IMG/VR virus record: IMGVR_UViG_2639762982_000013 | Coordinates: 1 to 10,043 of that record | Length of the DNA stretch: 10,043 nt | Source of the DNA: a virus | Lineage: Duplodnaviria > Heunggongvirae > Uroviricota > Caudoviricetes | Strand: one strand, 5' to 3' | Part shown: piece after piece, positions 1-10,043 of the stretch | How the letters are laid out: every line of letters begins with the position of its first letter | How positions within the stretch are numbered: position 1 is the first letter of the stretch | Notes under the pieces: model-generated | Seen by the model: the letters and a program-made list of their open reading frames with translations, nothing else | What the model was told of the DNA's origin: nothing | Databases searched by the model: none | Made by a program: the position numbers and the translations under genes

Positions 1-516
1 ATGAAATTTAAAAAATGTCTTCTGCCTGTGGCAATGTTAGCGTCATTCACTCTGGCAGGATGCCAGTCAAATGCTGACGATCATGCCGCCGATGTTTATC
101 AAACCGATCAACTGAATACCAAACAAGAAACTAAAACCGTTAATATTATTTCCATTCTTCCCGCAAAAGTTGCCGTAGACAACTCCCAAAATAAACGGAA
201 CGCACAAGCCTTCGGCGCGCTTATTGGCGCAGTCGCTGGCGGTGTTATCGGCCACAACGTCGGTTCTGGCAGCAATTCCGGAACGACGGCAGGGGCAGTT
301 GGCGGCGGAGCTGTAGGCGCGGCAGCGGGTTCTATGGTGAATGATAAAACCTTAGTGGAAGGTGTTTCTTTAACATATAAGGAAGGCACCAAAGTGTATA
401 CCTCTACCCAGGTGGGTAAAGAGTGCCAGTTTACGACAGGTTTAGCCGTTGTTATTACCACAACGTATAACGAAACGCGTATTCAGCCAAATACTAAATG
501 TCCTGAAAAGAGCTAA
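1..516 (+). CDS. yfgH: Outer-membrane lipoprotein with glycine-zipper domain (YfgH-like); host gene
   Basis: 171-aa ORF. Lipoprotein signal peptide with lipobox LAGC (Cys21). Gly/Ala-rich GxxxG zipper segment (GALIGAVAGGVIGHNVG...). Gene symbol from memory of E. coli K-12 yfgH (same length class), not verified. Confidence 0.8.
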   Translation: MKFKKCLLPVAMLASFTLAGCQSNADDHAADVYQTDQLNTKQETKTVNIISILPAKVAVDNSQNKRNAQAFGALIGAVAGGVIGHNVGSGSNSGTTAGAVGGGAVGAAAGSMVNDKTLVEGVSLTYKEGTKVYTSTQVGKECQFTTGLAVVITTTYNETRIQPNTKCPEKS

Positions 517-531
517 TAATCAGGAGGAGTC

Positions 532-1071
532 ATGAAGAAAGTTTTTCTTTGCGCCATCTTGGCCTCCTTAAGCTATCCGGCTATCGCCTCATCATTGCAG
601 GATCAACTCTCTGCTGTAGCAGAAGCTGAACAGCAAGGTAAAAATGAAGAGCAAAGGCAGCATGACGAATGGGTCGCGGAGCGCAACAGGGAAATCCAGC
701 AAGAGAAGCAACGTCGCGCAAATGCCCAGGCCGCCGCTAACAAAAGAGCGGCAACGGCAGCAGCAAATAAGAAAGCTCGTCAGGATAAACTGGACGCCGA
801 AGCCTCTGCGGACAAAAAACGCGATCAAAGTTATGAAGATGAGCTACGCAGCTTAGAGATTCAGAAACAAAAACTGGCGCTGGCGAAAGAAGAAGCCCGC
901 GTTAAGCGAGAAAACGAATTTATCGATCAGGAACTGAAGCACAAAGCTGCGCAAACCGATGTGGTGCAATCTGAAGCTGACGCCAACAGAAATATGACTG
1001 AAGGCGGTCGCGATCTGATGAAAAGCGTGGGCAAAGCAGAAGAGAACAAATCGGACAGCTGGTTTAATTAA
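532..1071 (+). CDS. yfgI: Secreted/periplasmic charged coiled-coil protein (YfgI-like); host gene
   Basis: 179-aa ORF, strong SD AGGAGG 7 nt upstream. Sec signal peptide (…AIA/SS), then K/E/Q/A-rich low-complexity helical region. Synteny with the preceding yfgH-like gene; symbol from memory. Confidence 0.75.
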   Translation: MKKVFLCAILASLSYPAIASSLQDQLSAVAEAEQQGKNEEQRQHDEWVAERNREIQQEKQRRANAQAAANKRAATAAANKKARQDKLDAEASADKKRDQSYEDELRSLEIQKQKLALAKEEARVKRENEFIDQELKHKAAQTDVVQSEADANRNMTEGGRDLMKSVGKAEENKSDSWFN

Positions 1072-1110
1072 TCGATGTTAGTAACTTCAAGCCTATGATT
1101 CTTGAAGATA

Positions 1111-1142
1111 AAAAACCCTCTGTAGTAACAGAGGGTTTTGTT
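1111..1142. terminator. Bidirectional rho-independent terminator downstream of yfgI
   Basis: A5-CCCTCTG-tagtaa-CAGAGGG-T4: 7-bp GC-rich stem with A-tract before and T-tract after, so it is readable on both strands. Confidence 0.6.
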
Positions 1143-1267
1143 CATTCATAGTGCAGGGATTAAAATCATTCCCACTCAATTATTTACGACACGCATAACC
1201 AATTGACTGATAACAACTTTCTGCAACCTGACTTTCACCGTACCGTTTTATATACCGTCACCGAAAA

Positions 1268-1765
1268 TCAGTACCACGATTTTTGCTTCTTCAGTGAATC
1301 GTATTGCTGTTCGCAGGATTCTCCTGCAATCCGATACTTTTCAGCCTCAGCTGCTGTTGCGTTGTAAACTCGATTGCTTTCTTCAAGCATGTCGGCGAGC
1401 ACACCGATGACCTTGCTGGCTGGCGTGCCAGTGGGGAAAGATCCGGTATAGTGTTCGGCGAGTCGCTTGGTTTTGTCAAGCTCGGCGCGCAGGCTGTCAG
1501 CAGCGGCATTAGCATGCTCAGCATCAACACGCGCCACATCGATACGGGATTGTGCTTCACGTTCAATTTGTGTTTTCTCCTGATCACGTTGTGACCTAGC
1601 CTTATCATTAGCCTGTTTCTGATCTTCCTGTGCCTGCGCATACCCGGCGTCGTACTGACGACTGCCGTGTGCATTCCAGGCTACAACTCCTGATATGACC
1701 AGAACAGCAAGCATCGCCATGATAACCAACTGTTTCCAGTATGCTTTTACGAATGCCCAGATCAT
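1268..1765 (-). CDS. Phage i-spanin (Rz-like inner-membrane spanin subunit)
   Basis: 165 aa with N-terminal TM helix, then charged helical periplasmic domain. Start overlaps endolysin stop (ATGA). Last gene of the lysis cassette and contains an embedded lipoprotein ORF. Confidence 0.7.
1291..1539 (-). CDS. Phage o-spanin (Rz1-like outer-membrane lipoprotein), embedded in the i-spanin gene in another frame
   Basis: Internal Met of the 127-aa alternate-frame ORF gives [17 protein letters not shown]…: signal peptide plus lipobox LTAC, then a Pro/Ser-rich short mature region, as in lambda Rz1. Fully nested in 1268-1765. Exact start uncertain (alternative Met at 1524); no strong SD. Confidence 0.55.
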   Translation of the reverse strand: MWRVLMLSMLMPLLTACAPSLTKPSDSPNTIPDLSPLARQPARSSVCSPTCLKKAIEFTTQQQLRLKSIGLQENPANSNTIH

Positions 1766-2391
1766 ACCGCCAGCGCCTTACTGGCAGTGATGTACCGAGC
1801 GCGCCGGTCGTCGATGCCGTTCCTGCCACCATTGATAATCAGAGTTACACGTGCAATATCGCCGGTATACTTCATGCAACCTTTGCTGGAGAAGAACCAC
1901 GCCGCGCTACGAGCCGCGTATTCGTCCTGCGCCAACAGTTCAGGATTCTCCAGCAGGTCCACTTTCAGGCCGTTTCCGCAATCACGATAGTTATTCAAAC
2001 CGGTAATCTGGATAAGTCCGCGGCCACGGTAATTCCAGCCATCACCAGAGGCATTGTTCCCCATGCGTTTGCTGTACACCAGATTGGCGATCGCTCTCTG
2101 GCGCTCGAGTGGCAATGGTGGTTCACCAGCACGGCGACCAAGTGCATTAGCCTGTCCCTGAGTGAGACGCCCAGCCCGAACGAAGTTAGCCAGTCCGGTG
2201 ACGCTGTAGTTGAAATTTTCCTGCAACCGGGTGAATCCACCAGACTCATGCCCGACCTGAGCAATAAACATTGCCTGATCTTCAGCTTTGCTGATACCAA
2301 ACTCTTTCATCGCAGAAGTTATATGCGAGAACCAGCGTGCGGCCAGCGCCTCGCTAATACCAGCAGCTCGCTGGAATTGTTTAATCTCCAT
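1762..2391 (-). CDS. Phage endolysin, glycoside hydrolase family 19 (chitinase class I-like)
   Basis: 209 aa. Motifs [21 protein letters not shown] and AAWFF typical of GH19 phage lysins. SD GAGG 8 nt upstream. Flanked by membrane proteins and spanins. Confidence 0.9.
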
Positions 2392-2689
2392 GTTTAGACC
2401 TCGTTATTTTAAAAATCTGCACGACGTTACCGCGCGTTTTAATAACCGCAGCTAGCATGACAGCGTTGATAATGACCTCAGATAAATCCACAGCCATTGG
2501 CGTACGTAACCAGATTGCATAGGCGACACGAACAGGAATACTGGCCGCAGCAACAATCAGGAAATAAGCAAGCCATCCTCCCCACCTTCGGTGTTGAGAG
2601 CCGTTACGCCGGAATGTGACAACGCGAATTGCTATGCCAGTGCAAATAACTGCATTGGTGATAAGCAAAAAAAACTCATGCGTTACCAT
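2381..2689 (-). CDS. Lysis-cassette small membrane protein (holin/antiholin-like)
   Basis: 102 aa with 2-3 predicted TM helices. SD GGAG 8 nt upstream. Overlaps the upstream gene by 14 nt and the endolysin start by 11 nt, indicating translational coupling. Confidence 0.55.
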
Positions 2690-3089
2690 CGTCTTTTCTC
2701 CCCGGAATTAACTCGCGTGGATTATCGGAACGGTGATAAAGCCATATACCAATTCGCACAGCGACAATTGACGACACAAATGCGCCAGCAGAGAAGACGA
2801 TCCCTTTCTCGAAAGAGTCCTGCGTGATGGTAGGGATCAGGCTGGCTACACCGATAAGGATGGATGCTGTAGGTTTGTAAAAGAGAAGGCCGCAGAGGAA
2901 GCTGAGCATAGACAGGAGAACCCGGCGATGAATGGGATACTCGATGGCTGAGGTAACAAAAATTACCGCCCCAGCCAAAGCTCCCAAAGCCACCTCTGGA
3001 GGAACCCCTGCTATCACCGCAGCAAGAGAACTCGCACTAAGCCACTGATTTAAAGACTCACTGGTTAGCTGAACTGACATAAAAAACAC
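2676..3089 (-). CDS. Putative holin (multi-pass membrane protein), first gene of lysis cassette
   Basis: 137 aa with 3-4 hydrophobic helices and a charged C-terminus. Position directly upstream of the endolysin. Start may be the second ATG at 3080. Family not recognised. Confidence 0.55.
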   Translation of the reverse strand: MFFMSVQLTSESLNQWLSASSLAAVIAGVPPEVALGALAGAVIFVTSAIEYPIHRRVLLSMLSFLCGLLFYKPTASILIGVASLIPTITQDSFEKGIVFSAGAFVSSIVAVRIGIWLYHRSDNPRELIPGRKDDGNA

Positions 3090-3185
3090 CGTTTAATGTG
3101 CATAAAGAATCCCCTTAGTTGGTTAGTTCATCATACACAATAAACCATATGTGGATTAAACTTGATCTGATAATTCTTAACGAAA

Positions 3186-3200
3186 TTACCTTAAAGGTGA
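3186..3200. promoter_or_regulatory. Palindromic site A (TTACC-TTAAA-GGTGA), member of a five-copy family
   Basis: Lies in the 212-bp gap between the tail fibre and the lysis operon, about 100 bp upstream of the holin start. One mismatch from a perfect palindrome. Flank ATATC is shared with site C. Confidence 0.4.
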
Positions 3201-3301
3201 TATCATAAATATCCTTGTGTCATTTAAAATTAGAGTTAGGGCATGATAGCCAACATACAATATTTGCGTTTTCTCGCTGCATTCCTTGGCGATGACTTCT
3301 C

Positions 3302-5065
3302 TTAAACAACAATTTTAAGGAAATTTGAAGCATCCTTATAGATGGTGCCCGCGGTGGCGCCGTTTATCTCCTCAAGCGTTTTTACATTCTTCAAAACCAC
3401 CTTGCCATCTTCCAGAAATTCAATGCATGGTGCGTCGTTGTTCATGTTTATTTTCAACGAACCAACAGCACTACCTCCGTTTCCGCTTATCCATTCAAGT
3501 GACGCAATAGGAAGTGCATTGCCGTTGTGATCTGTCCCTTGTAGCAAGATCCTTCCAGTTCCTACCCCTGGTATTCTGATAGCTGCGCGACCACCATCCT
3601 CTAAAACTACTTCCAAAATTTCTTTAGGATATTTTGTGTGCACTCCTACACGCGTCAGCGAACCACCACCACCAGGGACGACGGCAATACCTGGAATAAG
3701 CGATTCTGCAAAAAGCATCACTGAGTCTTTATGTGGATTGATTGCTGGCTTATCGTCATTAGTGCCGCTCCCTATCGCAATCGAACCACCATAAGCCTGA
3801 ATATTCTTACCTACAGCAAAAGAGCCATCTCCTGCCGCGCGAGTTCGATATCCAATGGCTGCCGCACCAATGCCATCACTTGCAACCCCGCCGGGGTCTG
3901 TAGTGTATCCCGGTCTGGCTTGTGTATAATAACCTGTTGCAAAAGCCGCCCTTGAAAGCGCTTCCGTTTCTTCACAGAATGCGGCAGATTTTGCTCCAAG
4001 AGCAATGACATTTTTCCCAAATGCAAAAGAGCAGTACCCCTCAGCATTTGGTGAGGTAATATGATCTGGGTCCCCAGTGGCAGAACCAGCACCACCGGCA
4101 ATAGATGCCACGCCGTACGTAACGCAGTCATGCCCGAAAGTTGTGGTGTATACCGCGAATGACGCACCGTTTCTGTTAAAAGATACTGAGTAATCACCGA
4201 TAAGAGCCGGGTTACACCATGAATTTCTCGGTGTAGGCAAGCCTCTCCAGAAGTTCTTTTCATCGTCAAGTGGTAGGAGATCGGCACCACCAATTCTCAG
4301 CCAACCTTTATCCTTATCAAAAGAAAAAGTGACGCCATCGGTTAAAGTAGATCCAACCGGTATACCGTAATTAACTTTTGTGCCAATCCTCTTAAGCCCG
4401 TCAGGTTGCGCCAGCAATAACAGAACATCTGCTGCACTACCGCTCTCAGGCAAGACCATAATGGACTCACCTGCATAATCATATGCATGGATCATATTTG
4501 CACGTTCTGCAGCAGGAGGGAGTTGCCGCGTAAATGACTCTGGAACCCTTAACGTGTGCAGATAGTTGTTGTTACTAATCGTGTCTACATAATTTTTAGT
4601 GGCAGCATCCTGCGGGTCTCGTGGGTCGCGCAGGTTGCGAATGTAATTCCCCAGCGCGTCGTACCAGTTAGCGATGGTTGATGGCTTGCGCAGCGCCAAG
4701 GCAAACCAACTGCGAACCTGCTGGATCAGCATCGTCAGTTTATCGAATGCGTCTTCATGCACCTCAGCGAAGAACTTACCCTGGTTGCGCAGATCGGTAT
4801 CCTGCGTAACCGGTAGCTCTCTTGATATAGAAATCTGATAACCGTTAGCCAACGCCTTCGACAGAATTACATTGCCGCCGTTATACCCTCCCGCACCAGT
4901 GACTATGTAATCAGTATCAAGAATCAGCTCTGTGATGTTCTCGTTCAGGTCAACAACCTGCACTACTAAATCAGATTTCTGGAAAATCCTGAAGGTATAA
5001 GGGAATGCCGTTGTAACACCGTTACCTGTGTATTCGTTGTGGTCAACTTCGGTTGAGACCGTCAT
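3302..5065 (-). CDS. Phage tail fibre / tailspike protein
   Basis: 587 aa. The N-terminal ~150 aa (MTVSTEVDHNEYTGNGVTTAFPYTF…DYIVTG) resembles the conserved T7 gp17-type virion-attachment domain. The C-terminal two thirds are Gly/Ala/Ser-rich with repeated beta-strand-like motifs (SFAVGKN, SIAIGSGT, IGAAAIGY), as in trimeric receptor-binding domains. Confidence 0.85.
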   Translation of the reverse strand: MTVSTEVDHNEYTGNGVTTAFPYTFRIFQKSDLVVQVVDLNENITELILDTDYIVTGAGGYNGGNVILSKALANGYQISISRELPVTQDTDLRNQGKFFAEVHEDAFDKLTMLIQQVRSWFALALRKPSTIANWYDALGNYIRNLRDPRDPQDAATKNYVDTISNNNYLHTLRVPESFTRQLPPAAERANMIHAYDYAGESIMVLPESGSAADVLLLLAQPDGLKRIGTKVNYGIPVGSTLTDGVTFSFDKDKGWLRIGGADLLPLDDEKNFWRGLPTPRNSWCNPALIGDYSVSFNRNGASFAVYTTTFGHDCVTYGVASIAGGAGSATGDPDHITSPNAEGYCSFAFGKNVIALGAKSAAFCEETEALSRAAFATGYYTQARPGYTTDPGGVASDGIGAAAIGYRTRAAGDGSFAVGKNIQAYGGSIAIGSGTNDDKPAINPHKDSVMLFAESLIPGIAVVPGGGGSLTRVGVHTKYPKEILEVVLEDGGRAAIRIPGVGTGRILLQGTDHNGNALPIASLEWISGNGGSAVGSLKINMNNDAPCIEFLEDGKVVLKNVKTLEEINGATAGTIYKDASNFLKIVV

Positions 5066-5169
5066 GTTAAATCTCCAGATAGTCGCAGCACCCGTTGCGC
5101 CGCATATCTGGTTATTCTATTACCTGAAAAACCACATATGGATAGAAAGACTATAAATACCAATAGATA

Positions 5170-5184
5170 TTACCTTTCGGGTAA
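5170..5184. promoter_or_regulatory. Palindromic site B (TTACC-TTTCG-GGTAA)
   Basis: Perfect 5-bp inverted arms with a 5-nt spacer in the divergent region between the tail fibre gene and the small SOS-box gene. Confidence 0.4.
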
Positions 5185-5221
5185 TTTGCAAAACGTGCTG
5201 GATAGCAAACAAATTATTTGA

Positions 5222-5241
5222 TACTGTATATTTATACAGTT
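5222..5241. promoter_or_regulatory. LexA (SOS) box
   Basis: TACTGTATATTTATACAGTT matches the E. coli LexA consensus TACTGTATATATATACAGTA at 18/20, with CTGT-N8-ACAG intact. Located 20 bp upstream of the ATG at 5261 and overlapping a plausible -10. Confidence 0.7.
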
Positions 5242-5260
5242 ATTGCATGGAGAAGATAAG

Positions 5261-5518
5261 ATGCAGCAGTATCACTATCCACTGGAAGACGGATTTACCG
5301 AAAGGATTCACACGCCGGGAGGCGTCAGGTCACTGGTGGAGGGATCGCACTTGATGAAATTACTCCGGGATCTCGATAAGGATGGATTTAATGTCGATGG
5401 CCCACTTGCCGAACTGACTGCACTGATTAACTACGTCACCAGCTCACAGATGTCTATGCTGGATCTGCAAACACATCTCGACTATTGTGCCGAACAATTA
5501 CGAAAACAAACCCGGTAA
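5261..5518 (+). CDS. Small SOS-regulated protein, candidate Tum-like antirepressor (homologous to C-terminal domain of the AntA protein at 6669-7325)
   Basis: 85 aa from the ATG at 5261 with SD GGAGAAG; the ORF track extends it to a TTG at 5243. Roughly 40% identity by eye to the last ~80 aa of the 218-aa AntA-domain protein (IH[TS]P[GS]GV…LM.LL..L..DG..V.G..AELT…D.QTH..Y). LexA box immediately upstream. Confidence 0.6.
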   Translation: MQQYHYPLEDGFTERIHTPGGVRSLVEGSHLMKLLRDLDKDGFNVDGPLAELTALINYVTSSQMSMLDLQTHLDYCAEQLRKQTR

Positions 5519-5522
5519 ATTT

Positions 5523-5542
5523 AAAGGCCGCAAGAGCGGCCT
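5523..5542. terminator. Bidirectional rho-independent terminator between convergent genes
   Basis: AGGCCGC-aaga-GCGGCCT stem-loop with A-rich 5' flank and T-rich 3' flank. Sits between the + gene ending at 5518 and the - gene ending at 5541. Confidence 0.6.
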
Positions 5543-6269
5543 ATCGTTTCGCTTTGTGCTCGTCCCAGCACGTTTTGCACCATGCCATTAAGCCATCCGC
5601 ATTTTGATTATTAGGGTAAAAGCTTGTTCGTTTTCTGCGGACATTACAAATTGGGCACCACTTCATATGGCGTGTATTCTTTGGGCCATCGAGACACCTT
5701 GCACACCACTTAGTCAATCCATCTGGATTTTTTGACGATTTCCTGAATTTTTCATATGGTAGGTTTATTCTGCATCGCAAGCACTGCTTGCTACCACTTG
5801 AAACTCTGTTAGCTGATTCTTCTTTTGGCGGCGATACAGAAGGTATTCTTGCTGGCTCTGATACTGCCTGAGGTGCTTTTTTAGATGACTGAGACGATAT
5901 GTCATCACCAGGGAATCTTCCATGATATGCCGGACGCGTTGACACTCCAGGTGGAAGCTCAGCTGTAAACGGCTTTGGCTGAATCAGTTGCCTCTCTTTT
6001 GCTAACTCCTGCTGTTTATAATATGTCTGGATTACCGCACTATCATAAGCAGGAGGTGCGGAAATATTAGGCGCATTACCTCCAGTTTTTTGAAACTGAG
6101 TAGAGGTGTGTTCTATCACCTGTGTACGATTAATCGTTATCTCCCCATCTTCGGTCTTTATCGTTTTGTTATGATTAACGACCGTACGATCAGAGATCTT
6201 AGTCTTGTTCTGGTTGATAACGTAAATAATCACCGCAACCACACCAACAACTATCCAGAAAACTTCCAT
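5541..6269 (-). CDS. Membrane-anchored protein with tandem C4 zinc-ribbon repeats (function unknown)
   Basis: 242 aa. N-terminal TM helix (residues ~4-20) followed by K/R (positive-inside), a Pro/Ser/Gln-rich linker, then two copies of CxxC-x16-DGL-x2-WC-x2-C. SD GAGGA 8 nt upstream of the ATG. Confidence 0.7.
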   Translation of the reverse strand: MEVFWIVVGVVAVIIYVINQNKTKISDRTVVNHNKTIKTEDGEITINRTQVIEHTSTQFQKTGGNAPNISAPPAYDSAVIQTYYKQQELAKERQLIQPKPFTAELPPGVSTRPAYHGRFPGDDISSQSSKKAPQAVSEPARIPSVSPPKEESANRVSSGSKQCLRCRINLPYEKFRKSSKNPDGLTKWCARCLDGPKNTRHMKWCPICNVRRKRTSFYPNNQNADGLMAWCKTCWDEHKAKR

Positions 6270-6289
6270 TGCTTTTCCTCACAATAACA

Positions 6290-6304
6290 TTACCTTAAAG
6301 GTAA
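6290..6304. promoter_or_regulatory. Palindromic site C (TTACC-TTAAA-GGTAA)
   Basis: Perfect palindrome about 10 bp upstream of the SD of the minus-strand zinc-ribbon gene. Core identical to sites A and D. Confidence 0.4.
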
Positions 6305-6382
6305 TATCTTGCTTTCAGGTGATCAAGCGTTAAACGCAATCAACCAAATACGGTTGATTTTAATATTTCTTCGCGTTTATCA

Positions 6383-6397
6383 TTACCTTTGCGGTAA
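6383..6397. promoter_or_regulatory. Palindromic site E (TTACC-TTTGC-GGTAA)
   Basis: Same arms as the other sites, with a spacer like site B. Lies just upstream of the structured leader preceding the AntA gene. Confidence 0.35.
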
Positions 6398-6488
6398 ATT
6401 TACATTGCACTCCTCTTGTGCCATAGTAATCGGGCACTGGCAAAATCCAGTGCCGGGATTGGTCTCCCGGATTACTAAGTGGCGCATA

Positions 6489-6510
6489 CCACGCCAGACG
6501 TGGTTTTTTT
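6489..6510 (+). terminator. Putative intrinsic terminator / attenuator hairpin in the leader of the AntA-like gene
   Basis: CCACG-ccaga-CGTGG followed by T7. Preceded by two GC-rich hairpins (6433-6454 and 6453-6470) that share bases, so alternative pairings are possible. Confidence 0.4.
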
Positions 6511-6668
6511 ATGCGTATAGCACAGTCATGCCAGAATTATGGTGGGCTGAATGGGGGTCCGAAAGGACGCCGGTACCACTTAGGCCGGTAAGACCAACTC
6601 CGTTCAGTTCACCACCATCTGATTGGTCTCAGCGGTGGTGATGTAATTCGCTAAGTGGAGACGCCATC

Positions 6669-7325
6669 ATGAACGCTCAACTCATCCCCGTATTCAACGG
6701 CACTATATCTAACGAAACAGCCCTACTTTGTAATGCCCGCGATCTGCACGCTTTTTTAGGTGTTAAAAAGGTGTTTGCAGCATGGATTACAAATCGCATA
6801 TCAGAATACGAATTCATTGAAAATCAAGACTATATTTTGCTTTCCAATTTGGGAAAGCAAACATCTGGTAGAGGCGGCCACAACCGCAAAGAGTACCACC
6901 TCACCCTTGATACAGCCAAAGAGCTGGCGATGGTCGAGCGTAACGAAAAAGGTCGCCAGGTGCGACGCTACTTCATTGAATGCGAGAAACGTTTAAGACA
7001 ACAAGAAACAAAAGTGGAGAAGGTCTTGTCAGGCTTCATGCCCGCCATTATGGAGGCGATCAAGCTGGAAGACAAAAAAGAATACAGCGCCCCACTGAAG
7101 CCCGGCTACCGCAGCCTGATTCATTCGCCGTCTGGTGTTCTTGGACTGACGGAGAACTCACTGCTGATGAATCTGCTGAACCAGTTACAGGACGACGGGC
7201 ATGACGTATCGGGCGCGGCGGCGGAGCTGACCACCATGTTCTGCTACATCGTCGGTGTGAGCAAATGCCTGCGTGATATCCAGACGCACGCGGAGTACAT
7301 CAGCGACAAAGCAGGATTCTTCTGA
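6669..7325 (+). CDS. Phage antirepressor-like protein, N-terminal AntA-type domain with a C-terminal domain shared with the 5261-5518 protein
   Basis: 218 aa, SD GGAG 8 nt upstream. N-terminal region ([10 protein letters not shown]…[33 protein letters not shown]) matches the AntA/pRha-type antirepressor N-domain pattern. C-terminal ~80 aa is paralogous to the small SOS-box protein. Confidence 0.8.
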
Positions 7326-7391
7326 CGGGCGGCGGCACAGGGATGTGCCTTTAAAATAATCATTGGCGATGTGATGTAGATTCGCGTAATA

Positions 7392-7406
7392 TTACCTTAA
7401 AGGTAA
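7392..7406. promoter_or_regulatory. Palindromic site D (TTACC-TTAAA-GGTAA)
   Basis: Perfect palindrome about 43 bp upstream of the ATG at 7449, the first gene of the low-GC two-gene module. Confidence 0.4.
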
Positions 7407-7448
7407 ACCTGTTTTTATTTTATACCTGTAACTTACCGGAGATTAAAG

Positions 7449-7775
7449 ATGACAAAACTTGGATTCGTGATGAGAGGTCCGGTAAGAAGCGGAACTCATG
7501 CAAAGCGTAGCAAGAGTCGTATTTTTACTGGTAAGGTTGTAGCACGTAAATCAGCTATTGGCTCGTTCAATAGTGAAAATGCGGCATTGCGCCATATTTT
7601 TATCAGCACAAAGCCAAGAGCATCCGCTGATGTGCATACAATGTCTATTCCTATCACAAAGAATATAAAGCGGATAAAAAAGCTCTCATCTGCAGAATCA
7701 AAAGAGATATCTTTCCGCCAGCTTAACTCATTAGAAACGCATATGAAGGAAGAGGAATTCGATGTTTTTGAGTGA
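7449..7775 (+). CDS. Small highly basic protein, candidate antitoxin / partner of the downstream YafO-like protein
   Basis: 108 aa, SD GGAG 8 nt upstream. Very K/R-rich N-terminal two thirds and an acidic C-terminal tail (EEEFDVFE). Overlaps the downstream gene by 14 nt. No recognisable Phd/YefM or other antitoxin fold from sequence. Confidence 0.5.
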   Translation: MTKLGFVMRGPVRSGTHAKRSKSRIFTGKVVARKSAIGSFNSENAALRHIFISTKPRASADVHTMSIPITKNIKRIKKLSSAESKEISFRQLNSLETHMKEEEFDVFE

Positions 7776-8274
7776 GTATAGCGGGAAGGTTATACCTACT
7801 GGTGAGTTTAAAACTGATGACTTTCTGATTTCGCTAAAAGATGCTTTTAAACAACACTGGCGTCATGGTCATCATCCTGATCTGGGAAAAGATACTCTTT
7901 TTGAAAGACCAGACGAAGTATTAGGCTTCCATCTCAGAAAGGTTCATGTCAATATTGGTGAATATGCATCATATTCATACTCATGTACTGAACAGTGTTG
8001 GGATGAGTGGTCATATGGATTGATTGATGAACAAGGAAATTACAGGCCAAAACCAACCAGTAACGCATATCTCATATATGCAGTCAATGAAATAAGAGAT
8101 GCAGCCTTACTAGCTTATTGGGACCCGCCCGCACACACCAAAGCTAACGCAAAAGTTTGGATGGATTCCGTATTGAATTTCACAAAATTATTTCATGAAC
8201 GAACGAATACAGCCCCACTTAGTAGAAATGTTTATCCGTGGGATTATTCGTACAAATCCAAAAAGCCTGCATAG
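7762..8274 (+). CDS. YafO-like toxin-domain protein (putative ribosome-dependent mRNA interferase)
   Basis: 170 aa with a strong SD (AGGAAGAGGA). From memory of E. coli YafO, the motifs align: PDLGKDTLFE / FHLRKVHVNI / AYLIYAV…AALLAYWDPPAHTKA versus YafO PDIFGRDALYD / FERVAHIHLA / AHLVYCQ…AWLLIAILKPEPHKLA. About 40 aa longer than YafO. Local GC is about 38-40% against about 50% in the flanks. Confidence 0.55.
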   Translation: MFLSEYSGKVIPTGEFKTDDFLISLKDAFKQHWRHGHHPDLGKDTLFERPDEVLGFHLRKVHVNIGEYASYSYSCTEQCWDEWSYGLIDEQGNYRPKPTSNAYLIYAVNEIRDAALLAYWDPPAHTKANAKVWMDSVLNFTKLFHERTNTAPLSRNVYPWDYSYKSKKPA

Positions 8275-8355
8275 TAGTTTTTTATGGACGAAACAAAAGT
8301 CAGTGCTACACTCATTGACGCCACATTGAGGTGGCTTATAGATGGAAATGTCACA

Positions 8356-8517
8356 ATGAAAAAAGCATTTGCTGCACTGTTCGTTTTGTTGTCTCTGGTA
8401 GCTTCAACTCAGGCCTTTGCCGGTCGTTGTCAGCACGACAGCGATACTGCCGCTGACGGCTCCCGCTGCGGTGGGCGTTCTGCGGATTCCCGCCCGGGCG
8501 GTGGTGGCATTCGTTAA
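8356..8517 (+). CDS. Small secreted Cys/Gly-rich peptide (hypothetical)
   Basis: Internal Met of the 77-aa ORF gives MKKAFAALFVLLSLVASTQAFA/GRCQ…, a canonical Sec signal peptide with AxA cleavage site and a ~31-aa mature peptide containing 2 Cys and a Gly-rich tail. Weak SD; local GC is high. Confidence 0.4.
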   Translation: MKKAFAALFVLLSLVASTQAFAGRCQHDSDTAADGSRCGGRSADSRPGGGGIR

Positions 8518-8522
8518 AAACA

Positions 8523-8540
8523 AGGCCGCGAAAGCGGCCT
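8523..8540. terminator. Bidirectional rho-independent terminator (mainly for the minus-strand membrane-protein gene)
   Basis: AGGCCGC-gaaa-GCGGCCT, near-identical stem to the terminator at 5523-5542. On the minus strand it is followed by TTTTTAAC. Confidence 0.55.
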
Positions 8541-8548
8541 GTGACATG

Positions 8549-8845
8549 TCACACTCTTTTTCTGAATGATAGCCATTCGAAAAATGATGACATTCCACCG
8601 CAGACAATAGCAAAGATGATCCCACCAAAGAATAGAAGGCCAGCCTGCCACCACTCCCACCGCCATACATCCACAGCGCCAACCATACCAACAATCGCTC
8701 CAACAAATGGAATATAGCTCACGATGAAAGCAATGGGGGCTGCAATTATCCAGTGCAATCCCCACCATGATTCAAGCCCAGCCATAATTGCTGCCAACTG
8801 AAAAAGACCAACGACGATATAAACAATGAATCCTATCGCTTGCAT
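8549..8845 (-). CDS. Small Trp-rich integral membrane protein (3 predicted TM helices), function unknown
   Basis: 98 aa, hydrophobic throughout with a WRWEWW motif. The terminator lies immediately downstream. A possible 50-codon hydrophobic ORF with a GTG start (8858-9010) sits 14 nt upstream. Confidence 0.6.
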   Translation of the reverse strand: MQAIGFIVYIVVGLFQLAAIMAGLESWWGLHWIIAAPIAFIVSYIPFVGAIVGMVGAVDVWRWEWWQAGLLFFGGIIFAIVCGGMSSFFEWLSFRKRV

Positions 8846-9040
8846 GTAGTTACCTATTTACCCAGTAAAAATCAGAGGCCTCCCCTCAATAAGGCTTGCA
8901 ACAAGAACTACTCCCTGCACAACAAAGATGAACCAGCAAATAGCTTGAGTCTGAGGGTTAAGAAAATATTTGTAGCGGTCAATAAATAACAGTCCACCAG
9001 AAATTATCACACTCAAAATAATTAAAAACACAACACTTCC

Positions 9041-9865
9041 TTATTGCGGAGTGACATCCTGAGGTCGCCACCAGTATGTCTGGTTAAACTCTTTCTTCGA
9101 ACGTTGCTCCATTTTACGCAAATAGCCTGGTGAAAAATACTCCTGCATCTGGTTAAAGATCATGTGATCGAGAGCCGCCTTCAAGTACCAGAGATTCGCA
9201 CCAGGCATCAAACCTTTCCCCAGCTTCACCAGATCACCACCAGTCTGCTCACTCTTCCCTTCCACAGCATTTAACGGTATGCCCTGAGCAATCTTCACTA
9301 CGTCATCAACCAGACCAGCTACCGGGCCAAGCATCGACGCCAGCGCGCCGCTTCCGTACCTAGTGTGATCTGACAATAAAAAGTCACCGTAAAGGCCAAG
9401 ACCACCACCTTTCAGTAGAGCACCAAGCCAAAATTTAGCAGCATCTTCTCCTGTCATCTCGCGAGGATTACGACCAGACGCAAGGTCGTTAAGTTGCTGC
9501 GACAAAGCGCCAAGAATGGTCGTACTGGCAATAAACGTCGCAATATATGCCGCACGCCCACCAGCAGACGGCATACCCATAGCGCGTGACCAGTGACGCA
9601 TAACCACCGAGATAGGGAACGATTTAAACAGGAAAACACTTCTCGTTAATTCACCTTTCCATGTTCCACGCTGAATACCAGAACCGGTTATCAGTTGCTC
9701 ACGTGCTCCCGGTGTAATAACAGCCATATCAACTTCTTCAGTTACGGCACCGAGCAGTTTACGCATTGCCTCAAATTTCACGCGTTCAGGCTCACCAAGA
9801 TGTTTAACTGCTGAATCAGGGATACGCATAATGCTTTCCGGTGTCAGCATCGTATTATTACCGTT
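9041..9865 (-). pseudogene. 3' fragment of a phage protein (possibly virion/ejection-associated) truncated by IS2 insertion
   Basis: The 283-aa ORF listed from 9892 takes its first 9 codons (MSGNIGANP) from inside the IS2 terminal repeat. The native reading frame continues upstream across the IS boundary at 9865/9866, so the N-terminal part of the gene lies beyond IS2. No family recognised. Confidence 0.55.
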
Positions 9866-10043
9866 TGGATTTGCCCCTATATTTCCAGACACCTGTTATC
9901 ACTTAACCCATTACTGGCTTGCTGCCGTAGATATTCCCGTGGCGAGCGATAACCCAGTGCACTATGCGGATGCCATTCGTTATAATGCTCGAATGCCTCT
10001 GCAAGGTTCTTTGCTGCCGTTAACCCGTCTGGTTTGGGCATGA
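9866..10043 (-). mobile_element. IS2 (IS3 family), partial: right terminal repeat and 3' end of the transposase; the element continues beyond the window
   Basis: The reverse complement of 9866-9908 reads GGTTAAGTGATAACAGGTGTCTGGAAATATAGGGGCAAATCCA, which matches the IS2 right end as I recall it. The adjoining ORF encodes an IS3-family transposase C-terminus. Confidence 0.8.
9877..10043 (-). CDS. insD: IS2 transposase OrfB (InsD) C-terminal end, partial
   Basis: Minus-strand translation …[54 protein letters not shown] with stop at 9877-9879. The motif [13 protein letters not shown] is characteristic of the IS3-family integrase C-terminus. The 5' part is outside the window. Confidence 0.8.

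Follow-up and report, generated by a model that had tools for sequence, protein, structure and literature searches.

Tyrosine integrases of the lambda and P4 types bind the core and the arm-type sites of attP, and IHF bends the DNA. For phage ZX5 (vB_EcoP_ZX5), integration has been demonstrated experimentally: its core is given as attgagtgggaatgatt, its attB, attL and attR sites were verified by PCR and Sanger sequencing, and the same sequence is stated to be shown as the attP of phiV10 and epsilon15 too (PMC9782041). A phiV10-like phage has also been described as inserted in the guaA gene of an O103:H25 outbreak strain (PMC3293862), so that both the guaA site and the core were already known from published work (PMC9782041, PMC3293862). 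The same gene end is shared with elements that are not phages, and GIsul2 is reported to integrate at GAGTGGGA, inside this core (PMC9376610).

The window, that is, the whole stretch of 10,043 nucleotides analysed here, carries on its left side host genes and a terminator that are followed by phage DNA. The initial annotation had placed a prophage-chromosome junction immediately after the yfgI terminator, with the att boundary somewhere in 1144-1267, and both statements are borne out by the comparison with complete genomes. The host similarity, which extends over yfgH, yfgI and the terminator, ends at position 1180, and phage DNA runs from 1181 onward. A query of 601 bases (window 900-1500) finds matches in 5412 of the 5426 complete E. 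coli genomes, and the prophage-free ones, K-12 MG1655 included, match positions 900-1180 only, a match that spans yfgI into the end of guaA; when the sequences are set side by side, the divergence from the prophage-free site begins exactly after 1180. At this limit lies the 17-bp att core AATCATTCCCACTCAAT (1164-1180), common to attB and attP; read on the opposite strand, it agrees with the published attgagtgggaatgatt at 17 of 17 positions. By our own arithmetic, about 1e-6 exact matches to a given 17-mer are expected on the two strands of 10 kb, and the location of such a match exactly where the host similarity stops is for that reason no chance event. Since the host match and the divergence meet at 1180, the junction is placed at 1164-1180, inside the interval first proposed. 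The alignment against the empty yfgI-guaA site that the initial annotation had recommended has thus provided both the core and the direct repeat.

The core AATCATTCCCACTCAAT contains the last four codons of guaA (IEWE), its stop codon and two further bases. The reverse complement of positions 1164-1180 reads ATT GAG TGG GAA TGA TT, and the segment 1166-1180 on the minus strand is a copy of the guaA 3' end that was left behind (Ile-Glu-Trp-Glu and stop, read directly as ATT GAG TGG GAA TGA). In K-12, where the guaA coding sequence ends at 2765 and the core starts at 2763 (L002), guaA is the next gene after yfgI, in convergent orientation, and its stop codon is found 93 bases beyond that of yfgI; guaA had been named in the initial annotation as the K-12 neighbour of yfgI, which is confirmed. 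The search for a tRNA or tmRNA target near the junction by ARAGORN and Rfam was negative, as was that of ARAGORN over the whole window, in agreement with the claim that no tRNA is involved. Between the intergenic and the protein-coding targets envisaged instead, the target proves to be protein-coding and consists of the last 15 bases of guaA and 2 bases downstream.

The same core is present in the phiV10 attP (L004 4001-4017), in the K-12 attB and in the guaA-side junction of related prophages. A four-way comparison of the window, the K-12 attB and the two junctions of the prophage of strain A357 finds AATCATTCCCACTCAAT in all of them, with the flanks exchanged around it: the window has the host-left flank, the core and phage DNA, the far junction of A357 has phage DNA, the core and guaA, and K-12 has the host-left flank, the core and guaA. 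As far as these alignments go, the swapping of flanks among the K-12 attB, the window, the guaA-side junction of A357 and the phiV10 attP is exactly what site-specific recombination predicts. Strand exchange must have occurred within the 17-bp core, inside which we infer the cleavage positions to lie. Immediately to the left of the core, the window reads GGGATTAAAATCA (ATTAA, 1159-1163) where K-12 reads GGGTCAAATCA (TCA). This allele was considered as the scar of an earlier integration, an explanation that was rejected on finding prophage-free genomes that are 100% identical over 900-1180; it represents ordinary host variation, since prophage-free strains carry it as well.

On the host side stand two envelope genes, assigned to the host by their Pfam matches and RefSeq annotation. 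The first, yfgH (1-516), encodes a glycine-zipper lipoprotein and has a glycine zipper match in Pfam. The last host gene before the junction is yfgI (532-1071, plus strand), whose product matches Pfam DUF5384 with E=7.5e-62 and which is annotated as yfgI in all the matching genomes. Between the convergent yfgI and guaA, the terminator scan detects the host stem-loop terminator at 1112-1139, with a 12-pair stem and a T-run on the minus strand. Its sequence is identical in prophage-free K-12, and in the lysogen it stands downstream of the phage Rz/Rz1 genes rather than of guaA.

The non-coding segment 1181-1267 aligns with the attP regions of Uetakevirus and constitutes the Rz-side phage arm of attP. 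In phiV10, 317 bp separate the Rz gene from a P4-type integrase gene; the 17-mer is located within this gap, and the Rz-side sequence beyond the core continues like the window, with TATTTAC after the core and then the TACCGTTTTATATACCGTCACC block. The alignment of the arms of the window, of two prophages and of the free phages phiV10, epsilon15, SPN1S and Tyrion gives a mean column identity of 84%, and the invariant blocks are TATTTAC adjoining the core, CATAA..ATTGA..TAACA, TACCGTTTTATATACCGTCA and ATACCGTCA; judged by this alignment, the Rz-side arm is conserved across the genus. An arm-type integrase binding site, ATACCGTCAC, is predicted at 1252-1261 on the plus strand, where the sequence agrees exactly with the integrase binding site that the epsilon15 RefSeq record annotates at the homologous position (L010 2090-2099); direct and inverted copies of the motif occur in the other attP arm of phiV10. 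Likewise, two IHF sites are predicted within 1170-1212 from those of epsilon15 (L010 2008-2030 and 2028-2050, with an offset of 838). The integrase and IHF sites are predictions of the annotators, transferred here by position. The open reading frame 1203-1367 (plus strand) in the arm was discounted as a gene: it is a mechanical one that overlaps Rz on the opposite strand.

The phage genes that follow the arm begin with a lysis cassette on the minus strand. The Rz-type inner-membrane spanin (DUF2514, 1268-1765, minus strand; Pfam E=3.3e-23), the homologues of which are annotated as Rz-like spanins in phiV10 and epsilon15, has its stop codon at 1268. A candidate Rz1 outer-membrane lipoprotein spanin lies within it in the +1 frame (1291-1539, minus strand), with a signal-like start and the lipobox LTAC; the phiV10 and epsilon15 annotations also have an Rz1 embedded at this position, and the start codon assigned in the window is a probable one. 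The cassette continues, still on the minus strand, with an endolysin of glycoside hydrolase family 19 (1762-2391; Pfam Glyco_hydro_19 E=9.7e-10; DNA identity to the phiV10 lysis cassette ~82%), a holin of the Phage_holin_3_7 family (2381-2689; E=5.1e-27) and a second membrane protein or putative holin matching Phage_holin_8 (2676-3089; E=9.5e-13). It is followed by a tail fibre or tailspike gene (3302-5065, minus strand), the part of which encoding the N-terminus is shared with phiV10 gp25: positions 4584-5375 are 86% identical to phiV10, in a segment that overlaps the 5' part of its tail fibre gene and extends into the adjacent region. The remainder of the gene diverges from phiV10, as expected of a receptor-binding domain.

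The lysis region is 77-92% identical to those of the Uetakevirus phages phiV10, ZX5, TL-2011b, Tyrion, SPN1S and epsilon15. In phiV10, epsilon15, Tyrion and SPN1S, the tail fibre gene is followed by optional O-antigen-modification genes, two membrane protein or holin genes, the endolysin, Rz/Rz1, attP and the integrase, and the constancy of the order from tail fibre to lysis genes to attP in these four phages makes it a Uetakevirus hallmark. The window, with its tail fibre, two membrane or holin genes, GH19 endolysin, Rz with embedded Rz1 and attP, matches this order and departs from that of the four phages only by the missing O-antigen-modification gene, none being found in the 212-bp gap (3090-3301) between tail fibre and holins. 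The initial annotation had described lysis genes at the very end of the prophage, right after the tail fibre, as a less common arrangement; the genes are indeed there, but their order is the fixed one of Uetakevirus rather than an uncommon one. Elsewhere, the gap between the tail fibre and holin genes is occupied by oac in phiV10, by a three-gene conversion module in epsilon15, by an O-antigen acetylase gene in Tyrion, by gtrA and acetylase genes in SPN1S and by an acyltransferase gene in prophage 13E0780.

The locus shares with phiV10 the identical core, the arm, the host gene guaA and the series tail fibre, holins, GH19 endolysin, Rz/Rz1, attP and P4-type integrase, and differs from it in the DNA of the lysis cassette, which is only ~82-86% identical, in the distal part of the tail fibre, in the lack of an O-antigen-modifying gene where phiV10 has oac and in the accessory genes of the window region 5.2-8.9 kb. 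With epsilon15, a Salmonella phage and the type member of the group, it has in common the core, the attP layout and, at homologous positions, the RefSeq-annotated ATACCGTCAC integrase sites, the IHF sites and the terminator; it differs in the host, in the DNA identity over the lysis region (~77%) and in the three-gene serotype-conversion module that adjoins the epsilon15 tail fibre. From the comparison, the system would resemble lambda-type integration: its attP would span a few hundred bp and include arm sites, the identical core is short, and the integrase gene adjoins attP. It differs in that its integrase is of the P4 subgroup and in that it targets a protein-coding gene at the 3' end, which the phage restores.

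The window ends ~9 kb into the prophage, and the integrase, the second copy of the core and the guaA end stand outside its 10 kb. No full-length match to the whole window exists among the complete E. coli genomes, the best covering 86% of it at 97.7% identity, and the far end of the prophage was therefore read in two close relatives, A357 and 25-07338. A357 is 99.8% identical over the 601-base query, and identity at the junction is 98-99% in these relatives. Both strains carry a ~40-kb prophage with a 416-aa tyrosine integrase of the arm-type/P4-type, a second core and a full-length guaA of 1578 bp; the structural genes of these prophages are typical of Uetakevirus and include the capsid staple protein gp10, the Bbp16 and Bbp19 families and a T7 gp14-like core protein. 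These relatives thus possess, at the other end, the repeat and the integrase that the initial annotation had proposed to search for, the far end of the window's own prophage being beyond the sequence at hand. In 25-07338, the yfgI-side core (L005 1945-1961) reads AATCATCCCACTCAAT, with one T missing, and the guaA-side copy is intact; the missing T reflects either a true mutation, by which excision could be impaired, or a sequencing error in a homopolymer. The core copy of the window, unlike that one, is intact.

From these elements, we consider it almost certain that positions 1164-1267 are the integrase-distal junction of an epsilon15/phiV10-like (Uetakevirus) prophage at guaA. With the lambda convention, in which attL is beside int, it would be attR. 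The mechanism we propose, by analogy with the tyrosine integrases of the lambda and P4 types, starts from a phage attP that would be situated between the Rz/Rz1 spanin genes and the P4-type tyrosine integrase gene and whose 17-bp core has the same sequence as the final 15 bases of guaA and the 2 bases downstream. The integrase, probably together with IHF and arm-type sites such as ATACCGTCAC, would exchange strands inside this core, and the circular phage genome would be inserted between yfgI and guaA. The final codons of guaA would be duplicated by this reaction: the displaced original tail would stay beside yfgI, at window positions 1166-1180, and guaA would stay intact because the phage core would supply the same final codons. 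In the integrated state, the lysis operon with its holin, endolysin and Rz/Rz1 genes would read toward the host terminator 1112-1139, and guaA would read into a terminator carried by the phage, one that the phiV10 and epsilon15 records annotate. The copy present in the window would have arrived through the same integrase reaction.

The junction is correct and corresponds to the published attachment site of a common E. coli prophage type, which was already known; with site, core and phage group all published, it opens no new question. Its value is in the annotation: the prophage boundary is fixed to the base (core 1164-1180, phage from 1181), the type of element and the target are named, guaA is undisrupted, and the 15 guaA-like bases next to yfgI are the scar of a duplication, not a pseudogene.

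Integration at the 3' end of guaA is known and frequent in E. coli: roughly one genome in six has this site occupied. With a 601-base query from K-12 that has the core at its centre, 4567 of the 5426 complete genomes give an unbroken match, and in the other 859 (16%) the match breaks at query positions 293-310, that is, at the core. Other occupants, unrelated to one another, have this core as their junction: a P2-like prophage in strain CEC15 (L007, near 5265), a 3.9-kb island with two DUF262 genes and without integrase in ETEC1738 (L008, near 5265), and a Trb-type conjugative element with a HEPN protein and the ptaRNA1 toxin in strain 203740 (L009, near 5265). All three diverge from the host sequence directly after TCATTCCCACTC. 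GIsul2 and the related islands and ICEs share with the locus described here the guaA 3' end and the site GAGTGGGA, found within the core as TCCCACTC at window 1171-1178, and differ from it in that they are not phages, have other arms and cargo, and form junctions that diverge directly after TCCCACTC.

Could the DNA to the right of 1144 be ordinary conserved chromosome or a fixed island rather than the end of a prophage, a case already raised in the initial annotation? No point in favour of this reading was found, and its probability is negligible: the 4567 genomes with an unbroken query have yfgI directly beside guaA and lack this DNA, the arm 1181-1275 is present in only 567 of the 5426 genomes (10%), and the arm and the lysis genes match those of free phages. 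Another reading assigns the junction to a different element of the guaA site, be it a small defence island, a P2-like prophage, or an island or ICE of the GIsul2 type, and places the Uetakevirus-like genes further in; it draws on the occupation of the same core by such elements in other strains and on the location of the GIsul2 site GAGTGGGA inside it (PMC9376610). The P2-like prophage, the DUF262 island and the Trb-type ICE were each rejected as the source of the window junction, as their flanks differ directly after TCCCACTC; their divergence from the window after TCATTCCCACTC is set against a window that continues base for base like the phiV10 attP, from the core straight into Rz. Nor is the junction of the GIsul2 type, the octamer being in the core but the flank being the phage attP and then Rz. 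As only 87 bp separate the core from the Rz stop codon, there is no room for another element, and we give this explanation next to no credence.

A less remote alternative, which we nevertheless regard as unlikely, accepts the identity of the junction and makes of 1164-1267 the relic of a past integration, the prophage being in decay and no longer excisable. The end of an IS3-family element lies at 9866-10043 and is recognized by its rve_3 domain and by 100% matches to transposase genes of the IS3 family on many plasmids. It cuts into a large gene for a virion protein: the truncated open reading frame (9041-9892, minus strand) corresponds to a gene of 2475 bp in the relatives, and the prophage of the window may therefore no longer make phage particles. 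To this cut at 9866 are added an 860-bp segment specific to the window (5519-6376) and a mosaic pattern of differences from the relatives, which show ongoing rearrangement, the position of the integrase end outside the window, and the 1-bp deletion in the yfgI-side core of the close relative 25-07338. An IS in a structural gene would nonetheless block the production of virions, not excision; the core of the window is perfect (17/17), its arm retains all the genus-invariant blocks and every lysis and tail fibre open reading frame is intact. Moreover, a fossil state would alter only the present activity of the junction, not its identity as the integrase-distal end of a Uetakevirus prophage at guaA. 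We conclude that this copy may be defective for particle production.

The comparison of the attachment sites also reveals a likeness between the terminators of the phage and the host. The integrase-side terminator of the phiV10 attP, 44 bp from the core, has a 10-bp stem, AACCCTCTGT/ACAGAGGGTT, and an identical stem AACCCTCTGT/ACAGAGGGTT is present in the host yfgI/guaA terminator, 25 bp from the core in attB. Between phiV10 (L004 3933-3956), A357 (L003 ~8980-8999) and the window (1114-1137), only the loop differs, AAAA versus AGTA. The terminator of A357 is the same as that of phiV10; in 25-07338, epsilon15 and Tyrion, the stem differs by a single nucleotide. The DNA downstream of the host guaA might have been the source of the attP region of these phages or have influenced its form, a suggestion that we put forward tentatively and with some doubt. 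On this view, integration swaps two near-identical terminators, and guaA and the phage lysis operon both remain properly terminated; and if homology or adaptive mimicry, not coincidence, is at its origin, the element would copy the regulatory 3' context of its target in addition to the 3' coding end.

Some further features were observed in the window away from the junction. Two Rfam matches above the gathering score stand in tandem on the plus strand, isrK at 6434-6510 (67.7 bits) and C4 antisense RNA at 6535-6619 (61.2 bits), just upstream of an AntA/AntB-type antirepressor gene (6669-7325), and the set looks like an RNA-controlled antirepressor module of the P1 c4/ant type inside an epsilon15-like prophage. 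The ~860-bp segment 5519-6376, which is missing from the two closest relatives, holds an open reading frame (5541-6269, minus strand) whose product of 242 aa has an N-terminal hydrophobic stretch and C-terminal Cys-rich motifs; its sole Pfam match, to Stc1, is weak and falls under the cut-off, and it may be a strain-specific accessory gene. Finally, the overlapping genes 7449-7775 and 7762-8274 (plus strand) may form a toxin-antitoxin pair carried by the prophage: the second has a weak match to the YafO toxin (19.7 bits, below the Pfam cut-off), and a type II toxin-antitoxin YafO family toxin is annotated at the corresponding position in strain 25-07338.

Follow-up and report, generated by a model that had tools for sequence, protein, structure and literature searches.

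A Uetakevirus-type lysis cassette in an Escherichia coli guaA prophage encodes two co-inherited holin-family proteins, a GH19 endolysin, and a predicted o-spanin nested in the i-spanin gene

The closest described relatives of the locus analyzed here are the lysis genes of the Uetakevirus phages, including Salmonella phages epsilon15 and SPN1S, Escherichia phages phiV10, TL-2011b, and vB_EcoP_PAS61, and Enterobacter phage Tyrion. These phages carry the same five genes in the same order and with the same overlapping junctions; in the RefSeq record of Tyrion, the products are annotated as a membrane protein, a holin, an endolysin, an Rz-like spanin, and a nested Rz-like spanin. Members from epsilon15, phiV10, TL-2011b, and SPN1S appear in both the i-spanin and the o-spanin lists of the embedded two-component spanin family "Bcep176" (Kongari 2018; PMC6139136). 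The S-R-Rz/Rz1 genes of lambda follow the same logic, in which a holin is followed by a soluble endolysin and a two-component spanin, and the lambda o-spanin gene likewise lies entirely within the i-spanin gene, in the +1 frame. In the Burkholderia P2-like phages KS5, KS14, and KL3, a putative antiholin of 113–124 aa with 3–4 transmembrane (TM) segments is encoded immediately upstream of an 88–106-aa holin with three TM segments (DUF754, PF05449), which is followed by the endolysin and Rz/Rz1 genes (PMC3091744). The upstream partner in Burkholderia phage Mana and in Burkholderia prophages belongs to PF16931, as in the cassette described below, but the Burkholderia P2-like endolysin is composed of PG_binding_1 and Muramidase domains rather than a GH19 domain, and the spanins are of the overlapped rather than the embedded type. 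In P2 itself, Y and LysA are non-homologous and gene K lies between them; genetic evidence for an antiholin exists only for P2 LysA.

The window, by which we mean the whole 10,043-nt stretch of DNA that was analyzed, is an E. coli prophage of the Uetakevirus (epsilon15/phiV10) type inserted at the 3′ end of guaA. Homology to phages begins at approximately 1163–1165 and homology to prophage-free E. coli stops at approximately 1180, the annotated 3′ end of guaA, such that the last guaA codons (…IEWE*; minus strand, 1166–1180) fall within the junction. Roughly one in ten complete E. coli genomes has this junction. Over the cassette, DNA identity to the Uetakevirus phages is 80–92%; the differences are allelic only, the present copy being a prophage at guaA. 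The cassette is therefore already known as the ordinary lysis module of a well-sequenced phage genus. Its features, and those at the prophage end, are as follows.

2676–3080, minus strand: hol1, a 134-aa membrane protein, putative holin or antiholin (PF16931, Phage_holin_8; phrog_198)
2381–2689, minus strand: hol2, a 102-aa protein with three predicted TM helices (PF05449, Phage_holin_3_7; phrog_217)
1762–2391, minus strand: GH19 endolysin, 209 aa, soluble (PF00182; phrog_181)
1268–1765, minus strand: i-spanin (Rz-like), 165 aa (DUF2514, 82.9 bits; phrog_312, 2.8e-53)
1577–1581, minus strand: AGGAG Shine–Dalgarno sequence of the o-spanin, read from the sequence
1291–1566, minus strand: o-spanin (Rz1-like), a predicted outer-membrane lipoprotein (phrog_11621, Rz-like spanin, 2.5e-25)
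1489–1503, minus strand: o-spanin lipobox L-L-T-A-C, read directly from the sequence, with the Cys codon at 1489–1491
1163–1180, no strand assigned: prophage–chromosome junction, probably the att core, placed by homology boundaries
1112–1139, no strand assigned: hairpin terminator, bidirectional, 12-bp stem

The five ORFs occupy 1268–3089 on the minus strand in the order hol1, hol2, endolysin, i-spanin, and nested o-spanin, and all five products match lysis families in the Pfam or PHROG profiles; NCBIfam gave no informative match for any of the five. The genes overlap at every boundary: hol1 and hol2 share 14 nt (2676–2689), hol2 and the endolysin gene share 11 nt (2381–2391), and the i-spanin start overlaps the endolysin stop in the 4-nt sequence ATGA (1762–1765). 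The original prediction, which described a five-gene overlapping lysis cassette with exactly these junctions and with two different membrane proteins preceding a GH19 lysin, is thus borne out in its layout; it had also considered that the membrane proteins might belong to non-lysis families, and we find that both exceed the Pfam gathering thresholds of putative-holin families (48.8 bits against 26.4 for hol1 with PF16931; 94.2 bits for hol2 with PF05449). The corresponding PHROG families are also holins (phrog_198, "holin," 1e-39 for hol1; phrog_217 for hol2). A promoter scan of the minus strand upstream of hol1 found no sigma-70-like promoter, a result that fits, if weakly, with late read-through transcription; we infer that the cassette is expressed from a late operon reading through from the tailspike gene. 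In the prophage, the cassette is closed by the hairpin at 1112–1139, which lies in the host DNA separating yfgI from the end of the prophage.

The maximal hol1 ORF begins at GTG 3089; because PGAP and phage records annotate its homologs as proteins of 134 aa, the start is probably ATG 3080. Hydropathy analysis places hydrophobic segments at approximately residues 26–48, 52–69, 71–87, and 92–115, i.e., 3–4 segments, and predicts a charged cytoplasmic C-terminal tail. The AF2 model, with a pLDDT of only 63, contains helices at residues 7–24, 28–44, 50–79, and 89–118, the first of which is weakly hydrophobic and rich in Ala, Ser, and Gly. Curators of hol1 relatives give three TM helices with an N-out/C-in topology. 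The hol2 gene, which has a GGGGAG Shine–Dalgarno sequence upstream, encodes a protein with hydrophobic segments at residues 5–24, 37–59, and 65–86, a basic first loop (R22–R35), and a basic C-terminus (K/R at 84–99); three helices are also found in its AF2 model (residues 3–28, 35–61, and 67–99). The pLDDT values of the two models (63–65) are low, and the models served for helix counting only. The predicted topology of hol2 is N-out/C-in, and the protein fits the layout of a class I holin in being small, in its three TM segments and basic C-terminus, and in the adjacency of its gene to that of the endolysin. A dual start of the lambda type (S107/S105) was not found in hol2: its N-terminus, MVTHEFF, has a single start without a second Met or basic residue. 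There are two separate membrane-protein genes in this cassette and one dual-start gene in lambda. The dual start is typical of lambda S and is not a defining trait of holins generally.

The pairing of hol1 with hol2 is strict. Hol2 homology was the sole criterion for selecting 18 independent contexts, comprising 15 phage records and 3 prophage look-ups. The two genes are adjacent or overlapping in every case, across six phage lineages with differing endolysins and spanins, and their start and stop codons nearly always overlap or abut (1–14 nt). The upstream partners in the 15 other phages score 79.9–166.9 bits (E values of 1e-24 to 1e-51) with a profile built from the hol1 family. This co-occurrence and the translational coupling suggested by the overlaps support a functional partnership of the two proteins, and we hypothesize that they form a holin/antiholin pair. 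The same hypothesis has already been written by curators into the annotations of related phages, including those described in PMC3091744. We found annotations only, and no experimental work, on PF16931 or PF05449 members or on Uetakevirus holins in the searchable literature; the label "holin" for hol1 and hol2 is therefore an annotation and not a demonstrated function. The search otherwise turned up a qPCR use of the "holin" gene (PMC9782041).

A different case of paired membrane proteins is that of phage N4, in which the pinholin gp63 and the holin gp62 are encoded by co-conserved genes upstream of the endolysin gene and both affect lysis experimentally (bioRxiv 10.1101/2025.11.12.688109). 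We considered whether these proteins belong to the same family as hol1 and hol2 and rejected this on TM counts: the N4 proteins contain one and two TM helices and act with a SAR endolysin, whereas hol1 and hol2 have 3–4 and three, and the two systems are set apart by topology. Other Schitoviridae (Pylas, TR2, and EcP1) do carry the PF16931/PF05449 pair.

The assignment of hol2 as the hole-former and hol1 as its regulator has two competitors, each of which we regard as unlikely. The first is that the roles are swapped, with hol1 the hole-forming holin and hol2 the antiholin or regulator. Such an arrangement would suit the position of hol1 as the first gene of the cassette and its charged cytoplasmic tail, several records label both genes "holin" or "holin or antiholin" without choosing between them, and in the alp cassette of Pseudomonas aeruginosa, where AlpB and AlpC are named as a "holin/anti-holin" pair, the holin label is given to the first gene and the anti-holin label to the second (PMC7969949). 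The alp pair is likened to hol1 and hol2 by gene order and not by homology; a protein search that took phage D3 orf89 as its query, used as an indirect probe for a link to AlpB/AlpC, gave no match spread over as many contigs as a core P. aeruginosa gene should be. Against a swap, it is hol2 whose size, three-TM N-out/C-in layout, and basic C-terminus appear to match those of classical class I holins, and hol2 directly precedes the endolysin; it is also the PF05449 member that most curators (including those of PMC3091744) name the holin. All of this is prediction or annotation.

The second competitor, in our judgment equally improbable, is that hol1 and hol2 form an obligate hetero-oligomeric holin of two components, neither of which makes holes alone. 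The strict adjacency in 18 of 18 contexts from six lineages, regardless of endolysin or spanin type, is what such a complex would predict, and the near-constant overlap or abutment of 1–14 nt suggests coupled, stoichiometric translation. Further, one assembly holds a 232-aa product containing both domains. However, the same co-conservation is expected of holin–antiholin pairs, a frameshift in sequencing may account for the fused product, and there is no demonstrated example of a canonical holin of this two-component kind. Far less probable is the proposal that hol1 is a membrane "moron" (e.g., for superinfection exclusion or O-antigen-related) that merely adjoins the cassette and has no lysis role. 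It draws on the serotype-conversion genes of the neighboring region in Uetakevirus, such as the O-antigen acetylase gene that lies between the tailspike gene and hol1 in PAS61 and Tyrion and is absent from the present prophage, and on the many records in which hol1 is only a "membrane protein" or "hypothetical protein." It is opposed by the 14-nt overlap of hol1 with hol2, by the score of hol1 above the threshold of a putative-holin family, and, strongly, by the strict linkage of the pair in lysis cassettes, which extends to P2-like, N4-like, lambdoid, D3-like, and Casjensviridae phages without conversion genes.

The endolysin belongs to the GH19 family as originally predicted, with a PF00182 score of 39.1 bits against a cut-off of 25.5 and a phrog_181 match, and is 82% identical over 208 aa (E = 2e-114) to the crystallized endolysin of SPN1S (PDB 4OK7). 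A 12-residue motif of the catalytic region (HESGG…E) is identical in the two proteins. The predicted catalytic pair comprises E49 (2245–2247) and E58 (2218–2220), and the H48-E49…E58 arrangement is the same in the SPN1S enzyme. These glutamates are equivalent to E51 and E60 of PaGH19Lys, a GH19 relative shown to be a muramidase, for which the roles of both residues have been described (PMC12329726). On the strength of such characterized relatives (PMC12329726), the endolysin is predicted to act as a muramidase on peptidoglycan. No signal peptide or SAR segment was detected: a 15-residue Kyte–Doolittle scan revealed no segment hydrophobic enough to pass the threshold, and we rejected a SAR endolysin/pinholin system given the lack of a hydrophobic N-terminal segment. 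An endolysin without such a segment would need a canonical large-hole holin. The predicted GH19 muramidase differs from lambda R, which is a transglycosylase, and no component of the cassette has sequence homology to its lambda counterpart.

The i-spanin, a predicted type II inner-membrane protein, has a single N-terminal TM segment (approximately residues 8–33) in the hydropathy profile, followed by a charged, K/R/D/E-rich helical domain predicted to be periplasmic, and a cysteine (Cys151) near its C-terminus; a 100% identical protein is encoded in two IMG/VR prophage contigs. Wholly within its gene, an ORF in the +1 frame extends from 1674 to 1291 and encodes 127 aa from the first ATG. The functional start of the o-spanin is probably TTG 1566 or GTG 1560, which would give 91 or 89 aa; both candidates are retained in all 32 distinct sequences. 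The AGGAG sequence lies 10 nt upstream of the TTG and 16 nt upstream of the GTG, both spacings being longer than optimal. A signal of 23 residues, read directly from the sequence, ends at the lipobox and is followed by C-A; the Ala at position +2 relative to the Cys implies, as a prediction, sorting to the outer membrane. The mature protein has 66 aa, compared with 40 aa for lambda Rz1, and includes 8 Pro and 3 Cys. Its Cys 31 and Cys 35, together with C151 of the i-spanin, are periplasmic cysteines available for intermolecular disulfides, and we infer a physical interaction of the two spanins. The o-spanin gene spans 0.41–0.95 of the length of the i-spanin gene, in the typical range for embedded spanins (PMC6139136), and the spanins of the window are close homologs of the "Bcep176" members with no substantive difference.

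The nested gene is conserved across related viral loci. All 80 loci (32 distinct sequences) keep the +1 frame open, whereas the +2 frame is closed in each of the 32. The lipobox, LL[TAG]AC, is present in all 80 loci, as are Cys 31 and Cys 35. Third-position diversity of the i-spanin gene falls from 0.181 in the non-overlapping part to 0.049 in the overlap, a 3.7-fold drop at synonymous sites; both frames of the overlap are under selection. That the +1 ORF is a chance open frame, with the outer membrane disrupted by the i-spanin alone or by another protein, is the least credible of the alternatives we weighed: PGAP and several phage records leave the ORF unannotated, its start is non-ATG, and its Shine–Dalgarno spacing is long, but a chance frame is contradicted by its openness in every locus with three invariant cysteines, by the closed +2 frame and the loss of synonymous diversity, by the phrog_11621 match, and by the cataloguing of the family as embedded o-spanins (PMC6139136). 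The nesting of the o-spanin in another frame of the i-spanin gene and the constancy of its lipobox Cys, on which the original prediction had been made to depend, are accordingly both found. A further suggestion, that the gene escapes notice because it is too short, does not hold: at 127 aa from the first ATG, the ORF is not below the usual cut-offs, and it is overlooked because it is fully nested. It is uncalled by PGAP in E. coli and called in the RefSeq record of Tyrion.

We consider it very probable that the locus is a late-expressed lysis cassette of an epsilon15/phiV10-type (Uetakevirus) guaA prophage, which most likely operates by the three-step lambda paradigm. In the first step, the translationally coupled hol1 and hol2 proteins would accumulate in the inner membrane, with hol2 (PF05449; three TM, N-out/C-in) the more likely hole-former and hol1 (PF16931; 3–4 TM) its obligate partner, which most likely serves as an antiholin or regulates timing; triggering at a programmed time would then produce large, non-specific holes. 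In the second step, the soluble GH19 muramidase, having no export signal, would pass through these holes and cut the glycan strands of peptidoglycan by means of E49 and E58. In the third step, the i-spanin, with its anchor in the inner membrane, and the outer-membrane lipoprotein o-spanin would fuse both membranes once the meshwork of the wall is gone, permitting virion release; the two spanins may be linked beforehand through their C-terminal parts and disulfides.

The cassette has little significance in itself, as its endolysin has a crystallized close homolog and its spanin family is catalogued. The practical value of the analysis lies in annotation, given that, for E. coli prophages, PGAP omits the nested o-spanin and gives the i-spanin no name beyond "DUF2514 family protein." We tentatively posit, as a possibility more doubtful than not, that the PF16931 and PF05449 proteins act obligatorily together as a two-component holin, whether by building the hole as a heteromer or by pairing the holin with a dedicated antiholin that is not an isoform of it and in which the weakly hydrophobic first helix would be a releasable inhibitory segment, and that the gene pair has spread as a unit over at least six unrelated phage lineages, combining with different endolysins and spanins. 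If this is true, the usual practice of labeling only the PF05449 gene as "holin" could be incomplete or inverted. The scientific interest lies in how labor is divided between these two co-inherited holin-family proteins, and what holds for them would extend to many phages of Enterobacteria, Pseudomonas, Burkholderia, Ralstonia, and Shewanella.

The lysis cassette of this Uetakevirus prophage is composed of five ORFs packed closely on the minus strand between 1268 and 3089, as read from the ORF list and the sequence:

hol1 (PF16931 membrane-protein gene), 3080 to 2676, minus strand, 134 aa counted from ATG; the maximal ORF begins at GTG 3089
hol2 (PF05449 membrane-protein gene), 2689 to 2381, minus strand, 102 aa
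endolysin gene, 2391 to 1762, minus strand, 209 aa
i-spanin gene, 1765 to 1268, minus strand, 165 aa
o-spanin gene, a nested +1-frame ORF with its stop end at 1291, minus strand, wholly within the i-spanin gene

The original prediction of five overlapping ORFs is confirmed, with the same junctions of 14 nt (2676–2689), 11 nt (2381–2391), and ATGA (1762–1765); Shine–Dalgarno sequences lie upstream of hol2 (GGGGAG) and of the endolysin gene (GAGG). Its reading of the products as a GH19 lysin, a spanin pair, and two distinct membrane proteins also holds, given that all five fall in lysis families (Pfam and PHROGs); an NCBIfam search of the cassette proteins gained nothing further. The start options for hol1 are GTG 3089 (MFFM…, 137 aa) and ATG 3080, the latter matching the 134-aa length in the examined phage records and the PGAP genome, and the extra residues M-F-F are uncharged and so do not form a lambda-style dual-start antiholin motif. 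No sigma-70-like promoter was found 5' of hol1, which, together with the orientation shared with the tailspike gene (3302–5065), fits late-operon expression; structural, lysis, and packaging genes are co-directional in one Uetakevirus paper (PMC9782041).

The endolysin matches PF00182 (GH19; Pfam) and phrog_181 "endolysin" (PHROGs), and its comparison with the Salmonella phage SPN1S endolysin (PDB 4OK7) gives E = 2e-114 with 170 of 208 residues identical (82%); the stretch [12 protein letters not shown], carrying E49 and E58, is the same in both. PaGH19Lys, a related GH19 enzyme, is biochemically demonstrated to be an N-acetylmuramidase, and its E51 and E60, in a study that included comparison with SPN1S, superpose on the catalytic glutamates of GH19 chitinases (PMC12329726). 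A Kyte–Doolittle scan found no hydrophobic segment in the endolysin, which makes it a soluble enzyme dependent on a large-hole holin and rules out a SAR endolysin.

The i-spanin matches DUF2514 and phrog_312 "Rz-like spanin" (Pfam and PHROGs) and has a single N-terminal hydrophobic segment (~8–33) followed by a highly charged region, with Cys151 near the C-terminus. The nested ORF matches phrog_11621 "Rz-like spanin" (2.5e-25) in an alignment that starts at residue 41 of the long ORF, which would place the true o-spanin start near GTG 1560. The product from this codon, [23 protein letters not shown] followed by CAPS…, combines a basic n-region with a hydrophobic core and an L-T-A-C lipobox bearing Ala at +2, which predicts sorting to the outer membrane; the mature protein of 66 aa contains 8 Pro and two Cys beyond that of the lipobox. 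In 80 of 80 related IMG/VR loci, fetched with the i-spanin as query, the +1 frame is open and the lipobox LL[T/A/G]AC and the motif SSVCSPTC are retained, so the test proposed with the original prediction, conservation of the lipobox Cys among homologs, was passed. In a test for constraint from dual coding among 32 distinct 498-nt i-spanin alleles, third-codon-position diversity is 0.181 in codons 2–68 versus 0.049 in the overlapped codons 69–158, and stops are absent from frame +1 in every allele and present in frame +2 in every allele. TTG 1566 and GTG 1560 are each invariant in these alleles, and AGGAG at 1577–1581 precedes them by 10 and 16 nt, respectively; both are candidate starts between which sequence alone cannot choose. 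The o-spanin occupies 0.41–0.95 of the i-spanin length, a position typical for embedded spanins according to Kongari et al., whose "Bcep176" family of embedded i-spanins and o-spanins includes epsilon15, phiV10, TL-2011b, and SPN1S (PMC6139136). The o-spanin had been described as easy to miss, and PGAP indeed calls four cassette genes in near-identical E. coli prophages and omits it; the reason offered, a short ORF, does not stand, since the maximal ORF is 127 aa and the gene is overlooked because it is nested.

The cassette DNA is 80–92% identical to that of Uetakevirus phages, among them PAS61, TL-2011b, phiV10, Tyrion, and epsilon15-like and SPN1S-like phages. In RefSeq, the record for Enterobacter phage Tyrion lists the five genes in identical order, nested Rz-like spanin included, and the Tyrion genome announcement names "endolysin, holin, and spanin" (PMC5754475). 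The flank beyond the prophage end is host DNA:

yfgH, 1–516, E. coli chromosomal gene
yfgI/DUF5384, 532–1071, plus strand, E. coli chromosomal gene
bidirectional terminator hairpin, 1112–1139, host DNA, 12-bp stem bordered by runs of A and of T

Prophage-free E. coli sequence remains homologous up to ~1180, taking in the final guaA codons (…IEWE and stop, minus strand), and phage homology starts at ~1163–1165. The prophage/chromosome junction thus lies at ~1163–1180, and the cassette forms the final operon of a prophage integrated at the 3' end of guaA; a match spanning the junction occurs in ~529 of 5426 complete E. coli genomes. The hairpin lies past the cassette end and before yfgI, and closes the cassette. 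At the other end, a 212-nt noncoding gap (3090–3301) separates hol1 from the tailspike gene, where PAS61 and Tyrion, unlike this prophage, carry an O-antigen acetylase gene. The gene at 3302–5065 (minus strand) encodes a 587-aa tailspike or tail-fibre protein. Many phage tail families (best phrog_1640) match its N-terminal ~230 residues, and its C-terminal part diverges, giving no more than a weak YadA-head-repeat match, a sequence pattern consistent with a swapped receptor-binding domain. The prophage accessory region includes an AntA/BRO-N type antirepressor gene (6669–7325, plus strand; PF08346, E = 4e-26). ORFs of 108 and 170 aa with a 14-nt overlap (7449–8274, plus strand) are probably a prophage-borne toxin–antitoxin pair, the second being a YafO-family type II toxin according to PGAP in near-identical genomes (weak Pfam YafO match, E = 9.5e-4).

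The lysis cassette is real, was correctly read in the original prediction, and is already known: related phages carry annotations of it, a published census lists its spanins, and an endolysin homolog of 82% identity has been crystallized. We are highly confident that the canonical three-step pathway is the best-supported overall model, in which the hol1/hol2 system would make the inner membrane permeable at a programmed moment, the soluble GH19 muramidase would cross it and break down peptidoglycan, and a preassembled i-spanin/o-spanin bridge would fuse the inner membrane with the outer one.

Within this model, we tentatively assign the holin role to hol2 and an antiholin or regulator role to hol1. 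hol2 matches PF05449 Phage_holin_3_7 ("putative 3TM holin"; 94.2 bits) and phrog_217 "holin", with hydrophobic segments at 5–24, 37–59, and 65–86, a strongly basic first loop (R22–R35), a basic C-terminal tail, and three helices in its AF2 model (pLDDT 64.5); its size and predicted N-out/C-in layout are those of class I holins, and no lambda-type dual start was found in it. The reverse assignment, hol1 as holin and hol2 as antiholin or regulator, is unlikely. hol1 matches PF16931 Phage_holin_8 (48.8 bits, against a cut-off of 26.4) and phrog_198 "holin" and has three to four hydrophobic segments (AF2 helices 7–24, 28–44, 50–79, and 89–118; pLDDT 62.7), the helix 7–24 being weakly hydrophobic and Ala/Ser/Gly-rich. 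A tblastn search recovers hol2 relatives from 229 phage records of many genera, and recognizable hol1 relatives from only 37, almost all Uetakevirus. An obligate heteromeric holin of hol1 and hol2, which we consider improbable to the same degree as the reversal, is to be set beside the constancy of the pair: in each of the 18 contexts that were picked by hol2 similarity alone, comprising 15 phages (D3, HK639, Chris1, yong2, Mana, RS-AB1, M16-3, LPM4, Pylas, TR2, EcP1, Seifer, MA12, CF136b, and vB_YpM_41) and three prophage contexts (Citrobacter, Burkholderia, and Shewanella genomes), a PF16931 gene lies directly upstream of the hol2 homolog, overlapping or abutting it. These contexts include Uetakevirus-like, lambdoid, D3, Casjensviridae, Peduoviridae, and Schitoviridae genomes, and the downstream endolysin type (GH19, PG_binding_1 plus Muramidase, and others) and the spanin architecture differ among them, which points to a mobile two-gene unit; no endolysin gene is annotated directly 3' of the pair in the D3 record. 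A predicted 232-aa protein from a Logan assembly (cluster of 21 sequences) joins PF16931 and PF05449 domains as a hol1–hol2 fusion across the 14-nt overlap; it may be a genuine fused variant or else reflect a frameshift or an error in assembly.

A literature search found no experiments on either family. The characterized phage N4 pair, gp63/gp62, has topologies unlike those of hol1/hol2, and a relation to Pseudomonas aeruginosa AlpB/AlpC, termed "putative holin and anti-holin" (PMC7969949), is possible. Curators likewise handle the two genes as one unit, and the question of what this strictly co-inherited PF16931/PF05449 pair does, and which partner makes the hole, has been raised by others in annotations: Lynch et al. 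(2010) gave the pair of Burkholderia phages KS5, KS14, and KL3 the names "putative antiholin" and "DUF754 holin" (PMC3091744), and Center for Phage Technology records, citing epsilon15 proteins, read "antiholin paired with adjacent holin" as well as "holin or antiholin class I".

Follow-up and report, generated by a model that had tools for sequence, protein, structure and literature searches.

Dispersed palindromes in the right arm of an epsilon15-like Escherichia coli prophage are very probably operators of the lysogeny repressor Rep

The window, i.e. the whole stretch of 10,043 nucleotides of viral DNA analysed here, is by sequence comparison the right arm of an epsilon15-like E. coli prophage (Uetakevirus, as phiV10 and TL-2011b) between yfgI and guaA. 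It matches TL-2011b, phiv142-3 and E. coli prophages at 93-98%, an attR core is present at 1164-1180, and a complete relative sits between yfgI and guaA. Five 17-bp palindromes, predicted below to be operators of the repressor Rep, are scattered between its genes.

The lysis cassette (1268-3089, minus strand) encodes two holin-type proteins, a GH19 endolysin and a spanin. The first palindrome, ATTACCTTAAAGGTGAT (3185-3201, referred to as 3186), lies 97 bp upstream of it and has one arm reading GGTGA. The tailspike gene (3302-5065, minus strand) is downstream of the second palindrome, ATTACCTTTCGGGTAAT (5169-5185, referred to as 5170), which is located in the divergent region between this gene and ant and begins 91 bp before the ant ATG. 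The ant gene (5261-5518, plus strand; phrog_450) encodes an 85-aa antirepressor orthologous to SPC32H Ant, and residues 2-84 match PDB 5D50 chain E with E = 4e-46. A LexA (SOS) box, TACTGTATATTTATACAGTT (5222-5241), is found 20 bp upstream of ant; it differs from the consensus used at one position, and 0.01 such boxes would be expected by chance.

The next gene (5541-6269, minus strand) encodes a 242-aa zinc-ribbon protein (phrog_6762), the cargo of an inserted cassette covering approximately 5519-6376. The third palindrome, ATTACCTTAAAGGTAAT (6289-6305, referred to as 6290), is 21 bp upstream of its start. This site is seen only in loci that contain the zinc-ribbon cassette (24 of 81 loci; TL-2011b 34478) and, judging from this distribution, it travels with the cassette. 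The fourth, ATTACCTTTGCGGTAAA (6382-6398, referred to as 6383), stands at the head of the isrK/C4/antA unit. Here, the leader RNAs upstream of antA (6434-6619, plus strand) comprise an isrK-like RNA (6434-6510) and a C4 antisense-like RNA (6535-6619), and the Rfam matches in this leader, RF01394 with 67.7 bits and RF01695 with 61.2 bits, both exceed the gathering scores. They are followed by a second antirepressor-type protein (6669-7325, plus strand), in which an AntA N-terminal domain is fused to an Ant-like C-terminal domain, the latter being 40% identical to Ant. The fifth palindrome, ATTACCTTAAAGGTAAA (7391-7407, referred to as 7392), lies 43 bp upstream of an accessory module (7449-8274, plus strand) that consists of a 108-aa protein (phrog_5933) and a 170-aa YafO-like protein. 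In the operator-headed cargo, PADLOC identified no defence systems and Pfam returned mostly unknown function. The initial annotation had placed a different transcription unit next to each site, and its neighbours are correct: the lysis cassette, the divergent tailspike and LexA-controlled gene, the zinc-ribbon gene, the AntA leader and the YafO-like module, which it called toxin-like.

A motif search over the whole window finds exact TTACC-N5-GGTAA at 5170, 6290, 6383 and 7392, while the copy at 3186, TTACCTTAAAGGTGA, contains one mismatch. The five positions in the initial annotation are therefore correct, and so are its spacers (TTAAA three times, TTTCG and TTTGC once each) and the G that it noted in one arm (GGTGA at 3186). 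Shuffled versions of the window contain on average 0.01 exact copies, and none of 200 shuffles reached four; with one mismatch allowed the expectation is 0.14. Genes were mapped from ORFs with the help of the annotated closest prophage; on this map only 13.9% of the window is non-coding, and all five palindromes fall inside this part, in agreement with the claim that every copy is intergenic. Under a first-order Markov model of the window's intergenic DNA itself (40% GC), 0.0012 exact copies are expected in intergenic DNA, or 0.06 with up to one mismatch. The density in coding and random DNA had been put forward in the initial annotation as a check; the motif lies far above both the shuffles and the intergenic Markov model, and coding sequence contains no copy with one mismatch or fewer. 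Four two-mismatch matches, all within coding sequence, look like noise. The five palindromes are real and far above chance.

Of 59 distinct exact sites, 98% have A or T at the centre, and the consensus can be written as a 17-bp A-TTACC-(W-rich N5)-GGTAA-T with a central W. The arms are invariant and the loops variable; arms that stay fixed while the loops vary are the signature of a protein recognizing DNA. It is very improbable that the palindromes are instead RNA hairpins, acting as terminators or processing sites, or chance products of AT-rich DNA. Each site can indeed fold into a hairpin of 5-7 bp; however, these hairpins are weak (-3.7 to -5.6 kcal/mol), direct inspection found no U tract behind any of the five, and no terminator-like match in a consensus scan coincides with any of them. 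The invariant arms with variable loops also argue against the RNA reading, as the intergenic expectation of 0.0012 does against a chance origin. Both intrinsic terminators and AT-rich composition were therefore rejected.

We suggest that the five palindromes are very probably operators of Rep, the master lysogeny repressor of Uetakevirus, whose gene lies beyond the window. Rep has two HTH domains, and Pfam detects only HTH domains in it and no LexA/S24-type cleavage domain. With E = 4e-42, phiV10-type Rep is homologous to the crystallised SPC32H repressor (5D50_A), and the alignment to this structure includes the C-terminal half of Rep. A passage of PMC9638917, citing Kim et al. 2016, reports Rep as a tetramer on palindromic DNA that is disassembled by a tetrameric Ant. 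The dimeric HTH regulator of the initial annotation thus keeps its HTH but, going by that passage, is not a simple dimer. In relatives, rep is found approximately 28 kb from the window sites, and its presence in this prophage is taken from them.

The association between Rep and the motif extends beyond the closest phages. Aligning three Rep types against genome contigs yielded six full-length Rep homologues with 41-75% identity, from six species and five genera, and the motif is present on both sides of rep in all six. In an unbiased palindrome count at those Rep loci, the top entry is TTACC with N5. At five loci with only a weak N-terminal Rep match there is no exact motif, and the single match with one mismatch is 2.5 kb from the gene. 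A scan of viral contigs with Rep gave only 100% identical Rep and is uninformative for covariation.

The complete genomes of TL-2011b, phiV10, epsilon15 and SPC32H contain 14-18 copies of the motif each, versus 0.5-0.8 expected, with 2-3 copies on each flank of rep. This arrangement of rep with operators on both flanks, which is OL/OR-like, is seen in every relative examined, rep itself being outside the 10-kb window. The ant-proximal site is kept in 78 of the 81 related loci, between -88 and -95 relative to the start codon of ant; the remaining sites, too, reappear at constant offsets. Orthologues of 3186 are found at 3966 in the related locus L004, at 24692 in phiV10, 24704 in epsilon15 and 24782 in SPC32H; those of 6383 at 6336 in L004, 20497 in phiV10 and 34385 in TL-2011b. 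The orthologue of 5170 is epsilon15 19895-19911, annotated as protein_bind 'repressor'; it is one of seven exact sites that the epsilon15 RefSeq record annotates as protein_bind 'repressor / lysogeny'. The phiV10 and TL-2011b records carry no annotation of the sites. Both the motif and its positions are thus conserved in related prophages, the comparison that the initial annotation had proposed, and the window has the palindrome, the orthologous positions and the Ant gene behind a LexA box that are expected of epsilon15-like Rep operators. The initial annotation proposed an operator set for one HTH regulator with sites heading separate units, and this part stands. However, the regulator is very probably the master repressor Rep and not one reserved for late and accessory genes; its operators are densest at the rep flanks and number 14-18 genome-wide.

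The sites could also be bound mainly by another regulator, either the Cro-like protein beside rep or a late-gene activator, namely the small 'transcriptional regulator' encoded ahead of terS. The sites do precede late operons (terS, head genes, tailspike, lysis), several of their promoters combine, in our own reading, -10-like hexamers with a poor -35 as in activator-dependent promoters, and by analogy with lambda a Cro-type protein is expected on the operators of the repressor. We still find this quite unlikely, as the density is highest and the layout OL/OR-like at the rep flanks in every genus examined, and the epsilon15 authors gave these sites to the repressor in the record annotation. 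Further, the Cro-like and late-regulator proteins have no Pfam DNA-binding match that would allow an argument from specificity. The proposal is in any case compatible with Rep as the main regulator, and a Cro-like protein probably shares the sites of Rep.

The position of the operators relative to promoters is informative. In 153 site contexts, which are phylogenetically related and not independent, operator position 1 coincides with the end of a -10-like hexamer on 52% of sides versus 12.7% in the background, and the enrichment peaks at this offset only. A -10 ending at the first T of the operator fits repression at the start of transcription. In the window, TTGATT-18-TATCAT has its -10 ending on the first T of 6383, and the -35 of a second promoter-like sequence, TTTACA-17-CATAGT, begins 2 bp after this operator. 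At 7392, reading by eye gives a -10-like TAATAT (7387-7392) whose final base is the first T of the operator, and TTGGCG 18 bp before it. Operator 3186 fills the spacer of a plus-strand promoter-like TTAACG-18-TATCAT; at 3186 and 5170 no convincing promoter with an operator-fused -10 was found. The immunity region of L004 has operators that occupy the spacer of a PR-like promoter and directly adjoin the -10 of a PL-like one. A consensus promoter scan of the window showed no overall enrichment (8 versus 7.7 expected), so the individual promoters, which are consensus matches only, are treated as predictions and only the aggregate -10 fusion is used as evidence. The site equivalent to 3186 adjoins the O-antigen conversion genes in phiV10, epsilon15 and SPC32H. 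These genes should be expressed in lysogens, so some sites may be regulated in another way than by simple repression.

The initial annotation offered a second reading, in which the palindromes delimit exchangeable cassettes. They would then be homology patches for exchange between prophages, besides or instead of being operators. At two of the five sites, 6383 and 7392, this describes the data well: of the BLAST HSPs against relatives, 47 begin at 6377, 6 bp ahead of operator 6383, and 35 end at 7406-7409, at the last base of operator 7392. An identical upstream segment with its operator is joined to at least three cargo contexts downstream, with nine downstream contexts in all. Further, the zinc-ribbon cassette has its own operator, and epsilon15-like phages of this kind encode RecE/RecT-type recombinases. 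However, equally strong breakpoints are found at operator-free gene ends (5500-5550, 6625-6675, 7050-7075, 8275, 8550 and 9025), on its left side the zinc-ribbon cassette is bounded by the ant stop codon and not by an operator, and most operators are in non-variable regions, i.e. the rep flanks, terS, the head genes and int. A regulatory site conserved by selection amid variable cargo would give HSPs that end at its edge even if it played no part in recombination, and an identical stretch of 15 bp is very short for homologous exchange. As a cause of the pattern, homology patches are therefore unlikely, and the cassette junctions at operators are probably a consequence of operator conservation.

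With Rep as the regulator, the following switch can be proposed. In the lysogen, Rep would sit on 17-bp sites that are fused to or overlap core promoter elements; bound Rep would cover about -7 to +9, the -10 hexamer typically ending at the first T of the site. It would thereby silence every lytic and accessory transcription unit, here the lysis cassette, the tailspike/ant region, the zinc-ribbon cassette, the isrK/C4-antA unit and the YafO-like module. Upon SOS induction, LexA would leave its box and Ant would be made; Ant would then dismantle the Rep tetramer, so that all dispersed operators are vacated together. Both the binding of Rep and the direction of regulation at each site are what we infer from the sequence.

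It can be speculated that the operators have roles beyond repression, although we regard this as doubtful. Each exchangeable cargo cassette of the accessory arm would then be plugged in immediately behind a Rep operator, whose edge (6377; 7406-7409) would also be the mosaic joint by which new cargo enters the Rep regulon, and/or Rep would be a dual regulator. From a site centred near -44, which immediately precedes the -35 of the isrK/C4 promoter, Rep could activate or spare transcription in the lysogen, and it could do the same beside the O-antigen conversion genes of relatives. If the dual-regulator reading is true, the Rep-repressed AntA-Ant fusion would be a feed-forward lock on induction.

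The feature is of an ordinary, well-understood kind, and the motif has already been described as the Rep site of epsilon15- and phiV10-like phages. What the analysis provides is a concrete, testable regulator for five intergenic sites. One repressor, released by an SOS-induced antirepressor, probably controls four kinds of module (lysis, tailspike, second antirepressor and cargo) in a type of E. coli prophage that is very common. Annotating the sites where they are missing, as in phiV10 and TL-2011b, would help to predict which cargo genes are silent in lysogens.

Several known systems resemble this one. The operators of lambda CI/Cro are also 17 bp long with an ACC...GGT core, lie on both sides of the repressor gene, overlap promoters and involve higher-order oligomers. 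The likeness to lambdoid operators drawn in the initial annotation is real at the half-site level only, as lambda half-sites are TCACC-N3-GGTGA whereas the window motif has N5. Unlike in lambda, induction here would be by an antirepressor, and the operators are genome-wide rather than in the immunity region only. A lambdoid CI operator was rejected based on the 5-bp spacing and on Rep having no detected S24 domain.

In phage P1, one master repressor, C1, governs many unlinked operons from operators spread genome-wide, including Op51 at immI (c4-icd-ant). The dispersed operators and the antirepressor unit with a C4 leader (here behind operator 6383) are shared features. However, the C1 operator is an asymmetric 17-mer while the window sites are palindromic, and C1 is, as far as known, unrelated to Rep. 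The C1 operator ATTGCTCTAATAAATTT has no match in the window at up to 3 mismatches. The stoperators of mycobacteriophage L5 gp71 are likewise many immunity-repressor sites in short intergenic regions throughout the genome; these are asymmetric 13-mers that depend on orientation within transcribed DNA, whereas the window sites are symmetric and fused to -10 elements.

The closest system is the epsilon15 gp38 / SPC32H Rep-Ant-LexA switch (PDB 5D50/5D4Z), and as the motif and the switch are already described for these phages, no new mechanism is implied. Unlike the window, epsilon15 and SPC32H are without the operator-headed zinc-ribbon gene, isrK/C4-antA unit and YafO-like module. The 17-bp palindrome, ATTACC-N5-GGTAAT, is the same; Ant is approximately 85% identical, a LexA box precedes ant and Rep is homologous. 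The matching positions are ant/tailspike, lysis, the rep flanks, terS, the head genes and int.

The window matches the Uetakevirus (epsilon15-like) phages TL-2011b, phiv142-3 and phiV10 as well as many E. coli prophages, with epsilon15 being more distant. Positions 1–1163 are host DNA with the chromosomal genes yfgH (1–516) and yfgI (532–1071), and the published attP core ATTGAGTGGGAATGATT, as quoted in PMC9782041, is found at 1164–1180 as the attR core. In a relative of 97.7% identity, yfgI and guaA flank the entire prophage, so the window holds the right arm of the prophage. A strong hairpin flanked by A/T runs lies at ~1113–1139, within the host/prophage junction (1–1180). The arm then carries a lysis cassette (1268–3089, minus strand), a tailspike gene (3302–5065, minus), a LexA box (5222–5241) ahead of a small gene (5261–5518), a zinc-ribbon gene (5541–6269, minus), an AntA-type gene with a structured leader in front (6669–7325, plus), a 108-aa/YafO-like module (7449–8274) and, last, the end of a virion gene.

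The palindrome family in this arm is real and highly non-random. A motif scan finds exact TTACC-N5-GGTAA at 5170, 6290, 6383 and 7392, while dinucleotide shuffles of the window (n = 200) contain on average 0.01 exact copies and never four or more (0/200). Allowing one mismatch adds site 3186 (TTACCTTAAAGGTGA), with 0.14 expected. The initial annotation described five copies, all intergenic, and both their sequences and their spacers agree with what we find: on a gene map built from the ORF list, family searches and the annotation of the closest complete prophage, all five sites fall in the 13.9% of the window that is non-coding. A first-order Markov model of intergenic DNA predicts 0.0012 exact copies, compared with four found, and 0.06 at up to one mismatch, which excludes a chance origin. 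A reading as terminators is also rejected, since the hairpins of the five sites are weak (−3.7 to −5.6 kcal/mol) and, read directly, none of them is followed by a U tract.

Judged by sequence, the palindromes are copies of the repressor operator known from epsilon15-like phages, and this E. coli prophage is a further instance. In their complete genomes, TL-2011b, phiV10 and epsilon15 each hold 14–15 copies at up to one mismatch (0.5–0.8 expected), and SPC32H holds 18. That the sites form an operator set had been proposed earlier and is supported. The 14–18 copies per genome cluster at the flanks of the lysogeny repressor gene rep: in all four phages the gene has two to three copies on each side, in an OL/OR-like manner. 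The other copies, single or paired, precede terS, head genes, the ant/tailspike divergent region, lysis genes, int and a post-replication gene. Seven protein_bind features of 16–17 bp carry the label "repressor / lysogeny" in the RefSeq record of epsilon15, and an exact copy of the motif falls on each of the seven; the feature at 19895..19911, between gp19 and the tail fibre gene, is orthologous by position to window site 5170. The rep gene itself lies outside the window.

The association with rep extends to diverged repressors. Three Rep types were aligned and one genome per bacterial species was scanned, giving six full-length homologues (41–75% identical) from Superficieibacter, Candidatus Erwinia dacicola, Klebsiella, two Citrobacter species and Scandinavium. 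Every one of these loci has two to three sites within ~120 bp upstream of rep and two to three more, ~50 to ~200 bp away, downstream; five of the six have an extra 62-bp operator pair ~2.3–2.7 kb upstream. In an unbiased count of 5-N(3–7)-5 palindromes around rep, (TTACC, N5) ranks first. The exact motif is absent from five distant loci sharing only a weak N-terminal Rep match, where the sole match is a single one-mismatch copy 2.5 kb from the gene. The phiV10-type Rep aligns with the SPC32H repressor of known crystal structure (5D50_A, E = 4e-42), and a domain search returned HTH_3 plus a weaker HTH hit, with nothing beyond these. A secondary source (PMC9638917) states that tetramers of Rep from SPC32H bind palindromic DNA sites and are broken by the antirepressor Ant, itself a tetramer.

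The sites also keep their positions. Among 81 loci (80 viral contigs retrieved with Ant, and the window), 78 have an operator at −88 to −95 from the ant ATG, and the other sites recur at fixed offsets: the isrK-proximal operator lies at +289, at +1029/+1122 with the zinc-ribbon cassette (24 loci) or at +1234/+1359 with another insert. Nearly all loci have a further operator after the AntA/Bro gene, followed by at least nine different downstream contexts.

These variable contexts bear on a minor and non-exclusive alternative from the initial annotation, namely that the palindromes are recombination points delimiting cassettes. Different cargo is joined to identical upstream DNA and an identical operator, and BLAST breakpoints pile up at two sites, with 47 HSP starts at 6377, 6 bp ahead of operator 6383, and 35 HSP ends at 7406–7409, the last base of operator 7392. 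For these two sites the description is thus right. However, equally strong breakpoints occur at operator-free gene ends, the zinc-ribbon cassette has its left boundary at the ant stop codon, most operators of the genome lie in non-variable DNA, and a conserved regulatory island amid variable cargo would give the same picture.

Most of the cargo belongs to families of unknown function (YafO-like, DUF4760, DUF2335), and a PADLOC search of the operator-headed cargo gave no defence matches. Window ~5519–6376 is an inserted zinc-ribbon cassette that brings a terminator and a Rep operator of its own. It occurs in TL-2011b and in 24 of the 81 loci and is missing from phiV10 and the closest E. coli relative; its 242-aa protein has two C-terminal zinc-ribbon/endonuclease VII-like or Lar-like matches. 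A mosaic joint within the tailspike gene (4575–4725, ~340–490 nt from its 5' end) separates a conserved from a variable part, presumably a putative N-terminal head-binding and a putative receptor-binding part. Another lies within the AntA gene (7050–7075, ~codon 130), just ahead of the residues matching the Ant family (135–216).

The antA leader, which follows immediately on a Rep operator, contains Rfam-significant isrK-like (6434–6510, plus, 67.7 bits) and C4 antisense-like (6535–6619, plus, 61.2 bits) RNAs. The isrK model begins at 6434, in keeping with a predicted promoter, TTTACA(6399)-17-CATAGT(6427). This leader is an antirepressor control module of the P1 immI/Gifsy-1 isrK-anrP type. 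The C-terminal domain of the AntA-domain protein (residues 137–214) shares 40% identity with the small Ant of SPC32H type, so the prophage has two Ant-type antirepressors. The small one is under LexA control and the AntA-Ant protein stands behind a Rep operator and antisense-RNA control, an arrangement that suggests a possible feed-forward loop.

Several operators are placed within promoter-like sequences. In a PGAP-annotated relative, the spacer of a PR-like promoter (TTGTTA-17-TATTAT) directed at a cro-like gene is taken up by one operator, and a second adjoins the −10 of a PL-like promoter (TTGACA-17-AATTAT). Rep may share its operators with a Cro-like protein or with a late regulator. In the window, a consensus scan finds TTGATT-18-TATCAT at 6383, its last base being the first T of the operator, although such calls are consensus matches and the scan overall is not enriched (8 found, 7.7 expected). 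TTGGCG-18-TAATAT, read by eye, has the same register at 7392, and there is no clear promoter with a fused −10 at 3186 or 5170. In a set of 153 distinct contexts, operator position 1 is the last base of a hexamer matching TATAAT at 4/6 positions or more on 52% of operator sides; among T-ending hexamers of the nearby background the share is 12.7%. One or both sides show this in 74% of sites (24% expected); the contexts are related sequences, so these figures describe a trend and not a P value. The peak is confined to a single offset.

With this geometry, bound Rep would cover about −7 to +9 and block initiation. The 85-aa protein encoded behind the LexA box matches SPC32H Ant (5D50_E, E = 4e-46), and Ant is made after LexA cleavage, according to a review (PMC7380047). 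We suggest that the SOS response would release LexA from its box, Ant would be produced and would take the Rep tetramer apart, and all operators would then be vacated at once. The equivalent of site 3186 in phiV10, epsilon15 and SPC32H lies between lysis genes and O-antigen conversion genes. As conversion genes are expected to be expressed in lysogens, the direction of regulation may differ between operators. Window 3177–3301 (plus) holds promoter-like TTAACG-18-(TG)TATCAT, with operator 3186 as its spacer, facing ~100 bp of non-coding DNA up to the tailspike stop codon. The matching position drives O-antigen modification genes in those three phages; the window is without them, and the site is probably a leftover of a lost conversion module.

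As annotated, terS of phiV10 (41–715) and of the PGAP-annotated prophage (27306–27980) starts upstream of two Rep operators, whereas these two operators precede the shorter terS of epsilon15, SPC32H and TL-2011b. The longer start is probably a mis-annotation.

From 59 distinct exact sites we derived a symmetrised matrix, which reads A-TTACC-(T/A)(T)(W)(A)(A/T)-GGTAA-T and is 98% A/T at its centre. Across eleven relatives (L001–L005, L086–L091) and the window pair 6290/6383, neighbouring operators are strikingly phased, with start-to-start distances of 62 bp (n = 19) and recurrent ones of 17–18, 30, 48, 76 and 93 bp; the window pair, at 93 bp, is separated by about nine helical turns. We infer that the phasing suits a tetramer with two DNA-binding pairs, and it is suggestive of cooperative or looped binding.

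What is added here is modest: each accessory cassette has an operator of its own at its head, two mosaic joints coincide with operator edges, and the −10 is fused to the operator. A P1-type operator is ruled out, as its consensus has no match in the window at up to three mismatches. The lambdoid likeness raised in the initial annotation holds for the half-sites only; these operators differ from lambda-type ones both in the spacing of their half-sites and in the architecture of the repressor.

Follow-up and report, generated by a model that had tools for sequence, protein, structure and literature searches.

The Ant-Rep-LexA switch of Salmonella phage SPC32H was reportedly described by Kim and Ryu in 2013 (J Virol 87:11775) and by Kim et al. 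in 2016 (PNAS 113:E2480), with PDB entries 5D50 and 5D4Z. In the 5D50 Rep-Ant crystal complex, the Rep-binding unit is the entire 86-aa Ant, free Ant being tetrameric, and the part of Rep to which Ant binds is its C-terminal tetramerisation domain (PMC9986798). A passage of PMC7380047 credits to Kim and Ryu 2013 the SOS/LexA dependence of Ant synthesis in SPC32H. Tum of coliphage 186 and the GfoA, GfhA and GftA proteins of the Gifsy prophages follow the same functional logic, i.e. a LexA box precedes a gene located outside the immunity region, and the small product of this gene inactivates a non-cleavable repressor by binding to it.

The immI region of phages P1 and P7 is organised differently: it consists of the c4 antisense RNA, icd and ant, and its promoter is under a C1 operator. 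The large antirepressors of P1 and P22 act upon infection and against the repressors of other phages. In Gifsy-1, the order is isrK-orf45-anrP (Hershko-Shalev et al. 2016, PMC4825925). Finally, when ORF4 of the E. coli phage vB_EcoP_ZX5 was overexpressed, the lysogen titre fell from 1e9 to 1e6 and the level of repressor mRNA by 75% (PMC9782041).

The DNA considered here (the window, 10,043 nt in all) corresponds to the right arm of a Uetakevirus prophage of the epsilon15/phiV10 type, carried by E. coli at a site that adjoins yfgI and guaA; its relevant features are given in Table 1. The first-pass annotation, made from the sequence, had proposed a candidate pair of SOS-triggered antirepressors, namely an 85-aa protein encoded behind a LexA box and a 218-aa AntA-domain protein whose C-terminal domain is its paralogue. 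As a candidate, the system is not new: it is already characterised in SPC32H.

Table 1. Features of the antirepressor region, with positions in the window (strand ".", no orientation assigned)
Feature	Position	Strand	Remarks
Tail fibre gene	3302-5065	-	Divergent from ant
Palindrome ATTACCTTTCGGGTAAT, predicted Rep operator	5169..5185	.	ant/tail-fibre intergenic region, 37 bp 5' of the LexA box
Predicted LexA (SOS) box TACTGTATATTTATACAGTT	5222..5241	.	2 mismatches to TACTGTATATATATACAGTA; orthologous to the SPC32H box
ant Shine-Dalgarno GGAGAAG	5249..5255	+	Read from the sequence; conserved in the alignment of ant orthologue upstream regions
ant, 85-aa antirepressor, SPC32H Ant orthologue	5261..5518	+	PDB 5D50_E, phrog_450, tblastn
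G+C-rich hairpin, terminator-like	5525..5542	.	Between the convergent ant and 242-aa genes
Rep-operator-like palindrome ATTACCTTTGCGGTAAA	6382..6398	.	Directly abuts the -35 hexamer of the predicted isrK promoter
Predicted sigma-70 promoter TTTACA, 17 nt, TG-extended CATAGT	6399..6427	+	Start predicted at ~6434
isrK-type sRNA	6434..6510	+	Rfam RF01394, 67.7 bits (gathering 50), E 3.8e-13, full length
isrK own terminator, hairpin then U run	6488-6504	+	Hairpin prediction
Small upstream ORF, 37 aa, putative coding	6528..6641	+	Overlaps C4; position of Gifsy-1 orf45 (compared with PMC4825925)
C4/CI-type antisense RNA	6535..6619	+	Rfam RF01695, 61.2 bits (gathering 45), E 3.3e-10, full length
Target-like sequence TTGGTCTCAGCGG	6623..6635	+	Complementary to 6585-6602 in C4; 21 nt 5' of GGAG of the 218-aa gene
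218-aa two-domain protein, predicted antirepressor	6669..7325	+	AntA residues 22-92 (nt 6732-6944); Ant-like C-domain residues 137-214 (nt 7077-7310)
Rep-operator-like palindrome ATTACCTTAAAGGTAAA	7391..7407	.	3' of the 218-aa gene, before the next accessory-gene unit

Residues 2-84 of the 85-aa protein align with residues 3-85 of PDB 5D50 chain E ('Anti-repressor protein') with a phmmer E value of 4e-46, and tblastn gave 86.7% identity with the gene annotated as ant in SPC32H and in its sister phage SPC32N. The gene is outside the immunity region, far from rep and divergent from the tail-spike gene, which is the placement of tsp/ant in SPC32H. Besides an 87% identical Ant and the same gene position, the two phages have in common an orthologous LexA box, the same ribosome-binding site and the genus Uetakevirus. 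They differ by the host (Salmonella versus E. coli here) and by the repressor, the Rep homologue found in the sister phages phiV10 (phiV10p40) and TL-2011b being only 42% identical to that of SPC32H. An alternative TTG start exists at 5243 in the ant frame; the SPC32H orthologue and the PDB chain start at the ATG. No Pfam or NCBIfam model covers Ant; the gene is labelled 'hypothetical protein' in every RefSeq record inspected, and the same label is used in the ZX5 record. By sequence and gene order, the 85-aa protein is the E. coli counterpart of the characterised, structure-solved Ant of SPC32H, i.e. the core system was already known, and the main value of the identification is one of annotation since a characterised switch is re-identified.

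The LexA box announced close upstream of the 85-aa gene was confirmed. Within the window, TACTGTATATTTATACAGTT is the sole site with at most three mismatches to TACTGTATATATATACAGTA (it has two), and 19 nt separate its end from the ant ATG at 5261. The sequence could in principle be a chance AT-rich inverted repeat, in front of an ORF that is not SOS-regulated. That reading is already effectively refuted, and we give it a vanishingly small probability: sites with three mismatches or fewer were found in 0/200 shuffles, and the CTGT-N8-ACAG core is kept at a constant position 5' of ant orthologues from E. coli, Salmonella and Enterobacter phages in spite of diverged flanks (two Klebsiella phages, which bring the host genera to four, have ATGT-N8-ACAG instead). 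Moreover, SPC32H and SPC32N are identical in the ant intergenic region but for one C-to-A change, which falls in the CAG half-site. The prediction that 5222-5241 is a LexA box controlling ant is supported by these data. A consensus promoter scan found no -35/-10 hexamers for ant.

For the 218-aa protein, the presence of an AntA domain was borne out by Pfam (PF08346, residues 22-92, E 4.2e-26, 91.8 bits for a cut-off of 27). So was the alignment of the 85-aa product, over its whole length, with the C-terminus: BLASTP aligned residues 2-79 to residues 137-214 without gap (31/78 identities, 40%, E 8e-16). Family and structure searches agree on this kinship. The phrog_450 profile is common to both proteins (E 1e-46 for the 85-aa protein, E 1e-35 for the 218-aa one), phrog_377 ('anti-repressor Ant') spans the full length of the larger protein, and 5D50_E, hit by Ant as indicated above, is also hit by residues 137-213 of the 218-aa protein (E 4e-14). 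An AlphaFold2 model of the C-domain, built from a 30-sequence alignment (pLDDT 76.5), had 5d50_G/H as its only Foldseek matches. In an alignment numbered on Ant, 22 columns are invariant (Y4 P7 I16 H17 P19 G21 V22 L25 S29 L31 L34 L35 D41 G42 V45 G47 A50 E51 Y58 Q70 T71 H72). The full-length model computed from the single sequence was unusable (pLDDT 36.5).

When the 85-aa protein served as query in a word-indexed search, the homologues obtained were all close orthologues in free-standing form, and the fused forms were reached solely through a profile search of representatives. In sister phages, the same C-domain is fused to Bro-N and to P22_AR_N. Behind these three unrelated N-domains it is nearly invariant, with 81-84% amino-acid identity across the linker plus C-terminal region common to the fusions, which fits a role as the phage-specific effector; in ZX5 ORF4, the Ant-like stretch differs from that of the 218-aa protein by only two substitutions (~97% identity). 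In the Salmonella phages, tblastn found a single place, that of ant itself. Phages of the E. coli lineage have one or two additional, fused paralogues further downstream, and a prophage can have as many as three Ant-domain genes. In the Uetakevirus genomes inspected, the fusions are found alongside Ant and a repressor of the Rep type. Because the whole of Ant is the Rep-binding unit in the 5D50 complex, the proposal that the shared domain is the repressor-binding effector is supported, and the 218-aa protein is most likely a second antirepressor whose C-domain also binds a Rep-type repressor.

Control of this second gene appears to be of another kind. Scanning the window with up to three mismatches allowed revealed no LexA box upstream of it. 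It is instead preceded by a leader of predicted structure (fold z = -5.4) in which an isrK-type sRNA, whose model match begins at 6434, where transcription is predicted to start (~6434), is followed by a C4-type RNA. In the predicted fold, the central part of IsrK is base-paired with the leader that follows it, and an isrK segment (6454-6465) is, like the target-like sequence, complementary to C4 6585-6602 (inverted repeats I1 and I3), giving a seqA/seqB/seqC-like layout. The 37-aa ORF stops 27 nt short of the ATG at 6669; no AUGA overlap that would couple its translation to that of the 218-aa gene was found, and the latter has its own GGAG. The same isrK and C4 leader precedes the Bro-N version of the gene in ZX5, in TL-2011b and in an E. 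coli chromosome. As judged from these elements, the 218-aa gene would be controlled by small RNAs rather than by LexA.

A palindrome of the form ATTACC-N5-GGTAAT, present in 5 copies in the window for 0.01 expected, is predicted to be the Rep operator on the basis of a database annotation in epsilon15, where the site orthologous to 5169-5185 is recorded as 'repressor; lysogeny', and of its placement. Paired copies of it are found in the rep-cro intergenic region of SPC32H. The copy at 6382-6398 is kept as (A/T)TTACC-TTTGC-GGTAAA in 6/7 aligned variants; that of phiV10 keeps the TTTACC/GGTAAA arms but has a GCAAA spacer and a 3-nt gap in the -35. As it lies at the isrK promoter, this palindrome implies that the Rep of the phage itself exerts control there. 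Together with the isrK/C4 leader and the lack of a LexA box, it argues that the two genes are not directly under joint SOS control. The notion of an SOS-triggered pair stands for ant, behind its LexA box, and not for the 218-aa gene.

How the locus relates to the other known systems can now be specified. The resemblance to Tum and to the Gifsy antirepressors, also put forward initially, is valid for the functional logic but does not extend to homology. In an all-against-all BLASTP at E values up to 10, which included Tum of 186 and GftA, DinI and AnrP of Gifsy-1 LT2, neither Ant nor the 218-aa protein had similarity to these antirepressors (the sole match, to the Gifsy-1 DinI homologue, had an E of 0.29). 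Membership of the Tum/Gifsy family was rejected on this ground, and the proteins are to be seen as functional analogues only; here there is in addition neither a DinI partner nor a DinI fusion, and the repressor is of a different family. With P1/P7 immI, a comparison which rests on established knowledge and not on computation, the locus shares a C4-family RNA immediately 5' of the gene of an AntA-domain antirepressor, complementary sequences on both sides and a primary-repressor operator-like site at the promoter; it differs by the lack of icd, by isrK preceding C4 and by an Ant-type domain in place of the C-terminal effector. The Gifsy-1 isrK-orf45-anrP region (PMC4825925) has the same order, i.e. 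isrK with its own terminator, a structured leader with a C4-like element and a small ORF, and an antirepressor-like gene, but AnrP is an ORF6N-domain protein without similarity to the 218-aa protein, and orf45 overlaps the anrP start whereas the upstream ORF stops short of the ATG here. The AntA domain and the isrK/C4 leader appear to derive from a module of one of these two types, P1/P7 immI or Gifsy-1 isrK-anrP. Phage ZX5 has the same isrK and C4 leader, essentially the same C-domain and a phiV10-type Rep, the N-domain of its ORF4 being Bro-N and not AntA; a term search of the main text of PMC9782041 found no mention of SPC32H, Bro-N or the small ant gene.

From the above comparisons, we consider it quite probable that the phiV10-like prophage has two antirepressors built on one repressor-binding domain, the SOS-triggered ant and its RNA-controlled 218-aa paralogue. 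In the lysogen, LexA bound to 5222-5241 would silence ant; upon DNA damage, LexA would be cleaved and Ant made. This small helical, tetramer-forming protein would then bind the C-terminal tetramerisation domain of the non-cleavable Rep and split Rep tetramers into dimers, freeing them from the operators, so that the prophage would be induced. The LexA, Ant and Rep steps were shown for the SPC32H orthologue; for the present phage we infer them from orthology, synteny and conservation of the box. As for the 218-aa gene, the C4/IsrK pairings would probably gate its translation or the elongation of its transcript. Its product would most likely have one of two roles: either that of a feed-forward latch, where removal of Rep by Ant would open the isrK promoter and lead to more Rep-binding protein, or an anti-immunity function, with expression upon infection before C4 RNA builds up. 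Between the fused C-domain and free Ant, however, identity is only ~40%.

A wider scheme, which we advance as tentative, concerns the E. coli phiV10/TL-2011b lineage as a whole. One Rep-binding domain would be under three circuits there: on its own and LexA-controlled, joined to AntA or Bro-N after an isrK/C4 leader that is gated by a Rep operator, and joined to P22_AR_N as part of an Arc/sar module of the P22 immI type. Of these, the second would be a Rep-gated feed-forward latch committing the SOS switch, and in the large, still poorly understood Bro-N, AntA and P22_AR_N antirepressors the C-domain would set repressor specificity, N-domain and leader being interchangeable regulatory cassettes. 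What may be new is modest, i.e. one Rep-binding domain under several control circuits that may form a feed-forward latch. An effector domain which recurs behind RNA- and Arc/sar-controlled cassettes nevertheless makes a tractable system for finding which half of an antirepressor recognises the repressor, and the same system could tell a commitment latch from an anti-immunity weapon for the second antirepressor.

Other readings of the 218-aa protein have to be weighed against a Rep-binding function. Its C-domain, only 40% identical to Ant, could be a mere oligomerisation (tetramerisation) module; free Ant is tetrameric, and self-assembly might explain some of the conservation. The protein would then act through its N-domain on another target (DNA, host takeover), and the swapped AntA, Bro-N and P22_AR_N domains are indeed widespread and of poorly defined function (for Bro-N, see PMC9782041). 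We find this improbable in view of the near invariance of the C-domain behind unrelated N-domains, of the co-occurrence of the fusions with Ant and Rep, and of the 1000-fold decrease in lysogeny, with lowered repressor mRNA, caused by the Bro-N fusion bearing the same C-domain in a phage with a phiV10-type Rep (PMC9782041). That the second antirepressor targets Rep variants of heteroimmune phages (anti-immunity or cross-talk), rather than reinforcing induction of its own prophage, is possible but doubtful. The reuse of regulatory modules of the large P1/P22 antirepressors speaks for it, as do the number of Ant-domain genes per prophage and the drop of Rep to 42% identity while Ant holds 87%, suggestive of antirepressors that span several immunity types; yet the presence of an operator-like palindrome next to the isrK promoter implies own-Rep control and ZX5 ORF4 acts on its own phage (PMC9782041). 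Self-induction and heteroimmunity are in any case compatible with each other.

The state of the prophage raises the further question of whether the module is a relic, with ant and the 218-aa gene controlling nothing or acting only in trans on other resident prophages. The prophage is interrupted by an IS2 end at ~9866 which cuts an 824-aa virion structural gene, and the window contains no rep gene, the expected rep position being ~25 kb off, outside the window and past the IS2. Yet an IS2 within a structural gene stops virion production and not the switch, and the module is intact throughout (ant, the 218-aa gene, the LexA box, the two RNA elements and every palindrome), with 98-99.7% identity to uninterrupted prophages and free phages. 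Trans-acting antirepressors, for their part, are documented in Gifsy and Fels prophages (PMC3121763). A relic is, on balance, unlikely.

The IS2 insertion also accounts for an apparent 283-aa gene. The ORF at 9041-9892 was rejected as an intact gene: the IS2 end supplies its first codons, and the whole 824-aa gene is present, uninterrupted, in a locus (L013) 99% identical to the window. Gene calls of 283 aa exist at the same position in other prophages.

Prophages at the guaA/yfgI site are common, and ant would explain how they sense DNA damage without a cleavable repressor. The LexA-box-plus-ant unit was found in 529/5426 complete E. coli genomes (~10%). Some of the guaA/yfgI-site prophages are carried by pathogenic strains, and the sister phage TL-2011b comes from an EHEC outbreak strain.

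The first-pass annotation had placed a near-consensus LexA box just 5' of a gene for an 85-aa protein (ant, product Ant), and all its details proved correct. The box, TACTGTATATTTATACAGTT, has two mismatches to the consensus TACTGTATATATATACAGTA and is the sole site in the 10-kb window with three mismatches or fewer; 200 dinucleotide-preserving shuffles gave none. It is followed by GGAGAAG and, 19 bases 3' of the box, by the ATG of the 85-codon ORF. The CTGT-N8-ACAG core is kept 5' of the ant orthologues of E. coli, Salmonella and Enterobacter phages, within diverged surroundings, and is replaced by ATGT-N8-ACAG in two Klebsiella phages.

A PDB sequence search with the 85-aa protein returned one match, chain E of 5D50 ('Anti-repressor protein', 86 aa, E 4e-46), the complex of Ant with Rep, the non-cleavable repressor of SPC32H-type phages. 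By tblastn, the gene was located at 86.7% identity in two Salmonella phages, SPC32H and SPC32N, both of which have it annotated as ant. In SPC32H, as in the window, ant and the tail-spike gene are divergently oriented, with rep at a distance, and the two intergenic regions can be aligned with their LexA boxes in register. Between SPC32N and SPC32H this region shows only one C-to-A change, in the CAG half-site; Kim and Ryu reportedly found in 2013 that this mutation leads to constitutive Ant and leaves SPC32N incapable of remaining lysogenic. The proposal of an SOS-triggered antirepressor is supported, with three corrections, one of which is that the core Ant system is already characterised and structure-solved: LexA self-cleavage precedes Ant synthesis (PMC7380047), and the Ant-binding part of Rep is its C-terminal tetramerisation domain (PMC9986798). 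Sister E. coli phages have a 194-aa Rep homologue, just 42% identical to SPC32H Rep, against 87% identity for Ant between the Salmonella and E. coli phages; either Ant contacts a patch that is conserved in the C-terminal domain of Rep, or several immunity types are served by one Ant.

Coordinates of the features (window unless another phage or locus is named)
Feature	Coordinates	Strand	Remarks
yfgH and yfgI	1-1071		host genes
Attachment core ATTGAGTGGGAATGATT	1164-1180	-	exact copy; right prophage junction, between yfgI and spanin gene
Palindrome	3185-3201		head of lysis genes
Tail-fibre gene	3302-5065	-	
Palindrome	5169-5185		tail-fibre/ant intergenic region
LexA box	5222-5241		
ant	5261-5518	+	85 aa
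242-aa protein	5541-6269	-	between ant and isrK; phrog_6762 (function unknown)
Palindrome	6289-6305		head of 242-aa gene
Palindrome	6382-6398		isrK promoter, directly abutting -35 hexamer
Promoter-like site	6399-6427		TTTACA, 17 nt, TG-CATAGT; predicted start ~6434, first base of isrK match
isrK	6434-6510		Rfam, full length, 67.7 bits (gathering score 50); directly 5' of 218-aa gene
isrK terminator	6488-6504		isrK's own
37-aa ORF	6528-6641		
C4 antisense RNA	6535-6619		Rfam, full length, 61.2 bits (gathering score 45)
218-aa protein	6669-7325	+	AntA N-domain, Ant-like C-domain
Palindrome	7391-7407		head of accessory-gene block
108-aa ORF	7449-7775	+	overlaps start of 170-aa gene
170-aa protein	7762-8274	+	
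IS2 end	9866-10043		terminal repeat TGGATTTGCCCCTATATTTCCAGACA..., transposase C-terminus on minus strand
rep, SPC32H	33739-34335		
rep, phiV10	32087-32671		
phiV10p23, phiV10	19646-20230	-	Bro-N
P22_AR_N cassette, TL-2011b	7438-8382; 8384-8451	-; +	
P22_AR_N cassette, locus L008	11710-12648; 13009-13440	-; +	

The 85-aa protein had also been described as a paralogue of the C-terminal part of the 218-aa AntA protein. This is borne out by a gapless alignment with residues 137-214 of the latter (31/78 identical, E 8e-16), whose Pfam AntA domain covers residues 22-92 (E 4e-26). The C-terminal part also matched the Ant of 5D50 (E 4e-14) and phrog_450, the family of free Ant (E 1e-35). An AlphaFold2 model of residues 132-218, built on a 30-sequence alignment, was all-helical (pLDDT 76.5), and its only convincing PDB neighbours were chains G and H of 5D50 (probability 1.00, TM-score 0.59-0.74). 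The suggested resemblance to Tum of phage 186 and the Gifsy antirepressors holds for circuit logic only (described in PMC3121763): neither Ant nor the 218-aa protein showed meaningful BLASTP similarity, at E up to 10, to Tum or to GftA, DinI and AnrP of Gifsy-1, which rules out membership in those families.

The two genes had been taken as an SOS-triggered pair. That probably holds for ant; the search for LexA boxes found none for the 218-aa gene, which has isrK and C4 upstream instead. The 248-nt leader folds far better than its shuffles (z = -5.4) and, in the predicted fold, isrK is paired with the C4 region through its middle hairpin. Two sequences are complementary to one segment of C4 (6585-6602): the first (6454-6465) lies inside isrK, the second (6623-6635) 21 nt 5' of the GGAG of the 218-aa gene. 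The same leader layout is found in the c4-ant system of P1 and P7 and in seqA-CI-seqC of P4, a parallel that PMC4825925 draws for P4. The layout also matches that of Gifsy-1 isrK-orf45-anrP, where IsrK unlocks in trans the translation of the downstream antirepressor-like gene (PMC4825925). The 37-aa ORF overlaps C4, as orf45 does; however, it stops 27 nt before the ATG, so that AUGA coupling of the Gifsy-1 type is absent, and AnrP is an ORF6N-domain protein unrelated to the 218-aa protein.

A further layer of control is suggested by the palindrome ATTACC-N5-GGTAAT, present in five copies in the window (one mismatch allowed) for 0.01 expected. In the epsilon15 record, the site orthologous to that at 5169 and six others of this form are annotated 'repressor; lysogeny'; in SPC32H, two copies of this type lie between rep and cro and another three just beyond rep. 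From this annotation and placement we infer that the palindrome is the Rep operator. Since each of the five copies heads a transcription unit, they suggest that Rep directly represses many scattered promoters, like C1 in P1. Next to the isrK promoter, six of seven aligned variants, including those with a Bro-N gene, retain the copy in the form (A/T)TTACC-TTTGC-GGTAAA; in phiV10, where the fusion gene is frameshifted, the TTTACC and GGTAAA arms are kept with a different spacer. Because this operator-like site abuts the -35 hexamer and is conserved, Rep itself is the probable repressor of the second antirepressor's operon, on which the RNAs would impose a further gate; P1 immI is under a parallel dual control, by a C1 operator and c4 RNA. 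The second gene would thus answer to RNA and, probably, to Rep, and not to LexA.

As shown for the SPC32H orthologue, DNA damage would lead to LexA cleavage and ant transcription; the Ant tetramer would bind the C-terminal domain of Rep, whose tetramers would fall apart and leave the operators, turning on the lytic genes. The anatomy of the locus suggests that loss of Rep would also open the isrK promoter and that, once the C4/IsrK gate is passed, the 218-aa protein would raise the capacity to bind Rep, so that a feed-forward latch is formed. A further or alternative role would be in anti-immunity or cross-talk: if made early in infection, ahead of C4 RNA accumulation, the 218-aa protein would neutralise Rep in resident lysogens. 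What remains new is modest and inferential: several control circuits that share one effector domain, and a possible Rep-gated latch. Part of it may already be published. The fused type has experimental support from phage ZX5: on overexpression of ORF4, the lysogen titre fell from 1e9 to 1e6 and repressor mRNA dropped by 75%, and the Rep sequence of this phage is identical to that of phiV10 (PMC9782041). ORF4 has a Bro-N N-domain, an Ant-like stretch that differs from that of the window at two positions only, and the same isrK-C4 leader. A term search of PMC9782041 found SPC32H nowhere mentioned; in the ZX5 record, the small ant gene itself goes under 'hypothetical protein'.

At 93-95% identity, the C-domain DNA (7050-7360) is also found fused to other N-terminal domains: Bro-N (TL-2011b AEW24558, ZX5 ORF4 and many E. 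coli chromosomes) and P22_AR_N (TL-2011b AEW24595 and L008, another variant of the locus). The shared linker and C-terminal region is 81-84% identical among the fusions, whose C-domains are ~40% identical to free Ant. The P22_AR_N fusions adjoin a match to sar, the P22 immI antisense RNA (RF00262, 44.8 bits), in TL-2011b and an Arc-family gene in L008; in some sister prophages, P22_AR_N with the same C-domain constitutes a third Ant-domain gene, in a P22 immI-type cassette. In phiV10p23 the Ant-like C-domain is shortened by a frameshift (...LLMNRTTGMMYQARRRS), so that phiV10, the type phage of the E. coli group, probably has no working second antirepressor.

The family is narrow, since a profile search of 1.84 billion representative proteins gave only 64 clusters at E up to 0.001, some of them stand-alone proteins (80-95 aa) and others C-terminal fusions (130-319 aa). 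Enterobacteria are the source of all phage matches and of those free orthologues for which a source is named. Of 5426 complete E. coli genomes, the LexA-box-plus-ant unit is found in 529, and one to three fused copies in 469. There is no Pfam or NCBIfam model for ant, labelled 'hypothetical protein' in the E. coli RefSeq records inspected; this annotation gap touches ~10% of the complete genomes, even though both the crystal structure and the function of an 87%-identical protein have been published.

The window corresponds to the right arm of an E. coli prophage of the epsilon15/phiV10-like podophages (genus Uetakevirus), whose closest free relatives are TL-2011b, phiv142-3, HEMP4, ZX5 and phiV10. 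Its attachment core is the one published for phiV10, epsilon15 and ZX5 (PMC9782041). From the junction, the order is spanin, GH19 endolysin, holin, membrane protein, tail fibre and ant region; a variable set of accessory genes comes next, followed by a virion structural gene of which the 3' part is present. The latter (824 aa) is cut at ~9866 by the IS2 end, which makes the prophage defective for particle production and leaves the switch genes untouched; the first codons of an apparent 283-aa ORF (9041-9892) are supplied by the IS. A prophage 99.5% identical over 1-7407 keeps the structural gene uninterrupted.

The 242-aa gene is present in the window, in TL-2011b and in a locus 99% identical to the window, and absent from ZX5 and two other variants (L005 and L008). 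Its product carries a membrane helix at the N terminus and two CxxC...WCxxC zinc-ribbon repeats at the C terminus, and weakly matches Stc1 and PHROG families of the endonuclease VII / Lar-like kind. The 170-aa protein has a sub-threshold match to the YafO toxin (Pfam E 9.5e-4) and the RefSeq label 'type II toxin-antitoxin system YafO family toxin'; with the 108-aa ORF, it possibly forms a toxin-antitoxin accessory unit. Other prophages carry different genes at this spot.

Follow-up and report, generated by a model that had tools for sequence, protein, structure and literature searches.

The gene at positions 5541-6269 raises the question of what a protein joining a membrane anchor to two four-cysteine units could be doing in the immunity region of a prophage. 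It lies in the window, by which we mean the whole 10,043-nucleotide stretch of viral DNA analysed (positions 1 to 10,043 of IMG/VR record IMGVR_UViG_2639762982_000013), between an ORF at 5243-5518 and an antirepressor gene. The original prediction had named the first of these neighbours an SOS gene and the second an antirepressor gene; the second name is secured by a match to AntA (E = 4e-26), and the first is wrong. ORF 5243-5518 is a homologue of epsilon15 gp19 (83% identical), is 41% identical to the C-terminus of the AntA protein, and has no Pfam match; the gp19 homology and the lack of a Pfam match led us to reject a DinI/SOS identity. A P1-type immI module, comprising isrK/C4 RNA and ant, adjoins the target gene, and in P1 this module also holds the division inhibitor icd. 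A scan of the target and seven neighbouring ORFs against PADLOC-DB v2 returned no families at E <= 0.1.

Architecture of the gene product

The gene, its terminator-like hairpin and the segments of its product are as follows.

5541-6269, minus strand: target ORF from the ORF list, 242 amino acids plus stop, ATG start
5525-5542, no strand assigned: G+C-rich hairpin from the terminator scan, 7-bp stem with 6 G-C pairs
6204-6263, minus strand: N-terminal transmembrane (TM) helix, residues 3-22, from the AF2 model, hydropathy and charge bias
6111-6188, minus strand: juxtamembrane beta-hairpin, residues 28-53, from conservation and AF2
5805-6089, minus strand: Pro/Ser/Gln-rich linker, residues 61-155, from composition, low pLDDT and variability
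5694-5783, minus strand: zinc unit 1, residues 163-192, with invariant C163, C166, C189 and C192
5568-5657, minus strand: zinc unit 2, residues 205-234, with invariant C205, C208, C231 and C234

A GAGGA motif (6276-6280) is situated 6-10 nt 5' of the ATG, and the hairpin, which overlaps the target stop codon and lies between the convergent target and gp19-like ORFs, is likely to be a bidirectional terminator.

The overall architecture that had been proposed, with a TM anchor, a disordered linker and two cytoplasmic Cys4 modules, is borne out in the model and in the family. The TM helix has a pLDDT of ~90 in the AF2 model and a Kyte-Doolittle hydropathy of 2.33; on its N-terminal side there is only M-E, and K22, K24 and R28 come after it. 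An excess of K/R C-terminal to the helix over its N-terminal side is found in 68 of 69 family members (mean 3.5 versus 0.06). Because of this bias the topology is supported as N-out/C-in, as predicted for a single N-terminal helix, and the evidence supports a signal anchor on a protein essentially without a periplasmic part. Beyond the helix AF2 places strands at 28-39 and 42-53, with only moderate confidence, and the residues T39, G42 and E43 of this hairpin are invariant or nearly so in family alignments; the hairpin is a possible oligomerisation or partner-binding element. Conservation of the N-terminal 60 residues equals that of the zinc domain. The long Pro/Ser/Gln-rich linker, likewise anticipated, is 34% P+S+Q with low pLDDT and is largely disordered, and a helix is predicted at 77-93; its length and sequence differ between homologues, in which 87-144 amino acids separate the TM segment from the first Cys.

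The zinc units, read from the sequence, are C163-x2-C166-x22-C189-x2-C192 and C205-x2-C208-x22-C231-x2-C234, and both have an AF2 pLDDT above 90. They had been described as near-identical, which is accurate for their common spacing and for the motif CxxC-x16-DGL-x2-WC-x2-C, exact in both, but not for the units as a whole, in which only 11 of 30 residues are shared. The original prediction had staked itself on conservation of the cysteines, and all eight are invariant across 49 diverse relatives with identity down to 21%; neither unit has a His or Asn that is invariant, or nearly so, across these sequences. We predict that both Cys4 units bind zinc. The C-terminal domain that contains them (residues 156-242) is basic, with 20 K/R versus 6 D/E and a pI of 9.9.

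Family and fold of the zinc units

The protein belongs to PHROG 6762, residues 1-242 aligning with positions 1-242 of the 242-position profile at E = 1.1e-150. The family had not been recognised originally; profile and structure searches now place it, with zinc units of HNH type. PHROG 6762 carries no functional annotation, and therefore membership gives no functional explanation. The family was not found in literature on TL-2011b, epsilon15 operators, phage Stc1 or repressor-linked zinc-ribbon defence genes. Scans of the full protein against Pfam, NCBIfam and PADLOC gave no family passing threshold, and neither phmmer nor a profile search found a significant match among PDB sequences.

Comparison of folds needed a model of the domain only rather than the full-length AF2 model, with which Foldseek returned only noise from the PDB (E >= 2.8) owing to the disorder of most of that model. 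The best solved-structure match of the zinc units is Hpy99I, itself a protein with a pair of such repeats, and zinc unit 1 superposes on the N-terminal zinc motif of PacI at 1.0 A over 34 residues. A BFVD search gave 38 matches with E <= 1e-3, and HNH, beta-beta-alpha-Me, endonuclease VII or Stc1 appears in many of their names. The region of unit 2 (residues 197-242) matches N-terminal modules of PHROGs named endonuclease VII, HNH and Lar-like, those of the endonuclease VII, HNH and endonuclease groups at E = 2e-11 to 2e-5. [quoted passage not shown] The zinc units are a zinc-stabilised beta-beta-alpha-Me-type module of the HNH/endonuclease VII/Hpy99I/PacI nucleases, overlapping Pfam Stc1.

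The overlap with Stc1 (PF12898) is seen as a match to the target at E = 5e-4 to 1e-4, with the profile match at residues 161-193; the full protein scores 21.0 bits and the C-domain 23.3, short of the gathering cut-off of 24.8 bits. Of 40 C-domains from related proteins, 19 have a Stc1 match with E <= 0.01, the best at 1.5e-6, and relatives with multiple repeats pass the cut-off with up to 56 bits; the PDB profile match to the Stc1 structure 2LUY is not significant (E = 8.3). Stc1 is a protein-binding tandem zinc finger of fission yeast, a soluble eukaryotic adaptor that binds Ago1. It has an eight-Cys tandem arrangement with spacing similar to that of the target, and its biology cannot be transferred to the target protein.

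The solved nucleases offer a closer comparison of individual units. Hpy99I (3FC3), PacI (3M7K) and phage endonuclease VII/HNH proteins likewise have two CXXC pairs, placed at a hairpin and the start of a helix, with one structural zinc per ~30-60-residue unit and units in tandem, as predicted here; Hpy99I has two beta4-alpha2 repeats. The target differs in its shorter unit, with x22 between Cys pairs, in the absence of catalytic residues, and in the membrane anchor that Hpy99I, PacI and endonuclease VII-type enzymes lack. [quoted passage not shown] Where a metal-ligand Asn or His would follow the second CXXC, with positions equated by sequence, the target has L193 and W235, and L193 is invariant among close relatives. 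The lack of any conserved His or Asn makes the units non-catalytic, and nuclease activity is not expected because neither the general-base His nor the metal-ligand Asn/His is retained. Of the two CXXC-CXXC zinc repeats in Hpy99I, it is the first, non-catalytic one that reads the DNA major groove (PMC2699513), and by analogy with that repeat we infer that the target's zinc units most likely bind DNA without cutting it.

The unit also extends well beyond anchored proteins. Some 1,700 cluster representatives match the full-length family profile, and among the best 150 of these are many soluble proteins with 2-12 tandem CxxC-x22-CxxC copies; multi-copy relatives pair the unit with SF1/SF2 helicase, HNH, KilA-N, wHTH, DnaJ and WhiB domains. 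Whatever its function, this 30-residue unit is a common and poorly annotated repeat.

Genomic settings, repressor operators and selection

There are 33 close full-length relatives and ~79 cluster representatives at 50% identity, and at 80% identity the loci that we fetched fall into 24 lineages. Among complete E. coli genomes, ~10% have DNA that matches the target's 1.5-kb stretch and 128 of 5,426 contain most of it; relatives are also present in Serratia, Providencia, Yersinia, Aeromonas and many metagenomic phages, and only 6 of 50,697 phage records have a homologue.

In 5 of the 24 lineages the homologue is the last gene of the cI operon, starting 11-18 nt past a same-strand gene for an HTH repressor. 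An S24 domain is present in four of the five adjoining repressors, and two of these lineages also have antirepressor genes after cro. The other setting is that of a one-gene cassette in the accessory/immI island of epsilon15-like podovirus prophages (E. coli, Serratia, Providencia, Yersinia), between ejection-protein genes and the tailspike or terminase, where homologues adjoin Ant, HicA and HigA-like genes. This slot is of the same kind as that occupied by sieA in the P22 map. In epsilon15 the gene is missing and gp18 and gp19 abut, an absence that bears out the accessory status ascribed to the gene from the outset.

Upstream of the target gene there are further features.

6289-6305, no strand assigned: perfect operator copy ATTACC-N5-GGTAAT, 19 nt 5' of the start codon
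6382-6398, no strand assigned: operator copy with 1 mismatch, nearer the antirepressor gene within the 400-bp region between the two divergent genes
6298-6326, minus strand: putative sigma-70 promoter, TTGATC-17 nt-TACCTT, as read from the letters

ATTACC-N5-GGTAAT is present in 5 copies in the window versus 0.01 expected, and in ~13 copies over a whole related prophage, immC included. In ETEC4085 the prophage repressor is the HTH protein WP_000836290.1. The identical motif coincides with 'protein_bind: repressor' features in the epsilon15 annotation, and the operator assignment is based on that RefSeq feature table; the epsilon15 genome paper reportedly describes it as the repressor operator as well. 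Since the motif occurs throughout epsilon15, a phage without the gene, and is marked there as the repressor site, we rejected it as a binding site of the target protein itself. The two operators listed are 93 bp apart, centre to centre, and the one at 6382-6398 abuts the -35 of a promoter-like site (6399-6427) that precedes isrK/C4. The putative target promoter has its -10 inside the operator at 6289-6305; the promoter scan placed it below threshold and did not call it. The Serratia homologue is preceded by the same geometry, TTGAAC-17-TACCTT inside GTTACCTTAATGGTGAT. The position of the putative -10 within a repressor operator, a feature that the original prediction had missed, argues for low expression in the lysogen, which would be unlike a constitutive classical Sie gene.

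The target gene is under purifying selection, with dN/dS of 0.10-0.35 among 39 E. coli alleles. Its most constrained part is the zinc domain: against the most divergent allele dN is 0.010 and dS 0.105 in the zinc domain, compared with 0.068 and 0.092 in the linker. Disruption of the ORF in related prophages would have counted against the original prediction; 102 of 104 E. coli-type loci have an intact 242-aa ORF, and the copy in TL-2011b is intact as well. We note that a disrupted copy in TL-2011b had been suspected from tblastn coverage of residues 19-242 and a misc_feature annotation; the DNA is identical through the start codon, and the suspicion was dismissed.

Candidate roles and known systems

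Superinfection exclusion, anti-sigma-like sequestration and sensing of an invading phage component had all been suggested as roles. A zinc-binding anti-sigma (ZAS) reading is unsupported: the protein has no HxxxCxxC and no anti-sigma Pfam or NCBIfam match, and there is no sigma gene nearby. Among the suggested roles the setting favours immunity-linked protection, by exclusion or sensing, because homologues lie at the end of the cI operon in five lineages and in a sieA-like slot in the podoviruses. Our leading proposal, made tentatively and at somewhat less than an even chance, is that the protein is linked to immunity and causes exclusion or abortive infection by acting on DNA at the inner membrane face. 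The single N-terminal helix would anchor the protein in the inner membrane, with the beta-hairpin just beneath, and the flexible tether would hold the basic tandem zinc modules in the cytoplasm, where, lacking catalytic His and Asn, they would engage DNA at the cytoplasmic membrane face. A lysogen or a freshly infected cell would thereby be shielded from superinfecting phage DNA, whose entry may be blocked directly in a Sie-like manner; alternatively, DNA binding may provoke a membrane effect via an oligomerised anchor, as Rex-like abortive infection. The gene travels with immunity functions, either at the end of a cI operon or as a cassette beside antirepressor genes with an operator over its promoter.

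If the protective role is correct, these proteins would form a single-gene family for phage exclusion or defence that is widespread and has so far escaped annotation, working on a principle unlike that of known Sie proteins, which act on receptors or the periplasmic conduit. A bolder form of it, which we regard as rather improbable, is a one-polypeptide Rex-like abortive-infection device in which dead HNH-type modules would sense foreign DNA or a DNA-protein intermediate at the membrane, and hairpins and TM helices would assemble into a depolarising oligomer; this would be a new repressor-operon-linked phage defence family derived from a domesticated nuclease fold.

Several observations run against a protective reading. 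No PADLOC model matches the protein, and it has no periplasmic domain, whereas P22 SieA acts on a periplasmic/membrane ejection conduit. Zinc modules of Stc1/LIM/RING-like type can bind proteins instead of DNA. Proximity to immunity genes is guilt by association, and a regulatory role fits it equally.

Such a regulator of the lysis-lysogeny decision would use its tethered zinc modules to keep a regulatory protein, be it an antirepressor, a repressor or one from the host, bound at the membrane; it could thereby restrain the immunity circuit post-translationally, like a safety catch, or couple induction to the state of the envelope. In every setting the gene belongs to an immunity region, either in one operon with cI or divergently oriented to antirepressor genes of the AntA, KilA-N/ANT or pRha type, with which it has an operator-bearing intergenic region in common; the antirepressor genes after cro in two cI-linked lineages and the resemblance of the units to protein-binding Stc1 point the same way. 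The adjoining antirepressors, however, come from different families and provide no constant partner, the L017 and Buttiauxella loci have no antirepressor within 5 kb, and the best structural and profile matches are to DNA-acting nuclease modules rather than protein-binding fingers. Because temperate phages often have antirepressors, finding one nearby says little, and we consider a regulator unlikely.

Two further readings keep DNA or the nucleoid as the target of the basic tethered modules. A membrane anchor for the phage's own DNA, serving replication, packaging or the incoming genome, would match phi29 p16.7 in layout and would suit basic, DNA-type zinc modules and an operator at the promoter that would give expression on infection or induction; but the gene is accessory, being absent from epsilon15, has homologues in just those six phage records, is never a conserved pair with replication genes, and in five lineages belongs to a cI operon transcribed in lysogens without phage replication, which together make this reading quite improbable. 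Slightly more doubtful still is a host-takeover or toxic factor of the Kil/Icd kind, in which non-specific nucleoid tethering would block host replication, segregation or division in lytic growth. The neighbouring P1-type immI module (isrK/C4 plus ant), a putative promoter under repressor control and a basic module tethered to the membrane are all compatible with it, but a toxic product co-transcribed with cI in several lineages would harm lysogens, and there is no similarity to known Kil or Icd proteins. The loss of catalytic residues, and the resemblance of the units to N-terminal modules of phage endonucleases, might also suggest a functionless, decaying remnant of an HNH/endonuclease VII homing endonuclease to which a hydrophobic leader was fused by chance. 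Such a remnant would hardly keep its architecture in ~79 cluster representatives and 24 lineages, a dN/dS of 0.10-0.35 with the zinc domain most constrained, an intact length in 102 of 104 loci and a first 60 residues conserved like the zinc domain; this reading appears effectively refuted by the conservation data and is extremely improbable.

The immunity-linked protective reading can be set beside systems that have been characterised. P22 SieA is expressed from the prophage and blocks DNA injection; it has 162-164 aa, three TM segments (three or four being the mark of its family) and a cytoplasmic FxRYPxEAxxFNK motif (PMC10883804). Like the target it is an inner-membrane protein and the product of a single accessory-island gene of a temperate podovirus, its position being between the genes for ejection proteins and the immI/tailspike genes. 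SieA works at the gp16/gp20 conduit, has no zinc module and is unrelated in sequence to the target, which has one TM segment only and no FxRYPxEAxxFNK motif. In its layout of anchor, spacer and putative DNA-binding domain the target resembles phi29 p16.7, an early replication gene product of a lytic phage with an N-terminal TM segment, a spacer and a cytoplasmic C-terminal DNA-binding domain; the DNA-binding fold of p16.7 is unrelated, and p16.7 serves replication, whereas the target family is accessory and immunity-linked. In lambda, rexAB sits directly downstream of cI, the same-strand position held by target homologues in five lineages, and BstA is another defence gene co-transcribed with a prophage repressor. 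The target is a single one-TM polypeptide without sequence similarity to the lambda pair of RexA and the four-TM RexB, and it would have in common with them the logic of a DNA-associated sensing part combined with a membrane part.

Conservation and architecture of the predicted zinc protein

The open reading frame at 5541-6269 (minus strand) is a real gene under selection. It encodes 242 amino acids from an ATG codon with GAGGA upstream, its stop codon is overlapped by a hairpin terminator, and its product belongs to PHROG 6762, a PHROG of unknown function (full-protein match, E = 1e-150). A word-indexed search yielded 33 relatives in the Enterobacterales and an exhaustive profile search 1,700 cluster representatives at E <= 1e-3; the whole architecture is kept in about 79 of the proteins fetched. 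The original prediction was to be given up if the cysteines proved not to be conserved in homologues, or the reading frame absent or disrupted in closely related prophages with no phenotype. Neither is the case: all eight cysteines, together with W188, are invariant across 49 diverse members with identities as low as 21%, and the 242-aa reading frame is present in 102 of 104 E. coli-type loci and intact in phage TL-2011b, though annotated there merely as a misc_feature. Nearly invariant among the 49 members are K161, F175, D183, G184, K203, R212, D225, G226, L227 and W230, and conservation extends to the first 60 residues (N21, T39, G42, E43) and does not include the linker. When 39 E. coli-type alleles are compared with that of the window, dN/dS is 0.10-0.35; for the most divergent of them dN is 0.010 and dS 0.105 in the zinc domain, and 0.068 and 0.092 in the linker.

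The AF2 model contains a transmembrane helix (residues 3-22), a two-stranded hairpin (28-53), a single helix (77-93) inside a stretch that is otherwise disordered, and a confidently modelled zinc domain (160-242; pLDDT 92.4 and pTM 0.75 when modelled alone). The N-out/C-in topology proposed earlier holds, with M-E alone before the helix and K22, K24 and R28 after it, and lysines and arginines are more numerous after the helix than before it in 68 of 69 family members. The reducing cytoplasm is the proper place for Cys4 zinc sites. The domain has a basic composition (20 K/R, 6 D/E; pI 9.9) and carries two units:

Predicted zinc-binding units of the protein (residue numbers)
C163-x2-C166-x22-C189-x2-C192: unit 1
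C205-x2-C208-x22-C231-x2-C234: unit 2

Both fit the originally predicted pattern exactly, although their description as near-identical was overstated, as only 11 of 30 residues are in common.

The relationships of these units point to nucleases. They match N-terminal segments of PHROGs that bear the names endonuclease VII, HNH endonuclease, endonuclease and Lar-like (E = 2e-11 to 2e-5), the N-terminal zinc motif of PacI superimposes on the modelled domain to 1.0 A (34 residues, 26% of them identical), and many of 38 matches (E <= 1e-3) in a viral structure library are named HNH, beta-beta-alpha-Me, endonuclease VII or Stc1; PDB sequence searches matched no solved relative. The Pfam Stc1 match is slightly below the cut-off (21-23.3 bits against 24.8), Stc1 matches at E <= 0.01 occur in 19 of 40 related C-terminal domains (best 1.5e-6), and multi-repeat relatives exceed the cut-off with up to 56 bits. 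In Hpy99I each of two tandem repeats holds a structural zinc by two CXXC motifs, an arrangement that the present family shares; its second repeat forms the active beta-beta-alpha-Me site (D148, H149, N165), and the first, a copy without catalytic activity, reads the major groove of DNA (PMC2699513). Because neither unit has a conserved His or Asn in the 49-member alignment, both appear from their sequences to be inactive copies, much like the first repeat of Hpy99I. We infer that the domain binds nucleic acid, most likely DNA, without catalysis; it could instead bind protein, as in Stc1.

The 30-residue CxxC-x22-CxxC unit is itself a widespread repeat; soluble proteins carry 2-12 copies of it in tandem alongside ResIII/DEAD (SF2) and SF1 helicase, HNH, KilA-N, wHTH and HEAT domains, and in some it is fused to DnaJ or WhiB domains. 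Nine such repeat proteins are among the profile-search relatives, most of them with no Pfam annotation across the repeats.

Layout of the prophage end

The window spans the right end of an epsilon15-like E. coli prophage of the Uetakevirus type.

Features of the window
1-1071: host genes yfgH and yfgI
1268-3089 (-): lysis cassette
3302-5065 (-): tailspike gene
5243-5518 (+): 91-aa reading frame, gp19-like
5541-6269 (-): gene of the zinc protein
6421-6473 (+): a1/b1 target sites (Rfam, under gathering score)
6434-6510 (+): isrK (Rfam, 67.7 bits)
6535-6619 (+): C4 antisense RNA (Rfam, 61.2 bits)
6669-7325 (+): antA
3185-3201, 5169-5185, 6289-6305, 6382-6398, 7391-7407: operator copies, all intergenic

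The prophage/host junction falls at 1072-1267, between yfgI (end 1071) and an Rz-like gene (end 1268). In a complete related prophage the opposite end, with the integrase, adjoins guaA, in agreement with the attachment site reported for epsilon15-like phages (PMC9782041). The reading frame at 9041-9892, within 9041-10043 (-), matches only positions 555-831 of the 840-residue virion structural protein profile phrog_684, and the adjoining reading frame (9877-10041) encodes the C-terminal end of a transposase (rve_3, DDE); this ejection-protein gene appears to be truncated by an IS element, and the prophage copy in the window is therefore probably defective. At 7449-8274 (+), 3' of antA, reading frames of 108 and 170 aa overlap by 14 nt behind an operator copy of their own, and may be a toxin-antitoxin pair, the longer having a weak YafO_toxin match under the cut-off (E = 9.5e-4). 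A 77-aa reading frame with a hydrophobic, signal-like N-terminal segment follows at 8284-8517.

The small gene at 5243-5518 (+), which had been taken for an SOS gene, instead shares 83% identity with epsilon15 gp19, a core gene that diverges from the tailspike gene. It is an antirepressor C-terminal module standing free (41% identity to AntA residues 134-214; phrog_450), and the same small reading frame lies beside the zinc protein gene in Providencia and beside the tailspike gene in Serratia. A perfect 15-nt inverted repeat, TGCAAAACGTGCTGG / CCAGCACGTTTTGCA, brackets it, with one arm upstream (5187-5201), the other within the 3' end of the zinc protein gene (5565-5579) and 363 nt between them; it may have been left by recombination at the border of the inserted island.

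Probable operators and antisense RNA

The window has five copies of the 17-bp palindrome ATTACC-N5-GGTAAT, against 0.01 expected by chance. Perfect copies in the epsilon15 RefSeq record coincide with features labelled "protein_bind: repressor, lysogeny", and the complete related prophage has about 13 copies, ahead of most transcription units and also between the repressor and cro-like genes. The zinc protein's start codon is 19 nt downstream of the copy at 6289-6305, which contains the -10 element of the gene's sole plausible promoter (putative; TTGATC-17-TACCTT, 6326-6298, minus strand), a geometry repeated in a Serratia homologue (TTGAAC-17-TACCTT within GTTACCTTAATGGTGAT). Across a 400-bp intergenic region is antA, the antirepressor gene correctly foreseen as a neighbour, and the copy at 6382-6398 abuts a promoter-like site ahead of isrK, the C4 antisense RNA and antA. 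With operators at both promoters, the antirepressor operon and the zinc protein gene are probably both members of this phage's repressor regulon. Such an operator sits uneasily with simple constitutive expression of the zinc protein gene in lysogens, and would agree with early expression on infection and weak expression in the lysogenic state.

The RNA elements at 6421-6619 (+) lie directly upstream of antA and form with it a P1/P7-type immI antisense-RNA control module in an epsilon15-like prophage. Many dispersed transcription units seem to be under repressor control, as with P1 C1; the divergent region of tailspike and gp19 and the sequence ahead of the holin genes are among the apparent targets.

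Genomic contexts and possible roles

The proteins of 177 fetched loci fall into 24 lineages at 80% identity, and the gene occupies two kinds of location. In five lineages (25 loci; for example Aeromonas phage phiARM81mr) it starts 11-18 nt past a similarly oriented gene for an HTH repressor of the Cro/CI type, and a Peptidase_S24 domain is present in four of these repressors. The gap is too short for a promoter of its own, so the gene is most naturally read as co-transcribed with the repressor. In most other lineages, that of the window included, it is a one-gene cassette in the accessory island of a podovirus prophage, after the last of the ejection-protein genes (T7 gp14-like, SLT transglycosylase and one of roughly 1,000 aa) and ahead of the tailspike or terminase gene. 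Its neighbours there include antirepressor-type genes (AntA, KilA-N/ANT, pRha, ORF6N), HicA and a HigA-like antidote. Epsilon15 does not have the gene, and its gp18 and gp19 abut across a terminator, so that the island is an insertion.

Since all contexts are tied to immunity, the gene is accessory, patchy in distribution and membrane-bound in its product, and a DNA-type module faces the cytoplasm, we tentatively favor a role in which the cell is protected from the DNA of superinfecting phages at the membrane's inner face, while giving it somewhat less than even chances. The protein might block such DNA directly at the membrane or, in a Rex-like manner, DNA binding might drive the conserved hairpin and transmembrane part to perturb the membrane. 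A regulator holding a protein of the immunity circuit sequestered at the membrane would also suit these neighbours, and we consider it unlikely, though worth keeping in view. An anchor for the phage's own DNA, like phi29 p16.7, would likewise employ a tethered DNA-type module and is distinctly improbable, and a host-takeover factor is slightly more so. That the gene is a remnant without function is contradicted by its conservation and is scarcely credible.

Literature searches found no paper on this protein family, and no PADLOC defence model matches the protein. Its parts are of kinds already known (a signal-anchor helix, a disordered tether, HNH-type zinc repeats), and what has not been described before is their combination together with the immunity-linked placement. 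The evidence so far holds no surprise, and the family is a well-defined and widespread candidate that is cheap to test. Lambda rexAB occupies the same position after a repressor gene as do the repressor-linked members, and the equivalent of the island slot in P22, between genes 16 and 9, holds sieA, mnt, arc and ant. SieA, which differs in having three transmembrane segments and a sequence unrelated to that of the zinc protein, is an inner-membrane exclusion protein that blocks the injection of DNA (PMC10883804).

Follow-up and report, generated by a model that had tools for sequence, protein, structure and literature searches.

An IsrK and C4 RNA cassette, probably a P1 immI-type immunity module, ahead of the antirepressor gene of an Escherichia coli prophage

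The antA locus

The window (the whole stretch of 10,043 nucleotides analysed here) is the end of a phiV10/TL-2011b-like prophage of E. coli, whose insertion adjoins yfgH/yfgI. Within it, antA, which encodes an AntA/AntB-domain protein of 218 aa, and a gene on the opposite strand diverge from each other, and the 399 bp between them (6270-6668) hold the whole cassette described in this study (Table 1). The first-pass annotation had singled out a structured leader of 365 bp ahead of antA; that length fits neither the gap between the genes nor the transcribed leader, which is about 235 nt. When folded in silico, the leader (253 nt) forms a far better structure than its shuffled versions (z = -5.2), and the minimum free energy structure pairs the IsrK loop with C4.

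Table 1. Features of the antA locus (positions are those of the window)
Feature	Position	Strand	Evidence or relation
Divergent neighbour gene, 242 aa	5541-6269	-	PHROG 6762, function unknown
Palindrome TTACCTTTGCGGTAA, operator-like, directly next to the isrK promoter -35	6383-6397		Repeated palindrome; position as P1 Oc4
isrK promoter: -35 TTTACA (6399-6404), 17-nt spacer, -10 CATAGT (6422-6427)	6399-6427	+	Consensus scan
IsrK sRNA, a1/b1 leader of immI-type operon	6434-6510	+	RF01394, 67.7 bits (cut-off 50), model positions 1-77 of 77
Site a1, UUGGUCU, loop of IsrK hairpin 2, core of first 10-mer	6459-6465	+	Perfect complement of a'
Site b1, CUAAGUGG, IsrK linker just 5' of terminator	6475-6482	+	Perfect complement of 6576-6583
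Helix bridging the terminator, GCGCAU (6482-6487) with AUGCGU (6511-6516)	6482-6516	+	Covariation
C4 antisense RNA	6535-6619	+	RF01695, 61.2 bits (cut-off 45), full length
b', CCACUUAG, loop of second C4 hairpin	6576-6583	+	Complementary to b1 and b2
a', AGACCAA, single-stranded between second hairpin and 3' arm of outer stem	6591-6597	+	Complementary to a1 and a2
Hairpin displaying a2, CACCACC (6610-6616)/GGUGGUG (6634-6640) plus CUGA/UCAG, loop UUGGUC	6610-6640	+	Covariation
Site a2, UUGGUCU, core of second 10-mer, just 3' of C4	6623-6629	+	Complement of a'
Site b2, CUAAGUGG (6651-6658), overlapping the antA Shine-Dalgarno GGAG (6657-6660)	6651-6660	+	Complement of b'
antA, antirepressor gene, regulated target	6669-7325	+	Pfam PF08346 AntA, 4.2e-26; PHROG 377 anti-repressor Ant, 3.5e-66

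The surrounding genes were also inspected. The product of the divergent gene has, by eye, a hydrophobic N-terminus, and its C-terminus gives weak endonuclease VII and Lar-like matches. An ORF of 91 aa on the plus strand (5243-5518) matches PHROGs 450 and 15539, as does the C-terminal part of AntA; these matches suggest a free-standing duplicate of the Ant C-terminal domain. One of the TTACC-N5-GGTAA palindromes discussed below lies ahead of this ORF. Downstream of antA, a gene pair occupies 7449-8274 on the plus strand. Its second member has a weak YafO-toxin match that falls short of the Pfam cut-off, and RefSeq annotates its counterparts in relatives as YafO family toxins. A search of the region for tRNA and tmRNA genes found none. 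The gap was rejected as protein-coding, with a mechanical ORF (6309-6641) that has no Pfam match, and the ORFs that run across C4 were likewise rejected, with neither frame nor length conserved in relatives.

To place the cassette among its relatives, we gathered homologous loci by two routes, one starting from the AntA protein and the other from a search of IMG/VR with a degenerate IsrK pattern, removed duplicates and aligned the remaining 108 distinct cassettes. Within this set the intramolecular helices are 88.9% paired, against 39-45% when the arms are slid relative to each other, and 25 pairs are changed on both sides, a result matched by none of 500 shuffles. The first-pass annotation had made its proposal depend in part on conservation of the hairpins in related elements, and the helices do covary across the 108 distinct cassettes. 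Cassettes related at 78-100% identity were also found in 465 of 5426 complete E. coli genomes; in 72 of these the identity is 99% or above. None of the 12 records among the matches listed carries an annotated feature at the cassette.

IsrK and its terminator

The 5' part of the cassette belongs to the isrK family, whose experimentally characterised member is the 77-nt sRNA of the Salmonella prophage Gifsy-1 (PMC4825925). The match passes the gathering cut-off over the full length of the model, and the RNA has the two 5' hairpins and the Rho-independent terminator of the family, with compensatory changes. In order, it comprises hairpin 1 (6434-6453), hairpin 2 (6454-6469), a linker, and the terminator (6488-6504) followed by U7. 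All three hairpins had been noticed in the first pass and are present: an 8-bp stem, GGCACTGG/CCAGTGCC, at 6433-6454, a second stem-loop, CCGGG-ATTGGTCT-CCCGG, at 6453-6470, and ACCACG-CCAGA-CGTGGT followed by T7 at 6488-6510. The first two, which had been taken as mutually exclusive, share only 1-2 nt, so they lie side by side and do not exclude each other. In the 108 cassettes, pairing reaches 100% in hairpin 1, where 6 of 7 pairs have changes on both sides, and 96.9% in hairpin 2. The suggestion of a short RNA ending at the T7 tract agrees well with these data, in that 6434-6510 is a full-length Rfam isrK match whose helices covary in 108 relatives. Hfq binding and a stable transcript of about 77 nt have been shown for IsrK only in Salmonella (PMC4825925).

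A second Rfam family, c4-a1b1 (RF03163), matches at 6421-6473 with 39.9 bits, under its cut-off of 46.7, and overlaps the isrK model that passes. The trait of that family is present all the same, with duplicates of both C4 target sites upstream of C4 and a1 in the loop of hairpin 2. We scored the P1 leader on the same models and obtained 51.0 bits for c4-a1b1, 68.8 for C4 and 35.1 for isrK, the last a full-length match under the cut-off. These scores indicate that IsrK is the a1/b1 leader of an immI-type operon.

Besides the helices of the Rfam isrK model, we observed a further one, absent from that model, that bridges the terminator. It is 89.5% paired, against at most 53% when slid, 5 of its 6 pairs are changed on both sides, and its covariation score of 0.54 is reached in 0 of 500 shuffles. 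This helix spans both the terminator and the U-tract, which implies that it can form only in read-through transcripts.

The C4 RNA

In phage P1, C4 is processed from the transcript of its own target, and its 5' end is made by RNase P. In the window, the structural and complementarity features of the family RF01695 are present: a long outer stem of 17 bp (6540-6556/6598-6614) encloses two hairpins, the first with a GAAA tetraloop (6557-6568) and the second at 6569-6589, and two exposed segments are complementary to two downstream sites, one of them over the antA ribosome binding site (RBS). The outer stem is 99.5% paired in the 108 cassettes, with 10 of the 17 pairs changed on both sides. From alignment to the annotated 77-nt C4 of P1 (NC_005856), the mature RNA is predicted to extend from 6541 to 6616. 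A tRNA-like 3' CCA was considered for this RNA and dropped, since alignment with P1 makes ...CACC (6616) the 3' end and only 73 of the 108 cassettes have an A at position 6617.

Promoter and operator-like palindromes

The first-pass annotation had placed a sigma-70-like promoter in front of these hairpins, right after a palindrome that it called E and that is probably the one at 6383-6397. A promoter is indeed there, with its hexamers shifted by 1-2 nt from those proposed, and is best read as TTTACA-17-CATAGT. Across 122 distinct cassettes, TTTACA/TTGACA-like hexamers and TATATT/CATAGT/TATAGT hexamers each keep a constant distance to the first position of the Rfam model, and this fixed spacing supports a transcription start near 6434. 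A promoter scan of 6510-6540 found no site, so that a separate C4 promoter was rejected; the result is consistent with co-transcription of C4 and its target.

The palindrome TTACC-N5-GGTAA occurs four times in the window (5170-5184, 6290-6304, 6383-6397 and 7392-7406), with 0.03 copies expected. Every copy is intergenic and ahead of a gene, and one adjoins the -35 of the isrK promoter, placed as is the C1 operator Oc4 that overlaps the -35 of P2c4 in P1. Judged by their positions, the four copies are likely candidates for the operators of one phage repressor encoded outside the window.

Two target sites, each present in three copies

We name the sites a and b as in the P1 GenBank record; the APSE-7 record uses the two letters reversed. 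The repeated 10-mer GATTGGTCTC reported in the first pass at 6457 and 6621 is confirmed, with exactly two copies (whole-window shuffles expect 0.01 matches, and any exact 10-mer repeat appears in 2.5% of shuffles of the 286-nt region), and it is explained as two copies of C4 target site a. Absent from that annotation were C4 (6535-6619) and a second repeat, CTAAGTGG, which is found at 6475 and 6651 and whose reverse complement lies at 6576 within C4. The 3' end of b2 lies 10 nt before the antA ATG, and in relatives this distance is usually 6-11 nt. The local hybrid energies of C4 are equal for the IsrK copies and the mRNA copies, with -9.2 kcal/mol for a' with a1 and with a2, and -12.6 and -12.4 kcal/mol for b' with the b sites. 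RNAcofold gave no intermolecular gain for C4 with IsrK or with the mRNA; loop-loop contacts lie outside its model.

The second 10-mer had also been reported to lie inside a 7-bp-stem hairpin just before the antA Shine-Dalgarno sequence. This hairpin (a 7-bp lower stem CACCACC/GGTGGTG, extended by CUGA/UCAG) is real, and its loop holds the 10-mer copy. It is 90.1% paired, with 9 of 11 pairs changed on both sides, a value reached in 0 of 500 shuffles. Its 5' arm shares 6610-6614 (CACCA) with the C4 outer stem, so that folding of C4 and display of a2 compete. Both helices covary, and in the transcript before processing they form a true case of mutually exclusive pairing.

The two sites follow the same pattern among the relatives. 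For site a, the three copies (a1, a' and a2) are complementary to one another in about 103 of the 108 cassettes, across 8 a-types. Pairing between a1 and a' stands at 99.3%, with 3 variable positions changed on both sides, and pairing between a' and a2 at 99.1%, with 3 covarying positions; the few exceptions look like recombinants. The b sites are more variable, and the MAFFT alignment is out of register for them in many rows, so that the 55-73% pairing read from it is understated and a register-free search is the better test. In that search, a run of 7 or more contiguous pairs with the b1 and b2 of the same cassette is found for 94% of 65 distinct C4 loop types, against only 19-29% when the sites are taken from other cassettes. 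There are dozens of b-types, and the three copies of each site type change together. The a-types and b-types reassort independently: the window and cassette L004 have the same b and a different a, and the same holds for L081 and L097.

The b-site 8-mer CUAAGUGG is found five times in all, against 0.23 expected, and three of the five are in the cassette. The other two are on the minus strand (5706-5713 and 8215-8222), with no a-site near either, and one of them is inside the mRNA of the divergent gene; they could be chance occurrences or extra C4 targets.

A proposed mechanism and its alternatives

The family identity of the two RNAs, their structures, their covariation and the three-way complementarity of both sites are the results of the present analysis, and work on P1, P7 and Gifsy-1 suggests how such parts would operate through processing, translational repression and IsrK-driven activation. 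We consider that the leader before antA is the P1-immI-type RNA immunity module of this prophage, made of IsrK, C4 and matching target sites, with a probability of about 0.8. A single promoter, probably under an operator-bound phage repressor, would start transcription near 6434. Most transcripts would end at the terminator and yield the 77-nt IsrK, and some would read through into C4 and antA. C4 would then be cut out of the read-through RNA, and its a' (AGACCAA) and b' (CCACUUAG) segments would pair with a2 (6623-6629) and b2 (6651-6658). Such pairing would cover the antA Shine-Dalgarno sequence, no antirepressor would be made, and lysogeny would be protected. IsrK, which carries exact copies of the sites (a1 and b1), would be a target mimic competing for C4, both in cis, as part of the precursor, and in trans, in its short terminated form; abundant IsrK would relieve the block.

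The steps of this scheme do not carry the same weight. Repression of antA translation by C4 is, by analogy, very probable. The window has no icd, and its equivalent of orf45 is only Met-Val-Gly-stop, so that C4 should act directly on the antA RBS; for the same reason, with no orf45 or icd equivalent in the window, details may differ from the known systems. That terminated IsrK acts as a target mimic relieving C4 repression is a step that we favour only slightly. Weinberg et al. (2010, PMC2864571; Additional file 1) attribute to Citron and Schuster (1990) the proposal that a1/b1 compete with a2/b2 for C4 and in this way free ant expression. In Gifsy-1, however, activation has been explained by orf45 and alternative mRNA folds and not by titration of free C4 (PMC4825925), and the downstream RNA, when co-expressed, did not antagonise IsrK (PMC4825925), which counts against the mimic model.

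The main rival to the mimic step is an autoregulation of the kind known from phage P4, in which C4 bound to nascent a1/b1 would promote termination at the IsrK terminator, like CI RNA with seqA and seqC in P4, and the upstream sites would be a feedback sensor and not a decoy; the two could coexist. Site b1 ends 5 nt before the terminator stem, so bound C4 could alter its folding, a covarying helix bridges the terminator, and the authors of the Gifsy-1 study, who regard P4 seqA as structurally homologous to IsrK, themselves mention such a mechanism as possible (PMC4825925). We nevertheless find such feedback unlikely, given that the Gifsy-1 downstream RNA, when constitutively expressed, enhanced rather than suppressed the IsrK phenotype (PMC4825925), and that no alternative antiterminator helix was found covarying in the cassettes. 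The Gifsy-1 mechanism taken literally, with IsrK acting in trans to open the RBS of a small upstream ORF whose translation is coupled to that of the antirepressor, agrees with the RNA families and the gene order, which are as at isrK-orf45-anrP. It would, however, require an ORF that the window hardly provides: the one that begins with the conserved AUG at the 5' end of C4 reads Met-Val-Gly-stop here, its length in relatives ranging from 3 to over 54 codons, and the other ORF across C4 (6528-6641, 37 codons) has its frame open in only 50 of the 108 cassettes. With b2 directly overlapping the antA Shine-Dalgarno sequence as well, this mechanism is very improbable for the window.

The interpretation put forward in the first pass was that of a transcription attenuator or processive-antitermination target, with mutually exclusive leader hairpins deciding the fate of the terminator at 6488-6510. 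There is a real terminator between the promoter and antA, and downstream expression must depend on read-through, as in Gifsy-1, but the exclusive pairings proposed for it are not supported. Hairpins 1 and 2 coexist side by side, and both are in the covarying structure of the family. The long-range complementarity of GTAATCGGG with CCCGGATTAC does exist, although it needs a 1-nt bulge, and as an anti-pairing (GTAAT/ATTAC) it falls in the -10 region, upstream of the predicted transcription start, and is kept in only 32 of the 122 distinct cassettes, all of them close relatives and without compensatory change. No leader peptide or nut/put-like element was noticed, albeit without a dedicated search, and the repeats are explained by complementarity to C4. 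On these comparative data the attenuator model appears largely refuted, and we give it very little credence. Control of a phage antirepressor by antisense RNA is classic and already known, and the antA leader is a copy of that system and not a new attenuator; its cassette is real, strongly conserved and functional-looking, and a member of long-known families.

The immI-type reading can be extended to the variety of sites among the relatives. It is possible, though we hold it only tentatively, that the cassettes make up a combinatorial immunity code, with at least 8 a-types and dozens of b-types, in which IsrK is a dedicated, co-transcribed mimic and read-through sets the stoichiometry. If this were true, recombination between IsrK, C4 and the ant leader would reassort the types and give rise to antirepressor cross-immunity groups among enterobacterial prophages, and the read-through ratio, perhaps tuned by the bridging helix, would determine the relative amounts of mimic, antisense RNA and target. 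In the papers on isrK/C4 systems that were consulted we found no account of the scale of such a code or of the bridging helix. The set of 108 cassettes shows cleanly how the three copies of each address site co-evolve, and this co-evolution could help to predict which prophages are cross-immune at the level of the antirepressor. The practical value is modest: annotation based on Rfam would add two ncRNAs and explain a long "empty" gap in E. coli genomes.

Comparison with known systems

Cassettes with sRNA-Xcc1 (RF02221), found ahead of other AntA-family genes, also consist of a terminated leader RNA and a C4-like RNA, and similar to the window they have a site overlapping the Shine-Dalgarno sequence whose changes are matched in the RNA loop and in the leader copy. 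They belong to a different Rfam family, their leader RNA has no Rfam family, and blastn finds no similarity to the leader in the window. We observed an sRNA-Xcc1 cassette about 130 nt upstream of AntA homologues in L022, L032, L037, L056 and other loci, and by eye the Shine-Dalgarno site, the leader copy and the RNA loop change together between these loci. The immunity system of P4 (CI RNA, seqA and seqC) likewise has, by description, a processed small RNA in the leader and complementary sites upstream and downstream. CI terminates the transcription of replication genes prematurely, and the system does not switch an antirepressor.

The isrK-orf45(STnc1160)-anrP region of Gifsy-1 (Hershko-Shalev et al. 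2016, PMC4825925) shares with the window a full-length isrK member, the terminator, read-through into a C4-type RNA and an antirepressor gene, and an IsrK loop that pairs downstream through G28 and G31. In Gifsy-1 these two bases pair with C162 and C159 of the downstream RNA, respectively (PMC4825925), and they correspond to site a1. The read-through isrK-orf45-anrP RNA is translationally silent and is activated more than 100-fold by the short IsrK in trans (PMC4825925), and STnc1160 is a processed RNA from this read-through transcript (PMC4825925). The window differs in its orf45 equivalent, which is cut down to 3 codons and has a variable length in relatives, in its upstream neighbour, which is the divergent PHROG 6762 gene and not a Q-like antiterminator as in Gifsy-1, and in the sequences of the sites.

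For the immI operon of P1 and P7 (Oc4, P1c4/P2c4, a1, b1, c4, a2, b2, icd and ant1/2), order and spacing are as in the window. The annotated P1 sequence has a C1 operator at the -35, the promoters, a1, b1, the 77-nt C4, a2, b2 and the RBS; C4 and a2 are three nt apart, and the end of b2 is 10 nt from the icd start, as it is from the antA start in the window. P1 carries icd between C4 and ant, a small ORF whose RBS is the target of C4 and whose translation ant expression requires, whereas the window is without any ORF between 6620 and 6669, so that b2 overlaps the antA Shine-Dalgarno sequence itself. The a and b sequences differ from those of P1, and the specificity therefore differs; the operator position is taken by the TTACC-N5-GGTAA palindrome in the window and by the annotated C1 operator (Oc4) in P1, and the host element is an integrated podovirus-like prophage here and a plasmid prophage in P1. 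Common to both are the C4 fold, the two leader hairpins with a terminator-like hairpin, an operator, putative in the window, adjoining the -35 and the two-part address with its upstream duplicate, and in both the target is an antirepressor, which in the window is the AntA/AntB-domain protein.

Follow-up and report, generated by a model that had tools for sequence, protein, structure and literature searches.

The window, by which the whole 10,043-nucleotide stretch of DNA is meant, begins at its left end with the bacterial genes yfgH and yfgI, followed by a prophage. In its lysis, tailspike, accessory and virion genes this prophage matches one of E. coli DEC9B at the identical site. The gene pair considered here and the elements associated with it are as follows.

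7334 to 7349, plus strand: hairpin GGCACAGGGATGTGCC, rich in GC and with TTT after it, immediately 3' of the stop codon of the antirepressor-like gene (palindrome search)
7363 to 7392, plus strand: candidate sigma-70 promoter, with -35 TTGGCG at 7363-7368, an 18-nt spacer and -10 TAATAT at 7387-7392 (read by eye)
7392 to 7406, no strand assigned: operator-like palindrome TTACCTTAAAGGTAA, of the form TTACC-N5-GGTAA, with 7-bp arms, adjoining the candidate -10
7408 to 8277, plus strand: swappable low-GC cassette of exactly two genes (flank comparison with phages HEMP4 and TL-2011b; GC content)
7449 to 7775, plus strand: partner gene (putative antitoxin), 108 aa, pI 10.6, PHROG 5933, the ORF being open in all related loci
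7665 to 7772, plus strand: conserved tail of the partner, aa 73-108, IKRIKKLSSAESKEISFRQLNSLETHMKEEEFDVFE, including a predicted helix at aa 89-107 (ungapped alignment, dN/dS, pLDDT)
7762 to 8274, plus strand: long-form YafO-family toxin gene, 170 aa, PHROG 1651 (Pfam, profile-profile comparison, RefSeq name)

The gene pair and the borders of the cassette

The two genes overlap by 14 nt (7762-7775) and each is preceded by a Shine-Dalgarno sequence, GGAG at 7438-7441 (7 nt 5' of the ATG) for the partner and GAGG at 7752-7755 (6 nt 5' of the ATG) for the toxin, as a preliminary interpretation of the DNA made without database searches (hereafter the sequence-only reading) had described. The arrangement is conserved well beyond the window. 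In the fetched loci, which span five clades, 54 long-form toxin ORFs were examined; for 50 of them an ORF that bears the tail terminates where the toxin begins, and 44 of these 50 pairs carry the identical 14-nt overlap. The other four toxin ORFs belong to the most distant members and have small ORFs upstream all the same; the ORFs upstream of more distant relatives are likewise small (57-84 aa). What is found, in general terms, is a co-oriented and tightly linked bicistron of a toxin and a small partner with conserved pairing, the generic organisation of type II toxin-antitoxin (TA) systems. The toxin/partner pair recurs with differing neighbours in Escherichia, Salmonella, Serratia, Enterobacter and other genera, and the data support a conserved, translationally coupled, antitoxin-first module, the two genes of which travel jointly between prophage contexts.

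The flanks of the pair are common to the phages HEMP4 and TL-2011b at 92-98% identity, on the left side up to 7407 or 7360 (the homology with HEMP4 ends at 7407) and on the right side from 8278, and the DNA between these flanks differs; the unit of exchange is therefore 7408-8277 and comprises two genes only. Both the palindrome and the 77-aa gene 3' of the toxin are backbone DNA outside this unit. The latter gene (8284-8517) was considered as a third component of the module and ruled out, since it lies beyond the swap unit. The alternative cassette of HEMP4 was considered as another YafO-like module and rejected, as it scores 6 bits against the family HMM and finds no match in Pfam or PADLOC. 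The base composition agrees with these borders and with the earlier impression of a lower GC than in the flanking phage DNA: the GC content of 7408-8277 is 0.393, the lowest of any stretch of the window, as compared to 0.473 in the remainder, and only 1.9% of 870-nt windows have a GC content as low.

Around the slot occupied by the module lie other cargo genes, some of them for lysogenic conversion, with GtrA, Rap1a and an OspG-kinase as examples. Some prophages hold two divergent paralogous modules, and the module is also retained in a prophage copy interrupted by an IS.

The 170-aa protein and the YafO family

Pfam returned a single match to the 170-aa protein, YafO_toxin (PF13957), with a score of 19.7 bits and an E-value of 9.5e-4 over profile positions 7-100 of 101, which stays below the gathering threshold of 25 bits for this family. 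The profile HMM check proposed in the sequence-only reading thus gave the expected family at a sub-threshold score, and it was the comparison of profiles with each other that bore out the proposed YafO resemblance. Searches of NCBIfam and PADLOC with the same protein gave no relevant match, and its PHROGs family (1651) carries a label without function. Pairwise BLASTP against E. coli YafO was not significant, and profiles were therefore used. All of the 21 long-form relatives (three clades, 38-82% identity) match PF13957 alone, the best at 1.7e-5, and a precomputed PF13957 match exists for cluster P0009. A toxin profile search of 1.84 billion representatives retrieved 58 proteins, mainly of 160-200 aa; among the 42 aligned near-full-length members of this wider family, 27 match PF13957, with a best E-value of 6.8e-23. 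Comparison by hhalign of the long-form alignment with an alignment of canonical proteins including E. coli YafO gave a probability of 99.0% and an E-value of 2.8e-18 over 119 columns. The assignment of the 170-aa protein as a long-form YafO-family homologue is confirmed at the level of these sequence profiles. It had already been made in part elsewhere, since the RefSeq/PGAP name of the protein in the annotated E. coli records listed is "type II toxin-antitoxin system YafO family toxin", and the novelty of the locus is correspondingly lower than the sequence-only reading had assumed.

The pattern of conserved residues points in the same direction. F29, G42, H62 and H125 are invariant in the 42 family members and D44, P50, W80, S100 and Y106 nearly so, all of them being retained in the window toxin, and the conserved columns of the family are likewise conserved in the canonical YafO proteins. 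The corresponding motifs of the toxin are LGKDTLF (aa 41-47), HLRKVHV (57-63), PTSNAYLIYAV (98-108) and PPAH (122-125). With 170 aa against the 132 aa of E. coli YafO the toxin is longer by about the 40 aa noted earlier, the additional length being accounted for by an insertion of 25-30 aa at about aa 64-97, with T76, C79, W80, W83 and G86 as conserved residues inside it, and a C-terminal extension at about aa 150-170. Purifying selection on the toxin is strong (dN 0.14-0.22, with dS saturated).

Structure prediction, which had been suggested as a check for both proteins, was uninformative for the toxin: the AF2 model of the toxin, built on a shallow alignment, is poor (pLDDT 49.5), and a Foldseek search of PDB with it returned nothing at E <= 0.001, the top entry being a HigB2 toxin at E 1.2. 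No solved YafO-family structure was found in PDB, and a sequence match in PDB to a designed helical repeat was dismissed as spurious.

The YafO family is placed in the BECR-fold RelE/ParE superfamily, with mRNA degradation activity and an antitoxin-first gene order (PMC11980606, Table 1), and E. coli yafNO is an experimentally proven TA pair in which YafO cuts translated mRNA (PMC2814082). The module resembles the YafN-YafO pair of E. coli K-12 in several respects. The toxins are homologous at the profile level and have in common the motifs FG[KR]D, [RK]xxH-x-H, TS[DN]xxL[IV]Y and AH; both systems combine antitoxin-first order with tight coupling; and the 108-aa partner and YafN both have acidic, aromatic-rich C-terminal ends (EEEFDVFE in the partner, DDDFNDFKE in YafN). 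Apart from the length of the toxin, the differences concern the antitoxin and the genomic setting: YafN has a Phd/YefM fold, whereas the 108-aa partner does not and has no detectable homology to YafN; yafNO is located in the dinB SOS operon, whereas the present module sits in a prophage cargo slot; and the upstream palindrome here is no antitoxin-specific operator, being common to other phage genes. A full-text literature search with the accession numbers of the proteins studied here found nothing, and PADLOC-DB v2 gave no match for the window proteins or their relatives from other clades, canonical YafO included.

The 108-aa partner and its conserved tail

The partner, which belongs to PHROG 5933 (a label without function), found no match in Pfam, NCBIfam or PADLOC, Phd/YefM families included. 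Its charge is divided as had been described, an extremely basic protein with an acidic tail, with a pI of 12.0 for residues 1-78 and of 4.5 for residues 79-108. The AF2 model of the partner (mean pLDDT about 56.2, a poor model from a shallow alignment) predicts disorder save for a C-terminal helix at 89-107, where alone the pLDDT reaches 70-81.

The proteins encoded upstream of the toxins in the different clades range from 59 to 183 aa and are unrelated in their N-terminal and middle regions, and yet their last 36 residues align without gaps across five toxin clades. The dN/dS ratio is about 0.22-0.27 in the tail of the partner and the middle of the protein is close to neutral, which shows that the partner ORF is truly coding and that the tail is its selected part. 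The partner has fewer homologues than the toxin, and these have diverged further (43-49% identity, as compared to 66-82% for the toxin), the partner diverging 2.5-3.6 times faster. A minimal partner of 59-60 aa is present in phage TL-2011b and its relatives, the 59-aa protein of TL-2011b consisting of little beyond the tail. A search of 5.8 billion proteins with a profile of the tail returned only 59-aa partners and fragments, and none with other N-terminal domains attached. A natural chimera, P0017, combines a toxin core (1-126) of clade 1 and the C-terminal 44 residues of a clade 2 toxin with a partner tail of clade 1; the type of tail thus follows the core of the toxin and not its C-terminal helix. 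Fast divergence, predicted disorder with one C-terminal helix and a conserved, selected tail are traits typical of antitoxins; the partner is very probably the antitoxin of the toxin, and the acidic tail (aa 73-108) is read as its presumed toxin-binding segment.

It had been proposed that so basic a partner might be a nucleic-acid-binding antitoxin or might neutralise the toxin by a different mechanism. The comparison speaks against this proposal, as the basic region is variable, near-neutral and, to judge from the 59-aa partner of TL-2011b, dispensable. The conserved and selected part is an acidic C-terminal helix, as expected of an ordinary toxin-binding segment, and the idea of a different mechanism is thus unsupported. 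No partner variant carries a recognisable DNA-binding domain.

The earlier observation that the partner does not resemble YafN or other Phd/YefM-type antitoxins stood up in each comparison. BLASTP of the partner against YafN produced no alignment, and with an HMM of 18 partner tails YafN ranked 1072, among 2000 shuffled controls. An ungapped, C-anchored score of the tail against YafN reached a p value of about 1e-3 for the window clade only, in a post hoc comparison, and of 0.03-0.25 for the remaining clades. A YafN-like tail was hence rejected as unproven, in view of the profile test and the post hoc nature of the comparison, the resemblance being one seen by eye. A YafN-YafO pair in the strict sense, with an antitoxin of Phd/YefM fold, was not found at this locus by Pfam, BLASTP, the tail profile or AF2.

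Two groups of related systems help to place the module. Plasmid-borne YafO-family toxins of Klebsiella, Enterobacter and Escherichia (e.g. WP_032414405.1, WP_040177225.1) likewise have an upstream partner that is not YafN, so that partner diversity is common in the YafO family. These toxins are of the short form (136-152 aa, against 170 aa here), and their partners, hypothetical proteins of 175-205 aa, are much longer than the 108-aa protein, show no sequence relationship to it and do not carry its tail. The closest counterparts in slot, layout and kind of phage are gp45/gp44 of Escherichia phage TL-2011b and WYA78249/WYA78250 of phage EC.W1-9, with long-form toxins 33% and 47% identical, respectively, to the window toxin, partners of the same tail family and the palindrome upstream in both. 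Their modules belong to other clades than that of the window, and their partners (59 aa in TL-2011b, 139 aa in EC.W1-9) have N-terminal regions unrelated to that of the window partner. RefSeq names gp44 of TL-2011b a YafO family toxin and the partners hypothetical proteins.

Upstream signals and the probable role of the module

The palindromic site that the sequence-only reading had assigned to the pair as its own is real, at 7392-7406, and is not private to it. The window holds five copies as against 0.14 expected by chance, the others lying at 5170, 6290 and 6383 (exact) and at 3186 (one mismatch), and every copy lies close to where an accessory transcription unit begins, the unit of the AntA/BRO-N antirepressor gene among them. 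Four copies are present in the DEC9B prophage and at least one in 43 of the 51 fetched loci; the arms are invariant over diverged loci, while the centre and the flanks vary. The palindrome also heads modules whose partners have unrelated N-termini. It is thus a recurrent element of the phage backbone that is common to several accessory units. An antitoxin-specific operator was considered and rejected, because the palindrome is multiple and heads modules with unrelated partners; it follows from its sharing with other accessory units that a phage-wide regulator, and not the antitoxin, probably controls the module. Autoregulation by the antitoxin, as is usual in type II systems, is only a possibility here: the operator-like palindrome does adjoin the candidate -10, but it is not specific to the partner, which has no recognisable DNA-binding domain.

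The candidate promoter agrees with the consensus at 8 of 12 positions and lies under the threshold of the promoter scan, so that it is put forward as an inference only. The hairpin at 7334-7349 recurs at the matching place in the loci L024, L025, L027, L034 and L043; it was missed by the terminator scan because its T-run is too short, and it is possible that it acts as a weak terminator insulating the module from upstream transcription. A conserved RNA structure in the leader, to which a low dS over the first 26 codons had drawn attention, was unsupported: with RNAalifold the covariation term for the leader was unfavourable and no more than two pairs were compensated, and folding of the single sequence gave a z-score of -1.4.

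Taken together, the sequence comparisons and models make it likely that 7408-8277 is a type II TA cargo of a TL-2011b-like temperate phage, neutralised by the tail of the partner and expressed from a phage-controlled promoter. The toxin, as a YafO-branch member of the RelE/ParE (BECR-fold) superfamily, would arrest translation, by homology most likely through cleavage of mRNA, and translational coupling would set a fixed partner:toxin ratio. The largely disordered partner would neutralise the toxin by contacting the toxin core directly with its acidic, conserved C-terminal helix and tail (aa 73-108), a step for which its variable basic N-terminal and middle part would not be essential. Transcription would proceed from the backbone promoter, with the palindrome TTACC-N5-GGTAA in its start region. 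We infer in this scheme toxicity and RNase activity of the 170-aa protein, its neutralisation through the partner tail, an unstable antitoxin, a protein that binds the palindrome and a pay-off in the form of prophage retention or phage exclusion.

A role in anti-phage defence or in prophage stabilisation, as suggested earlier for the module, is plausible. The location among cargo, the exchange of cassettes at the slot and the two divergent modules of some prophages are pointers to such a defence or retention role.

The purpose of the module may be chiefly anti-phage, in abortive infection or superinfection exclusion, with the partner restraining the toxin in the lysogen, infection by another phage removing or titrating this labile partner, and the freed toxin halting translation ahead of completion of the invader's cycle. 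This is offered as a tentative possibility. The module occupies an accessory slot of temperate phages beside GtrA, Rap1a and OspG-kinase cargo, differing cassettes are swapped at this one slot, and two divergent paralogous modules in a single prophage are what would be expected of diversifying immunity cargo; furthermore, TA modules of the RelE superfamily are able to act in abortive infection (PMC11980606), and a yafO-like pair has been proposed, though only proposed, as a Salmonella prophage mTmII resistance factor (PMC9836087). However, neither protein nor its relatives match any PADLOC model, the literature search found no experimental report, and the palindrome heads the antirepressor unit too, so that the module would be silent in lysogens if the palindrome were a repressor site. 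This proposal concerns purpose and not mechanism and is compatible with the tail-neutralised TA module described above.

A service to the prophage itself, either as addiction and stabilisation or as a translation shut-off timed by the phage for infection or induction, under a regulator binding TTACC-N5-GGTAA, appears rather unlikely. It would account for the position of the palindrome outside the cassette, in the backbone and adjoining the candidate -10, for its presence before several accessory units, the AntA/BRO-N antirepressor gene included, and before modules with unrelated partner N-termini, which argues against the partner as its binder. The retention of the module in an IS-interrupted prophage copy would also fit, but it may merely reflect a recent insertion in the damaged prophage, and the promoter assignment is weak (8 of 12 consensus positions).

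A broader scheme, which we regard as improbable, would treat the accessory region as a set of plug-in slots under one operator, TTACC-N5-GGTAA, with the control of the TA module ceded to the phage regulator that also governs the antirepressor unit, the antitoxin reduced to a disordered leader and a 36-residue tail, the toxin placed on a schedule or trigger decided by the phage, and the exchange of non-cross-reacting cassettes forming an arms race. The triggers in such a scheme would be, for instance, superinfection, induction or loss of immunity, and it would replace the classical autoregulated circuit.

That the pair is not a TA system at all, the 170-aa YafO-fold protein having lost its toxicity or acquired another role (e.g. 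RNA binding) and the 108-aa protein being an unrelated small basic phage protein co-transcribed by chance, is very improbable: the sub-threshold Pfam score, the 25-30 aa insertion and C-terminal extension of the toxin and the want of a known domain in the partner would agree with it, whereas the retention of all residues invariant across the YafO-like family, the strict pairing and overlap (50 of 54 cases, five clades), the co-variation of the partner tail with the toxin core and the purifying selection on the tail while the remainder of the partner drifts speak against it.

If the assignment as a tail-neutralised TA module is right, it would provide a function for the PHROG families 5933 and 1651 and would match a toxin branch that has no solved structure and little biochemistry with a family of antitoxins so far unannotated; the YafO branch would then include a long-form subfamily of small size (58 representatives at 50% identity in 1.84 billion proteins). 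In the loci examined this subfamily resides among the accessory genes of temperate phages and prophages, and a short conserved tail is all that its putative antitoxins retain. RefSeq already labels the toxin half and the antitoxin family is uncharacterised, so that the module is a modest variant of a well-known type of system; neither partner swapping among TA families nor the carriage of TA cargo by prophages is new, and current views are not overturned. The shared palindrome and the sharp borders of the cassette offer a tractable case for the exchange and regulation of temperate-phage cargo.

As regards distribution, a scan of species-representative genomes gave one locus, and the loci compared here were taken from viral contigs and exact-protein look-ups. 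The full module is present in 69 of 5426 complete E. coli genomes.

Related modules and alternative cargo in phages and plasmids

Two divergent YafO-like modules were observed within one accessory region in some prophages, represented by three of the related loci fetched for comparison (L008, L012 and L031), as follows:

L008, toxin at ~6581-7087 (reverse-strand coordinates), minus strand: YafO-like module
L012, minus strand: YafO-like module
L031, minus strand: YafO-like module

L008 and L012 carry a module of the window's type on one strand and one of the type found in phage EC.W1-9 on the opposite strand, while L031 carries a module of the phage TL-2011b type besides a clade-3 module. The slot occupied by the window's cassette, with the same flanks, has a different content in the phage HEMP4:

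HEMP4 (L051), 2579-3232: alternative pair of ORFs of 55 and up to 193 aa

This pair had no match in Pfam or PADLOC, its resemblance to the YafO-like profile was non-significant, and it may represent another cargo module of unknown kind.

Short-form YafO-family toxins were identified on IncF plasmids of Klebsiella and E. coli (loci L045, L046, L048 and L049), in each case preceded by a hypothetical protein of 175-205 aa, with a signal-peptide-like N-terminus in some. These upstream proteins are not YafN and therefore, much of the YafO family appears to have uncharacterised antitoxins.

The 5' end of the partner gene

Codons 1-26 of the partner gene (7449-7526), which encodes the putative antitoxin, show dS values of 0.33-0.6, as against 0.7 up to saturation in the remainder, with dN/dS of 0.6-1.1. 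A search for conserved RNA structure in these codons found none. This pattern suggests either nucleotide-level constraint or recent recombination at the left edge of the cassette.

A recurrent palindrome and the neighbouring genes

The palindrome TTACC-N5-GGTAA heads several of the prophage's accessory transcription units and occurs five times in the window, where 0.14 copies are expected:

Window, 3186-3200, 5170-5184, 6290-6304, 6383-6397 and 7392-7406: palindrome copies
L001 (a related locus), 19002, 20063, 37565 and 40725: palindrome copies

A second motif, AACCAyATrTGG, was observed ~25-40 nt 5' of several copies (3186, 5170, 6383 and L001 37565) and is absent before the copy heading the YafO-like module (7392-7406). 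Two further genes of the window were also noted:

5541-6269, minus strand: 242-aa protein (PHROG 6762)
8284-8517, plus strand: small gene directly 3' of the cassette, listed as 77 aa (PHROG 3117/14503, 'membrane associated protein')

The former, with a palindrome copy just upstream of its start, encodes two Cys-rich repeats at the C-terminal end, with weak matches to endonuclease VII/HNH-like and Stc1 zinc-finger models. The latter is conserved backbone DNA and, in many related phages, directly adjoins the cassette at its downstream end; its product, which in many relatives is a 52-aa form starting with MKMKK, has an apparent signal peptide and, after it, a conserved 30-residue peptide rich in Cys and Gly.

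The right end of the window

A virion-protein gene (ORF 9041-9892, minus strand) is broken off at the start of a multicopy element:

~9866-10043: junction and multicopy element

The element, which occurs in 4413 of 5426 E. coli genomes (median 3 copies), codes for the C-terminal end of a transposase-like ORF. The junction itself occurs in none of the complete E. coli genomes of the collection, and the prophage copy in the window is therefore IS-interrupted.

Follow-up and report, generated by a model that had tools for sequence, protein, structure and literature searches.

A small peptide gene with a predicted signal peptide and two small membrane-protein genes at one terminator in an epsilon15-like prophage of Escherichia coli

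Phage T4 encodes Sp (spackle) and Imm, which are periplasmic and membrane superinfection-exclusion proteins. Phage morons, such as those of lambda and HK97, are autonomous cassettes that consist of a promoter, a gene, and a terminator. Class II microcins and bacteriocins are encoded in pairs with their immunity proteins. In phage P22, sieA and the immI antirepressor genes lie between the ejection-protein gene 16 and the tailspike gene 9. The P22 SieA protein sits in the inner membrane and prevents the injection of DNA, escape mutations are found in the ejection proteins gp16 and gp20, and the tailspike gene 9 is located downstream of gene 16 (PMC10883804).

The window analysed in this work is the whole stretch of 10,043 nucleotides of the IMG/VR record IMGVR_UViG_2639762982_000013. 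The window is an epsilon15/phiV10-like (genus Uetakevirus) prophage of E. coli. Three small genes in the window encode a 53-aa peptide precursor on the + strand and two membrane proteins of 57 aa and 98 aa on the - strand. The layout is similar to that of P22, where the slot that separates the tailspike gene from the last ejection-protein gene also holds an inner-membrane protein gene on its late side, with antirepressor genes nearby. SieA differs in having 162-164 aa and three predicted transmembrane domains, compared with 57 aa plus 98 aa here, and it is expressed from the prophage whereas the genes here look coupled to the late operon. General searches of Pfam, NCBIfam, PHROGs, PADLOC, and fold databases named nothing similar to SieA. 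Phage TL-2011b has Arc and Ant at the place that matches the sieA/immI slot. The T4 proteins are likewise a small Sec-exported periplasmic factor and a small inner-membrane protein, which is an analogy of location only, as they share no homology with the genes of the window and the genes here are not co-inherited. The peptide gene resembles the morons in that, along with its upstream element and its terminator, it travels from one phage backbone to unrelated ones and is located at operon ends. It differs from them because its family is also an ordinary chromosomal gene far outside phages, and its promoter here is only predicted. The window also resembles the class II microcin and bacteriocin pairs in that a small peptide gene adjoins small membrane-protein genes. 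The differences are a Sec signal peptide here instead of a double-glycine leader, no transporter, convergent genes, and independent distribution.

Our preferred reading, to which we assign a probability of about 0.5, is that two independent units meet at one bidirectional terminator in an accessory hot spot of a defective prophage. One unit would be a moron that carries the peptide, the other would be the membrane-protein tail of the late operon, and superinfection exclusion is the preferred function.

Features of the prophage and the three genes

The features identified in the window are shown in Table 1. The left part of the window contains the junction of E. coli yfgH-yfgI with the prophage. 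The fragment of the virion protein gene comprises about 275 last codons of a gene for an 824-aa protein. Its product matches PHROG 684 at profile positions 555-831 of 840, and aligns with the C-terminus of 824-aa proteins from phiV10 and E. coli prophages. The C-terminus of a transposase is readable on the - strand in the insertion sequence that follows. This element is present in 19,275 copies in E. coli genomes, where it is annotated as 'IS3 family transposase'. It is probably IS2, and the putative boundary at 9866 was placed from the IS2 terminal repeat. As a multicopy IS3-family element interrupts the virion gene, this copy of the prophage is defective. The Rfam search over 7400-10043 returned nothing credible.

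Table 1. Coordinates of the features in the window.
Feature	Position	Strand	Remarks
Rz-like gene, GH19 endolysin, and two holin-type genes	1268-3089	-	Leftmost in prophage; complete lysis cassette
Tailspike gene	3302-5065	-	
gp19-like gene	5243-5518	+	
242-aa protein	5541-6269	-	One hydrophobic N-terminus; Cys-rich repeats
AntA/Bro antirepressor	6669-7325	+	
108-aa ORF overlapping YafO-like 170-aa ORF	7449-8274	+	
Candidate extended -10 box TG-C-TACACT	8304-8312	+	Conserved TAnnnT; putative promoter
5'-UTR hairpin GCCAC-ATTGAG-GTGGC	8320-8335	+	About 20 nt before start codon; 4-5 bp; covariation
Signal peptide codons, 22 aa, MKKAFAALFVLLSLVASTQAFA	8356-8421	+	Predicted cleavage
Mature 31-aa peptide GRCQHDSDTAADGSRCGGRSADSRPGGGGIR and stop codon	8422-8517	+	Conserved core; dN/dS
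Terminator hairpin	8523-8540	both	7-bp G+C-rich stem; GAAA loop
Perfect palindrome TGTGACATGTCACA	8540-8553		Contains stop codon of 98-aa gene; read directly
98-aa Trp-rich integral membrane protein	8549-8845	-	PHROG 3075
57-aa two-helix membrane protein	8858-9031	-	GTG start; SD AAGGAAG at 9036-9042
Internal virion (ejection) protein gene, last one, truncated 3' part	9041-9865	-	epsilon15 gp17 / phiV10 p20 type
End of IS3-family insertion sequence	9866-10043	-	Interrupts virion protein gene; runs off window

The first-pass annotation of the sequence had described a precursor of about 53 aa with a signal peptide, and this is borne out by the ORF at 8356-8517 on the + strand. The position 8284 from which it had started the feature is the ATG of a longer 77-aa frame and is not the start of the peptide. 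The MKK start at 8356 is common to the homologues in other genera and the RefSeq annotation, and the N-terminal extension from 8284 is not shared with the homologues in other genera. The 31-aa mature part is Gly-rich as described (8 Gly), whereas Cys-rich was an overstatement for a peptide with 2 Cys only. The Trp-rich 98-aa membrane protein on the - strand was described correctly, with 8 Trp, a GRAVY of 1.25, and three hydrophobic stretches. The hydrophobic ORF upstream of it with a GTG start is also real. It does not have 50 codons from 9010 as proposed but encodes 57 aa from the GTG at 9031. Its AAGGAAG motif lies 4 nt upstream of this GTG and shares bases with the virion gene's stop codon.

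The three genes were compared with their counterparts in Klebsiella phage BUCT711, where dN/dS is 0.064 for the peptide gene, 0.019 for the 98-aa gene, and 0.17 for the 57-aa gene, at a dS of 0.76-1.86 across the three. The synonymous sites are thus heavily substituted while the proteins are kept, which indicates that all three genes are genuine. All three are under purifying selection.

The peptide, its family, and its transcription unit

In the leader of the 53-aa precursor, residues 2-3 are KK (n-region), residues 1-23 form a hydrophobic stretch, and there is an A-x-A site. The basic n-region, the hydrophobic core, and the small residues at -3/-1 are those of a Sec signal peptide cut by signal peptidase I. 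The -3/-1 residues stay small family-wide (A/S/V-x-A, before G) and the rest of the leader is variable. A variable leader with a conserved A-x-A site before G, beside a near-invariant mature core, supports export of the peptide. A lipoprotein, including the type of the colicin lysis proteins, was considered and rejected, as the family reads A-x-A-G-[N/R/P]-C with 1-2 residues between the site and the Cys. The peptide matches PHROG 14503, which is named 'membrane associated protein', and its AlphaFold model is of moderate confidence only (pLDDT 72.6). The NCBI name for the peptide is 'transmembrane anchored protein'.

The core of the peptide, C-x4-D-x-A-x-DGSRCGGRSADSRPGG, is near-invariant in Enterobacterales and recognisable in Rhizobiales, cyanobacteria, and Vibrio. 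In the Enterobacterales members, both the core CQHDxDTAADGSRCGGRSADSRPGG and the A-x-A site before G are near-invariant and the leader varies freely. A scan of one genome per species identified 57 loci. Those outside Enterobacterales include loci in Mesorhizobium, Rhizobium, Bradyrhizobium, Agrobacterium, Methylobacterium, and Devosia, as well as in Vibrio, Bacteriovorax, and several cyanobacteria. When 1.84 billion representative proteins were searched with a profile (E <= 0.001), the result was about 469 clusters from Proteobacteria and Cyanobacteria, among which at least one listed match (P0172) looks spurious. The typical member is a precursor of about 50 aa that ends soon after RPGG. Some carriers of the module are larger exported or membrane proteins, and one of them has the module beside a bacterial SH3 domain. 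Acidic residues and a DGS motif are conserved in the family. We conclude that the family appears to consist of stand-alone, exported mini-peptides with two Cys. The target of the peptide must be common to many Gram-negative envelopes.

The peptide, 35 family members, and 10 larger proteins that carry the module had no match in Pfam and NCBIfam, and the family profile had no match in the sequence search of PDB. The literature text searches on 'transmembrane anchored protein' with phage and on 'DGSRCG' found no paper. Two other motifs were considered and rejected. An Excalibur-like or DxDxDG calcium site had no profile match, and neither had an Ivy-like C-x-H-D loop, of which the His is not conserved family-wide.

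These observations also bear on a different role for the peptide. It may be a lysogenic-conversion or housekeeping envelope factor with no part in phage defence, which binds metal or the cell wall or modulates a periplasmic sensor and is perhaps anchored by its leader. We regard this as unlikely, though worth keeping in mind. The NCBI name implies an uncleaved leader, and the chromosomal copies of the peptide in non-phage contexts, widespread in Rhizobiales and cyanobacteria, argue for a role more general than phage exclusion. The occurrence of the module in larger exported and membrane proteins, once beside the SH3 domain, and the conserved acidic residues and DGS motif also agree with such a factor. 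On the other side, no curated family or solved structure was matched, and the conserved A-x-A site before G favours cleavage over the leader-anchored form.

The peptide gene looks like a self-contained moron. The alignment of ten contexts of the cassette exhibits similarity from about 70 nt before the start codon to just past the terminator. The cassette has its own terminator and is present in unrelated phage backbones, namely Uetakevirus, TL-2011b-type, Klebsiella, and Pectobacterium prophages. At the matching place, 16 of 17 diverse upstream regions have a TAnnnT hexamer that precedes the hairpin of the 5'-UTR by 7-9 nt; in the window it is TACACT at 8307-8312 with TG before it, and it may serve as the -10 box. 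The consensus promoter scans reported no promoter for the peptide gene. A second candidate promoter, TTGACG-16-TATAGA (8315-8342), was discarded as other genera do not conserve it. In TL-2011b, EC.W1-9, BUCT711, and K. pneumoniae ATCC 13883, the cassette is immediately preceded by an intrinsic terminator, so in those four contexts transcription must start within the short conserved segment. The window's own upstream terminator is degenerate, which makes read-through from the YafO-like operon possible.

The 5'-UTR hairpin is maintained across 17 sequences, where 89% of cells are paired compared with 24-64% when the partners are slid. Both sides have changed in 4 of 5 pairs in a compensatory manner, and the covariation score is 0.515 compared with at most 0.215 when slid. 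The hairpin also appears in the computed fold. In E. coli, an mRNA can be stabilised by a stem-loop located at its 5' end or close to it (ompA type), and the hairpin at 8320-8335 may have the same effect. In the serum study of phiv142-3 (PMC7724020), two genes of the upstream operon, orf8 and orf10, were induced and the peptide gene orf11 is not listed, which is weak evidence that the peptide gene is a unit of its own. The study lists up-regulated genes only and carries no expression value for the peptide gene or the 98-aa gene.

The membrane-protein genes and the slot after the ejection-protein gene

The late virion operon ends, after the last gene for an internal virion protein, in the tightly spaced 57-aa and 98-aa genes. 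There are 9 nt between the stop of the virion gene and the 57-aa gene, and 12 nt separate the 98-aa gene from the end of the 57-aa gene. A Shine-Dalgarno sequence precedes each of the two genes, which for the 98-aa gene is an AGG 7 nt before its start. The 57-aa gene also follows the 824-aa gene by about 10 nt in all four homologous loci that were inspected. No promoter-like site was found upstream of the two genes on the - strand within the window. This gene order recurs in Klebsiella, Salmonella, and Cronobacter prophages.

The homologues of the 57-aa protein form 13 clusters of 56-58 aa from E. coli, Citrobacter, Klebsiella, Salmonella, and Enterobacter, and they start at the matching residue. 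The 98-aa family has 52 clusters, of which every named member is in Enterobacterales, and it exhibits conserved Trp/Gly motifs. The AlphaFold model of the 98-aa protein has four helices (pLDDT 91.8), and the fold searches with this model gave no significant match. The family has no Pfam domain. For the two membrane proteins, a match to Phage_holin_5_2 was below threshold (E = 0.027, 15.2 bits against a gathering cut-off of 29.2). PADLOC gave no match, and NCBIfam and PHROGs gave only families of 'unknown function' or sub-threshold matches.

The slot after the last ejection-protein gene encodes an envelope protein in every phage and prophage listed here. It encodes gp18 (64 aa, two hydrophobic helices) in epsilon15, p21 (46 aa, two hydrophobic helices) in phiV10, a 66-aa protein in a Cronobacter prophage, a 128-aa lipoprotein in a Salmonella prophage, and lipoproteins of 137 aa and 138 aa in E. 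coli prophages. Both gp18 and p21 resemble the 57-aa protein in position, strand, tight upstream coupling, small size, and two hydrophobic helices, and their genes end at the same convergent terminator as the membrane genes of the window. They differ in having no recognisable sequence relationship with the 57-aa protein, and the 98-aa gene is absent from both phages.

The coupling of the two genes to the late virion operon might be taken to mean that their products serve the lytic cycle of the phage, either in lysis timing as holin-like or antiholin-like proteins or as helpers for membrane insertion of the ejection proteins. The weak match to Phage_holin_5_2, the weak and non-significant likeness of the 98-aa model to pore domains of K+ channels, and the very strong purifying selection on the 98-aa protein point in the same direction. 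However, a complete lysis cassette with two holin-type genes is located elsewhere in the prophage, the holin match is under its threshold, and the membrane genes are optional, with unrelated small membrane proteins or lipoproteins substituted for them in relatives. A lytic-cycle role is thus rather unlikely. If the late operon were transcribed only in the lytic phase, the 57-aa and 98-aa proteins would not protect the lysogen. It is also observed that the insertion sequence cuts the late operon in this prophage, which counts against exclusion.

Two units at one terminator and their possible functions

The first-pass annotation had the peptide gene on the + strand and the 98-aa gene on the - strand end at one terminator, and this agrees with the hairpin at 8523-8540. 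The hairpin is followed by TGTTTTT on the - strand, and on the + strand by a second small hairpin (the palindrome at 8540-8553) and then CTCTTTTTCT. The z-scores of the terminator fold are -3.55 for the + strand and -2.16 for the - strand. A hairpin lies 3' of the peptide gene in all ten aligned contexts with varying stem sequence, and the palindrome TGTGACATGTCACA is retained beside the terminator even with a different convergent gene.

The peptide gene and the membrane genes are two separate units that have the terminator alone in common. Of 80 IMG/VR contigs whose peptide is identical, 21 have the 98-aa gene, 19 have the 57-aa gene, and 78 have the gp19-like gene. The two membrane genes travel together, as both are present in 19 of the 21 contigs with the 98-aa gene. 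Among 5,426 complete E. coli genomes, the stretch 8200-9100 was found by megablast in 557 and covered to at least 80% in 143, while the peptide cassette is present in 498 and the two membrane genes in 216. The stretch is also present in phages HEMP4 and phiv142-3. Different genes face the peptide gene: Ant does so in TL-2011b, a lipoprotein gene does so in other E. coli prophages, and unrelated genes do so in both EC.W1-9 and Klebsiella phage ST512-KPC3phi13.3. In Pectobacterium the peptide gene is inserted alone, on the + strand, among tail genes, and in another E. coli prophage it lies 3' of a lysis cassette and a RelB/YafQ pair. Cronobacter prophages have a 99-aa homologue of the 98-aa protein that follows an 849-aa virion gene by 2 nt and faces HicAB, with no peptide. 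Outside Enterobacterales the peptide gene is solitary. The sampled contexts in Rhizobiales, cyanobacteria, and Vibrio are not phage-like, and the clustering of neighbours around the 57 loci found no recurring neighbour gene.

In the preferred reading of two independent units, the first unit on the + strand would comprise its own promoter, a stem-loop positioned at the mRNA's 5' end or close to it, the 53-codon gene, and the terminator. The peptide would be exported by Sec and cut after AFA to give a 31-aa periplasmic peptide, which is probably closed by one disulfide (Cys25-Cys38). The peptide would act alone on a cell-envelope component that is widely conserved, and would be neither a bacteriocin nor a partner of the membrane proteins. 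That it acts alone is suggested by the absence of a recurring neighbour (57 loci, 469 clusters) and by the non-phage contexts in Rhizobiales and cyanobacteria. The second unit on the - strand would comprise the last ejection-protein gene, the 57-aa two-helix protein, the 98-aa inner-membrane protein with three predicted segments, and the terminator. The 57-aa and 98-aa proteins may confer superinfection exclusion by stopping the DNA of incoming related phages on its way across the periplasm and the inner membrane, and the periplasmic peptide possibly acts at that barrier too. An internal protein of the target phages carries a lytic transglycosylase domain. Since the position of P22 sieA matches the layout of the window, exclusion at the step of DNA entry is the best available hypothesis. 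Superinfection exclusion is our best guess of function, judged from the position of the genes and the predicted location of their products, by analogy and not by homology.

A bolder version, which we consider improbable, is that the 53-aa product founds a phylum-spanning family of Sec-exported, disulfide-looped mini-peptides with the proposed core C-x4-5-D-x-A-x-DGSRCG-x-R-[SA][AS]-x-x-RPGG, of which enterobacterial prophages have captured one as a periplasmic effector that works alone, and that the slot after the last ejection-protein gene is a general 'envelope-defence slot' of epsilon15-like phages. Such an effector might, for instance, inhibit those ejection proteins of incoming podoviruses that cut peptidoglycan or form channels.

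The peptide/immunity module suggested in the first-pass annotation, in which the secreted peptide harms cells and the 98-aa or 57-aa membrane protein (or both) protects the producer, is highly improbable: the genes are adjacent with a common terminator and the combination of a secreted peptide with small membrane proteins resembles bacteriocin loci, but the peptide occurs without the membrane genes in 59 of the 80 viral contigs and in most E. coli carriers, which argues against its toxicity, many other bacteria have it as a lone gene, members of the 98-aa family are found where it is absent, the genes are convergent with no co-transcription, and a partner for export or processing is absent. 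Adjacency round a shared terminator in an accessory hot spot of a phage does not imply a functional pair.

The three genes are ordinary accessory cargo of a well-known type of prophage. What is modestly new is the membership of the peptide in a broad family described in no curated library. The peptide cassette is a common gene, as it is present in about 9% of complete E. coli genomes. Its module spans enterobacteria, rhizobia, and cyanobacteria and is absent from Pfam, NCBIfam, and PDB, which makes it a candidate for a new family of small proteins. Small envelope proteins of prophages often determine the range of other phages to which a strain is open, and in some cases its behaviour in a host.

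Genes around the antirepressor

PHROGs 450 and 15539 are matched by the gp19-like protein and also by the AntA antirepressor, in its C-terminal third. From these shared matches, gp19 looks like a stand-alone copy of the antirepressor C-terminal domain. A repressor binding site is annotated in the epsilon15 record between gp19 and the tailspike gene. In the window, the gene of the 242-aa protein is an insertion that separates the gp19-like gene from the antirepressor. This protein has a hydrophobic helix at its N-terminus and two Cys-rich repeats at its C-terminus, which weakly match the Stc1 and endonuclease VII/Lar-like zinc-ribbon families (PHROG 6762).

Coordinates of the features
Feature	Locus	Position	Strand	Remark
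gp19-like 91-aa protein	window	5243-5518		
242-aa protein gene	window	5541-6269	-	between gp19-like gene and antirepressor
AntA antirepressor	window	6669-7325		
108-aa and 170-aa ORFs	window	7449-8274		14-nt overlap
Palindrome TGTGACATGTCACA	window	8540-8553		perfect, 14 bp; adjoins terminator
IS3-family insertion sequence	window	9866-10043	- (transposase)	interrupts 824-aa ejection-protein gene
Slot lipoprotein	L076	3201-3614	-	predicted
Slot lipoprotein	L069	3194-3610	-	predicted
Slot lipoprotein	L016	4418-4804	+	predicted

Cargo genes and the insertion sequence

The 170-aa ORF is a YafO-family toxin according to RefSeq, and its match to Pfam YafO_toxin is sub-threshold (E = 0.00095). The two overlapping ORFs resemble a toxin-antitoxin pair borne as cargo. 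This position is occupied in other phages by HicAB, RelB/YafQ or DUF2335.

The slot 3' of the ejection-protein gene holds, in other prophages, predicted lipoproteins of 128-138 aa as alternative cargo, with the lipobox LISAC or LLVGC. One type is common to E. coli and Salmonella prophages. The prophage in the window is defective because its ejection-protein gene is split by the IS3-family element, which we take to be IS2-like from its terminal repeat. The transposase is oriented toward the genes of the 57-aa and 98-aa membrane proteins, and read-through from the element might drive both.

The DGSRCG module and the palindrome

The DGSRCG module of the exported-peptide family is also carried by a subfamily of 220-280 aa (P0144, P0153, P0158, and P0184). 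These proteins consist of a signal peptide, the module, an RNPDTDW motif, one transmembrane helix, and an uncharacterised cytoplasmic domain of ~150 aa, in that order. The module may be an ectodomain in them.

The palindrome is kept irrespective of which gene converges on it, and the stop codon of the convergent gene often lies inside it. Possibly it marks a boundary at which modules are exchanged.

Follow-up and report, generated by a model that had tools for sequence, protein, structure and literature searches.

An IS2 insertion divides a gp17-like virion structural protein gene in an epsilon15-like prophage of Escherichia coli

In Escherichia coli K-12, the IS2 copy IS2A (NC_000913.3 381260-382590) splits yaiX and is recorded in RefSeq as a 1331-bp mobile element of the IS3 family. 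Salmonella phage epsilon15 (genus Uetakevirus) encodes gp17, which carries the label 'virion structural protein' in its record, and mass spectrometry together with amber-mutant work on epsilon15 forms the basis for placing gp17 in virions and for the need for it in infectivity. Amber mutants in gene 17 are reportedly non-infectious. The IS2 fusion promoter of ampC is said to have been described by Jaurin and Normark in 1983. Fusion promoters of this kind are on record for ampC, acrEF and neo, with the -10 element supplied by the flanking DNA (PMC9330008). The right end of IS2 holds an outward -35 element that pairs with a -10 element of the left end across the minicircle junction, forming Pjunc with a mandatory 17-bp spacer (PMC3219604, PMC3299598). 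Here, we analyse a 10,043-nt stretch of viral DNA (the window, by which we mean this whole stretch) and conclude with high confidence that a single, very recent insertion of a 1331-bp IS2 into the gp17-like gene of an epsilon15-like prophage has left that gene in two fragments.

Positions 9866 to 10043 of the window belong to an IS2 isoform (IS3 family) and form its right end, on the minus strand. These 178 nt are 100% identical to E. coli copies labelled 'IS3 family transposase' and share 95.5% identity with the corresponding end of K-12 IS2A, from which they depart at 8 positions. The DDE transposase of the IS2 subfamily, OrfB/InsD, is represented in the window by its last 54 codons only (9880-10041, minus strand), which are near-identical to the C terminus of K-12 InsD and are read in the same direction as the interrupted phage gene. 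Past the transposase stop codon (9877-9879), the minus strand continues as ...CTGGAAATATAGGGGCAAATCCA, and the IS2 right terminus ...GGGGCAAATCCA-3' ends at 9866. Comparison with K-12 IS2A delimits a right inverted repeat of 41 bp (9866-9906, minus strand), which departs from the last 41 nt of IS2A by one mismatch, an A-to-G change 27 nt from the tip. Among 5,426 complete E. coli genomes, 4,371 contain the 178-nt end, at 19,273 places in all; the median genome has 3 such places and the richest has 41. When positions 8800 to 10043 were compared with the same genomes by megablast, 204 records matched 8800-9865, all ending exactly at 9865. This break in homology and the identity of the IS place the junction at 9865/9866, precisely where the earlier note had set it, and chance is no issue because the matches are exact and long.

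The phage side of the junction (9041-9865, minus strand) is the 3′ fragment of a virion structural protein gene, comprising codons 551 to 824 and the stop. An IS-free allele (L003:3551-6025) contains the intact gene of 2475 nt and 824 aa, to which the fragment aligns with 0 mismatches over 825 nt from gene nt 1651 (codon 551), as expected of the split gene for which an alignment to intact orthologues had been proposed. The IS2 therefore stands after codon 550 of 824, on a codon boundary and in gene-sense orientation. The 824-aa protein matches the PHROG 684 profile 'virion structural protein' (E=0, 1284.5 bits; residues 1-824 on profile positions 1-831 of 840), and epsilon15 gp17 is recovered by tblastn with 27.7% aa identity at 100% coverage (E=3e-87). 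It is 99.2-99.6% identical to proteins of three phage records, namely PH444, O157 typing phage 9 and vB_EcoP_ZX5, and ~94% identical to those of Salmonella phages SPN9TCW and SPNIS2; its remoter relatives are labelled 'internal virion protein'. Searches of Pfam, NCBIfam, PDB (phmmer) and PADLOC gave no match for this protein. The genes leading up to it encode a T7-gp14-family core protein, an 837-aa protein and a 600-aa protein, in the same order as in epsilon15. Together, these comparisons identify the interrupted gene as the positional and sequence orthologue of epsilon15 gp17 (PHROG 684). The suggestion that the native gene encodes a virion or ejection protein is supported on the same grounds: the end-to-end PHROG 684 match, orthology with gp17 and a location downstream of the T7-gp14-family core gene. 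Candidate molecular roles for the product are a distal tail tube or hub protein and an ejected core protein. In an ENA metagenome (L011:767-3240) and a Logan run (L016:647-3120), the same gene appears as ORFs of 527 and 262 aa owing to a 1-nt deletion that creates a stop at codon 528, which is either an independent pseudogenisation or a sequencing error.

A 5-bp duplication combined with the IS2 left end predicts a reciprocal junction that reads, on the gene strand, ...GGGGG AACGG/TAGACTGGCCCCCTGA... and encodes aa 1-552 followed by RLAP and a stop, a product of 556 aa. This exact sequence, ending in NGRLAP, was found in a public protein collection (P0001). Its contig (L009) is JPQX01000023.1 of GCA_000835055.1, an accession next to that of the window's assembly; the junction there is ...GGGGGAACGG/TAGACTGGCCCCC, and the contig stops 195 nt into the IS2 left end. 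The left repeat TAGACTGGCCCCC... (TA-3′ end) and the start of orfA are both present in this contig. Upstream of the junction lie capsid (GP7), Bbp16, Gp10-like, tail and T7_gp14 genes, with 100% identity to the IS-free allele across 5,172 nt. The empty site in the IS-free allele is GGGGGAACGGTAATA, the left side of the IS in L009 is GGGGGAACGG/TAGACTGG and the right side in the window is AAATCCA/AACGGTAATA. AACGG thus flanks the IS on both sides and is single at the empty site; comparison of the empty site with both junctions locates one copy of this 5-bp target-site duplication at 9861-9865 of the window (CCGTT on the plus strand, AACGG on the gene strand). The left flank of the duplication was read in the sister assembly GCA_000835055.1, and not demonstrably in GCA_000835045.1, which the window matches. 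The gene was split rather than deleted, in agreement with the earlier note, as seen from the reciprocal IS2-left-end junction with its AACGG duplication and from the virion genes upstream.

These data bear on two other accounts of the locus. The junction lies 247 nt from the end of a draft contig, is absent from all 5,426 complete E. coli genomes and gave 0 exact matches in GTDB representative genomes, all of which would suit an assembly artefact, with IS2 mis-joined at the contig end to what is actually an uninterrupted gene. Against this, the window's contig and the reciprocal junction contig are reported in 3 samples each, the latter is a separate contig with exactly the predicted junction and duplication, and a random mis-join would not yield a precise IS terminus together with a matching 5-bp repeat; we put the probability of such an artefact close to nil. 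Alternatively, IS2 may have mediated or later undergone a rearrangement (an adjacent deletion, an inversion or a composite with a second IS2) that unlinked the fragment from the prophage. Both contigs break within the IS, so that linkage across it is presumptive; the element is multicopy in E. coli (the median of 3 and maximum of 41 places per genome given above), and a later inversion or translocation between IS2 copies would leave both junctions unaltered. The same 5-bp duplication at both junctions and its single copy at the empty site are nonetheless the signature of one simple insertion, an adjacent deletion would destroy one of the copies, and the prophage genes upstream have been retained without a difference from the IS-free allele. 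A rearrangement is very unlikely on this evidence, and one simple insertion is the reading we retain.

Over its last 195 nt, the reciprocal contig has 10 mismatches to the left end of K-12 IS2A, only one of which (position 42) falls within the 42-bp repeat. This left end and the 247-nt right end (178 nt of the window plus 69 further contig bases) each match, at 100% identity, one complete 1331-bp element of E. coli 13C1079T (L010), which is bordered by its own 5-bp duplication, CTTTT, and aligns to IS2A with 95.6% identity and no gaps. The OrfB of this element scores 709.7 bits against NCBIfam NF006918 'IS2 transposase TnpB' (cutoff 597) and 207.5 bits against NF033516 transpos_IS3 (cutoff 160). 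By sequence comparison, every IS2 feature open to test was found: both termini, the 5-bp duplication and an OrfB of the IS2 subfamily. No assembly read carries the IS2 body as one contiguous piece at this locus, and the parts present amount to 247 nt at the right end and 195 nt at the left. The window matches the terminal part of draft contig JPPP01000001.1 (GCA_000835045.1) with 100% identity, and that contig stops 69 nt further on, still within the IS; a break at this point is as expected, short-read contigs usually breaking in a multicopy, collapsed repeat. Extension beyond position 10043, which the earlier note had called for, gains these 69 nt, whereas the second copy of the duplication and the left IS terminus come from the sister assembly.

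The IS-free allele differs from window positions 1-9865 by one mismatch, at position 315 in yfgH, and the prophage part is identical. Because the prophage part lacks any mismatch to the IS-free allele, the IS2 insertion is very recent and lineage-specific. Two NCBI protein accessions, KIQ43010.1 and KIQ48459.1, carry the 262-aa form of the downstream fragment. In metagenome scaffold ERZ28616892 (L017, around locus positions 548-559), a run of 10 Ns starts exactly after gene nt 1650 and the sequence picks up again at nt 1680; the gap may conceal the same IS2 insertion, bridged during scaffolding.

The junction gives rise to several formal reading frames. An ORF of 283 aa (9041-9892, minus strand) starts at a GTG at 9892-9890 within the IS2 right repeat and enters the phage part at 9865 with codon 551 (AAC). 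The 27 nt from 9866 to 9892 (minus strand) are IS2-derived, as seen from comparison with K-12 IS2A and the intact gene, and supply GTG and a total of 9 codons (VSGNIGANP), so that the figure of nine codons given for the IS2 terminal repeat was exact and the ORF is a formal fusion of an IS2 start to phage codons from 551 onward, as had been proposed. The description of this ORF as annotated is true only in part: 283 aa is the longest ORF, but public annotations give 262 aa (start 9829, NCBI) or 269 aa (start 9850, Logan). Public protein look-ups returned no exact match to the 283-aa sequence with either V or M as first residue, and the 269-aa form was found only in a Logan contig of 1.3 kb, which stops 14 nt before reaching the junction, diverges downstream and is thus uninformative. 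Upstream of the GTG at 9892 there is no Shine-Dalgarno-like sequence, and no convincing ribosome-binding site was seen at this GTG or at the ATG codons at 9850 and 9829. Calling the longest ORF, which picks the GTG in the IS2 right repeat as its start, is what produces the 283-aa ORF. The corresponding outward start codon in the right repeat of K-12 IS2A (L008) is ATG (MSGNIGANP), converted to GTG in the isoform found here by the A-to-G change. Any in-frame insertion of IS2 in the same orientation therefore adds a formal 9-codon N terminus to the fragment downstream, which makes the repeat a generic source of chimeric ORF calls. The ORF of the upstream fragment ends four codons into the IS (aa 1-552, then RLAP and the stop). 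The ORF list contains a second chimera, a 70-aa plus-strand ORF (9831-10043) that starts in phage sequence and runs antisense through the IS2 end; public gene calls list it as a gene (L004/L012, 70-282), almost certainly wrongly.

Directly downstream of the split gene lies a small hydrophobic ORF (8858-9031, minus strand) of at most 57 aa (46 aa in other annotations), recognised by Kyte-Doolittle 19-mer windows of at least 1.6 and by synteny, in the position of epsilon15 gp18. It is followed by the last gene of the interrupted transcription unit (8549-8845, minus strand), which encodes a 98-aa hydrophobic protein with a profile match to PHROG 3075 (unknown function). A terminator-like hairpin at 8540-8523, after this gene, closes the unit. 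From these two small hydrophobic ORFs, the window continues through a moron block, the tail spike, two holins, a GH19 endolysin, a DUF2514 Rz-like spanin, and yfgI and yfgH. The last two are host genes (window 1-1071), and the prophage adjoins yfgI in an E. coli host. The tail spike (587 aa; 3302-5065, minus strand) was assigned from PHROG tail families. The earlier note had placed the fragment upstream of the tail fibre on the same strand; the strand is correct, but a ~3-kb block with four moron genes of the opposite strand (6669-8517) and the hairpin at 8540-8523 come between. Only the two small hydrophobic ORFs, and not the tail spike, share the interrupted transcription unit.

The moron block (5541-8517), between the tail spike and the virion module, is variable among otherwise near-identical prophages. 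It encodes a 242-aa minus-strand protein with endonuclease VII and Lar-like zinc-ribbon matches, an AntA/Ant antirepressor (6669-7325), a pair of 108-aa and 170-aa proteins (7449-8274) whose match to the YafO toxin is weak and sub-threshold, and a 77-aa protein that apparently has a signal peptide; PADLOC gave no match for any of the moron block proteins. For the tail spike, only the N-terminal ~230 aa, the head-binding part that matches many PHROG tail families, are common with related prophages, and the C-terminal part belongs to no family beyond PHROG 14251. NR379 encodes a 781-aa GH28-type spike at the position of the 587-aa protein, and the difference between tail spikes amounts to a swap of the receptor-binding domain. 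The prophage end (attachment site) falls within 1072-1267, between yfgI (532-1071) and the Rz-like gene (1268-1765), an arrangement that equals the Rz-attP-int layout of epsilon15.

The right end of IS2 might also drive the genes that it now precedes. From its own promoter, or from a hybrid with a -10 element in the flank, it would express the C-terminal fragment and the two small membrane-protein genes, a gain of expression that has several features in its favour: the outward -35 element of the IS2 right end (PMC3219604, PMC3299598), the documented fusion promoters of ampC, acrEF and neo (PMC9330008), a suitable orientation of the IS, and an interval from transposase stop to junction with no predicted terminator-like site on the minus strand. 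In those three cases, as at the present locus, the same IS end with its outward -35 faces the gene downstream in the same orientation (PMC9330008, PMC3219604). As reconstructed here, the minicircle junction reads TGGAAA-17-TAGACT, which positions the likely -35 element, TGGAAA, at 9887-9882 on the minus strand. At this junction, a 17-bp spacer from TGGAAA places the -10 on ACGGTA, which matches at 0/6 positions, and a hand count with 16-bp or 18-bp spacers gave no improvement. On the minus strand from 9960 to 9700, no site reaches 8/12 matches, and a promoter scan returned no sigma-70-like site on that strand across the junction. A hybrid promoter composed of the IS2 -35 and a flanking -10 was rejected, as the scan found no -10 in the flank. 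The ampC, acrEF and neo cases possess a correctly spaced -10 in the flank, which is absent here. The starts at 9892, 9850 and 9829 all lack a good Shine-Dalgarno sequence, and read-through from the weak, OrfA-repressed IS2 promoter is expected to be low. The earlier idea of outward promoters in the IS2 end was consequently not borne out, given that the right end contributes an outward -35 only (PMC3219604) and the correctly spaced hexamer is ACGGTA; activation from the IS2 end is unlikely. For the two small membrane-protein genes downstream, a polar effect of the insertion is more probable than activation.

The simplest reading of the sequence is one IS2 isoform and one insertion, in gene-sense orientation. 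An IS2 isoform (1331 bp, IS3 family, transposing by copy-out/paste-in via a minicircle) entered the gp17-like gene once, its target being an epsilon15-like (Uetakevirus-type) prophage that an E. coli strain carries beside yfgI. Insertion took place after codon 550 of 824 in gene sense, with duplication of AACGG, and left two gene fragments, aa 1-552 with RLAP and a stop upstream of the IS, and codons 551-824 downstream, the piece held in the window. The full-length gp17-like product can no longer be made. Because viable relatives conserve this virion protein and its full-length form is missing here, we reasonably infer that the prophage would be unable to make infectious particles and is in this sense probably defective. 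The retained C-terminal fragment has two hydrophobic, glycine-rich stretches. That its 262-283 aa, or the two small membrane proteins, are expressed by IS2 read-through and give the lysogen a phenotype is extremely improbable; interference with DNA ejection by related podophages would be an example if this were true, and the insertion would then be a step of IS-driven prophage domestication.

The significance of the locus lies mostly in annotation hygiene, as a single gene disrupted by IS2 accounts for the ORFs of 283, 262/269, 556 and 70 aa, which call for annotation as pseudogene fragments or artefacts. A flag on the prophage is also warranted, since induction would probably not yield infectious particles. 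The intact and gp17::IS2 alleles form a natural pair that offers a chance to test the need for the gp17-like protein in E. coli prophages of the Uetakevirus type.

Among Uetakevirus relatives, epsilon15 gp17 aligns with the intact allele over its full length, and the typing phage 9 and ZX5 proteins are 99.2-99.4% identical to it. The order gp14-family protein, gp15, gp16, gp17, small membrane protein, tailspike, holins, endolysin and Rz is common to this prophage and its epsilon15/Uetakevirus relatives. In contrast to these phages, the gene is interrupted here, and the moron block and the C-terminal domain of the tail spike differ. The element has the same termini as K-12 IS2A, TAGACTGGCCCCC... 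on the left and ...GGGGCAAATCCA on the right, and in both cases a gene, in K-12 one of the host, is cut into two annotated fragments. Unlike IS2A, the present copy is an isoform with ~4.4% nucleotide divergence, its target is a prophage virion gene and the full element is unassembled at this site. The IS2 disruption is real and the core reading of it correct, yet the event is an ordinary one of a kind already known, with nothing unexpected about it and a ready counterpart in yaiX::IS2A of K-12.
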